From Yuukianura sp. NJ FZ-2021 (lineage: Eukaryota): a stretch of 64,000 bases of DNA. Positions 1 to 64,000 of the stretch are shown in pieces (the stretch's first letter is position 1; each line of letters starts with the position of its first letter). The DNA lies in assembly GCA_046563655.1 (NCBI GenBank), contig CM102287.1, positions 4,898,001 through 4,962,000 of the forward strand. The letters run 5' to 3'. The notes beneath the pieces were generated by a model. That model saw only the letters and a program-made list of their open reading frames with translations. It was not told where the DNA came from and ran no database searches. A program made the position numbers and the translations under genes.

Positions 1-360
1 TCAGCCAAATAGCCAACATCTCAACAAAATTAAGCCAAACATCCAATGTCTCAACAAAATTCACTCAAAATCTAAAAAAATTCGGCCAAGATCTCAGCAA
101 ACTAAGCAAAAAACATCAGCAGACAGAAAATGTCACCAAAAATCCCAAAAATTTAGCCAAGAAAATAGTTGAACAAAAATCACAACAAAATTGAGCAAAC
201 AAAGAACTTCACAACAAAAAATACCAGCAAAATCCAGAATAAAAAAGTCGGCAAAATACCCAACCAAAATTTAGCCAGAAAGTCCAGCCCAATTCAGCTA
301 AAATTACAACAAAATTCAGCAAAATAGCTACAAAGTCTCGGTAAAATTCAGCCAAGAATC
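1..360. repeat. Degenerate A/C-rich low-complexity tandem repeat (AAAATTCAGCCAA-like units) in a GPCR intron
   Basis: Recurring aaaatt(c/t)agc(c/a)aa and caacaaaa units with strong strand asymmetry. Confidence 0.6.
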
Positions 361-584
361 TCATTCTCGGTTAGCACAAGTCACTGTTAGCCACTCACAT
401 TAAATTACATCTAGCACACCAATGTTAGAGTGCAACAAAGTGGTTTAGAACACTCCGTAGCAGTAGTTGTACTCACTGCACGAAAAAAGCATTTTGCAAA
501 TCGCGGTGGCTTAGGAATCGGAATTTCTCCAACGTAAAAGCAACTACAAGCAAAGCGACACGAAACGGAAAAGTATTTGCTTAC

Positions 585-2949
585 CTGTTCGACTGGGCAG
601 AAGAGGTGGAGAGAGAAGCGTTGTTGGAGAAGTCGTGATGGTTTTCTGCGGAGGAAGTAACTGCGCCCCGTGATTAATTGGCTGGAGTCGGAGGAGTTGG
701 TTGGAATGGAGGTCGACGGTCGTCGTGAGCGTGTTCTGATCAATTGAGTTGTCTCGACTCGAACTGTTCGTCCAAGCCATTTCCCTCTTCTTCACTGTCA
801 CTACCTTCAGGATCTTAATGTACACGACGACCATCACGCACAGGGGAAGGTAGAACGATACCATCGTAGCATAGAGCTGATACCTGCAAAAACCATACAT
901 TTTATACATCGATATTTCACTTCAGTTAACCCAAACTTTTACCTAACCTAACCAAATTGCACTCCAGTCGCTTTCAAAAGCCTGCAAATTGCTCCTCGCT
1001 CCTACTCCCCCTCCGCAAAGAAGATTCACCGCGACTGGTGAACTCATTATGCCGTTTTCACTAAGCGTTACAGCAGCTTCCAGGAAAAAAAAAGATCCCG
1101 GTTTGAGTAAAAATGAAATGGAACGGCAGAATCTCGAGGGAAGCCTAAGCTTTCTCCGCGGCCAAATTCAATTTGCGAGCAGCAGAAGTTAAGACACGAG
1201 TTCCCTAAGCAATCAGCCCACAGAGCGTCTTGAGAGTTTTAAAGAAGCTCAAGCGACTCTTTGTGGTTTCGACTCAACTACCTTCGTAGATTCCCGGGTT
1301 TCCACAGAATCTTAATTACTCCTCATGATTAATTTAGATTTGTGATCAATTACCAGTAGTTTTGAGAGAGGGAGCACGTCGGGTCACCGGCCGAGGTCAC
1401 GTACTCATTCCCCAGAAGAAGGACGGGGGGCAGAGAGACACAGGCAGATGACAACCAAACTACGAATATCACAGAGAGCATTCTTCTGTTTGATGAGATG
1501 GAAGAGTACTCGAGGGGACGAGTGATGGCTCTGTAGCGATCTGGAAACAATGTAACAAAATCGAAAGTCAGTGTTTACGAAATCAATTCTCAATTAACAA
1601 CTATTTCAAAACTAACCAACACATATACAACAGTATCATCGACCTCCTACGAAGGAGAACGTCGCATTGGCCAAAAGGAAATCAATCCATTGATGTTTTT
1701 GGAACAACGAAAATCTAAAATTTCAAAGGAAATCCTAATTCTTAAATCACTGCTAGCTCCTGCACATTCACACATCAAAGGAAAAATGCTTCTTCATTAA
1801 AAAAACAAAGCACTTTAAAAAAACACAGCTCTTCAAAAGAAAAAAAAACTCAACTTTTTTTCTTTTTTTACACCCCAAGGCTTTCTCCCGCCTTTCACCG
1901 CACAGTGATTAAAATCAACACGAAACTCGCTGTTGAACAACTGTTACGAAAATTAGAGTTTTAGCAAAGTAGAAGTAAAAGCAGACAGGTGAAAATCCAG
2001 CAGCAAAAAAAAATTCAATTTGATTGATTTCTTTTCTCTTCATTTAAGAGTTTCGTTTTTAGTTCTCTCTTAGCACGGATGAAACTTTCACTCTTACTGA
2101 AAATTTCATCACCTTGTATCACGCAATTCTGCACACTATTTAACACCAAGACAGCCCAGTCAATCAAAAATTGAACGATTTCTGTTCTTTTTAAAAGAAA
2201 CTTACCGACTGAAATGGCACAGAGATTCAAAATGGAGGAGCTACACAGGAGGACATCACCTAAACATGACAGAATCACTGATTAGAATGTATGGTCAGTC
2301 GAGGTCACCAAAAGGCTAAAGCGTAGATTCAAAGTTAAGGCTACGAGTTACATAAACAAGCTTAGCCAACCTTAACCGAACATGAACAAAGTAAAACTCA
2401 AAAAGTAAAAGACAACTAAAACTAAAAGTGAAAATGAAAGTAAGAAGTAGGATATGTTTACATAGGACCAAAAACGTGACAGAAAACAAAAAAAAAGAGA
2501 AAACTTGAAGGAAAGCAGGAAAAAAGATGACAAAAAGTAAAAGTAAATAAATAAAGCTCCAAAAGGTAAAAGTACAAAAAAAAAAGTCGAAATGAAAGTA
2601 AACTCACGCGATCAAGCAAAGAAAATAAAACAGTAAAAATGAAAGTAAAAACCAATGAAAATATAGAAAAAAGTAGAAATGTTCGCCGCTTACCTGAAAC
2701 CCAGAGATCACAGAGAGAGGACGAAAGTGGCCAGGCCCCTTCGTAGATTTCCTGGACAATAGCAAAGGGCATGACGAACAGGGCGACGAACAAGTCCGAC
2801 AGGGCAAGTGACACTAGCAAGTAGTTCTGCGGTTTACGCAACTTCCGGACGAGAATGACGGAGAGACAGACGAGGAGGTTGCCCACAATGGTGGCCATGA
2901 CGAGTGACAGAAGGCCGATGACCAGGATGGACTCGGACAGCAGCGACAT
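585..2949 (-). CDS. 5-HT7: Serotonin receptor, 5-HT7 type (class A GPCR), 5' part TM1-TM5 plus start of ICL3; continues beyond the left edge
   Basis: Exons 2949-2694, 2259-2206, 1540-1354, 883-585 join in frame at GT-AG sites. Motifs GNLLV, LRKPQNYLLVSLALSDL, DVLLCSSSILNLCAISVDRY (D3.32 and DRY), RPLEY, LPPVLLLGNE and YQLYATMVSFYLP match arthropod 5-HT7 receptors. Confidence 0.88.
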
Positions 2950-3332
2950 TCTGAGACATGTTACCCCATCCCCCGTCAGCCGAACACTGACACACGCTCG
3001 CTGGCTCCACCAAAACCTAGAGTAAGTCAGAAAGAGACAGGATTAGGTTAGGCTCTCCCCTTTGTGGAAAAACGCAGAAACCAAACATTTATTGAATACA
3101 ACTTAAAAGTTTCTTTCTTCACTGAATCAACATCAAATCAACTCCAACTTAAATTGGAACTAGAAATAATATTTTCTCAATTACACTAACAGCTCACAAT
3201 TGTTCATTTGGACGCACCAGCAGAACAAACACAAACATCTTGGAAGCTTAAACAACTCCCACTCTTTTCCTAACAGATTAGCACCTCCGTCACACACCGT
3301 CTATTTTTATCTCACCATGTCAAGGACTCCTG

Positions 3333-5667
3333 TCACTTCTGTCTCCAGTTCATCGTTAAATCAGTTCTGGCTGACGCCTCCGCAAAAGCTTCTATCCAGT
3401 TCGAGACAACGTGGGGGCTGGACAAGTCATTTTTTTCCGCCAAGAAGATCAAGTGCCTCAGAATCTCAATTTCAGCTAACAATGTTGAGCGTTTTTCGGC
3501 ATCCGAACAAGTTTGTTCCGAGAGGGATGAAATTCGGATGCTGTTTTGTGGTTGGGCGGAAGCGTACGTCTGAAAGTTGTTATTGAGTTGGTTTCGCCAA
3601 CTGACGAGAGAAGCAACGAGAGCCTCCATCTGGCGATGAGAGCTGTCGAAGTAATCAAAACAAAGTGATTAATGACTTCGATTTGGTAGACGTTTGGTTT
3701 ATGTGGGCTCTTGTGTCGATGACTGACAAACCTTGCTGAGAAAGTAAATTGGAACGTCTGCTTATTCCTGTCCTCGTCGTAGATGGTTGCCAGTGCACCA
3801 AAGAGTTGAGACGGTAGACCACATGCGAAGGTTCGAACATCGGAAATGGAATCTCCTTGAGAACAAAGAGAGTGATTGGAATGGCGTCAAAAGTGAGTAG
3901 GACGATAACTTACGCGAGTCACTCTGCTTGAATCCTAATGACATGAGGAACCGCGTGAAGGCCTTGGACAGAGACTGATTGATTTGCGGCTGAGTAAGGA
4001 GGTAGTCGACACTGAACTTCTCCTGACACGAAGTCATGCCACTCAGTATCTGATGCTCAAATTTTCTTGTCTCATCTGCTTAAAAGACAAGAGAAATGGA
4101 GACAAAAAGTTGAATCTCTGCCAAGGCAAACGCATTTACCTCCATGACCTTTGCAAACGGAAACATCAGCGAGGTTCAGGTTGATCTTGTGACACCACTG
4201 GAATTTGCCTGAAACAGTCAGGCAGGCTGTAATTCCTCTTCGATCTTCCGATAATGTCCAATAGCCCGGCGGAGTGTCAAAAATTGCTACAAACGTTTAG
4301 CTTATTTTAGAAACTGCAAGGATTAGCCAATTCTTAACGAAAATGTACCACGAATGAATGGATGAGCTTATTGGAAAGATTTACCGGTAATTTTGGCACT
4401 GCATCCTGGTTGAATTCTGTTCAGTGGTGGGCTACAGCGGGAAGAATGGTGCTGGAATGGTAGGTCCACTGGGAATTCCGAGGTAAATAAGGATGAGTCA
4501 TCAGGCGAAATAACGACGTTGTAGCAAAATGGTTGCGACGTTGGTTCAATCAGACTCAGAGTTAGGTGAGGAAATGGTGCCACTCTGTTAATAAGTCACA
4601 ATTACAGCATCAGAATGTCAAACAGGGAATCCAATAACATACGAATTGCGTACGTTTTGGAAGTATTGACAATGGAAGTTCCCCACACCCATCGATTGAG
4701 TACTGGAGCCAGAAACGTTTTTGATTCCAAATACGTGTAGGTAGGAGTTGCAAATCGAAGTTTAAATTGGGCAGAAGTTGTAGAAGTATCCATTATCATG
4801 TCGTCCTTGTCTACTTCAACGTCTTTTGCGTAGTGGACACTGCTTTTTGCAGAGGCGTTCGATTTTCTTACTAATTCGGGAGAGAGATCCGAGGACTTGG
4901 CGACAAGCCCCGAACTTGGGTCATGGCTTTCTTGTGTAATATTCTTGGTGGCTACGACCTGAACCTAGAAAGAAATTAAAAATCTCGGCTTATTAACGAC
5001 TACATACTCATTTACTTCTCGCTAACTAATTTTACGCACTGAAAATTTTGGTTGGGCCTCCTACAACGATAACAATACGTAGACAAAACAGAGCTGGAGC
5101 TTACCAAATCCTTGTTTCCAATCAATGTCCCCAACATCGTTCTGATTTGTGACTTTAGCCTGTCCGTGTCATCCTTAACGCTCCGTTCTTTGTTCTGCAA
5201 ATCAGCCATGTGATGTCTGTGGTCTGCGACGATTCTATTCTACAAATTGTGAAAAACCAACATAACAAAGGGACTAACCAACTTTTACTAACGACCCACA
5301 TAAAGTAAAATAGAATACCAACACAAAAGGAAAATACGAACGATTTTACTTACGCTATAACTTCCGGATCCGGACCGAACGACAGGAAAACTCTGGGCAA
5401 CTGGAACAGGCTACTGTCTCGATTTACACTTCTCAAAATCAAATCAAAGTTAATTAAAGCGTTAATGAGAACGCCTTACCGTCACCGCACCGGATATTCT
5501 TTTCTTTGTTGATTTGGGCCTTTTGGTCGACATAAGGTTGCTGTAAATAGAGACGTTACGTTGGATTGATTGGTTTCCTTAAGTTGTCTACATTACGTGG
5601 AAACAAGAGTAACAACATCTCCTTACGTTAACCGTTTGTTTTGATTTTGACTTTTTGAACTCTTCAT
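3333..5667 (-). CDS. 10-exon ~515 aa protein, tentatively FANCB-like (C-terminal half only)
   Basis: Exons 5667-5627, 5540-5480, 5410-5354, 5239-5105, 4964-4654, 4584-4385, 4286-4140, 4075-3914, 3855-3732, 3642-3333 are all GT-AG and sum to 1548 nt in one open frame; AATAAA on the - strand at 3093-3088. The gene model is well supported; the FANCB resemblance rests on recalled motifs only. Confidence 0.75.
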
Positions 5668-6120
5668 TCCGCTTCCCGCGCTTCTACAGTCTCACAAGGA
5701 AAACGTTCAAACGACGAATCCTCTGAAATGGGTATCGCAATTTGATTGGCTGCTTGAAACATTTCGCGGGAAAACGATTTGAAGTTGTATAAAAACCAAA
5801 TGAAGCAAATAAAATTCTAAATTTTGAATGGAACGCTGCGTTGTACGGGACCGGGGACGGAACGAACTAAACTAACCGTGAGGAACAATTAAGAATTTAA
5901 AATAATTTAATAATAATTATTGACGTTTTGTAATTAATTACTCCAAACTCCTTTATTGAAACTGAGTTTGCTAACAAATGTAGATTTTTCGCTGCGTAAA
6001 GCGTATGCGTAGCTGTACGCAGAATTTGGAAACTTAGAAGCAAACTCGTAATTTTTTGGACTTCGCAGTTGAAAAATGTAAGTTCTACTACTACCTGAGG
6101 CTACCACGTTAATATACATA
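5668..6120. promoter_or_regulatory. Probable bidirectional promoter with E2F-like, CCAAT and CHR-like motifs
   Basis: ~450 bp between divergent ATGs; TTCCCGCGC ~5673, ATTGG ~5745, TTTCGCGGGAAA ~5762, TTTGAA ~5778. Confidence 0.55.
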
Positions 6121-9100
6121 ATGATAAATATTACCCGTAACATCGCTTTTAGGTTGCTGAAATCACTACTACGTAGACTGAATTACCTTAGGACTTACAG
6201 AAATCGTTCAAAACGAAGATCACCTGGCGACACACTATTGCCGCTGCCAGTGTCAGTGAATTCAACACCGAGCCAAAGATTATATCACAAATCCGTATCA
6301 CAAGGCGTCCTGGCCAGGTTCAAATCAGAAACTCTACCGTCATTAATCAGAGCTTCGACGGCGCCTTTGTCAACTGACTCCGAAGGATCAGGCGGAAGGC
6401 AGGTTCCGTTAGACAGCGTATCCGATTTTGATTTCGACATGGAAAATGATGGAACAGTTCCTCCTGGTCTAGTCATTGGAACGGACGACTCAAGCCAACA
6501 CTTGCTAACGAATTTATATCCTGGCCATTCAGATCCGTCACTGAAAAGCATTTTAGAAGCCAGTACCCTACAGCACGTATTTAACACGATTGAGTCCGTC
6601 GCTGCAACTAATGCCTTGACACCATTGCACAGTTCTCAAGCATTGGCCACTCTTTGGGATTTACAAAAGCTGGCATTTCAAGTTGGTTACGTGTTTGAGG
6701 GGGATCCGAATTCCAACACTAAAAGGCAGCGATTCACGCAATCGTTAAAGCAGCATCCAACTTTCCAGAAGATTTTGGATCACGTCCTTTCGAACGTTGC
6801 TGAACTTCAAGATGAACCCATTGCAGCCTGCCTTCTGTGTTTAGCAAAATTCGACTTTACCATAAAATCCGATCCATCTCAAATTCTTCTCCGTGAACTG
6901 GATACACGAAGAAACAACTTACCACTTCCAGCTGTCTCGCGAATCAGCGTGGCCGTTAGAAACGAAGGACTTTACGGAAGTTTAGTCATAGCGTCGATGT
7001 TGCCACGAATGGCAACGCTCATTCAAGAAGTCAGCACTGGCCATGAAATGAGACTTGCGTCGATTGCTCTACGCAGTGCGAATAAGTGTCTCCCACCTCG
7101 CATTTTACAACTATACTACGACAAAGTGTCGTCATTTCTTGACAGTGGTCAACTTCGGGAAGTCGATTCTTCTGTTTACTGCAAGATACTGCTGTGTCTC
7201 AATGACACAAAGTGGATTCAAAGATGTCATGAAATTGGAAAATCGAGAGAGTGTCAAGAATTGCAAAGGGCAGTTGGGCAACTATTGGCGCCGAAGGTCA
7301 AAGATCTTCCTGTTATTGACGTCGTGTCTCTTCAACGAATTCTAGAATACGGATCGCAAGAACCGCCGGAACTAATTGACGCTTTAAATTCACGAATCGG
7401 AAGACTAATTGAAGAGCAAGTGGAAAATCCACCACTGGACTTGTTCAGTAGTCTCTCTCCTGCCACAAGACGAAGTTTGAATCAGCGAAAGTAAGAAAAC
7501 TCCGACCTATTTTACTCTAATCCTGGCAGTTAATTGTCGAATTTGTTTCAATTGTATAACACAACTTTTTTCTTTGTTTCCAGGCAGCTTGCATCGTTCA
7601 TGACCGATTACTTGAACAACTATCCTGACTTTTGGGAAATCTATCCTGGCTTATTCAGAGTCATCCGTGCTCTGAAGCTTGCCGAAGCAGATGATACTGG
7701 GAAAGTTTATGAGAAGTTCTGGACAAAGGCCACTCATCTACTAACACTCGAATCACACGATCCCGCTAAAGTTTTGAAGTTGGCTTACGATTACCTTAGT
7801 TTCGGTTCTGGAAGTTCCTTCACCATGAGGCACATCCAGTTTGAGTCCAAGGCGAAACAGCTTCTATACTTTTACATTTACAACTACATCAACCAACAGC
7901 AACCAACACTCATCAGTCCCAACGACTTTGCCAAAGCATATGCATTTCTCCTGGCTTACAGTTGGCACGCGGAGCCCATTTTTCAGGAAAAGGGACACGG
8001 ACTGTGGCAACTCTTCCAGGAAAATTTTCAAAAAGGAATTCGACCTCTGGAAGTTCTCATCATGGCAAGAGGAATTTCAGTCAGTTTGAACAATCAAACG
8101 AGACACACACGCAGCTCGTCCAGGTATTTCGAACATTTTAAATTTTACACATTTTTTTGAGTTATATATTGAAAGTTGTTGATTTTATTTGTGATTGTGA
8201 TTGAATTTGAAACTGTGATTTCCAGATACTTGGACCAAATCCATAATTTTCAACAGAGTCTAGAAGATACTACGGACTTGTTCCTGTCGGAAGAACCCAA
8301 TGAATGGCCAGTGTCAGAACTGATATTTTTGGTCAAAGCTCAAGCGACACTGCGTAGAGCATCAACAGAATCAGCAACCTTCAGGAAAACAATTCAGCTA
8401 TTCTGCAATAGAGCAACCGTAGAGCAGTTTGATTCCAAAGAGGGAAGGGATTTGGTGATTGGTCTCTCTGGAACGAACTACAACGACCCAACAATAACAT
8501 CTTTCCTTTTAGATTTCATTCACACGAATACGACATCGATCAGCCCAGAATTTGCGCAGCGATTTCTGTCGTATGGATTCCATTGCGGTATAGAACCACA
8601 AAGTCCTAGAGACACTGCTGCGTTCCAGGCTACATACGACGTCATTTCTAGGTAAAGATAATGTACATTTTTTGTTTTTAGAAACCATGTTCATAAATAT
8701 TTTCAAAGTCAGTTGATGTCATGATTTATGTGATTTTCTTTCAGTCATTGGGAGTCGTTGTCTACATTTGGGTTGCTACAAGCGGCGCTGATGCTATCGC
8801 TGACTCAGTGTCTCCAGCCACCTCTAGTCCAATATATCTTCTCAACCGAATTTCTCAACAGATTGGACGAAGACGTCAAATCTTCTGCGGCAAACGTACG
8901 TCCCACGATTTAACAAAAGTTCTGGGTTGTTTTCTAAGACTTTTAGAATCAAAGGATTTTCAGTGTATGCTTTCTGTTTTTGCAGAGTTCCTACCCGCTG
9001 AAACTGCGGAAGTTGTACATGGAGCTGAATAGAGCAGTGTGCCTCGACTTGCCAAATGCAAACGTTCCTTGGTTCCACCAGAAGTACTGCGAGACAGTGT

Positions 9101-9799
9101 ACTCTGCCGGTAACTAACAAAGCGAATTGTTGTTCTAGTGCAAGTAGATCATTAGATATCGAAACCTGTTTCGTTCCCACCAGTGCTGCCTCGTGAAATA
9201 CAGAATCCACTGGAGAAGGAAGTCGAAGCTTCGTTGCGGGAAGTACTCAACGACGACACGGCTATCCAAACGAACGTTCTCACTCCCTACTTCTACGACA
9301 TCGGTAAGTCGCTTTCGAGAAACCAAAAACTAAACTGCCAATGCCAAACTAAACAAGTAAAAACTAAACTAAACCAATGTTTCATGGAGAATGATTTTTT
9401 TTTGAAATTCTAGATTTTGTGATTGAGTTTGATGAGAGAGGGAAGCCAGTGAAAAAGGGGAGAGGCAAGAGACTTTTGTCTTTGCCAACACTTCGAAGAC
9501 AACCAGAACAGACGCCTAAAGTGACTCAAAGTGTGGCAATTCTCATTTTGCCTGAATCTGCTTTTTCGTCGCACTTTCGCTCCCTCCGCGGATTCTATCA
9601 ACTGCGGAAACGGCATTTAGAAATCCTGGGCTATCGTGTTGTTCACATTGACCCGCAACACTGGAATGCCATGCACATGACGGAAGTTGGTAGAGCAGAA
9701 TACTTGGAAAATGCCATCTTTCCTAACTATCAAGCATCACTCCCACCAAAGGGATCTCCATCATCATCAAGCTCCCTTGACTTCATCACTTCCTCGTAG
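6121..9799 (+). CDS. FAST kinase domain-containing mitochondrial RNA-binding protein (FASTKD1-like) with C-terminal RAP domain
   Basis: Exons 6121-7490, 7584-8123, 8226-8651, 8745-8895, 8986-9109, 9184-9303, 9414-9799 in frame. Arg/Leu-rich presequence-like N-terminus; ELNRAVCLDLPNANVPWFH; TPYFYDIDF; RAP motif LRKRHLEILGYRVVHIDPQHW. Confidence 0.85.
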
Positions 9800-10693
9800 C
9801 CAGTCAACAATCAAGCTATCCAACGTAGTTGTCTCAACAGTCCTTCAGGTAAGCAACTTTTTCTGCACTTTTTAGTCAACATACCGCCTAAACCAACTTC
9901 CGTGCCACCATGCCCTGCGTACACAATTTGCTGTTTTCATGCTGAGGTTTTTGATGTTGAGCGTTTTTGCTTGACGAAAAACTCAAGTTGAGGCAATTCA
10001 GAGCTTACTCAATTTCTAGTATAAATTAATCTTTTACTTTTTGCCAAAAAAGGAACTTAAAAATTTGAGTACACAGCTTTGAGAGATGGTGGCAGGGAAT
10101 GGGGAATTGGTAGAATAGCATTTTAGCAAAAACAGAAATTATGGAAATGGATGTCACTTCATCCAGCCCTGCTCTACACAACTAACATTTAGTTGATCTG
10201 TGCTTGGTTTTGAGGGAACAACAATAGAAATTGATCACGAACTTATCACACTTGAGATACTTTGTGCCTTACATTTTCTGTTTTAAGTAGGAAACTAGTG
10301 AGTTTAGGACTTCGAGAGTGACTGTGTGAGACTTTAGTCATCCAGTGTAAGTCCGCAGGAGTATCAATATTTATAATAGCATTTACATAATAGATACTAA
10401 TTGATTTGCTAAAGTTTAACTAAAACGATTACCCTCGCCAGCACCACTGGAATTATAACTCCTGGAAAAATCCAGGATACAAGTACACTTTTTCCCCAAT
10501 GGAAATCTTAATTAATTTTTATAGTGACTCTTTTTCCCTGTGACTTGAGATCAAGTGAGAATATATCTAAGAGGGGGCGTGGCTAAACTTTTGAACAATA
10601 AGCGAAGTTCCATGTGCACCGATGTTGCAGGGGAAGATGGTCGTTTGTAGACAGTGAAGTTGCAAATTACAACATTAGAACGTTGTAATAACG

Positions 10694-16187
<5,494 letters not shown>

Positions 16188-16254
16188 CCTGTCGCTGAAT
16201 CAGCGATGCTGATCAACTGAGATTGAGCTGGAAGTCGATGACGTTGAGCGATGA

Positions 16255-16480
16255 GCTGGATTTTGTCGTTGTACGAGATGTTTTGAGCGGATTAGGACGT
16301 TATCGTAGTATTTCCTGCGGATTTGTAGGTTGTCGCAGCTATTTCCAGCGGATTTGTAGGTTGCCGGAGCTCTTTTGAGCGGATTCGGACGTTGTCGCAA
16401 CGATTTTGAGCGGGTTCGTAAGTTGTTGCAGCGACTTTGAGCGGATTCGGACGTTGTTGCGGCTATTTTGAGCAGGATTA
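16255..16480. repeat. Degenerate ~30-31 bp tandem repeat, about 7 copies
   Basis: Units like ttttgagcggattcggacgttgtcgcaacga starting near 16281, 16311, 16342, 16373, 16404, 16435, 16466. Confidence 0.75.
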
Positions 16481-19400
16481 TCCTTATTTCCTGGAATGAG
16501 AGCATAGAGTAATGAACTTGAGAAGTTGCTCCAATTCTTTTGTTTGTACGAGTGGACTCTCCCTGTTTATCTCTCCCTCTTATTGTAAAGTGTAAGTTTT
16601 TTTTGCAATTGGCAATTGTAAAGTGGTGTGAAATTGCTTTGTACCTCTACTTGTGTGAAGTATTGTTGTGTAGTACCTTACTTGGAGTCCATTGTTAGTG
16701 CTTCTGTTCAGTCACCACTAATTGAGTCGAGATCCTCAGCAGATGCTGAACGCCGTAATGTCCAAGACGTCTGATGAAGAAGGTCCGACCAGGCCGAAGG
16801 TCTGTGTCATTTGAAGCAACTGTTGTGGTAAATTGAACTAAAGTTTAGTTGATTCTTTGCGGCTGAAGTCAGAGGCAGTGTTGTTGATAGTGGACAGAGT
16901 AGAGTGAGTAACGAGTAGTTTTGGTTAGTTTCATGATAAAATGCGTCCACTTCCTCTCCCTCGTCCCGATGATGAACAAAAATGACCAGTCTCACACAGG
17001 CAACAACCTCTGCCAGCCTCCAAGTCTACCAATCCGCTAGTCTAATGAAATTCAATCTGTGTGGTTTTCTCTGTTATCCAGACACTACTGCGGACTCTGG
17101 AGTCACGTCATCACAACTAATCATACGAACACTCTACTAAATTCAAAATTAGAGTAATTCACTAATCTCGTCTTTCAAAGTGCTCAACTGACAGTAGTGT
17201 CGAAGTGGATCTGTTGTTGATCCCAGTTGAAGGAGATGATGAGAAAGAGCTTAAGTTTGTTCTCAAGATTCAAGAAAACCACTTGGTTGACTTGATTCTG
17301 TGTTGAACGCTTGAGAAGTCCTGGGATACTGGCAGTATAGGGAAATGGAGGGGTAGTGTGTAGTAACAAGTGGAGATGAAGTTCTGATTTTCCATTGTTG
17401 ATCAATGTTGAGTGGTTGGGTTGGGGTTGGCAGAGGCACTTTAGCGTGTCCTCCAAGGATACCGAGGTAAAATGGAGCCCAAACTGTCCTATGCTTTTAA
17501 GCTTAAGGTGAGAAGAGACAATTACTGGCGAGGAGGGACCTTGTTTGAGTCTAAAACGTTGAGGGATGTCTCCTTCCTGGCTTTAAGGGCTGCTTTTCCC
17601 AGGGATCTCAAAATTCATAGCATTAAGTTTAAGGTTCTTGTGTTTTACTTTTGGTTTCGTTTGGTTTTTAGTATGGGATGTGGAGATTATGGATCTTGAC
17701 GAGGAGTTTTATGGTGTGTATCTTCTGTTCGGATGGATAGTTGCTCAAAGGGGAATGACCCGCGGAAGGAAGATGATGGATGTGGGATCGAATCAAGCTC
17801 GGAGGACTCTCATTATTACGCTTTACTTTTCAATTAAAAAAGAACTTTTTGTGCCTCATGACCAGTCGGGAGGAAAAGGACGTGAAGCTGAGAGGTGTTG
17901 GTGGACAGTTTAAGTGGGTTTCCGATTCCACTCCACTTGGTGCCTTGTTCGTAAGAGTAATTACTAATTAATGATAGTGATGCACTAAAGGATTTTTGAT
18001 GTGTTTTTCTGTTGTGCATTTAGTAGGGCGAGACAGTATGGGAAAGCGGGCTGTCAGCAGGAGTCGTAATTACTAGGGTTTAATGCCGTCGACATGACCT
18101 TAGCTTAGGAACTTGAGTTGGGGTCAAGAGGTCAAGAGAGAGTTATTAGGGTCTGCTAGGAACCAGAGCAGATCTTCTGATGATGATCTGATGACGATGA
18201 GAGTCTAGATCAGAAATGGAGCAGAGCAGTTTTCGTTCAGAGTCCGACTTAAATGAATTAAACTGAATTGGGAGTGACTGCAGAGAGAGAACGAGAGTGA
18301 AAACGTGGTAACATGGAGGTTATTCGGTTCAATTCTATTTGCAATTTGCAAATTGCAATTTAGGAAGTTTAGTCCACTTATGACACATGAATGAAAGTTG
18401 GCTGACCTCCAACATAGGTTTGCAAATTGAAACTTAGAAGTGAAGCCAGGCCTTTCTTTTGGGAATCTCTTCATCTTCATCATGTTGCTGTCAGTTTTCT
18501 TTGTCTTTCATAATAAGTGTCATTTTTTCCGTTTTTAGGCAAAAAATTGAATTTGACTGTTGAAACTGATGATGTGGAAAGATGAAGATGAGAAATTGCA
18601 TGAAAGATCGAGATGGGTGAGTCCTCTGTTGCAAAATTTTAAGTTTTCATTCGTAGATTCCGGGGGGAATCCAAGTGAGATTCAGTTTGCGTCATAAGAG
18701 TTTGAATCATTCGATGTTCGATGGAATGGAATTTGGATCTGGGGATTCTGGAAGTGTAAACACATTTACAAGAAGAGGAGTCACTCAGACTGTCCATTTC
18801 GTTGTCTTCTTTAGTTTCCCAGTCACTTCCAGCAGTTGACACAATATTACCAACCACTCTAACCTCTTCCTTTACTTAGAATCGCAAATAATTGATTAGC
18901 CGTCCCCGTCTTACAAGTAATCGATTCATTCCAGCCCTTCTTGTCGACTGTTTTCACTTTTGCCAAGTTTTTCCTCAATTCCTAAAGGGAGCTCGATACA
19001 AACAAACGTATTAAGGAAACCTTTCGTAAGTTTTCTGGTTAGTTTACTTCAATTAAGTGTTATGTATTAGTTAACCACAAAGGAAGCATAAAACGGGGTG
19101 TGCCTTTATTCATATGCGGAAATCGGTTTATAATTAAGTAGGTTTTGTATAAAGCTCTGTCATTTATTGCAGTTGCATACTTAGAACTAGAAGTGTCAAA
19201 AAGTTGGACAGTGAGTTCAAAGTTCAAAGGTTACTACCACATACCAGATACCACTTCAAAGATTGGCGCAATCAGAACGTGTTAACGTGTTTCCATTAAT
19301 TTTACAGCCAATCAGCCGATTGACAAGGGATAGGCGGAATATAGCTGTTGAAATATCATTTCATTTTGTAGAACTGCAACTAATGAAAGTTTTTGATTCG

Positions 19401-19488
19401 TTTCCAGATTCCACTGATCGATTGATCTCACAGAAGTCACAAGTTAACCAACCAGTGTTAGAAAAACTTCATTAGCAAAACCATCACA

Positions 19489-20580
19489 ATGATGAAGCCG
19501 ATCTGTTTAGCACTTGCCCTCCTCAGCCTGTTCTCGACTGCTGCCAATGGATCCCAGCCCAAGACAGATAGAAAAGAAGAGGTGGAAAAGATGAAGAACA
19601 TGATTGGTTCACTGGAGAAACCGTCACCGGCAATGGTCAATGCAGCTATGGAGCAGTTTCGTCAATCTTGCAGAACAAACCGAACCATTGACGAGGAAAG
19701 TGTTGGAAGAAACATGAGTACTTGTATGGAGGGACTGTTCAATGAAACGTCACTTCAAGCTGAGCTGGAGGATGCGATTCCAAAAGGTAAGAAATCAACA
19801 TATCCTACTCTTATTTACGTACGTTTTCCTGAGATTAATTTAACTTACTTTTGGTATTAGGCAACTTGGACAACGTGTTCCGTAAGATTTGTCTGAAGTG
19901 GCCAAAAGTCAAAGGTTGTGCCAAAGGAGCTCTGGACATTATCGAAGAGTGCTGGGAGAATGGAACGATGGTGACAACTGGACTGGACACGATGGTGGAC
20001 TTTTTCTGTGGCAAGGAGAACAACGGAGCTTACATCGCCTGTAAGTACTATCTCAATCAGTTTAACCGTAAAATTTCGCTTTTTATAGGACGCTTTTTTT
20101 CTAATTTGGACTCACAGTTAAGTTAACTCAGTTTTGATTTTCGTTGTTGTTAGTATTTTTTGCAGAAGGAGGTTTGACGTGTGTCGAGAAGTACGGGGAC
20201 AAAGTGAGAGACTGTGTCAACGAGCAGAACACGGACGAACATCAGGAGGATCTGTGCGTGTAAGTGTCACCACAACTTGCCAATCTCTATATGGTGATAG
20301 AATTGCAATTAATAACATTTAAGTATTCAATTTGATGATTTGTTATTGTAGAAGCGTCAATCAAGTGTTCCACTGTCTCACGCCTCTCCGTTCTTGTGAT
20401 GATGTGACTCCGCATAACCTTGTGACCTCAATGATACAGCAAGTCGGGCGTGTCATGAAGTGTCCACCAGTCGTATTTCCGGATCACTACCAAATTGAGG
20501 GATCCGGAGCAGCTACCCCGTATTCGGGCTCAATCGTTGCCACACTCGTTTTGCTCTTTCTCAATGTGTACAACTACTAA
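19489..20580 (+). CDS. 27 kDa hemolymph protein-like (DUF1397) secreted Cys-rich protein
   Basis: Exons 19489-19786, 19861-20040, 20154-20259, 20352-20580. Signal peptide; PKGNLDNVFRKIC, VDFFCGKE, IALFFAEGGLTC and CDDVTPHNLVTSM match the family pattern. Confidence 0.8.
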
Positions 20581-21345
20581 ATTGACCGTTATTGTTTAGT
20601 TTCCTTCTTGACCTTTGACCACTCACCGTCACCTTTGACCATTCATCCACATCGTCCTTGAGATATTTCTCTATTCACCCGCCGCTTAGCGTTTACTGGA
20701 AAAGGAGGACAAGCTAGTTTTTGCCGAAGAAGAACCAAACTTCATACTTTTCCGTAAGGGAATTCCTTCCTTTTTCCTTTTTACATTTAATCCACAGTAG
20801 CTTGTCGTATTAATTTCGTATTCGATAGAATGAGCCACTGTTTAGTCTTCACCTAATTTGTACTGGTGGTTAATGTACTTTAAAATGTTAAGGTACCGGT
20901 GCATTTTCATTGTTATGCTCAAATTATAGTTTATTTAAGGCTATTATTCAAAAATTTAGGAGTTGCTAAAATAAATTATTGTGATGTTCATAGTCATGAT
21001 ACCAACAAAGGAATCGCGGTAATTGCTGATGCTGAGGTTTAAGCGCTGATTTTTTGCTAATTCGTACTTAATTGAATTCTGTGACTTCAAGTTATGCCTG
21101 ACGCTCAACTTAGTCGAAGGTGACGAATCGTCATTGACGATTGTCGTGCGATGTAAGGTTTAGATTACGTTGTGCATATCCGCATGCGCATTGATCAAAA
21201 GCAATTAAAATTGGATTTATCTGTCCAGTGTTTTCTTTTCCCTAGGTAACCTAAATGCTGGAATTGGAACACAAGCGGCGTCACCAACTTAACTGGTTTG
21301 TTGCTTGAATTGCAACTTGCCACGCCGTTGCGTTGGTGGGTCACT

Positions 21346-23215
21346 ATGCAAATCATGGATCCATCTTTATCTTGGACAAAGTTGATCTCGCTTCTGTCGT
21401 TGATGACCTTCGGACTGTGTCAGAAGGTAAAACTGTGAAAATACAATTTTATAACAATGATACTTTGGATAAATGCAACTGAATTTTTCCTTTCAGGTTG
21501 AGGTTTACGAACAATGTGGAATAGAAATGAATTGTTTGGGGGTGGGTCGAGACACGGAGCATACAGCCACTTGCATGAAGGATAAGAGTTGCCTCTACGT
21601 CGTCGGAGCTCATTTTGACACAACCAAGAACGCGCTGGAGACACTTTTTTATTCAAGCGCCACCACCCAAAATTACTTGGCCATTGGAATTTCAGATGAC
21701 CAGCGGATGGTAAGTGAATAAGAGATAAAAGAATCCTGGAAATCTGGAATTAAGTGTGATCTTGACGTGTTTAGGGTGATGACGATGTGATTGCGTTCGT
21801 GGGACTTGGTGGGAATCGCCCAGTGTTTGTGTCTGGACGAACAAGTGGAAAATCTGGGGTAGATGATGAGGCTGAGCTAACGCCTGCGTCGAAACCCGTC
21901 GTTCGATTGTTGAATGGAGGGTTCGAGGTCGAATCCAACTTCGACATTTCTACTCTTCCAGCCGAATTCAAGTTCAAGGTCAGTTAGGCTGCGTTCCCAT
22001 TGATATGACCTGTATCCCTAAAAATCGCATCGCTTTATCGTATTTCTTGTGCAGAATTTCAAGGGAAACGTGTCTTATTTCCTCTTCATCGCTGTTGGAT
22101 CTGTCTCATACACGAATTCACAATGTAACGCTTGTAGCTTTTCCATCACGGCCGAAAATTATTGCTGATTTCAGTTTGTTTTTCTTTTTTTATGTAGATA
22201 ATCTTCAATATCACAGCGTTGGAAAGGTTGTTTCAGGGGCACCAGTACACTTTGCTTCGGTGACGGAATTGAAGGCGGATACCGTGCAGTACTTGGAGAT
22301 AAAAGTTCACGGTTGCTGCATGATTTTGGTGTGGACTTTTATTATTCCAGTCGCCATTGTCATTTCGCGATATTACAAGGAAACTTGGGCCCACGTTCGA
22401 TTCTTCAAGCGTCGTTTATGGTTTACGGTAGTATTTCACGGTTTTCTGATTTCCAATTTGATAAAGCAAAATGTTGATAATTAATTGTTGAATTGAATTG
22501 CAGGCCCATGTTGGTCTGATGTTGCTCAGTCTGATGATCGCACTAGCAGGATACTTGGCAATTATTGTGAAGAACAAGGGAATTTTCCACAATCCGCAGA
22601 ACCATACTGGTCTTCCGATTCATCAAGCAATTGGGTTCGTGGCTATCGTCCTCATGATCCTTCAAAGTGTGGGCAACTGGCGACGTTTCTCTGATCCAGT
22701 GTTCAAAACGCTGCTAGCTGGAGCTCATACACTATTTGGCGTCACTGCCTACATTTCCGGAAGTTTGTTCACAAAGCTTTTTTTTAAACGTCAAACTTAA
22801 TATTTCTGAAGCTTGAATTGTATTCTCTCTTGGTTTTGCAGTTTACAACATTATGATGGCGGAGGTTCTTGTGGGAGATTTATTGGGGCTGACGAGGAGT
22901 TTGCAGTACTTCCCTCTAGTATCTTTCTTATTACTCGTCGTTTTCTTCATCGCCATGTCCAGTTTCTATTCGTGGACAGACAGTCACCTCAGTGTTAGCG
23001 TCACGAGAGCCTTCTGTTCGTACCCACTTAGGGTTAGCAGCGACGAGGAAGCACCGGTAAGCTGCCTCATTTGCTATGATTTTCCAGTAACGGTCACGTA
23101 AATGAATTTTGTAATTTGACAGCGGCCAGCACTCCGGAAAAGAATTCTGTTGGGCTTCATCCTTGTCACTTCCATGATCACCACCATTTACGCTGTCCTG
23201 TTCTTCCTGCTGTAA
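21346..23215 (+). CDS. DOMON-like plus cytochrome b561 protein (ferric-chelate reductase 1-like)
   Basis: Exons 21346-21426, 21497-21709, 21775-21978, 22055-22124, 22198-22427, 22504-22762, 22842-23056, 23123-23215. Signal peptide, YLAIGISDDQRMGDDDV (DOMON), four heme His (KVHG, AHVG, IHQA, AHTL) and ISRYYKETW. Confidence 0.85.
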
Positions 23216-24482
23216 CCTCGGAACGTCATTAAGTAAATGATTGTCAAGCCAAAACATAACCGTACGCTCATTACAGAACGCGGCTGTGGACTTCATTGCA
23301 AAGCCATGTCGTGTATTTCGCCACTTTCCAAGTAAGTGATCTATTCCTTTAGGGCTTGCCCGATTACATCCCGAAGTGTAAAAAATTGCTTTATTTGCTT
23401 GAAACGTCAGGGATTTAGTGATTAGCATATTAAATTGCTGTGCTTGGTCGTAACATTCATATTTGTGTTCGCTTTATCTTTCCGCTGCTGATGCGTCAAT
23501 TTACTTTCCTTCTTCGGATCCTCATCTTCATAAGTGTGAGTGAGTCACTGAGTGGCATTTGTGTGGGCTTGACACTTGAAAAGGACGCGCCAGTGCAGTA
23601 GCCGCTTTTTTTTTAGTGCAAAGCTGCTTCGGCGTCTCTCTCGTTTTCATATGGAGGCATATCCATTGCAAAATGAGTTTCAATTTGCCGCTATGAATTT
23701 TCTTTCAAGAATGTTAGAATTTAAGAATTAAAAAAAATGAAGTTAAGCATCAGTTGAACAAAGTGAGAATTGGCACAAGTATATGGTAGTAAAATCAATT
23801 GCAGTCAAATCTAAACCTAGACGCAACGTTTATACCAGTGAAAATAACTAAAAACTAAATACAGAAAACGTTTCCTCATTGCATGAATTAACGAATATGC
23901 TACATAAAAATATAATATTTTAATCGCTGGGGAAGAAAAATGACGTAAAATTCAATTATTCAATTACATTAATGGCAAGCAAGCACGTTGTATTAAAGTT
24001 CAGTTACTATTGTAACTACTAACATAGAAAAAAAAATCTCAATTCAATTTCGGTAAAAAAATTGGGGTTGCGAAATGTGATTCTCAATTCTCGCAACTTT
24101 TCTCCGGGTTTGTTTATTTGATCGTAATTTTGCAACGGATATGCTTTCATATCCTCCTCTTTCTACCTCTTTCTTCCCTTCTTCGCCTCGCCTTGCATTT
24201 GTATGACAAAGTTCATCTTGTAACCACCATTTGTGCAAAAAGGAGAAGCACAACACTTCGCTAGAAAAGAAAGAGAGCCTCCTTTCCTTAGTTTTCTTTT
24301 CAAGTTACCGTCGATTGTCTGTTTCACTTCAGAGATTGATATTTATATTGTATTTATTTAGTCCAGTTTAATTTATTTAGTATACACTTCAGGTGTAAGT
24401 TTGGATTCTTGACAAAGTCAAAAAGTCAATCAAGCAAGCAGACGAACGTGAAAATCATACCAGCAGAAGCTATCAAAAGACG

Positions 24483-27400
24483 ATGAGCGCTGCACCAGGT
24501 CCACTCGTGGCGGCCATTGCTCCGAATCCTGAGGCAAAAGTCAAGGAGGACGATAACAAACCAAAACAGGTCACTCAGGGTCACAACAATTTCGGCAATC
24601 AACCGGGTAACAGTCAGAACCGTGGCGGAGGAGGGGGTGGGGCATTTGATCGCGGACCGAAGAGGAAGAGGGGTATGTTATTTTCTTTTATTTTACGTAC
24701 TTCTCTGTTTTTTATGTGCGTTTAGCGTAGCAATTAAAGAAATAAGCAGTTTTTACACATCATTCTGGAAGTAAACTCATCGTTTTCTTAACTTTACCAG
24801 GAGGTGGCCCGGTGGGTCCTGGACGAAATTCCTTCATGGGCCGCGGAGGGGGCGGAGGTGGCTCTTTTCACGGTGGTGGTGGTGGGTTCGAGCGACGATC
24901 TTTCCCGGGTGACTTTGATGGACCGTTGAACAAAAAGTCCAAAATGCAGAGTCCAGAGGTAACGTATTTTCCATCAATCCAGCTTTCAACGATCAGATGA
25001 CTTTACTTTGTTACTCATACTCGAATTCAATAATCTTTTATCCCAATTTCTGACCTTTCAGTTTCGAGTTCTGGAGAAGTTGAGGTCTATCCAGGGTCCT
25101 ACCATTGATTTACCCGCGATACCTTTCGAACTCAAGAAGTTCTTGGCCAATACTCGCTTATACATTGGAAACATCGCGCCCGATGTGACAGAAACTGAAA
25201 TCAAGGATTTGTTCGCAACGTATGGTGAAGTTGACGAAGTTTTCATCAACCGGGAGAAGAATTTTGGCTTCCTCAAATTGGTAACTTACAGTCAACGCTT
25301 ATGATTCTCTTCCTTTATACTTTTACACCTTATGTGATGATTGCGGAATTACCGTTTGACAATTTGAGTGAAACCAACTCGCTGGCTGCTTATTCTGATT
25401 ATCTACGAAACAAACACCAAAACATCTTACTGACAAGACGGAAGGAGGCTTATGCTTTTTGTCTGATATGGTTTAGGATTTCCGCACTAACGCAGAAAGA
25501 GCGAGGTCAGAGTTGGATCAACATCAGTTGAATAATCGGATGATCAAGGTTCGCTTTGCTCCAGCGACTGTGCGAGTCAAGGTCAAAAATCTCAACCCAA
25601 TGGTCTCAAATGAACTTCTCGAACTAGCCTTTGGAATCTTTGGCGACGTAAGTTGTACTTTATTTTCATTGTTTCTTATCATCGGTAGTAAGTAGTTCAC
25701 CTTATGATGAGACCACGGAATTACCGTTTGATTTAAAGCATGAAACTTATTCTTTGGCTGCTTTTTCATCTGAAATTAACATTTAAAACAAAGAGTATGT
25801 TATCATTATGTATACGCTTGCACTAAGAAAAATACAAAGTGTTTTGATTTCAGATCGAGAGAGCTCTTGTATTTGTGGATGAGAAGGGCAAATCAACTGG
25901 GGAAGGGATCGTTGATTTTACGAGGAAAAACAATGCAGCCATGGCTCACAAAATCTGCTCCGAAAAATGTTTCTTCATTACTTCTGATCTTCGCCCAGTT
26001 ATTACTGAGATGGGTGAAATGTGTGAAATGGACGAAGGACTCTTGGAGATGAATCTTCCCAGGAGAGACTACAGGCGAGGCATGGAATTGGATTATCATA
26101 AGGCGCGAGAGGTATGAAATAGTTACAAAATATAAAGCAGATTGAAAACTGAAACACATTGATTTTGCTTACGAAGTTTTCTAAAACCAGCTGATAATAC
26201 TCATTGTCATGTTTTCAGATCGGACCTCGTATTGCAGAGGAAGGAACGTTTGAGGCTGACTATGGTGAAAAATGGAAGGCACTTGTGCAGGAATTCAAGA
26301 AGAAGGAAATTGCACTGAAGGAAGAGATGGAGAAGGAAATCGAGAAGCTTCACACTCAAATTGAAATGGCTCGTTATGACTATGAGACGGAGATGCTGCG
26401 GCAACGTAAGTTAAATAACATAGTTATTTCTGATTACTCGTTGTACTGATGCTTCAGGACAAGCTGTAATGTGTGTTATTTTGTTCCAGAACTTCGACAA
26501 AGAGAACAAGATCATGAGCGTCACAAAATGGAGTACGAGAATCGTGTTCCACGAGACTTTGGTCCGAGAGGTGGTGGCGGAGGTTTTGCCAATGGATCTG
26601 GCCCTGGAAACGCTATCAATCGACAGGCAGTAATGGAGTCGCAACAACAAATGGCTTTGGAACAAATGGAAAATGCTAACGGCGATGGAGCACATGCTCT
26701 AGGTGGTTTTTTCATCGGTTCGAACAAAATTAGCTTTGATTATTTTTATTTTGCTTTCCTAACAACTCCCGGGAGCGGGATCACCCGACGGTGCGAGAGG
26801 GGAACGAAATGATGAAATCACGGAATTACCGTTTGAAACAACCCAGTTCGTGAAAAATGTTCTGTGGCTGCTTTTTGTCTGATTTTCGTTTACATTTCAC
26901 TTTTACTAACTTTATTAGTTAAATTGTTTTAGTGACATTCTGTATATTCATGACCTTCTCTTTTGTGTCAACAGGCGGAAATGCTGGAGGAAACATTCCA
27001 TCGTTGGCTCCGCCCCCAATGCCACCGCAAGGACTCATGGCTCATCTTCAGAACGAGCAGCAAGCTCCAGTAGCTGGATCGCAAGGACCGACTTGGGTAA
27101 GTCCCTATTTCAGATTTACCATTCGAGTTTTAGAGAATTTGAAATTAGTTCCCAGCTTGTGGAGCCGAATTCCTCATATCATATCGATTTGTTCCGGATT
27201 AATGACATGTCTCTAAAACGCGGGCTTTCTTTTTGGGATGAGATTTTTGGACAATCCGATTTTAGAGAAGAAACACTTTCTGTCTCGTGAGTCGTTCGCA
27301 TCGGCCTTTAGGTTTTAGATGAACTTTTAGGTATTCTGGATGGAATTCAGGAATTGTACAACTCAGTTTGTTCACTCATTGAACGGTCGTCGATTACTAC

Positions 27401-28504
27401 GCTTGCATTGCGATATTGCGAAACTTTTTAATTTTTTTTTCGGCAAGTTTCGAGTTTTGAAGATTTGGAAGGAATATGATTCAGTTACTAAATATGTTAG
27501 ACATGCAATCGTACTTGTGATAGAAGGTTTCAGAATTCTGAGCCATTGGTCTGGTAATGACCATTTCAAATGAAACTTTTGATCCATTGCATTGGAGAAC
27601 GCCTTATTTCCAAACACATTTTCTAAACGAAGCTATTGTGCGATTTTTTTGGGGGGTTTTCAGTAATAAGTTAAAATTTCATACTTCATTTTCATTTCAT
27701 AACCATTTAAAGACACAAGTTATACTATATTAAGTTATTCGAATTTTAAATTTTGATTTATATTGCGGTTCGCGGAACATTATAATGATAGAGGTTAGGC
27801 TTATTTAGTTTTCTTACTACAATCCTACACTTTGTCCAAAGAACATTTGAAATTTTACAATTTAAGGGTTACGAACTTCCAAGATCTCAGTTTTGAAGGA
27901 ATAAGTCATCTGCTGATATTAGTCTTTTGTCGTTTGCTCCTCGTCTAGTTTGGCAATTTAGTATTACTTTGAAAGTTATTAATTTGATTAGATTGAGGGA
28001 GAGTCGAGGAAAAGTTGCAGTAATTCACTCTAAATCTAAACTCTACTCTAAAAAATGTTATACTTGAAGAGCTCTGTTGCTCTGTATAGAAGTTAAGCTT
28101 CTTTAAAAGTAGGTACTTTTTTGAAACTTAAACTAACGGATACGTAATTTAAGTTTTTAAGTTGCGGAATTTTTTGTGGTTTGAGTTATGTACTCGTACT
28201 CACTTGTTAGTCTTCATTCGATTGGAATTGTCATAGGCCAGACTAGCAACGGAACTACTATTTCGGAGCGGAAAGCCTCAAATGTGATTTTAAAAGTGTT
28301 TCATGATTTTGAACTTGTATGTTCTCATAGGAAATTGGGCCTTTTGGCTTTGGGAGTCAAATGGGAGGTAACTTTGTGCAGCCAGCTTTTCGTAACGACG
28401 AAGGACCCCGCTTCATGGGGCCAAGGCCAGGGGGTCACCCAAGAGGTATGGGTGGTCGGGGTGGCCCACGCCCTTTTCGTGGCAACCGCGGTGGACGCCG
28501 TTAA
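24483..28504 (+). CDS. nonA: DBHS-family RNA-binding protein (NONO/SFPQ, nonA/hrp65-like)
   Basis: Exons 24483-24672, 24801-24958, 25062-25280, 25477-25647, 25854-26111, 26219-26405, 26490-~26702 (donor uncertain), 26975-27096, 28331-28504. RRM1 RLYIGNI..KNFGFLKLD, RRM2 VKVKNL..VSNELL..DEKGKSTGEGIVDF, NOPS GPRIAEEGTFEADYGEKWK, coiled coil, RGG-rich tail. Confidence 0.9.
25334..25398 (+). ncRNA. Box C/D snoRNA copy 1 (predicted 18S Um guide, snR77/SNORD65-like target)
   Basis: C box GTGATGA 25334, guide GGAATTACCG 25345-25354, D' TTGA, GGCTGCT 25384, D box CTGA 25395; about 78 nt upstream of the 3' splice site. Confidence 0.85.
25704..25773 (+). ncRNA. Box C/D snoRNA copy 2
   Basis: C box ATGATGA 25704, guide GGAATTACCG 25717-25726, D' TTGA, GGCTGCT 25756, D box CTGA 25770; about 80 nt upstream of the 3' splice site. 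Confidence 0.85.
26803..26890 (+). ncRNA. Box C/D snoRNA copy 3
   Basis: Terminal stem AACGAAA/TTTCGTT, C box ATGATGA 26809, guide GGAATTACCG 26822-26831, D' TTGA, GGCTGCT 26866, D box CTGA 26879. Confidence 0.88.
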
Positions 28505-29155
28505 ATTGTGTGCACTACAAGTGCAATTTTGGATCATGTTTCACTTTAGGGTGTGTAAACAGAACGTAATGTTCAATAATTTTCATTTATCCATTCTCCT
28601 AACTTCCTTAACTTTTATGTGGCAACAATCTGGAGCCGAATATTAGTAGTGTGTTGACCTCTTTGGAATGACAATTGGGATTTGGAAATTATAGTAAATC
28701 TATTATATTGCTTTGGAAAAACTAAAAAATATTTATGATGATGCGGACTTTAAAAATCTGGGATCGGGTTGGAGCTAGAAGGAATTGCATCGGCTGCAAC
28801 TACGCTGTTTTATAGGAAGTTACGATGAAATGACTTAGTTCTTTTTTAAAACTTTGTAGCCACTTACACTCGGTGGTTACCAAATCTAAAAATTGCAACA
28901 TGTGATTAGAGCGGGCGTAATTCCTCCTTCCTTCAACCAAACTCCGAATTCGGTCTAAAGGTTTTAACAGATTTGAATTTATTTCGTACAGATTTTTTTG
29001 GAAGTATTTATACGTTTTCGTTGATAAATTGAACAGATGAATTAATTGAGGACTTTTGTTTAAGATGTAAACTTTCGATCTAATCCTGCCAGCGATTTTC
29101 TTGGATACTTTTGTGTGATTTGAAATTGCTTTCCCTATTATCTTGCCGTTTTACT

Positions 29156-30097
29156 CATAGAGTTACCAAGACGATTCCATTTTTTTTCTTTTAACTAGAG
29201 TGGACATAAGGCATTTTTTCAACAAAATTTTTGAAACATTTCCAAAGCGACAAAAAAACCGTTTTCATCTCAAGTTTAAGCCAGGTTCACACACACGATG
29301 AATTGCAGGTACCATTTTTTAAAATTTCGAAAATTATTCGCGAATTCACGAAAAAAGTTAAATCTGGAGCCTTGTTTTCCAGAAAAACTATCAACCCTAA
29401 TTTATGATCTGTGACTAGTAGTGGCGTGGATGTAGATAGTAACTATAATTGTAGATAGTATATTTAAAGTTTAAATTGGCTTTAGCTGTGGTTAACTACT
29501 TAAAACTATTTGGAATTAAGTGAGATTTTCTTTCACAACAGAGTTTAAATTCGCGAATCGGAAATACTCTGGATCTAACATTACTGACCTCTGAAAATTA
29601 CAGTTTTGTTACAAGTGTTACGAATAGTAGTTGGGTTTAGCTTAACGGTTTCCTGTCTGGCTATGTAATGAAACCTAATCTTACAGTATTGTCTAATAAC
29701 CAGGCGAAGCAAAGTAATCACGTGGGAAGACTCAAAATTGTGTTCATCCATGCTGATCATCCTCAATTCTCCTAAGATGTCCCCTTGCTGAAGAGTTTGG
29801 ACGGTGACAACGAGGCCTTTCTTTTCTGGGCATACTAGTGACTACTAGTGACAGATATGGGCGGATATTTTGTCCCAACACCCCTGCTTTTCGCAATTTT
29901 ATTCATAATTTTAGAAATTTTGAAGACTGAAAATCTAAATTTCATTTTTTGTGTGAACCTTGCTTAAACTTCGGATGAAAGCGGTTTTTTACCTCTTTTA
30001 ACCTCTTTTAATTTGTTTCAAAAATTTTGTTGAAAAAATGCCTTATGTCCACTCTAGTTAAAAGAAAAAAAAATCGAATCGTCATGGTAACTCTATG
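29156..30097 (-). mobile_element. Non-autonomous, internally deleted P-superfamily DNA transposon (942 bp)
   Basis: ~80 bp TIRs beginning CATAGAGTTACCA and ending TGGTAACTCTATG; exact 8-bp TSD GTTTTACT at 29148-29155 and 30098-30105; internal transposase remnant. Confidence 0.88.
29581..29766 (-). pseudogene. C-terminal remnant of a P/THAP9-type transposase
   Basis: HVITLLRLVIRQYCKIRFHYIAR...IRNTCNKTVIFRGQ* resembles the conserved C-terminus of THAP9-like transposases and lies between the TIRs. Confidence 0.7.
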
Positions 30098-31298
30098 GTT
30101 TTACTAGAGTTTCACGAATGACAAAGCGAAGGACCTTAAAAAACTTTAAAATTGGCTTACTACTTACTACTTACAATCGATGATGCAGTTGACCTGAACA
30201 ATTTAGTTGAGTGGAGTCCAAGATACGGACTTGTAGAATTTATTATTTTTATTTTTTGAGAGGGGTAACTCTTTTTTAAGCATGTTGAACGATTACTCGA
30301 TTCGGATTCGATTGCGTGTCTCTTGTTTCGTTCTGTCCTCTGTGTTTACACGAGAATTTTCGTCTATATTTCGGTAATGTGTTCACCAAAAGTCGGACTT
30401 GAATTTGATTAATGAAGCTTTTGATGCGAATACTGTATGTGGACTAAGGAATTGTTGAAGTGGGGATGGTCTGTATTGTATTTAATGCACCAAAAAGCAG
30501 TTGAATTCTCCAGAGCCCTTATGAGGCATCTTCTTTATCAAATTTGAAGTCAAGTCGAATGATGTTTTCTCATGGAGAAATTGAAGGAATTGACACATCG
30601 GAGGCGGTAATCTCTTACAAAGGTAACATATGAAATCAATTTAACAATTCTCTAGAATTTACAACTTTTCTCGACCCCAGTTTATTTCTGACTTCCCCAT
30701 GTTGAAGCACTGAAATTTTTTTATGACTCTCATCACTTATTTAGTCATTCATAGTTGATTTTCTAAATGAAATGCAAAAAATGTTAGTAAACGCACACGA
30801 GAATGTGGAAAATCACAATTTGGATGGCTCATGTGAGCAATTGAGCGCGTTTTTAAATTTTGTTAACGAAATTCTAAATGAGTTACTTACTTAAGAAATT
30901 ACTTACGAAATCTTGAATCTCACAAAAAAAAATTCTGAAATTCCCTTAAGTTTTACTAAAATTCTACGTCTATCCTGCCAAAATCGTTTTGACTTTTGAT
31001 AACTTCCCACGATTTTTGGCTTTTCAAGTGGATACGATTGATATTAATGATGCTATGTTAAAGATTCCAAAGAATGACTTAAAGAATTAGGAACCGAATG
31101 CGGAAACATTCTTTGGAAATACACTAAAGTGTTATTTGGACTGGTTTTCCAGTGAATGGAGTGTAGTTGCCATTGGCATAATTTGAACACTGAACAATCT
31201 TACTATGCAGCATTTAAAATCTACAGGCTTTACAGTCGGAATTGCAGCTTCCTTAGACTTTGAATTGCTCAAATCTAATTTGTGGTTTGTATTTTCAG

Positions 31299-32120
31299 GA
31301 ACTTCCGCCTGCTTTTGGGCGAGGTCGGGGTAGCGGAACGATGGGAATTGTCCGATCGGAACTCTCAGAACAATACTCGAGGCAGAACCAAAATTCCAAT
31401 CTTGGAGTTCTGCGAGAACTCAAAGAAGATGACTTTGAGAACGAAGTTGTCCAAGGGGGCATTCTCTTGCCAAATCCACTGGCACGACGTACCCGTCAAG
31501 CAGTTCGTCCGGCTGAAGATGACGACGACTGTGTCATAGTGCTGGACGAAGACAATCAACCTGCACAGCCTGTCAACAACCGCTCACGCCTGGCACAATT
31601 TGAGGAAGGGCAAAACCGTCCCGTCCGATCTAGCAGAGACTACTTCCCACAGTTTCCGAACGAATTTAGTGCAATCCGTCAACCTGTCAGTTTTGAGCCG
31701 AACTTGTCACGCCCACAGAATCAGAATCACATGCAACGCCGTCGATCTCCGTCTCCTCCAGAGTCTCTGTTTGCCAGGAACTTTTTAGCAAATGAAGTAC
31801 TAGAACAACGACAGTCAGGATTCCCCAATCAACAAAACTGGGAATTTCAGGGACACTTCAACCAGGAACGAGAGAGAGTAAACACATTACCCATGAGAAA
31901 AAATGTCCAAGTGGGCCCTGTCCATCCTTGGCAAGCTTCACAACGTCAATTTGGAAACGAATATGACAGACTGAGCGGTGGGCCGTCGCCGTGGAACAGC
32001 AACTTTAGTGAATCGGAAGACGTCGACGAGGAATGTGTCGAGCGGGTCTACCGGAACCCGATCCAACTTCCGGAAAACAAAAGGAAAGGGAATGGAAACG
32101 TCAATTTTACAAGGTTCTGA
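31299..32120 (+). CDS. Hypothetical low-complexity (Q/N/R/E-rich) protein, probable last coding exon
   Basis: ~273 codons open after the acceptor ttttcag at 31298; a possible upstream exon at 30514-30622 does not join in phase directly, so the model is incomplete. Confidence 0.6.
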   Translation, partial: ELPPAFGRGRGSGTMGIVRSELSEQYSRQNQNSNLGVLRELKEDDFENEVVQGGILLPNPLARRTRQAVRPAEDDDDCVIVLDEDNQPAQPVNNRSRLAQFEEGQNRPVRSSRDYFPQFPNEFSAIRQPVSFEPNLSRPQNQNHMQRRRSPSPPESLFARNFLANEVLEQRQSGFPNQQNWEFQGHFNQERERVNTLPMRKNVQVGPVHPWQASQRQFGNEYDRLSGGPSPWNSNFSESEDVDEECVERVYRNPIQLPENKRKGNGNVNFTRF

Positions 32121-32468
32121 TCTAGTAAGTGCCATTTTTACAGTTAAGCTATTACATGAGTAAGCTAGGTCCTTGTAACTTCGAACGAGCATGCGCAGTT
32201 TAGGGAAACAAATAATCGCAACTTTTTGTTTATATGAACTTTACTACTTAAATACACTGTTATCTCGAGTACAAACTTAAATCCTTTTTATGGTGCAAGT
32301 TTACTTTGGCGTAATATTCGCGTGGTAGGGTTAATCGCTATAAAAAGATTAGACAACCCACGTCGAAGCGAGTAACTGAATGGCACTTAGATGATTCACA
32401 GGTTGTTACAATTTGTTAAAGTTCGATGACTGATTTTGACGCAGCAAGTGAAAATACAATTTCATTTG

Positions 32469-34547
32469 CTACGTCTCAACTGTATAGTCGACTGTATCAT
32501 CTTCTAGCTGCTGATGCGGTACATCTCTTTTCAGCCAGGGCAGAATACAAAAGTATCTATAAAGAGATAGAGAATGACAGATTAGTGTGGAGTCATTAAT
32601 TTAAAAAAGTTAATGTTTTGTCTGTGTGATAATGTTGGTCTTACATAAACACGAACAAAGTCACAACGTTCAAGGTGATGGTGAGAATATAACAAGCTGC
32701 AGGGAATGTTTCTAAAGTTTCATCGTAAATGTAATTGTAGATTGGAGTGGCAATGAGTGGAACACTGGCTTCACCCGATGCCAACACTGAGTAGATCTTC
32801 CCCAGTTCGTCCTTGTGGACCATTTTGGAAATCATAGATCTGCATATGATTGTGATTAACCCGCAAAACATTTGACTGGTTGCACCTAGATAAAAACACC
32901 GCAGAGAATGAGTCAGTCAATGTACTTGGGATTAGTTGTTGCGCAATTGTATTTTGTAATGCTCCACATTTACCTAAGTACATAACCCAGCTAAGACCAG
33001 TGAATCCCGAGATGAGCCAAATTATAGAGCCCAACAGATAGCTAATAGAACTCAGGAGCCCGATTTTGGCATCTGACACTTTGAAAATTTTCATTCCCAA
33101 AACTGCCACTGTCGCAGAACCTAGTTTGACAGAAAAACCAATATTTAGAATCTAATTTTGATAGAAAGCATACAAATATGATATTTAGATTATTTACTTG
33201 CCAGCAATCCCAACCAATCCATCGTAAGTGACGTACGCGGAGTAAGCCGCACTGTCCCATTGGAACATGATGCGAGTGTACATCAAAGTAATAGTCATGC
33301 TACCATAAATTGTGAATACGCGAAGGAAAGTCGTCCCCATCAACAGTAGGATTAACCTAAAGGAAGAGAGGGAATCAATAGTCTTAAAAAGTTGTCGCCG
33401 CGTCTTTCATTATGCTTAAAAATTGTTATGCTTACATCCTTTGAGATGCTGCCCTGGGTCCGAAGGTAGTATGGAATGTATCTTTGAGTGCTTCTACGTT
33501 GAACATGTCCGAACAAATATTGGAGTTAGGATCGTCTGAGTCAGTTGTCACTGGTTTGTCGTTCTTAACGATAAACAGGGCGTAGAGCGTAGCTAGAGTG
33601 TAGACAATGATGCATACCAGGAACACAAGTTGAAATCCATTGTATTTCAATAACTGCAATAACCACGTAAAGTTACAGCAGAAACATGAAAATCACAGTA
33701 TTTTAGTAACAAGGATTTTTACCGCGGCACTGCCTAGCAATCCAAGCGGACTTCCTAAGAACCACGATCCCTCTCCGATGGCCATTCGGAAACTTCTGTC
33801 CGTCAAATCCGAATCAGCGGCGATGTACTTAAATGCAGACAGGATAAATGCAATCATACCACCGGTAAGAGCCACTGGAATGGACGCAAGAAGTAAAACT
33901 GTTGGATCGACAGTCTTCAGCAACGAAAAGATGTACAACATGACGGTGGACAGCGTAAATCCGACCAGAGGTAACACCATTGTGTACTTTGAACCGTGTT
34001 TGTCACTAAACGGCCCGAGGAACAGAGAAAATATCACAGGTAATCCAGCTTCGATTAAATTTCTTAACGTAGAATAGACAGTTGCAATTTCTTCCACATG
34101 CGCCTCTGGAAAAGTAAAAAAACAAGTAATAAATCATCCCAACCAAACCACAGACTAATTAAGTTGAATTGACTTTGAGTAGTTGTTACCCTCTGCGGCA
34201 TGATTCGTCAAGTTTGAACAGTCAATGCTTGGATTTCCACTGTATTCTTTTTCACAGATCCTTTGAATGTAGAAGTTCTGGACGTTCATTCCGATGGAGC
34301 TCCAGGCCACCATATGAAGGAAGAGCATTGGTTCCACCGAAATAAATCCGCAAATCCTCCTGCGAACATTTCTAAATTTACTAAAGTAACTTTCTCTACC
34401 TGAAGGCACTGATTGTTCAACTTCAATGGGCGTAGTAGAGCTTTCGCTTGACGCAGTAGCAGCGTTGGTTGCGGTTGCAGAGGTTTCATCGGATGAAGGC
34501 GAAAATCCAGAGTCCAGGATGTCGTTGTCAGCTATAGCTATCGCCAT
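32469..34547 (-). CDS. MFS transporter, SLC46 / proton-coupled folate transporter-like
   Basis: Exons 34547-34190, 34105-33723, 33653-33436, 33356-33198, 33120-32974, 32885-32645, 32556-32469. Motifs ISVEPMLFL, LFLGPFSDKHGSK, FKYIAADS..RSFRMAI, RSMISKMVHKDELGKIYS, YDETLETFPAA. Confidence 0.87.
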
Positions 34548-34787
34548 TTTCTAATTACCTAAACTGCAAACTAATCAATTAAGTCTAAATTTATAAAAAT
34601 TAAGGACAAAACCGGAAGCGGAGTGTTTTCGATAGGCGTTTAGTCAGTACATAGAACTGTTGTTGTCAGCTGATGGGAGATGACTAAACTCATGAAACAA
34701 CAGTCCACTGTGCTTTCTTCCGCCTCCCCTGCAAAAAGCTAGAGGATTCTGCTGCTTTTCAGTCAAGGATAGCTCGGCTATCATGCA

Positions 34788-36075
34788 GGAGCAAAAGGCT
34801 CCCCTCCTTTCCCCCTCTTGTTCGTCCTTTGATGTGCCACCGAATCGAGTGCCGGGAAAAAAAAATAAAAATTGAGAGTGGCAGGGAAACTTTTGGAGCC
34901 GTACGATCCCCTTGCAGTTCCGGACACTTTTCACAAGACTCCTCAACTTCACCATGCAAAATCTCTCAGAAAATTCCAAAATTTTAAAACTTTGAAAACT
35001 CATATCTCCAAAACGAAATGCGTTAGAGATATGATCTCTTCGCGAATAAACTCAGAAAAATGTGCAGAATTTTGCAGCGTGCAAATTTTGCAACTTTTGC
35101 GAAAACTCCAAAAACTTTGAAAATTCATATCTCGTGAATGGAATGCATTATAGAGCTAATCTCTTCGCGTCTAAATTCAGAGAGACATCAAGTATTTTTA
35201 GAAAATTTAAAACAGTCAAATCGGAGCACAAAGTTCTTCGACGATTTTTTTAAAAAATGCAAAGGCTATAGTCTTTGCATTTTTTCAAATTTGATCAAAA
35301 TTTTGATGGTGCGTTTTTTGGAAAATTTTTGCACCAAATTATGCGAAATGTTGGTCTGCAACGTAAACCGGACGAAAGGGCCACAGAAATTGCAACAAAG
35401 TTGAAATTTTTAGAAATTTCTAAAACCGGAAAACTGGTCCTGCTTGAGAAGCTCAAGCATTTTTTTTTATTAATTCCTTCCATCAGTACAGCATCAGTAC
35501 AGCATCAGCACAACATCAGACTGAAAAAGTTGAGCCAAGAAGTGGCCACTTTTGAATGGATTAATCCCTCAACTTTTTCCATCCATTCAAACTATCTCCA
35601 TACAAAATATTCCAAAATTCAAAAAAACTTTGCAAATCCATATTTTCCGAGCAGATCGCTTCCCAGCGCTATTATGTTTTTTGCAAAAATTCTGCACATT
35701 TCTCTGAATTTATTCCTGAATTTCTCAGGTGAATGCAATGCATTCACTTGAATTTTCAAAGGTTTGAAGTTTTTGCAAAAGTTGCAAAATTTTCACTTTG
35801 CAGAATTCTGCACATTTTTCTGAACTTATTCGCGAAGAGATTAGCTCTCTAACGCATTCCGTTTTGGAGATATGAAATTTTAAAGTTTTTAAATTTTTTA
35901 TTTTTCTGAGAGAGATTTTGCATGGTGAAGTTGAGGAGTCTTCTGAAAAGTGTCCGGAGCTGCAAGGGGATCATACGGCTCCAAAAGTTTCCCTGCCACT
36001 CTCTATTTTTATTTTTTTTCCCGGCACTCGCTTCGGCGGTACAACAAAGGACGAGGGGGAAGTCCTTTTTGCTCC
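34788..36075. mobile_element. Foldback/MITE-like element with ~340 bp imperfect inverted arms
   Basis: ~34788-35130 is the reverse complement of ~35750-36075 (e.g. gagagtggcagggaaacttttggagccgta vs tacggctccaaaagtttccctgccactctc); no coding capacity; TSD not resolved. Confidence 0.8.
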
Positions 36076-36594
36076 GTATATTCTCCTATCTCAAATCTCA
36101 CAAAATCCCGCTTGCACAAAGAATTCGAGACGCTGCAAATGCTTCAAATTAAGGCAAATCAAATTCAATTTCTTCATTGAATTTCCTATCACTATTTCGT
36201 AGCAGTACTTCCGGCATCTCCGTGTCTCAAATTGCAGAAGATGAATGCTATCCGTGCAAAAAGTGTGCATAAAATTTGCAACCGTTTCAAATCGATCTAA
36301 TCTATATAAAATGTTCCTAAATTCAAAAAAAGCTTTGCATATTCATATCTTAGGAACGGATGTGCTTCCGAAATATAATCTTTTCATTGCTTACATTGAA
36401 AAGAAACAGAATTTTTAAATTTAAAAAAATGTTAGAAAAGTTGAGTTATTTTTTTGCTATTGTTCAACGCCAATTAAAATTTAAAACTCTCTAGCCCTTG
36501 AATTTTCCACAAACTTGCCCCCTCCAAACCATAAAATTTTTTAACTGGCATGCAGGCATGCAGGTTATTTCTGAATTAAATTATATTTTTAGCT

Positions 36595-36836
36595 CGAAAC
36601 TGCAACGAAGTTGAGAAATTTCTAAAAATGGAAAAATGGTTCTGGTTTACAAATATTCACTTCCTTCCATCATCAGCCCATCATCAGTACTGCGTCCACC
36701 TTCAGTCATCCATGATTTCCTCTGACTGAAAAAGTTGAGTCAAGGAGTGGCCACTTTTGAATGGATTAATCCCTCAACTTTACATCCTTTCAAGCAAACT
36801 ATCTGCATACGAAATATTCCAAAATTCAAAAAAAAC
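36595..36836 (+). repeat. Diverged direct copy of the foldback element's internal segment (~35390-35630)
   Basis: Shared tccttccatca.., gactgaaaaagttgag, gtggccacttttgaatggattaatccctcaacttt and aaatattccaaaattcaaaaaaa. Confidence 0.75.
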
Positions 36837-37363
36837 CCTTCCTCGAACACTTTTAAATTCATCAATAATTGTCTTATTAACAAATAAATTTTTAATTTTA
36901 TTTTAGCTGCCTGTACTACACACAATGTCAATGTCAATTTAACTCAAAGTTTGGAATTGGATACAGTGTGAATGCTTCCAAAAAAGACTGCTGAATTTAA
37001 GTCTAGAATAAATAATTCATCTACTAATTAATATTAATTTACAGTATACACAAAAGAGTTCAAAAATAAAAGCGAAACAGATTTGTACAACATTTAGTGC
37101 TAGTATAAGTAGGAGGTCATTGTCATAATAATGGCAAACTGGCGAAGATGAACACATAATGTTAACATGATTTCCAAGTACACAGTGAACAAGAACGACA
37201 AGGGGAAAGTCTTGAAAACTTGTACATTGGAATGCAGACTTAAGAGATATAACAATGGAATTTTGCAAGAAATGTAGCAGTTCAAGAATGGAAAAAGTGA
37301 TTTAAGTATAAGTTTAGTATGAAGCATAATTAGTAAGTTTAAAGATTCTTCTGACGCTAAAAC

Positions 37364-40300
37364 CTACACTTCAGTTCCCTCTTCTCCCGGCATAAAAATG
37401 GTCGTTTGCTGTTCTTCAGATGGTTGCGATGAATCCATGTCCAATTTCTTTGGCTTTGGAGGTGGTTTCGGTGCAACTTTCTTGCCGCTCGGAGTTGATT
37501 TTCCATCTTGCATCGACGGATCTTCCAAGTTTTCCTGAGGAAGTCCAAAGTTGTTTGACGACTCGCCGGAACCCTCATTTTCTTGAATCGGATCAAAATT
37601 AAAGTAATTTGGAATCGGTGGGTGATATGGAATTGGCGTTGAGGTGGATCCGTTCAATCTCGCAGATCCGTTCATTCGTGATCTCGGCTGTGCCGGCAGA
37701 GTACTGGCGGAGTAGCTTTGTGGCGTCCCCGGGTAACTGTCCAACTTGGTAAGGTCTTGACGGGAACTTCCATCTGCAGTCCTTCTTATTCCCAAATTGT
37801 CGTACTTGGCATTCGGGTTTCCGAGGAGCATGGACGACGAGCCAGTGGGACTGATAGAGTGGGGGGTCAGGGGAGTAGCTGGACTCCAGCTTGGAACGCG
37901 TGGCCTTCTTGGGAGGGTGACGTAACCACGGCGATTTGGCGGAATAATGGCTTTTGGTGGCTCAGATCCACCAAAAGAAGCTATGCTTCCAGAAAATGGT
38001 GAATGTGGCCGGCCGTAAGGGGTCATGTATGGATGTGAATATAGCGACGGGTTTCTTGACGGGTCGTAGTAGAGGGCTGATGGATCCAGTTCTTGGGGAC
38101 GATAGTAGAGTGGCTGGTTGTGGTAAAGAAGTCGGGTTGTGTCGGGAACCGTCGCTCGCGACACAATGCTGCCGACTGGTGACGACCGTCCTTTGACTCC
38201 GACGGGAAGATCCAGCAAATCGGGGTAGTCCGGGTCTTCGCTCTTCTCTAGCCGACTTCCGGTAGGAGAGAGGAGAGGCTCGTTAATGTCTTTTTGGTGA
38301 CCATTGACGCTTGACTTTTGGTCCACAGAGTCCTCGCCCGAGGTAATTTCCTGCAGCGGTACTCCCTGGAACACACAAAACAAAAATTTATATCCAAAAA
38401 TTCAAAATTATAATTCACATTATTTGTGTTAATGGAAAACATCACCTTCAGAGACGGCTTAACGCAGTATACACGCAAAAGATTAGAAAGTTGCATGTGC
38501 ATTTAGGTTTAGAGTTAGTAGAGGAAGCATTTTAATTCATCCTTAAGTTATAATCGACGTAAGTTTAAAGTTAATATCGGAGAAGTGCTAAAGTTATCGA
38601 ACATTAAATTGGTGAAAATCAATGAGATCCCAACGGAGAGATTTAAAATAAGTTCTTTTAAGAAAAAGTTTGATTTGTGATGATTACATTGTGAATAAGA
38701 TTCAAAATTGATTGAGTGAATGACACGTATCGTAACGGAAAGTAGGTGACTGCTCTTGATGGTAGAGCACTTCCGCTGTTGTTTGCGTTTCTGAATTGAC
38801 CAAACACGGTGGCAAGTGGGTTAGAGGACCAAGACCAGCAGGAGAATGGACTTGACCTGCAGAGGTCAGGATCGAGTTGATGAGGTCATACGTTCCAGCT
38901 GGACTCAGAGGCACATAGTGATTCATTTCCTGCGACTGCTGCTGCTGATGCTGTTGGTACGATGATCGTCCACTGCTACTGCTTCTGGCCACATCACAAA
39001 GTTCCATGCTTCCATCATCTTCGGCCAGGCCTTCGTAGCCATTCAGTCTTCCAGGAAGCCTTCTAGTCCCTGCCAAAAAGCAGGGAGAAGTGGCAGTGCA
39101 ATGAAAGGTTCTAAATTCAGCGTCGTTCCTGGACAGTGTGTTGGGTGACGTTTGAATGTGAGCGGATATGTGATGGCGGCGGTGATTGTAATTTGAACTT
39201 TCTTTTAGCACGGTGCTTTCTCCAATGGATGTCAATAATGGTGGCTCTGGTTTGGCAGAATTTGGCGAAGAGTAAGTGGAAGACGAACCGTTGAGCTTCC
39301 CTTCCGTCTGAAAATTGGTCAATATTTCCCATATGTCCACAACCCCAATTCTCCAGAATTCAAAATCTTTTTTTTTTCAACGGCAACCAAGAAAAGCAAA
39401 TTATTTAAGAAAATAGCATCGCGCTGGAGGGGTTTTCAGCAAACTAAAACAAAAGTACCTACGCTATTAATCCTACGCTATTAATTGAACAAAACAGAAA
39501 ATAAACCTAAGTTTCTAGTTTCACAAATTCCAGTCGAGATCTCATTTACAAAATTCAAACACAAAGTACCTAAACCTATAGATTTCAACTGAAAAAAAAA
39601 AAAACAAGCTTTCTGCAGAAAAAAAACCGTGTTCTCGTATTTCATAATAAGAAAAAAAAGTCGTATTTTATAAACCTTGGTATGAAAATGCATTGCACTT
39701 TGTTAGTCGAGCAAACAAAGAAAAGAAGCAGTTTAGAACAAGCGGAAACTGAAAAGAAGGAAGATATGAAAGTGTTTGACAGCATTTTTACCTTCATGTC
39801 TGCTCGATGATCTTTACGTGGTTTTCTAGCACAAAGACAGAAGATGAGACCAAGAAGGACGAAGATCACAAGAAGACCACCTAGAGAACCAATCAGAATC
39901 CAGAGCCAAGATCCTCCCTCAAGTGTACTTCCTTCTGAACCCATCCCCATTCCGACTCCAGCTCCGGAAGGCACGTCTTCAAAGTTCAGCGTTATGTTTC
40001 TCTCCACACTTCCGCCTGCCAATCAACATCAAAATGTATCAAAATCATGTCAGCCATCTCCAATTCTCTTGACCTACATCTTTCATCCCTAAGATCCTGC
40101 TCGATTCGCGCAGGAATTACGGACTTATCCTACTGTAGCGGCTAACCTTTGTTTTCTCCAACACAAATGTATTCTCCAGCATCTCCAATATGTGTATTCG
40201 TCAGAGTTAGGTTGACCCATCTCTCCATATCGCCACTGACTTGAACGTAGTAGTTTTTCCCAGAAGCAGACGCTGTTATATTTGTCATGGTCACAGTGTC

Positions 40301-41221
40301 CTTAACCCAGCGAACTTCTGGTGGTGGATTCCCTTTGACCAGGCACTCGAGCGTAATTGTCTTGCCGACGTCACCCACAATGTAGGCATCCGTCGCCTGT
40401 CCACTGATTTGGAGGGCTACAATTTCAGGAGAACATGTAAAATGAGTCGTCTGAAGCTGACTCCATTCCATGTTAGGGTATGGTTGGGTACATTTTGTAG
40501 GTTGGACAGTTAGGAGATTGTTCATAAGGGCCCAGTCACGGAAACTTTTGAGGCGACAGTCACATTTCCAGGGATTGTCATGGAGGGCCAAGGATTTTAG
40601 TTTTTGCAAATGCGCAAAGGGGTCAATAGTAAGAGTCTGGAACTGATTTCCACTTAAATCCAGTTGTTCAAGGGCCGTAAGTTGGGCAAATGCTTTTGGT
40701 GGAATACTGCTCAAGTTGCAGTTCCGTAGGGTTAACTTTTGAAAGTACAGCAGCGGCGGAAATCCAACACCGAGGAGTTGCGTCAGAGGATTCCCTGAAA
40801 GTTGAAGTTCTCGGAGTCGTGCGTTTGTTTCAAATGATTCCATTGTCAGTTCCTGGATCCGATTATCTGAAAGATCAAGTTCAATGAGGATCTTCAGTTC
40901 AGCAAAAGCTTGGCGATCCACTCTCTCAATTCCACAGTGCGTCATATAAATTTTGTTCAAATTGATGAGTCCAGCATCTCGGAAGACAAATTGACGGAGA
41001 TTGGTAATTGAATTCCCTCGAAGGTCTAGCACTTGGACTTCATCGCTGAGTCCAACCGGAATGGAAGTGAAGCCACCTTCACGACACTCCGCCGCCTTCT
41101 TCCCACCCACCCACCGGCAAATACATCCGGTGGGGCAGGTTGTGGTCCAATCTGTAGAGGAACCACCGACGAATAGAAACAGGTACAAGGAACAGATTAG
41201 CCACCACATCTCCTCCCTCAT
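37364..41221 (-). CDS. kek5: Kekkon family LRR-Ig transmembrane protein, kek5-like
   Basis: Exons 41221-40147, 40015-39792, 39307-~38775 (donor uncertain), 38365-37364. Signal peptide, LRRNT CICRWVGGKKAAEC, LRRs, NPWKCDC, Ig domain, TM helix, intracellular YPDLL, YVTLPRRPR and YDNLG, C-terminal PDZ-binding GTEV. Confidence 0.88.
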
Positions 41222-44065
41222 TTTTCAGAGCTCAAATTAGTAATTGGTAAAGGATACGACGAAGTGATTCACTGAAGCCAAAGTACTGATGACACTTTGA
41301 AGCATTTCACGCTCCAAACCGGATATGCCGAAGGCAACACAATAACAATCCAATTGACCTTTCGACGCTGGCCAGATTAGGTCAAAGATTCACAATTTTA
41401 TGACATTTTCGTTGAACTTGATGGAGTTTATTGACCTCGGGGTTCGACGGTCACATCTGAAATTAATAAAAAAGAAAAAGTTGTGGTCAAAAATAATTCT
41501 GTATTTTCTAACAGGTTTAGTTTTGAGTTAAATTACTGATTACTTTATCATAAACTAACTTATTAGATTCGGTGTCGCAGATTAATGGAAAAATTCAAAA
41601 TGCGCTTTTTGCAGAATTGCAATTAAAAATTTGGAACAAGCAAAGTTAAAACTTTAAATTAAAATCTCAGTTTTACAAATAACATTGCTTTCACTCTGTA
41701 AGATGAAAAATATCAAACAGACGCTCCTTTTTTGGACACGAAATTGCTCGCATCATTACAACAACTTGGAAGATTCAAATATTCAACGCCCTATTAACAC
41801 AGGATAGAGTCAGGGTCATTTAATGCCAAGTACCTCAAGTGTACTTGACCTTGCTCAAGGTCACTTCCTAAGTAATTGTAATTATAATCTCTACTCGCGT
41901 AACAACAAGAAAACCATGATATTACACGCACAACAAAAAAACCTTGAAAGCCGTTCAAAAAATTATTTAGTTTGTTTCAGTCCCAATAATTTGATTTCCA
42001 CAAAAGAAATAGCCACCGGAGTTTGAAAATGTCAATTCGTTTGTTCAAAAAATGCAGTTTCTAACCTGTCTCAGTTTTTCCTGTAAATAAAAAAGCGAAA
42101 AAGCCTTTTAAAACCGGAATTCCTTGGAAGGTTGTTTCCTCTTCACGTGGATTTGAGCAACTAAAAGTTGTCGACCTACCACTACAATAGTATTACAATC
42201 TAACTCTGAATTTTAGTATGTTGCTCATGCAGGGAACTTACTACTTATGATGTAATGGTGACTCTGGTTGGTGTGAAATGAATGTGAATCATTATTCCTT
42301 CAAGTCAGGCAAAAAGCACTTTCGGAATGACTTATTGTATCTGCTGACTCTGTAAGAAGCGTCGGAATGTGGTTAATGACGAGATGAGTAGCTGGCAAAG
42401 CGACCTACAAACTGGCGGCAGTCACTGACTCATCCCTAGTCCAAATGCCTATTGTTCTTTTAAATCCATTGTCTCATTACGGTCTTCTCTGTCACTGTGT
42501 CCCTTTGTTTGTCCATCGGACTTGTCCAAAAGTATCATTCCTAGAAAACCCGAATCGTCCCGTCCCATAATATATGGCCCGAATTCAGGTCATATTCAAG
42601 TGAGCCCTTAAAAAGCCAATTCTTTAGTTACTCCCTCCGCCATAGAGCACAATGTAAAGCCCAAGCTTAGCTACTAAGTTGTCAAAATACTTCAAAAATG
42701 AAATGAAACGCAAAACATGCTAAAAGTTAAGCTCAAAGAATCCAACGCTGTGCCATTTATCTCACAAAACACGAAATTTCTGAAAAGCTTCACGCACAAA
42801 AACCAAAAATATTTATAAGAATTTCAATTCCACAGAACCCAAAAAGATATTTAAACTTTGCATTTTCTAAATGCAAAGCTTAAGTACTCCTGCATGTTTT
42901 TAGCGTGTGAAGGTGAATCGATGCATGAAACTTTTTTTTCCACTTTTTTTCAATTTCATTTCAGCTACTTTGCTATACCCAATTTTCTGTTTTCCTTTCA
43001 AAACAAAAAAAAATTATAATAAAGTCATAATTCAGCTGAACTCGTTTGTCTTATCACAGCTCGTTTTCCATTGTTTTTCCCATTGGCTCCAAACCATCAT
43101 CATCATTATGCTCTGCGGATTTAGAATTTGAGCATTCAGCAACATCCATTCCTCTCATCATTTCATTTCATGACTAAATCCTATAAAAGTCAGAAAAAGC
43201 AAACTAAAATCTATTGTTTGCGCTTTGGCTTACAGAACTAGAATTTGCAATTGGCGTCGACTCTAGTCTTATCAGAGAACTGGATTTTAGAACCAGGGAT
43301 GCATTGCTCAGTGTGCTAGTCACTAACGTAAGCGCTTTCTGGATGGTACAAAGCCCAATATCGCTTCCAGCCCACTAGTTGCCAAAAACAAACAAAAGAA
43401 ATCACAGCGACAGTCGAGAGTGCAAACAACTGACAAAGATTAAAGTTTAGGACTCACACTCGGCCTAGAAACGAGGTTCGAAGCTTGCTCAACTGAAATT
43501 GGACTTCCAAAAAGCGAGTTGGGCAAAGTAAAACTTAAAACCAAAATTTAGGAATCTCATGATCAACAAGAGTACGTGAAAGCATTCAAAGTGAAACGGC
43601 GTACATGACACAGATAGTAGTACGTAGTAGAGCAAACACTGAAAAATAACAATATAATGTACTCCACCTTATCTTAATTTTTTACCGCTTTGATCTTACG
43701 GATTCTCAAAACATTTCAGTCCATGCCGAAAGACTGACGCATCCTGCGAGCACTAAAACTTCAAAAATTTACTATGATCAATACACAATACATGCCCGGA
43801 AGAAACTTCATAAAAAACAATCAGCGTTCAATTTTTTTTAATTTTTGAAGGAGAAAGTTTATAATTACTTTTTTTTTACCCTCTTGAGTTGCTTCGTCTA
43901 AATAATTTCCGGGAAAGGCAGATTCTACACAAAAATACCCTTTGATGCCAGAATTGTTAAAGGGCTGACGTGCGATACAAGTTAGGTTAGGACTCGGTAG
44001 ATCATTTACGTCAGACAGGACTAGGCTTAAATTCAAGAATGGCTGAATTATTTGGAAAAAGAATG

Positions 44066-44129
44066 GAAACCAACAAGAGATCTTACTTCAGGGATTGTGA
44101 TCCCTGAAGTAAGATCTCTTGTTGGTTTC
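44066..44129. repeat. Perfect 30-bp inverted repeat with a 4-nt loop
   Basis: gaaaccaacaagagatcttacttcagggat-tgtg-atccctgaagtaagatctcttgttggtttc. Confidence 0.95.
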
Positions 44130-47100
44130 ACAATCAGTAAGTTCGTTTTGTCCTTGGGAGTTGAAGCATTAAGGGCACAAACAAGCTGGGAAGTTTCTCT
44201 TTGTAAAAGACAAGTGGTTCCAGTGTGTTTGTTGATTTATTGGCACTGGAAAGCCTGTGTTGTGGCCAAATGGAATTTGGCCAGCATTAGAAAGTGACAG
44301 AGAAAATAAACAGCTCCAATCATTAAGGGCTCACTTTCTCATCCACTTGATTCTTCTCCTTGCTCCACTTACAGACTTCACCAGCACAACCTCTAGGCGT
44401 AACAGGTTTCCCACGGAAAGGAATAGCAACTTAAAGTACTACGAATAAGGTTAAGGGTTTCCTAGATGAGCCACTGAAACAACAAAGTGAAAGTTCCCAC
44501 ACTTTAAATCACTGAAACTGGCGGAAGAAGTACTGAAAGACTTCAAAAATGTTAGTTTTGATGAGCTAAGCACTAGAAGTACGACGCTCTAAAACTTTCG
44601 AATGAGGAGAGAAACAGGAATTTTTTAAAAATAAGAAAAAGAAATAAACTTTCAGCCTTGGATTTATTCCAGCTTTGAACTCAACTGAATCTGACAGGGT
44701 GAAATCGAAAAAAAGATTTCTCAGCAAGACTTTCAAAATTTTTAAAGAAAAATCCAATTTCAAAATTTTATAGACTTGTTCTAGTTGAGTGTGTGTGAAG
44801 AGTGGAGATTTCCAACTTTGTACTAAAGCTTTCTCCAATTTTTATCTCTTAACCCTGCTGTGTCACTTATTACAGTATTGAGTGTCATACCAAGTGTCAC
44901 GATAAATTTAAATTCAATACAGAGAAGATCCCGGATTTATTAAAAAAAAATATTCACATTTTGGCATTTTGACAAAGTGAATTAAAATTTCAAAAAAAAA
45001 GTTCTTCCAAAGTAACTCAAGAAAAGTCCCATAACCTCGAAAAGTTTTACACTAAAAACTTGGAATTTACTTAGTTTTTTTTTGGTACAAATTTTTTTCC
45101 CCAGATTGAAATGGATGTGAAAAGCAGAGTTGGCAAATTTATTTTCCCCTGGAGGATGCTTCAGAGCTCAGGAAAATAGGAAAAGGAGGCTTTTCCTTTG
45201 ACAGTTAGTGCTTCTTCTGGTTGTAGCACTAGCCCCAGTGGTTTTCCGCCCGCTGAAAGGCCTACCGTAATATGTTTGCTTTCTGGAAATTGCTAAAATG
45301 AGGAGAAAGTGTGCCTTTGGGCTTCTAATCGATTTTCAAAGTGATCCAGACTTTGTGCTTCAGCTTGGTGAAAACGCTGGAGAAGGTTCCAGGAAAGACG
45401 TTTCCCTTCATCTTCTCGTTTCGTCGCTTCCACTTTCCGAAAGATTGGAAATGAAACGAAGACGCCAAACTTTTACTTTCACTCGGAAACTGTCCAGAAA
45501 CAATTTGTGTCACCTTCAATCAATTCACAATCTATACTTTTTAGTCGCTCGTGCGTAAAAGGTTACTTGAAGCGAACTTAGCAACTAATTACCTCAGAGC
45601 CAACTAGGCGTAACAAATGCAAATGCAACTAAACTACTTCCATATCATCCTGAAAGCAAATTTCTATTGCTTAATATGTTTTTAATGCCAGAGACAAGAT
45701 AAGCGGCTCCACATTTCAGCAAATCTGAAATTCATCGGTATTTTCGAAAGACAGAAAATTTTTAAGACAAATTCTTCATTTCATCTCCCGTATTTTCAAC
45801 TAAACTCGAAGATACACGCAAAAGCGTAACCTACTTTCTATGCAAAATTTTCATGCTTGAAGACTTCCAAAAAGCAATAAAAATCATGGCACGCAAATTC
45901 ACGTTTGTAAAATCCAAAGGAAATTGAATTATTCTCGGAGTATACTCAGATGATGAAAATCGAACTTGTGCTAGTTCTTACAAACTCTGCTTGCTTCCTC
46001 GAATTGAATTACTTTTGATGAAATTAGATTTCGTTTCATGCTGCAAAAGACATGCCCATGATCTTCAAGAGTAGAATATCCTAAATTGCATTGTCTCATA
46101 CTAACTATCCAGAACTTTTACGAAAATGAAACTTTCTTTGAACTTTCCCATATTTTCCATTGTTCTCGCAAGAATGCAAAGGCTCTTACGCACAAAAAAA
46201 AAAATAATAATAAGGTTAGACAAAAAAGAAACAAAATGTAGAAAGGAAAATTTCTTCTTTTTACTTTCTCTAGATATTACCTGTGTAGTCAACTGAAAAG
46301 AAAAACGTTCGACTATTCCGTCCTCATTCCTATTCTCCCTTGCGGTGAAACTACTTTTTATGGGCTTTTACTTCAAGACCATTTCTCTAACAAAAACGGC
46401 TAAAAATTTTAGCCAAAAGAAGAACTACAGAGAACGGCTTAATAGGGAAAGCAAAGGAGGAAGTTGGGTGCTACACGTTGAGCATGTTGATCTAAGGCCT
46501 AGCAATTTTGGCTACAGAGAAAGTGGATTTGACTAAAGCAGAAAAATAGGGTTAAAAGAAGCACTTGAATTTTCGTCTAACCTCAAGGCTCAAGAAAAGG
46601 AATTTCGAGATGATGAAGGAGGGAAATGCGAATTTGTTGGTGGTGGGTGTAGAGGCTTTGCTTTCTCCGGCGTAGCAACAGCAGCGTAGAAAGTAATAAG
46701 GGACACAAAGGACAAAAATTTCATCAAGTCAAGAGGAATGTGGCTTTTTCACTACTAGTTTCCAGTTTCCGGCTTAAAAAGACTCCAAATACCCAAACGA
46801 GGTCACATGTGAAATAGAGAAAATTAAATGAAATGAAAGTTAACGAGGACATAAAACTTGCCTCTGCCAAAACCTCCTATGACGTCCACGAGAGCAAAAC
46901 ATTTTCACAAGACTTTCTACAATTTCAAAACAACTTTGCAAAATCCTTTGGCTTTTTGAATTTTATATTAACTGCATTGAACAAACAAATTGTGCAACTT
47001 GACTTTTCGTCGTTCGAGCTTCCGCCTAATTTATAAAACATGGGTTTGGTGTTCATCCAATTTGCTTTCTGTGTCAAATTTGTTTACCTTGTAATAGAGT

Positions 47101-50100
47101 TTGCGTCAATTCAGTTTCACGTTTTGTATCAAAGCTAACGAGGAAACCCTATACTTTGTCCAATTTTAGTTTGTTGCAGACTAAACACTAACTTCAGGAA
47201 GTTATGAGAACTACCATTTTATGGTCCAATTATTACGAAGGAAAACTCAAAGGAAGCCTCAATTATTCAAAGATCGCGGGGTTGCTACGACCGCAGGCAT
47301 GAGAAAAGGAAAGTCGACTTTCACCTGAACCAAACCAACCTCAAAACTTGTAACCTAACTTTGACTTTCGACTTTTATAGACAAGTGCTGAAAAGAACAC
47401 AGTGACACACGACCAAAAGTAACTCCAGAATAGGACAATGGACCTATTCATGTCCATGACTTCCAGAAAATTTGGACACAAAAGATCCGAAATCTTTAGA
47501 TAAACTTTTACCACAGTTACAAAGACAACATAAAGTCTTACATGCCAAGGCAAGACAATGGGAAAGTGCACAAATCTAGTGATCTGATATCAGATTTGAT
47601 CTTAACGATTAGGTGAGGCCAGATTTATGTCGCATTCTACGTTTCAAGCAGAGGTCCCATAAAATTGTTAACTTTATGTTCATGCTGTCCAATTTCCAGA
47701 AAAACTTAATTTTACACCCAAAATTCAGTTCCAAATTCTAAAATTCTCCCCTTGCGAATTAGGTAGTTAGGCTGTGTAGCACACGAGGGATTTAATTCAG
47801 CAAATGTGATGGCACAATGCATTTCCACACTTCAGGCTAGGCTCATCAAAAGCCGTTTTTTTTACTCCGTTAATTTTTTAGAGAAAGCAAGGACGGGGGG
47901 TCAAGGCTCATTTTCCAAAATTGCTTAGAACATTGCTTAAGGAAACGCAAGTCTTTTGTTCCACTTCCAAATTTTCCGCAGTCCTTCCAAACTCTCATAT
48001 TTATTCCCTGCAGCTAGCTTTACACGAAGGCTGAAGAAAGTACTAGCAGTAGTTTCCTTAAGAGTGCTCCTGGGGCAGGCGTTTTCCCTGTTCTCATCTA
48101 CTCCATTGTTTTTGCCTCAAAAGAAAGGGGGGTCCTTAGACGAAGGTGAAAGGAGAAGAAAGGCCCATTGTTTTATTCATTTCCTGTCCCGGAGCTCCTG
48201 CTTGGAAACTTGGATTCTTGAGATTTATTCTAAGGTGGGCAGGGCTTCCTTACTTTGTCAGAAGACCAAAAGCCAAAGATTTACGACGAAGAAAGCATGA
48301 AGCTAAGACAGCGTTTGGGGCAGGGCTCCAGGCCATGGATTTCAGAAATTTCAAATCCATGAAAATCCACACCAAAATCTAAAACAAAAGGATTCCAAGC
48401 AAATATTGTGCGACCTAGATAAATCCGTAATGAACAAAAGATTGCGAAAAACCGAGCCGGCCTCCGTTGGATTTCAATTTTAATCCTCAAGTTCCTCTTA
48501 AGCTTTAACCAAAATGTTCAAAACTAGCCTAACCTTAAATTAATCTAGCCAAAAATCATAACCTGGGCGCCTAAGCCTACGAAATAGTAGCAAGTACATA
48601 GCATGTCACAACGTTTATCATAACGCGACTCCCTGAAGCATATTTTAAAATGATTTAGAATGAATTTGACCCTTGACCTATGAATTTCTAACGAGAAACT
48701 TTAAATTCTGTTCTAGTTTCTGTTTATACTGAAATACGTTTTCTCTTACAGGATTCCAGATGCTTAAGAAATCTCCGTTTTTAGTAAAAGTCAGATTTGT
48801 GACTCCGCCCTTGATTTATGTTGTGCCTTTTTGCTCCTTGGAGGAAAAAGTTCATGATAACTTGCATCTGCTTTTACTTTTAGCATTGCAAGCATGCAAG
48901 CATGCATGACTACTTCGAAAATTCAAAATTATCTCAGCCGTAACATGATTTAACTCTTTCTTGAAAAACTTCCAAAAAATCGTTTAGTAAAATTGATTTA
49001 GCGCTGAGTTCACTTCAGAATGAATAGAAGGCGGAACCAAATCCTCCGTATTTTGATAAAAACCGAACCAATCTACTTCTACAAACCAGCACTAACGTCC
49101 GAAAGTTGCAAAAACTCAAATTGCATACCAAAATTGCACGTCCCAGCATCAGTGCCCTCATGACCGATTTTTCAGTGTCTTTTGGGAATTTCCTTTTATT
49201 TGTATACATGAACTGGAGCAGTACAGCAGTCAGAATCTTCGTTCTAAAGAAATGCCAGAACACGAGACACGACCTCGGCCTCTTTCCGTTCCGAAGCACG
49301 TACACGTCCAGGACGTGTCAGGGCGTTAAGGAGAGAGCTCGTTCGAGGTCAAAGTTATGCTAACGCAAACGCTCTTCTTAACACTAATGTTACACTTCAA
49401 GCTAACTTCGCTACGCCTAAAACTCTGCAAGCACGAAAGTGGAAATGTCGTTTTAATTAAATCCTCATAATTCAAATGGTTCATAAACCCCAAATTTCAT
49501 TAACGTTAACTTATTCAGTAGCACTATGTGGAATCCCAACAAACTGGGAAATACCGCCCAAAAATGACGACATTTCATGTTGCAGAAATCCGGACTGAAA
49601 TTGCTCAAATCCTACACACATTACTAGCATATAGGTCAACTTTTGTGAATCTGAGTGCCCAATTTTTGCGAAAATCATGCTCAGTGAACCATCTTAAAAA
49701 AAAAAAGCAAAAAGAGGATTTTCTGGTTGAAATGATCATGTCTCTGTCTTAAGTTAGGTTAGGTTGTCCAATCCCTCTCTTCAGTGAGTGAAAGCTAATG
49801 GACTAAAGTGGATTCACAGGAAAAGGAACCACACCTCTCAAAACTTTCTCTTGAAGCTGAAGAGGGGCGTTGGTGTGAAATGGACTTGAAGGGAATGGTT
49901 CACTGTTTCAACTTTCACTATAGTTAGAACCTCTTTCAACCGACTTTCTTCAAAAAAACTGACTTCCTGTATTCTACCCATCCTCCACTTCCAGTCCAGC
50001 AAAAACATGCTCCAGTCAGCCCAACTCTTTTTTCCCCGCCAATTTTGTGTCCAGGAAAAGTATGATCCAAACTACGCCCACAACCGGAGACGCACGTAAC

Positions 50101-51723
50101 TTTTTCCAGTTCCTGCTCCCTGGATATGCCGGCACCACGAAAAAAAACTAAAAGTGCAGCCCACTTCAAAAACTCGCTGCTCATAAATCGTCATTACGTG
50201 AACCCTGTGTATCCTCCTCCACAACGTTCGTCCACCATTTGCATTCTCCGCTTGCCTGCTTTCGCTTTTCCAGAAACCGAAAAAAGTCGCTTCACATCAA
50301 GGAAAATCCATACATGAGCAGAGCCAGACCAGAATTTGGTTAACCCTATTATTAAAATACCAAGCTCAGGATCGCAGCTCGCAAGCACCGAAAAACTGCA
50401 AAAATTGTTGCAAAATGATGCCAATTTCGTAGGGAATTTGAAAATTTTTGGTCGTTTTACTACTTCACTGGAGTTGAGCCCGGCCTCATCAGAATAAATG
50501 TCACGTTCAACTCTCGTCTTTCCTTAACAGCATTGTATCACAAATCTAGACACAGATCGTCCATCTACGATGTGACCAAGGCAATTGTCATTTTGTCATT
50601 GACGGTCCACAGCACAGCGTCGTGCAAAGATTTGTAACGTATCTGGATGATAAACATCCTAACGAAATAGTTTCTTCAATTTCCACGCTAAATTGGAACG
50701 CGGGAAGCCATTGAAGAACGGGGAATTAGTTCAACAAACAATTCCATCAAACAAGGCAATCAATCGTATCATCTTCATCTGGTTGTTACAAATTGCCTGT
50801 TAACACAACTGAATACACATAATATGAATCCATGGTTCAAGCATTTTTGACCAAATTGCAGTTGACGGATTTCAATTGATCCAATTGACACGAATCCTAC
50901 ATGGATGGATCCTCTCCACTTAGAAGTGGGATTAAGTGCGTTTCTATTGTAGTTTTGGATCAGAGAAAATAGATACTTGTGTTACAAAGTGTTGAGAGCA
51001 TATAAGTGAAAGTGGGGAAAGTGCTGTTAAAGCCCAGCCTAAGTTGGATTACAAGTGGGCAGCAATTAGTGGGCATCCACAGCAGAAGCGGGAAGGCTCA
51101 AAAAGTTCCTGTTCCTGGATTTCATTTCCTCGCCGGAAGTTAGCCTACACTTTCACTACTCTTTTAGCTCACTAAGAACATACTGGCCCAGCTCCACGTG
51201 CCGCTCAGCCACAATCCAAATGGAGGTCAATTAATTCCCTTCTCCCACCAACTAGCAGCTAACGCAACCACCAATACTAACGCTTCTACTTAACGCACTT
51301 ACACTAGTACCCACACTACTGCCCAGTAATTGAAATGCTACAAGGCTAAAAGCTGCTCTAAATCCCTAAGTGACGCTCATTAGTAAAATAGACATGACAA
51401 ATTGGCCAAAGCACCCAACACCACGAATGACAGCCGTGTCAAATCACAAATCACCGAAAACGCTGCTAAAAAGACACTTCAAAATCCTTCCAAATTCAAA
51501 TTCTCAAACAAAGTCAACCACAGGCCCTTCCAGAACTAAAACGTTTCGCCACCACTAATTTATGACCGTCACAAATTATAAAACTAACAGAACAGCACAT
51601 GGACACGTATCAAGCCAAATTTTTCCAAAGTCTTAAATGTTTTTTTTTGAAAAATGTTACGTAATGGCTTGTGGGCAAAGAATTTGTAAAATTCAAGCTC
51701 GAAATTGTACTAAAACTTCTTAT

Positions 51724-52250
51724 TAGAGACGGTGAGTGAAACGTACTCTGATTCTAGAAAATGATTCTAGCTACAATACTGGTACTGTAGGTTCATGAGG
51801 GTGCGTTTTGTATTCTGGGCATAACGTATTGTGCAGTTTTTAAACAAAGTGAAACAATTCGAAACGAAGCAAATCGGACTTGTCAATGTGTTCTAGACAT
51901 TTTTAAAGATTGTTTTGGCTGTTCTGAACATGTTCTAGACATTGCTAGCTTTGTTCTGAACATGTTCTAAACATCGCTAGCTTTGTTTTGAACATGTTTT
52001 AAACATCACTAGCTTTGTTGTCAAAATGGCCTGAGTCTGAATATAGGTAGCGGTGATCAAAATTTGTTCTGAAAGAATTAGCGGATTTGAATTGCTACTT
52101 TTGTTGTTTGTCACCAGCCCCACAGTCAGAATACGTTTCTGAGACATGTTTTGCGGAATTGCAAAAAATACTGTAGAATGGATTGTAGAGGTTCCGCTAC
52201 AGTCTAGAATACGTTTCTAGAATCAGAGTACAAAAAACTCACCGTCTCTA
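51724..52250. mobile_element. MITE (~527 bp) with imperfect TIRs and internal ~30 bp tandem repeats, possibly hAT-derived
   Basis: Left TAGAGACGGTGAGT..GTACTCTGATTCTAGAAA, right TTTCTAGAATCAGAGTAC..ACTCACCGTCTCTA; ctagctttgttctgaacatgttcta repeats at ~51905-52020; no clean TSD. Confidence 0.75.
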
Positions 52251-53681
52251 TTGTTAGTTACACGACCTTAATTTGCAATTCCAAAGTTCTTTCGAAATTA
52301 AAAATTTGTAGGAAAATTGTGAGGTTAGATGCGATAACTTGGCTCGGAATTACACTTTTGTTTAATTAAAAAAAAGTTCTCACCTTCAGGGACGCGGAGA
52401 AAGTGGAAAGTTATGTGAAACGAAGTAAGACGACAATTCCAAAAATGACTTCTAAGGAAAAATAGAACCAAGTACCACACGAAGTCGTTGGATGAGACAC
52501 TATGTTTCAGAGCCTGAAAAAAAAAGAAAATGAAAGTAGAGTGTGTAGTTTTGCAGTAAAACGGAAGACAATTCCCAACTGACGTACTTAAATGTTTTAT
52601 AAACTGGAGCTCAAAGTTCTTCTCCGCCTCAAAATTACTCCTTCCCTAGAACTAAATTATTTAAACCTTAATTTAGTCAAACAGTGAGAAGGAAACCAAT
52701 TGTTTCAGCCATCCAGTTTGACTTGTCCAAGGCTAAAAAATTGTCTACAAAGGACTAAAGAAAGGCTACGAAAGACTAAACAGAGCCGAAAAAGTAACTT
52801 CCTGTTACTACTTTCACTTTTGGCCTACAACTTTCTCCGACTTAAAGAAAACTTTTATTAATTGGCAACTGTGCTGCACAAGCCTCAAATTTATTCTGCT
52901 CCCGTCCCATCAAAACTTCACTCGTATTTCAACGCCCGCCCACCACGAAAAAATACTCAGGAAAAACCAATTTTCAAAAAAAAAAAAAAAAAAAAAACAA
53001 TTCGATTTTTTAAAAAACTTTGTCTTTGCCTTTTCGTTTCTAAAATTCCAAAATAATGTGCAAGCAAAAATAGAAGAATACTTAATCACAGTAGCAAAGT
53101 CTGATGAAGCCTCATTATGTCTGTTTTGACGTTTTAAATTCCCGTCAAAGTTCAGGGTGTGCCAAAAAGCGAATTGATAATTCAGTTCAACCGAAAAATA
53201 AGTCTGTTGATTTTGTGAAAATTTTGGAAATGAATGTTTGTTCTCCTACCGTGTGGGGGTGGACAAAATTTCAGTTAAACCTTTGTTTACACATGATACA
53301 AAAGTTACTTTGGTTCAGTCTTTTCATTGCCAATAACATAACACAACGAAACTTCTAGGAATTGTTTAGTTTGCTTTTTCTTCATTTTCGTAGGATTTTT
53401 GACAAAAACAACTTTCCCAATACTCGGCTACATTTTCTGTTCAAACTTCCTAATGATCTTGATGGTTGTGCGGAGCTTAGTTAAAGCATCATTCTCGTTC
53501 TCAGTGAAATCTAAGGTCAAGAAATGTTAGTAACCTTTTGGTTACTGTTGTGGTTTCGTTTGACCTCTCAGATTACAAAGCACACGAACGAGGTTATAGA
53601 TTACTACCATGTTAGTAACTAGCATGTTAAGATTTGCTGTTCAATTTGCTGTTAAGATTCAATTACAACTTGTAGTTCGTG

Positions 53682-54704
53682 ATGGCATTTACTGGCAAAA
53701 GAGTGCTGATCACTGGAGGCGCAGGCTGTTCGCATATAATATTCTATAATTCTATAATTTAATCTAAAATACATAATGTAAGAAATTTCATGTTAAACGT
53801 ATTTGTTTCTGTGGATTTCTTTAGTTCTTGGTTTGGAAACTGCAAAACGATTTTACTCTGAAGGAGCAAAAGTGTTTCTTCTGGACAAAGACTCAGATCG
53901 GTTAGACGATGCACAACGTCTTTTGCCCAATGCGACTACAATTGCAGTCGATCTGCTGAATTGGGAAGCGACGCGTTCCGCAGTGACCAACATCGGACAC
54001 ATTGATCATTTAGTTAACAATGCGGGAACAACGATCCGTCAATCATTTATGGACGTTACGTCAGAAGCATTTGACATGTAAGGAAATTTTATGCCATTAA
54101 ACGAATAATGTGCAATGTCAATTTTACACGCCTAAGCCAATATGTAATTCTAAGAAAATATCCAAACTCATCATCACTTTTAGCATTTTCGGCGTAAATT
54201 TGAAGGCAATCGTAAACGTAAGCCAAGTCGTGGCAGCTGGAATGATTTCCAGTGGAAAACCAGGCACAATTGTAAACATTTCATCAATTGTAAGTTAAAA
54301 ACCGAAACATAAAAACTGATCTCCAAAATTTCTGCTCAATATAAGTAAATTGCCAAAAACTTTTTTCAATACAGGCAGCTAAGAATTTTCTGCCGCGGTC
54401 AACCGTATACATGTCGAGCAAAGCAGCTCTGAACGCATTGACACGATGTATGGCCGTTGACCTTGGTCCACACAATATTCGCGTCAATGCTATTTGCCCC
54501 ACTTGCATGCATACACAACTAATAAAAGACAACTATGAGAAATGTCCAAAACACTACAACGACATCTTGGAGCGAGCACCGATTGGTCGATTTCTGGAAA
54601 CTAGTGAAGCTGTTGATTCAATTATTTTCCTATCCAGTGCTAATTCTTCGATGATCAACGGAACAACTCTAGATGTTGACGGAGGATACCGCGCGGCTTC
54701 ATGA
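53682..54704 (+). CDS. Short-chain dehydrogenase/reductase, L-xylulose reductase (DCXR)-like
   Basis: Exons 53682-53727, 53825-54077, 54184-54289, 54375-54704. LVNNAG, VNLKAIVNVSQ, TIVNISS, catalytic YMSSK, LGPHNIRVNAICPT, MINGTTLDVDGG. Confidence 0.88.
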
Positions 54705-57700
54705 TTACTCTTCCAACAAAAAGAAAAGCTCAAAAATTTTTGAAAAAGTAGTGAATTTAAATAGATTCTGCTTAACATTTTTGATTCCGCGTTTCACAAA
54801 TTGGTTAGCTCATTACCATTTGATGCCCATGTAATTAAAATTATGATTATCTCCAAACTCCCAATTTAAAAGAAATTATTCAGATCATTTTAGGTTAGTT
54901 TGGCGTGATGCTAAGGTTAGATTAGACTCCATTTCACCAAGCGTTTTGAGCGATGAGGAAAGTCTCTGGGGAACCATAAATGTGTCAGCCGAAACCACAG
55001 GGCTCGAATCCCATTTCGTTAAACATCTTTAGGCTTTTACTGCACTGGAGGTCATGGACATAGGTAAGGTTTTCGCGCAAAAAAAAATATGAACAAAAAT
55101 AGAAAGATAGTTAAAAAAACACATAAAACCTGCAGTGCGTCTCATCAGTTAACAACACACAGACACAAAGCTTTTTGTCCACTGTAGACTGGCTGGATCA
55201 AACTGATGTTTCTGTCGCTTAAAAGCGCGTCTGCTTTCCCTTCCTGGTACAAAAAAATTCTACTCCCTTATGAACCAAAACTCTGAATCGATTAGGTGTT
55301 GTTTTCAAAAACTGCATTTCACGAAAACTGTCTAAATTCTAAATTTTAAAAAAAAATAGCTATCATTTTTCTACCACACAGAAATCACAGGTTTACAAAG
55401 TGACAAAGTGTTTACTCCAAAATTATCGAGTCGGAAAACAGATCCAACTTATTTACAACTTCTCAACTTTCTCTTGTAACTTAATGCAAGTTACATTTTA
55501 TCAAAATCAAAATATTTCAGCAAAACCATTACTTAACATTATAGTGACGGTGAAAGAACGAGGTCACTTGCACTTCGATAATTTCGAAAAACGGAAAAAC
55601 GTTACTTCGATTCTGATTGTCGGTTTTTCTCGTTTCAGAACCTTTTTACGACACAGTGCGGATGACAAATGATTTGGATTTATGGTCGAAAGCGAAAAGG
55701 CATTAATTTCCAAAGCTTACAGGAACAGAGACGACACGACACAAAACATCGTAACTTTCTCCAGTATTCCCTGAACTCCTGCGCTCTTCCCCTAGCAGTA
55801 ACTGCTGCGCGTCCTGATGTCATTGTTTTCTCCAGGGTCCACTGTAATTAATTAAGGTTAAGGTAGAAGGCTCCCTTTGTTTCCAAATTATAATGTGAAT
55901 AACATAACCTAACGTAAACCTAACCTAACCGCCATAGCATGTTCCAGAAATGCTGCCGAAATTCAAAACTCTACTTTGTGAAATGCCTACACTAAAATAT
56001 CCGTTATGAGCATCATCAACTTTTTGGGAATTGGCATTTCGACTCCAAAAGCCCCAAATTTTATGAAACCAAATAAAAATAAATTGGAACCATTTTGTTA
56101 CAATGAATACAGAGCACTTTCTCTTTTCTCTTCAAAAACGTTCAAGTTCCAGAAAGGAATTGGATCGTTTCTATTGAATTTTCATCTAAATTCATAATGA
56201 CAGAAGAACACGGATGCAAACGCTTGATTCTTTTCCTGCCAAAAATGACACGACGCTCGACTCAAGTCGAGTGTAAGCGTAAAAGATAAGAAGAAAGTAA
56301 AAGTGAAAGTCACAGAGTTGAGCCAAACAGTTTCCGTCAAAAGCGTCGAAATTTGAATCTTAAAAGAAACGAAAAGGCCTCAAAACTAACGTTCACACAA
56401 AAATAGAAGATCCTGCACATTCTTAAACTCCGTCTCGACTCTTGAGTAACATATTTTTTTTCCGTTCCAAATTCCAATAAAAGGTAATGCCTTCATTAGA
56501 CTTTTACTTCGAGCAAAAAAGTTAAGCTAAGTTAACAACAGACAGAGAATCGAACTCACGACTGTCTTGAGCAAGCGGCGAGGAACTTTTATTACTATTC
56601 GTGTCGAATTTCTATTCAAGATTTTTTTTACATAGAAAAGCGTCCGAAATCGAAGAAAATGCTAAATCTGTTTTGTAAGTTCAGCATCAACAGGGAGGTA
56701 AACTGAAAACAAAAACATAGCGCGTAGAAGCGCATTACGTAATCTATAATTTCAATCGACACAAATCCATTACAGGAAAATAAACTAAAACTCCCCTGCA
56801 GCTTCAAATTCAAGAAATCAAACGCAGAAACAAACTCAAAAACTATTTCTTTATCCAAAAACAAATCTGGGTCACTTTCTCACTTTCGTGTGAACTTTTT
56901 TAACTTGATTTTTATGAAAATAGATGAAAGTGAAAGTGGAACGCTAGCATATCCTGCTAAGAAGCTGAGAAGTCCAACAAAGCAGCGTCCTGCTGCTTGA
57001 GTTTCCCTTTGAATTCCTTTTCTAAAAAAAAAAGGAATTGTACAAAGGAAAATCAGCAAAGTATTTTTGATTCAACCTGTCACCAACTTCAACAAACAAC
57101 AATTTCCAATACTAGGAGGAGTAGATGGCATAAATTTTCATCACAAAGTCAAGAACTGACGCCAAAATTTTTGAAACTCTCTTTTCAGTTTTTCAAATCA
57201 CAAAATCTCGGTATGGTACAAGCTTTGAAAGAATCAAGTTATACATTATTTTCCATTTCGTATCGGTGCGTACTGCGTACAGACGCTAAACATTTTTATC
57301 GTTTTCCTTCTCAAAAACTACATCCGAAAAAATTCTCGCGTGTCTTGGCCTTGCTCCAGTAACAACCTGAATTTTGCAGATAACTCAAAAACTCGCACCG
57401 AAAAAATAAAACCCTACAGAGTAAATCAAAATATTTGAATAAACGATTTTCTTGTTTTATGTATATTTGAATCCACGAGTTTGCCATTTTAACCCTGAAT
57501 CATAGTAAACTACTTCCTACTCAGAATTCGCTCGAAACTTTGACCTCCTGCTTCCAAAATAGTCAAAAACGCAAAAAACAAGAAACTCGTGAAGTAAAAC
57601 ATGTTTTCCATTTCTATAAATAAAACAAAGCTAATCGCGCTCCGAGGGCGTCGGTCACACTCCAAAAATCTAAAATTGAAAAACGGACATCCAAATTGCA

Positions 57701-60700
57701 TAACTACAGAAAATACGAGATCCGCCACGAGTTATCTTTCTCTGCTCGATTCGTTTCCTGTCCAAGCCCAAGAGATGTTAAAGATAACGCCAGAAATGGT
57801 GCAAAACACATACACCTATGCCCTGGTACACAACAGTCCAAAAAACAACTTAATTGAGTCCATGGAAATGAATATATTCAATTTCAGTCTGCCTTGTCCC
57901 AGTTTCAATAAATTCTAAACCTTATGAACAACGGCGTCACCCAACCACAGGCAGCGAAGCGTAGGTGGCTGAACTTTCCAATTCAGTAATTTCAATTTCA
58001 ATGAAAATCGTTAACACTGGACACTGGATCAACACAACTTCAAAGTGGTCCAATTTCATTAAAAATTTCACTTTAATGGGTCAAAACGCCAAGCAATACT
58101 TTTCGCGAAAACCGGATAGCAAAATATGTCGGTTTTTTTTTTAAAAAGAAAACAGAATTTGACTAGTATTTTTTTTTAATCAAGTTTGGTCAAACCGACA
58201 AAACAAAACAACATATTTGGTGAAAACTTCAGTCACAGGAGGTTTTTGTTGTAGTTTTCACGAAAAAAAAAAGAATGTTCTAAGTCTAACTAAAAGTCTA
58301 AGTCCAAAAATGATCTAAAAACGCAAAAAACACTCCTCACTTACTTTATTCTCTCGTGGACCGACATACACGTCAGAGAAAGTAAAGTATTGACTTCGTC
58401 TCACTTTCAGTCTCTCAGCCGACCAAATCCGCGCTGAGCAAAAAGTGTAGGAAATCACACATCTCCCAAATCTGCTCCATTTTTTTAGACCTTTTCTTTT
58501 TTAGCAAAAGAAAAGACACTTCTAAGAAACTGACGACAGAAAGAGAAAATCCTTTCCCCCGACAGAAGGAGAACATCAATCTCCGTTTTCTGGAAATGAA
58601 AATGCACTTCCCACGCATAGTCGGATTCTTGACCTTACCTGCCTCGAGGTGAGTAAAAACCTCTAAATCGAAAAAACTTTGTTAGACTTACAGTATTTTA
58701 AATTGTCACTTTTGCTTGTCCCGGAAATTGTTGTCTAAATATTAAAACTTCCAAAAACTAAAAATAAGTCAAAACAGCAATTCTAAACAAGGAAGTTGTG
58801 TCAATCTCACATAAAGAAGCTCATTCTAACTCACTTCCGACTGCTAATTTCCGCTCTTCTCAGAATAGAATTTTAAAAAATTTTTAGTCAAAATACTACT
58901 TTTCATGATTTAAAATCATCTCTTCTCACCCACGTCATACAATAACTGAAGTCTGATCACTTTCCGGTGAACAAAGAACAAACTAATCCCGCTGCTCCAT
59001 TGTACTGAAGTTGAGCTCTAATACATATTATAACAATTAATATAACAATAAATAACTAATTACCGTTAACTGGATTCCTTTCTCACTCACACTCCTAACG
59101 AAATGTGCTTGTAGCCAATTCCACGCTAACTAGTAAGCAAAAGTTGCTCTTAGTGGTGTAGTGTAAGTCGTTTCAAACTAAACCAATTAAAGCTGCCAAT
59201 AAAGAGAGGATTTGCAACAACTTTAAAATGCTCTCATTTGAAACTTTAATTGTACTTTTGAGACAGTTTAATTACCAAACAGGTTTAGTTTCACCCTTAA
59301 ATGAAACTACAACAAAAATTTAAAGCAAACGAATGTGAAATGGCCCAGTTGTAGGACCAAGCTCTCGTAAAACGTGAAACCAACCAAATGTTGCCAATTT
59401 CTACCAATAGTGTTGCCTGATTTTGCGAAAGTTTACTTTAATAAATTTACGATCCAAACCTCCTTCACTCGCTCTCTCTGAATAAAAAATGAAGCTTCTA
59501 AAAAAATCTTTAAACAAACATTGTCGCTGTCTCCTCCCCATGTTCAAACATAACCAAACAACCTAAAACGTTGTGTTTGTGTCCAACGTGAATAATTTGT
59601 TAGCCCGGAAATCCTCCAAAGTAGAACAGCGCCTGATGATGTACGGCCCATTAGCTGACATTTTTTCGTGCGTTAAGACTGACATGCTGGATGAGATTTT
59701 TCGCACATGTTTGACCAGTTTCTGAGAAAAATGGCCTGGTTTTTTGACTTTTCTGTTTTTGTGTCAAACAACCATAAATTTTCCATTTCGACTAATACCA
59801 TTTGTTCCTTCAGCAATTCCAAACCCAAAGCTTTCTCATTTTCAAAAAACAACCAAAAAAACCTAAAATTTCGCACAGCCATTTTCAAAGTTACAACAAC
59901 TACACTGGTTCAAAATTCTTCAAAAACTAGAATTTATGTTAAAAATGTTCACTAATTTAACAAAAATCAAAAGAGCAACTCACATAACCCAACTTTCTCA
60001 TTAGTTGAGGATTAGTTATTATTGTTTTACCCGTAACCAGTTATGTTAGTGAGCCGGAGAAAGTACATGTTTGATCACCCGTCTCAAATCCCACTTCCAG
60101 TTAGTAAACGAAGTGAAAGCTCCACAAACTTCTTCCGTGTGTCTCCACTGTATAATTAATGACTAACGGAAGGAAGCATTTTCCCTAATGGATTAATGTC
60201 ACGAAGCCCTGTCTGTCACATAAGTCTCCTCAGTGTTCAAACAGCACAACCATGCCCAGGAAACCCAAACCATGTAACCCAACCAGCTCAACAACAACCA
60301 TTGTTCAAACAACCCACGCTTTCTAAAAATACATCAAATAAGTTAAGCTAAACATCCGAACTTACTATGTTAGATTGTTACTAAAACCTAAAAAACTCAA
60401 CACCAAAACACTTCAACTTTCACTCGAGCTTAAAAAGTAATTAAAATTTCAAAAATTATGTTATACACATAACACGTTAAAAAAAACATCGAGCAGCAAG
60501 CACTATAATACTTCCGTTCTTACTTAAAAGTTTAAAATGAAAATTAACTTTTCGCAATTTCCCTAAATTTTATTTCAAAATTGCGAATCTAAAGAAGACT
60601 TCCTGCTTTTCCCTCGTCGAATCCGGAAAAAGGTGACAGTTCATTCTGAATAATCTCTGCTGAAGTCGCTGACTCGGCCAAAAGGTCCGTGTCAAACCGT

Positions 60701-63700
60701 TAAAAAGTCTGTTCCAGAAGGAACTGTGACTCTGGAACAGGGTGCTACGATGCTATAGGCCTTATGTTACACTAACTGAGAACCAAGTCCCCTTGTCTTG
60801 CCTTTGACTCTATCCTTTGTCGTAGTCTTGCGAGGAGAAAGCAGTGAGGGATGACATTATTGACTTTGTCTCACTTGCAAAATGGGACTTTGGAACTCAG
60901 AGAACGCACTCTGCCGAAAGAGATAAAACTAAACTTTCTCCTCAGAGGAAAAGAAAGGAGAGAAACAAGAGTGATGACAGGAATTTTCTGTCACCATAAA
61001 AATATGAACATCAATCTCTAGTTTCCTTTAAAAAACCAAAGAAAAAAAACGCTACACTCGTGCAAAACCAGTTTTCAAATTTATCGACTGGAACGTTGGC
61101 CAAAAGACTAAAAATAACGCGATCCGTCTTTCCATAGTTTTCAACGTTACGCACAGCAAAAAGACAAAATCAATAAAATTCTGCCCAATTTAATAATTTT
61201 TAAGATCTACTATACTGACAAAAAAAAACTACAAAAATATTTAATAAAATAAGAAATTTTTTTCAAACTTTTCAAATAAATATCAATTACGAGCTGATTT
61301 TTAATAAAAATTCTCCGTTGTGAATTGGATCAGCCTCCGGTGACGTAAAAGCCGCAACATTTTTCGGAATTGCTAAACTTTTTTTTCTTCCAAAGAAAGT
61401 TTTAACCAGAAACCAACTTTTGTGCGTTCATTATTTAGAAATTAATTATACTCAAAGCCCATAAGAGAAACCTCCTGTTCTTGATCATAGTCTAACCTGT
61501 CGTATAAGTTACTAAACCTCTTCCCCAAAAACCAGAACAAAAAAAGTAGATTGTTTCTCCGAAAACTTTTCCTCCCAAAACTTTCTCCATTATTAAAGCA
61601 ACAGATCTCTAGCGTTACGTAACCATCCAAACTTTAGCTCAAAACTTCGAACTTCAGCTAAATCAAACCTCTTCCCGTCAAAATGTTTCCAAGCAATTCA
61701 ATTTCCCCAATCTTGTAGCAATTTTTCCAGTATTGTTTCAATTCACTTTACTCCAAATTGCTTTTTCTCAGTCATCCCTTCTATTTTTATTCAATTTCCC
61801 CCATATATTTGACTTGTGTAATACAAAATACCAATTTCCCGTTCCAAGCGCGAAAATTCTCCTAGATCTGTCAAATTATGAAGAGACATGAATGATTTAC
61901 GAGGTTCAAACTTTATCACAACGACGCTGGAGTGAAAGTTACGTAATTCACGCCATCCCAGCATTAGTTTCCAATGCTAAATCCAAGGCAAATGTGGTTA
62001 CAGTGATATCTCCCACAACTGCACACTTTCTCCAACATCTTTATCGGTTCATTTAGGCCACATAATCCCTTCATTCTGTTTTCCTAACGACTCCTTTCAC
62101 TGTCCAACAAAACCTCACAAAATGACAACTTCAAAATTTTGAAATTTTGGTCATAATGGTAGAAAACCGAGCTTTTTGGGCCGATGCCAGCGGGAAACTG
62201 ACCTCAACTTTTCCTCCACGAGTGGGCACATGCACCTAAAAGAATACTCATTAAAACCAGTAACGAAAACTGTACTAAAAAATTCACTATCCCCAAAGTA
62301 CGACATCCGTATTTTCGTTGTCTAATTTCCCCGTCAAATCCTTGCTGTGGCTCTACGTTCTCAAAATTCAAGTCCAACGTCAATCAAACCAAGTAGGAAG
62401 AGTTTCTTGTCCCAAATTCAAATTTCAAACGCAACCCGAAACCAGGGCAATGAACGCTCCGCCGGAAAAGCTGTCACGGAACTTACATTTCACTTATATA
62501 AGCTACATAGCTTCCGATACCATTCCCATTTTCTCCCACTTCCGCCTCAACTGATCTACAAGATACGGACATCCCAGACACATTTTGACATTTAATGCCA
62601 TACTTCCCTTCTTAATCATTTCTAGCTTTCTCGTCCTAATTCCAGTTCCAGGAAATACTAAGTTCTACATCAGTGGAGAAAGTGGTATACAGCCTCATCA
62701 GCTCATCCTAAGGACAACACGACAGCGGAATGCGGTTTCTCCTTTAACCTTCTTTGGGTCTGTGGTACTGGTGCATAATTAATGAAAGACTGAAACCTCT
62801 CTCCCTAATGGATTCTTGTCATGAAACGCCATTTCCCTCCATCTTGTCCCAAATCACCAACGACTCACGGGTCAAATGTCATCTTATGACCCAGCTTAAA
62901 AACGATTTCCCAGAAGTCATCAGAGAAAGTGCGCAGGTAAGGAGATCCTTATAAAACATTCTCGTCACAACCTGCCCTACTGCTATGGTCTACAGGCAAT
63001 TGCACTTAACCTTCTTTTCGTCTAGCTTAACTTACTCTAACCTTTAACCGACAAAAATTATGTTAACGTGATGTACTCGCTTAGTCCAACTTTCTTCCGC
63101 TTTAAATTCCACCAAAACGAAAATTTTGGAAAAAGTTTCACAGCAATTTCCGTTTTTTAAGAAAATCTGTACGAATCTAAGATTTCCATTCTCATAAAAA
63201 ATCAATTCCAGAGAGAATAAAAACCCTATCAAGTTTTTCTGTACTAAAAAAAGCAGCGTCAACATTGAGCAAACAGAGAAATAAGGACAAAGTAATCCCC
63301 AAGACTTTTCCCCATTTCACTTATTTTTCTTTTCTTAAAAATTCGAATACTTTCTCTCTGGGTAGTATTTGACATATCCAAGTAAAAGACTTCAGGAGCA
63401 ACTTTCCTCTTGAGCCGTAAAGTCAACTTTTGCAGTTGCAGCAGTTGGAGAAAATGGAAAAAGAAAGGAGATAAGAATTTGGGAATGGATGAAGATGAAG
63501 CACTCGCACAGGGACTCTCTATCCAAATCCCATTTCAATTCCAGTCTCTTCTTAATACTTCATCTTAAAAAACTTTCCTCTTCAACTTAATTCCCAAGGA
63601 ATTATTCCAAATTAAGGCCCTCAACCTGCAAAGCACTTGGTGCACTTTCTTAATTCAATTTCTCACTTCCTTGCACACAGGTCCGTAACATGCAAAAGCA

Positions 63701-64000
63701 AACTCAATTTGTGTTGCGAAAAAGAAGTGCAACAGATTAGTCAAAGGAGCTTTCACTTCAAAGTAAAATTCATTAGCGTAAACGTTAAACTAGGTTAAAT
63801 AAATAAACTCAAAAATTCAATTTAAAAATTGAACTGTCTTTTTGTTGAGAGGGAACAGACTATTTGCATTCCTGCAGTTCAAGTGGCGTTGGATTCGTTC
63901 TGGTCTAATGTAATACATGTTGAAATTTAGAAAGAACTTACAAACTCAAGAGGAAAAAAAACAGTAAGCTTACCTTAAACAATAGCCACCGTGACAATTC

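Follow-up and report, generated by a model that had tools for sequence, protein, structure and literature searches.

Three probable paralogous box C/D snoRNAs in introns of a springtail DBHS gene, predicted to guide methylation in the 18S rRNA 530 loop and to pair a second time with helix 18

Three introns of a DBHS protein gene from a springtail each contain a box C/D element. They were found in the window, that is, the whole 64-kb stretch of DNA analysed here (Table 1), and the earlier note, which had placed three intronic C/D elements with these boxes and this guide here, is confirmed in this observation. We propose, with a probability of roughly 0.8, that these elements are three paralogous intron-encoded snoRNAs which would contact helix 18 of 18S rRNA by both a methylation guide and an extra pairing, and that they were duplicated before the split from the species represented by a metagenome contig (L044), copies having been gained or lost since.

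The proposal of a NONO/nonA-like host was borne out by domain searches on single-exon translations, in which exon 3 matched RRM_1 (36 bits, with weaker RRM matches in exons 4 and 5) and exon 6 matched NOPS (28.4 bits against a cut-off of 27). The best relatives of the encoded protein carry PF00076 and PF08075 and are named hrp65-like or proline- and glutamine-rich splicing factor. Judged by this domain architecture (RRM-RRM-NOPS), the host is a DBHS gene. Among the sequencing datasets listed, window DNA was present in five DNA datasets, from two studies, and in no RNA dataset. A literature search below full-text level found neither a DBHS host for such snoRNAs nor studies of springtail snoRNAs, and the name 'nona' does not occur in the supplement of the fly C/D catalogue (PMC11014333), so that DBHS genes are not among the fly C/D hosts. 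Within these two sources, the statement that a DBHS host was unreported for this family stands. The DBHS gene is therefore a new host for a known kind of guide snoRNA, in an arrangement which is fairly ordinary.

Table 1. Positions of the DBHS gene, its snoRNA-related introns and the three snoRNA copies in the window
Feature	Position	Strand	Remarks
DBHS (NONO/SFPQ/nonA/hrp65-type) protein gene	24483-28504	+	open frames; GT-AG borders phase-checked
Coding exons 1-5	24483-24672, 24801-24958, 25062-25280, 25477-25647, 25854-26111	+
Coding exons 6-9	26219-26405, 26490-26702, 26975-27096, 28331-28504	+
Intron a	25281-25476	+	holds snoRNA copy 1
Intron b	25648-25853	+	holds snoRNA copy 2
Intron c	26112-26218	+	107 nt; no snoRNA here, L044 ortholog has one
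Intron e	26703-26974	+	holds snoRNA copy 3
snoRNA copy 1 (intron a)	25334-25398	+	65 nt; without terminal stem; model R1 37.8 bits, E 2e-8
Copy 1, 5' half	box C GTGATGA 25334-25340; guide 25345-25355; D' TTGA 25356-25359	+
Copy 1, 3' half	C'-like TGAAAC 25369-25374; extra-pairing element 25383-25390; box D CTGA 25395-25398	+	element TGGCTGCT
snoRNA copy 2 (intron b)	25704-25773	+	70 nt; without terminal stem; R1 45.4 bits, E 1e-10
Copy 2, 5' half	box C ATGATGA 25704-25710; guide 25717-25727; D' 25728-25731	+
Copy 2, 3' half	C'-like TGAAAC 25741-25746; extra element 25755-25762; box D 25770-25773	+
snoRNA copy 3 (intron e)	26809-26882; 26802-26891 with terminal stem	+	74 nt; R1 32.4 bits, E 9e-7
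Copy 3, 5' half	box C ATGATGA 26809-26815; guide 26822-26832; D' 26833-26836	+
Copy 3, 3' half	C'-like TGAAAA 26851-26856; extended extra element 26862-26872; box D CTGA 26879-26882	+	element CTGTGGCTGCT
Copy 3, terminal stem	26802-26808 with 26885-26891	+	7 bp, one G-U; -6.3 kcal/mol

All three copies share one layout, which consists of RTGATGA, a spacer of 4-6 nt, GGAATTACCGT, TTGA, a loop of 9-14 nt, (G/A)TGAAA, a further spacer, TGGCTGCTT, 3-6 nt and CTGA. Their D' (UUGA) and C' (UGAAA) boxes both depart from the consensus. The contrast described earlier between diverged spacers and invariant boxes and guide was recovered: the mean column identity across copies is 71%, and the invariant columns are those of the boxes, the guide and TGGCTGCTT. 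The 15-mer GGAATTACCGTTTGA occurs exactly three times without mismatch in the 64-kb window; with up to two mismatches allowed, shuffled sequences gave 0.20 matches on average, and none of 100 shuffles reached three. A regular-expression scan for C/D elements over all eight host introns returned these three copies alone. They lie on the sense strand of their introns, and the distance from the end of box D to the last intron base, measured from the phase-checked exons, is 78, 80 and 92 nt (copies 1, 2 and 3), in agreement with the 78-92 nt upstream of the 3' splice site given before. Intronic C/D snoRNAs are said to lie about 70-90 nt upstream of this site (Hirose and Steitz, in 2001).

The guide GGAAUUACCG(U) forms 10 Watson-Crick pairs and one G-U pair with CGGUAAUUCC, a motif which is the resolved form of a published universal 18S primer and not this organism's own 18S. 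The U of CGGUAAUUCC is opposite the fifth base before the D' box (A25351, A25723 and A26828). This complementarity supports the prediction that the guide should select the U of CGGU, in the 530 loop of 18S helix 18, for 2'-O-methylation. We take this U to adjoin the decoding-centre G (E. coli G530); the 18S nucleotide next to the methylated U monitors codon-anticodon pairing. The fly methylation score at the target site is about 0.93. In a six-species table (PMC11014333), the same site appears as fly 18S-Um586, human Um627 (SNORD65), yeast Um578 (snR77), Arabidopsis Um582, Xenopus Um592 and Dictyostelium Um571, and it is methylated and guided in all six. Both the pairing and this table thus uphold the earlier identification of the target, by complementarity and the D'+5 rule, with yeast Um578 and human Um627. 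Because the site is kept from Dictyostelium to human (PMC11014333), a guide from this little-studied hexapod lineage would fill an annotation gap. An 18S 530-loop motif was found in no locus of the viral_contigs set.

Scanned against Rfam at gathering thresholds, the window gave no match, and all three copies were missed. Below these thresholds, snoR77Y (RF01178, gathering score 52) matched copy 1 at 20.8 bits and copy 2 at 17.6 bits, and copy 3 had no snoR77Y match at E <=10, with weak matches to snoU83B and SNORD49 alone. The snoR77Y consensus has the same D'-side guide GGAAUUACCG and the same one-base spacing to D' as the window copies, whereas its D' box is CUGA instead of UUGA. With respect to Rfam, the earlier assignment to this target group is thus upheld for guide and D' spacing and fails for the score, since no copy attains the gathering value. 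Other weak Rfam matches (twister-P1, SNORD26, ceN108, S15 leader and others) were discarded as noise, being on the wrong strand or in exons and all having E >=0.47. The region 27000-28700, which covers the last intron and last exon, gave no match when scanned by E-value.

We searched a metagenome for relatives with a pattern of box C, guide and D' taken from the window, which gave at least 127 matches in at least 123 loci. Among the 127 matches listed, 85 represent one repeated bacterial-looking sequence and about eight more resemble coding sequence; both sets were put aside on appearance. A covariance model (R1) was built from 11 metagenomic relatives, a set without window or L044 sequences. 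Over the full 64 kb, with its filters switched off, it matched the three copies (45.4, 37.8 and 32.4 bits, with rough E-values of 1e-10 to 9e-7), and its 21 further matches in the window all had E >=1.3. Among the matches listed, R1 gave 30 hits across 20 sources. Since the fetch pattern came from the window, box C, guide and D' are common to the relatives by construction, and the independent features are C', the extra element, box D and the stem only. The terminal stem is 94.1% paired in the R1 hits, with changes on both sides in six of six pairs; its covariation score was reached by none of 500 shuffles, and slid controls were 24-37% paired. These results support the assignment of the three elements to a widespread box C/D family with a covarying terminal stem. 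One metagenomic relative (L068), connected to the window copies through R1, scores 54.8 bits against Rfam snoR77Y, above the gathering score, and twelve further family hits to snoR77Y have E-values from 1.7e-6 to 3.4e-3. Because L068 exceeds the gathering score and is tied by R1 to the window copies, which themselves fall below it, we file the latter as functional equivalents and not as members of RF01178; they are probably functional equivalents and homologs of the snR77/SNORD65/snoR77Y group.

The contig L044 carries an orthologous DBHS gene (window exons 4-8 matched by tblastn) and is the only one of the 123 loci listed with DBHS matches at E <=1e-3. Its snoRNA copies occupy introns a, b, c and e, against a, b and e in the window; its intron c is 194 nt long and holds the fourth copy, in contrast to the shorter, snoRNA-free window intron. 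Over exons 4-6, 182 of 205 residues are shared between window and L044, and the fourfold sites are near saturation (26/67 identical). Identity inside and outside the snoRNA is 57/75 against 56/141 in intron b, 52/76 against 96/231 in intron e and 40/67 against 30/104 in intron a (partial); the snoRNA-free intron d has 50/105 identical positions. Consistent with these counts, blastn of 24001-29500 against L044 aligned only exons and snoRNAs, except for one long match (25474-26112) which spans exons 4-5 with intron b. To judge by this two-species comparison, the snoRNA copies are under purifying selection. A further conserved block of 18 nt, without snoRNA features, is present in both sequences at the start of intron e.

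The same comparison bears on the origin of the copies. Copies 1 and 2 have in common the eight bases CACCTTAT directly upstream of box C, and the L044 intron-c copy is closest to the window intron-a copy (77% over the variable part); these likenesses support the claim made earlier of an intron-to-intron duplication, which would have taken place within the DBHS gene. In L044, the intron-e copy has a 3-nt loss which breaks box C, and its C' is absent, so that snoRNA copies can evidently decay. In another contig (L031), a G/R-rich terminal exon resembling the last exon of the window gene follows a b-like copy at a distance of about 215 nt; this likeness is of low complexity and does not assign the copy to a host.

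It could be argued that the conserved blocks serve the splicing or autoregulation of the DBHS pre-mRNA, or are remnants of mobile elements, and resemble snoRNAs in looks only, given that DBHS proteins bind RNA and that the 18-nt block of intron e is conserved as well. We consider this explanation extremely improbable. Indeed, the same module with its covarying stem is found in many contigs without DBHS exons (DBHS in L044 alone among the loci listed), L068 reaches the threshold of a curated snoRNA family, and the 11-nt guide is exactly antisense to an rRNA site methylated in all six species of the table (PMC11014333).

The stems deserve separate consideration. For copies 1 and 2, neither a terminal nor an external stem exceeded shuffled controls (p 0.18-0.81), which leaves a terminal stem in one of the three window copies (copy 3), against a family stem that is 94% paired. 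Together with the decay seen in L044, this speaks for the view that only some copies work, so that copy 3 would be active whereas copies 1 and 2 would be duplicates that are poorly processed or in decay. We regard this as unlikely, since R1 ranks copies 1 and 2 (37.8 and 45.4 bits) above copy 3 (32.4 bits), their boxes and guide are intact, and the intron-b copy is the best conserved between window and L044 (82% identical over the variable part) despite fourfold sites near saturation. Moreover, the relatives of copies 1 and 2 in L044 and L031 have no strong stems either (0-3 bp), so that the stemless state itself appears to be conserved. Stemless intronic C/D snoRNAs reportedly do get processed (Darzacq and Kiss, in 2000).

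Besides the guide, the element TGGCTGCT is conserved in the window copies, where it ends 4, 7 and 6 nt from box D and forms duplexes of 8, 8 and 11 nt with the 18S stretch that adjoins the guide target on its 5' side (the 11-nt pairing of copy 3 with G-U allowed). In the family, 23 of the 26 members with an intact guide among the matches listed form a duplex of at least 6 nt with CCAGCAGCCGCGG, ending 3-8 nt from box D; these are not 23 independent events, because the members are related. The shuffle p-value of the duplex is <=0.05 in 21 of these 26, and the element is weak or absent in three (L054, L080 and the second L049 copy). Four of the 30 R1 hits are not part of this count: the guide starts AGAATT in L072:2394-2468 and is missing from L054:1995-2072, L049:1358-1442 lies opposite a genuine hit on the other strand, and L044:2744-2781 is truncated where the contig ends. 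Across lineages, the element pairs in at least six registers (AGCAGCCG, CCAGCAG, CAGCAG, AGCCGCG, AGCCGCGG and GCCGCGG). On this comparative evidence, TGGCTGCTT is most likely an accessory pairing to the same 18S helix as the guide.

Alternatively, TGGCTGCTT might be a true box-D guide, the copies then being double-guide snoRNAs with a second target (complementary to GGCUGCUUUUU), whether in rRNA or elsewhere. In favour of this, it is invariant across the three copies and stands where a D guide normally would, and fly CD22b, which acts on the same 18S site, is a double guide also targeting 28S-Cm3412 and Um3415. However, this seems to us very unlikely. The distance from TGGCTGCT to box D varies in the window as it does in the family (among the matches listed), so the nucleotide opposite the fifth base before D would not be the same in each copy, and the sequence adjoining box D is not conserved. 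The element also moves between registers within a single 18S stretch, which fits a role in pairing strength and not in site selection, and the six-species table has no Nm row between human 609 and 627 (PMC11014333). Owing to the variable spacing and the register shifts, we reject the D-guide reading: by its predicted pairing, TGGCTGCT is not a D guide and would pair as in 'extra base-pairing'. As described by van Nues et al. 2011 (PMC3116282), such pairing occurs 'in the second guide region', not adjoining box D, sometimes overlaps the guide target by 1-2 nt and stimulates methylation up to five-fold. There, snR75, snR76, snR70 and snR87/U16 have a non-guide element in an otherwise empty second guide region, as here; in these snoRNAs and in the window copies it pairs beside the methylation target, does not adjoin box D and may overlap the guide target by at least one base. 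Neither snR77 nor HBII-135 appears in the lists of that paper (13+11 yeast and 18 human snoRNAs), so the present comparison would extend the principle to a family not named in them.

The favoured reading, three intron-encoded snoRNAs with guide and extra pairing, can be set out as follows. The copies would be transcribed within the DBHS pre-mRNA. After splicing, debranching of the intron and exonuclease trimming as far as the bound core proteins Snu13, Nop56, Nop58 and fibrillarin would release them. The 11-nt element upstream of D' (UUGA) would base-pair with CGGUAAUUCC of 18S (helix 18, 530 loop), and fibrillarin would add the 2'-O-methyl to the U of CGGU, which takes the fifth position of the duplex. 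In addition, UGGCUGCU, located 4-7 nt upstream of box D, would pair with AGCAGCCG directly 5' of the guide target; as this pairing adjoins that of the guide, the snoRNA would clamp an unbroken run of about 18 rRNA bases while the C'/D' module loops out. The second contact would be an extra pairing of the snR75 type, which may stimulate methylation, and not a methylation guide. Duplication from intron to intron within the gene would predate the split from the L044 species and be followed by gain or loss. A broader version, to which we give slightly less than even odds, is that a bipartite clamp of D' guide and register-shifting element on about 18 bases of helix 18 is animal-wide and that, in springtails, it moved into the DBHS gene, where three to four intron copies have been gained, lost or left to decay over a period that began before the two species split. 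If so, the supply of this guide would be tied to DBHS transcription.

Several known systems can be compared. Yeast snR77, human SNORD65/HBII-135 and plant snoR77Y (clan CL00057) have the same target U in the 18S 530 loop, for which fly snoRNA:CD22b (U49:66Db) and snoRNA:CD46 are also guides. The hosts differ: human SNORD65 has a non-coding host, yeast snR77 lies within the snR72-78 cluster, and in fly, RpL14 and the non-coding Uhg5 host the guides for this site, whereas the window copies are in DBHS introns and, unlike CD22b, are not double guides. Near-identical guides in separate introns of one protein-coding host, as here, are known from fly CD51a-c in dom, CD39a,b in drn and chicken clusters, and a multi-copy state is recorded in Xenopus as '65 (4 different copies)' (PMC11014333). 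The hosts of the fly isoform clusters do not include DBHS (PMC11014333); in the present case the host is DBHS, with differing intron occupancy in window and L044. 'Intragenic duplication' is given as the main source of new snoRNA paralogs in PMC2653536. The paralog turnover and accessory pairing described here go slightly beyond annotation and leave the general view of snoRNAs unchanged; the window and L044 nonetheless show cleanly, in two related species, how snoRNA paralogs turn over between the introns of a single host. Finally, among the matches listed, two to three copies per contig were also present in L017, L049 and L072.

In the window, introns a, b and e of one gene each carry a genuine-looking copy of a box C/D snoRNA, and the three paralogs match the Um of the 18S 530 loop, part of helix 18; we infer that they are expressed and that the 18S target is methylated in the source organism. 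The elements are present as the earlier note described them and share one layout: RTGATGA, a spacer of 4-6 nt, GGAATTACCGT, TTGA, a loop of 9-14 nt, (G/A)TGAAA, a spacer, TGGCTGCTT, 3-6 nt and CTGA. The 15-mer GGAATTACCGTTTGA occurs exactly three times in the window (0 mismatches); with up to 2 mismatches, dinucleotide shuffles give a mean of 0.20 matches, and three or more in 0/100 shuffles. All copies lie on the sense strand. Measured from the end of box D, the final intron base is 78, 80 and 92 nt further on, in agreement with the distance first noticed. Copy 3 has a terminal stem of 7 bp; for copies 1 and 2, a terminal or external stem is no better than in shuffles. The D' (UUGA) and C' (UGAAA) boxes depart from consensus, as they do in most relatives.

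Predicted snoRNAs of the window, and identity of introns to L044, a metagenome contig with the orthologous gene
Feature	Position	Strand	Intron	Identity inside snoRNA	Identity outside snoRNA
snoRNA copy 1	25334-25398	+	a (25281-25476)	40/67 (intron partial)	30/104 (intron partial)
snoRNA copy 2	25704-25773	+	b (25648-25853)	57/75	56/141
snoRNA copy 3	26809-26882	+	e (26703-26974)	52/76	96/231
no snoRNA			d		50/105

As previously proposed, the guide complements a conserved 18S stretch, forming 10 Watson-Crick pairs and one G-U with CGGUAAUUCC, a motif taken from a universal eukaryotic primer and not from the organism's own 18S. The U of CGGU, which we take to stand directly after the decoding-centre G (E. 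coli G530, yeast G577), faces the fifth base upstream of D'. The site selected by this D'+5 rule is the expected one: the six-species alignment in the supplement of PMC11014333 equates yeast Um578 (snR77), human Um627 (SNORD65), fly Um586, Arabidopsis Um582, Xenopus Um592 ("65, 4 different copies") and Dictyostelium Um571. Fly Um586 has a methylation-site score of about 0.93 and two guides, CD22b (U49:66Db) in RpL14 (snoscan 28.76) and CD46 in Uhg5 (snoscan 10.75).

The host gene has its coding sequence in nine exons between 24483 and 28504, with open frames, GT-AG borders and consistent phases; its four remaining short introns (84-128 nt) and its 1234-nt last intron hold no snoRNA copy. Single-exon translations gave an RRM_1 match of 36 bits, two weaker ones and a NOPS match of 28.4 bits (cut-off 27). 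The best relatives of exon 5 contain PF00076 and PF08075 and are named hrp65-like or proline- and glutamine-rich splicing factor. Of the named relatives, springtail proteins come nearest (Orchesella dallaii, 73%; Allacma fusca, 72%), with Lepidoptera at about 50%. These matches identify the host as a DBHS gene from a springtail or close relative, which bears out its earlier description as NONO/nonA-like.

A gathering-threshold Rfam scan of the whole window gave 0 matches. The Rfam check put forward in the earlier note gave matches below threshold: a permissive scan aligned copies 1 and 2 to snoR77Y (RF01178; 20.8 and 17.6 bits, gathering 52), with guide and spacing to D' agreeing with the family consensus. 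To find independent relatives, a pattern combining box C, guide and D' was run over metagenome contigs. It gave at least 127 matches, mostly one repeated bacterial-looking sequence that was left out, and about thirty of the matches listed resemble snoRNAs. Since the pattern came from the window, their agreement in box C, guide and D' holds by construction; outside the pattern, the snoRNA-like matches listed also show a UGAAA C' box, a GGCUG-type element, CUGA and strong terminal stems. R1, a covariance model built from 11 of these sequences with window and L044 left out, recovered exactly the three copies in the window with filters off (45.4, 37.8 and 32.4 bits; E 1e-10 to 9e-7), the remaining 21 matches listed all having E ≥1.3, and gave 30 hits across 20 sources. 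In an alignment fitted to R1, and so biased toward structure, the family terminal stem is 94.1% paired (slid controls 24-37%), 6/6 pairs vary on both sides and the covariation score is reached by 0/500 shuffles. Against snoR77Y, one relative (L068) scores 54.8 bits, above the curated threshold of 52, and twelve further hits have E of 1.7e-6 to 3.4e-3.

L044 matches window exons 4, 5, 6, 7 and 8 at 89, 92, 84, 44 and 70% (tblastn), indicating an orthologous DBHS gene. Over exons 4-6, 182/205 residues but only 26/67 fourfold sites are identical, so that neutral sites are close to saturation. The snoRNA is nevertheless retained in L044 introns a (cut by the contig end), b and e. A blastn search of 24001-29500 against L044 returned exons and snoRNAs only, bar one long match (25474-26112) spanning exons 4-5 and the intervening intron b. 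The intron-b copies are mutual partners (82% over the variable part). In L044, intron c, which is empty in the window (107 nt), contains a fourth copy (1906-1985, minus strand). Over the variable part, this copy is nearest the window intron-a copy (77%). The L044 intron-e copy (1149-1228, minus strand) keeps guide, D', extra element and box D and has lost three box C bases (TATGGAAT) and the C' box; with only 25.1 bits by R1, it is probably decaying. Copies in shared introns, the intron-c difference and this decay indicate that the set predates the split of the two species and later changed through gain or loss and through decay. Copies 1 and 2 have CACCTTAT in common directly upstream of box C, which fits a duplicated segment, not a duplicated mature RNA; together with the intron-c copy, this upholds the proposed intron-to-intron duplication. 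Cis-duplication is the usual source of snoRNA paralogs, according to PMC2653536.

The extra element upstream of box D, TGGCTGCT, is identical in the three copies. As a selector of one nucleotide it was rejected, because its distance to box D varies (4, 7 and 6 nt) and the bases adjoining box D differ. With AGCAGCCG, which stands immediately 5' of the guide target in 18S, it can form 7 Watson-Crick pairs and one G-U, and in copy 3 the pairing reaches 11 nt with G-U allowed. Among 26 intact-guide family members, which are related and not independent events, a duplex of at least 6 nt with CCAGCAGCCGCGG ends 3-8 nt from box D in 23, shuffle p is ≤0.05 in 21, and the element is weak or absent in 3. 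Registers differ by lineage along one 18S stretch (AGCAGCCG, CCAGCAG, CAGCAG, AGCCGCG, AGCCGCGG, GCCGCGG); the six-species table has no methylated site between human 609 and 627 (PMC11014333 supplement). Van Nues et al. (PMC3116282) describe conserved "extra base-pairing" elements "in the second guide region", not D-adjacent, that complement sequence right beside the target, sometimes with 1-2 bases of overlap, and raise methylation up to five-fold. The element studied here is alike in region, in lying off box D and in its target-flanking complement, and by its pairing potential matches such an accessory role. Neither snR77 nor HBII-135 is in that paper's main-text lists of such snoRNAs.

The kind of element, its target site and the arrangement of paralogs in several introns are already well known. 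What is new is a DBHS gene as host for this guide family, the intron-by-intron turnover of copies between two springtail-like genomes, and a comparative case for putative accessory pairing in the family. The earlier note knew of no DBHS host, and none emerged: the fly C/D catalogue supplement (PMC11014333) contains no occurrence of "nona", and the literature, judged at title and listing level, held nothing relevant on a DBHS host for a snoRNA or on springtail snoRNAs.

Among at least 123 loci listed, none besides L044 had a DBHS match at E ≤1e-3. Near the relative in L039 there is a SNORD24 match above gathering (42.7 vs 41), with snR61-, SNORD31- and Z157-like matches; a U14-like match adjoins that in L088 and a SNORD70-like one that in L068, so outside the springtail case the guide sits in mixed snoRNA clusters and not in DBHS genes. 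Three other contigs (L017, L049 and L072) carry 2-3 copies each, spaced 290-720 nt, indicating that multi-copy arrays are common outside springtails. A copy in L031 (912-995, minus strand), nearest the window intron-b copy (79%), is followed, about 215 nt downstream, by a G/R-rich terminal exon similar to the window's last DBHS exon; a more divergent DBHS ortholog may carry this copy in its last intron, the exon similarity being of low complexity.

Finally, at the start of intron e, ATCGGTTCGAACAAAATT (26714-26731) matches L044 at 17/18, against about 40% elsewhere in this intron outside the snoRNA. The exon-7 frame read into it gives ...GGF..IG(S/A)NKI(S/A) in both window and L044. Isoforms of hrp65 differ at the C-terminus, and this segment may encode an alternative C-terminal isoform, through intron retention or a downstream donor.
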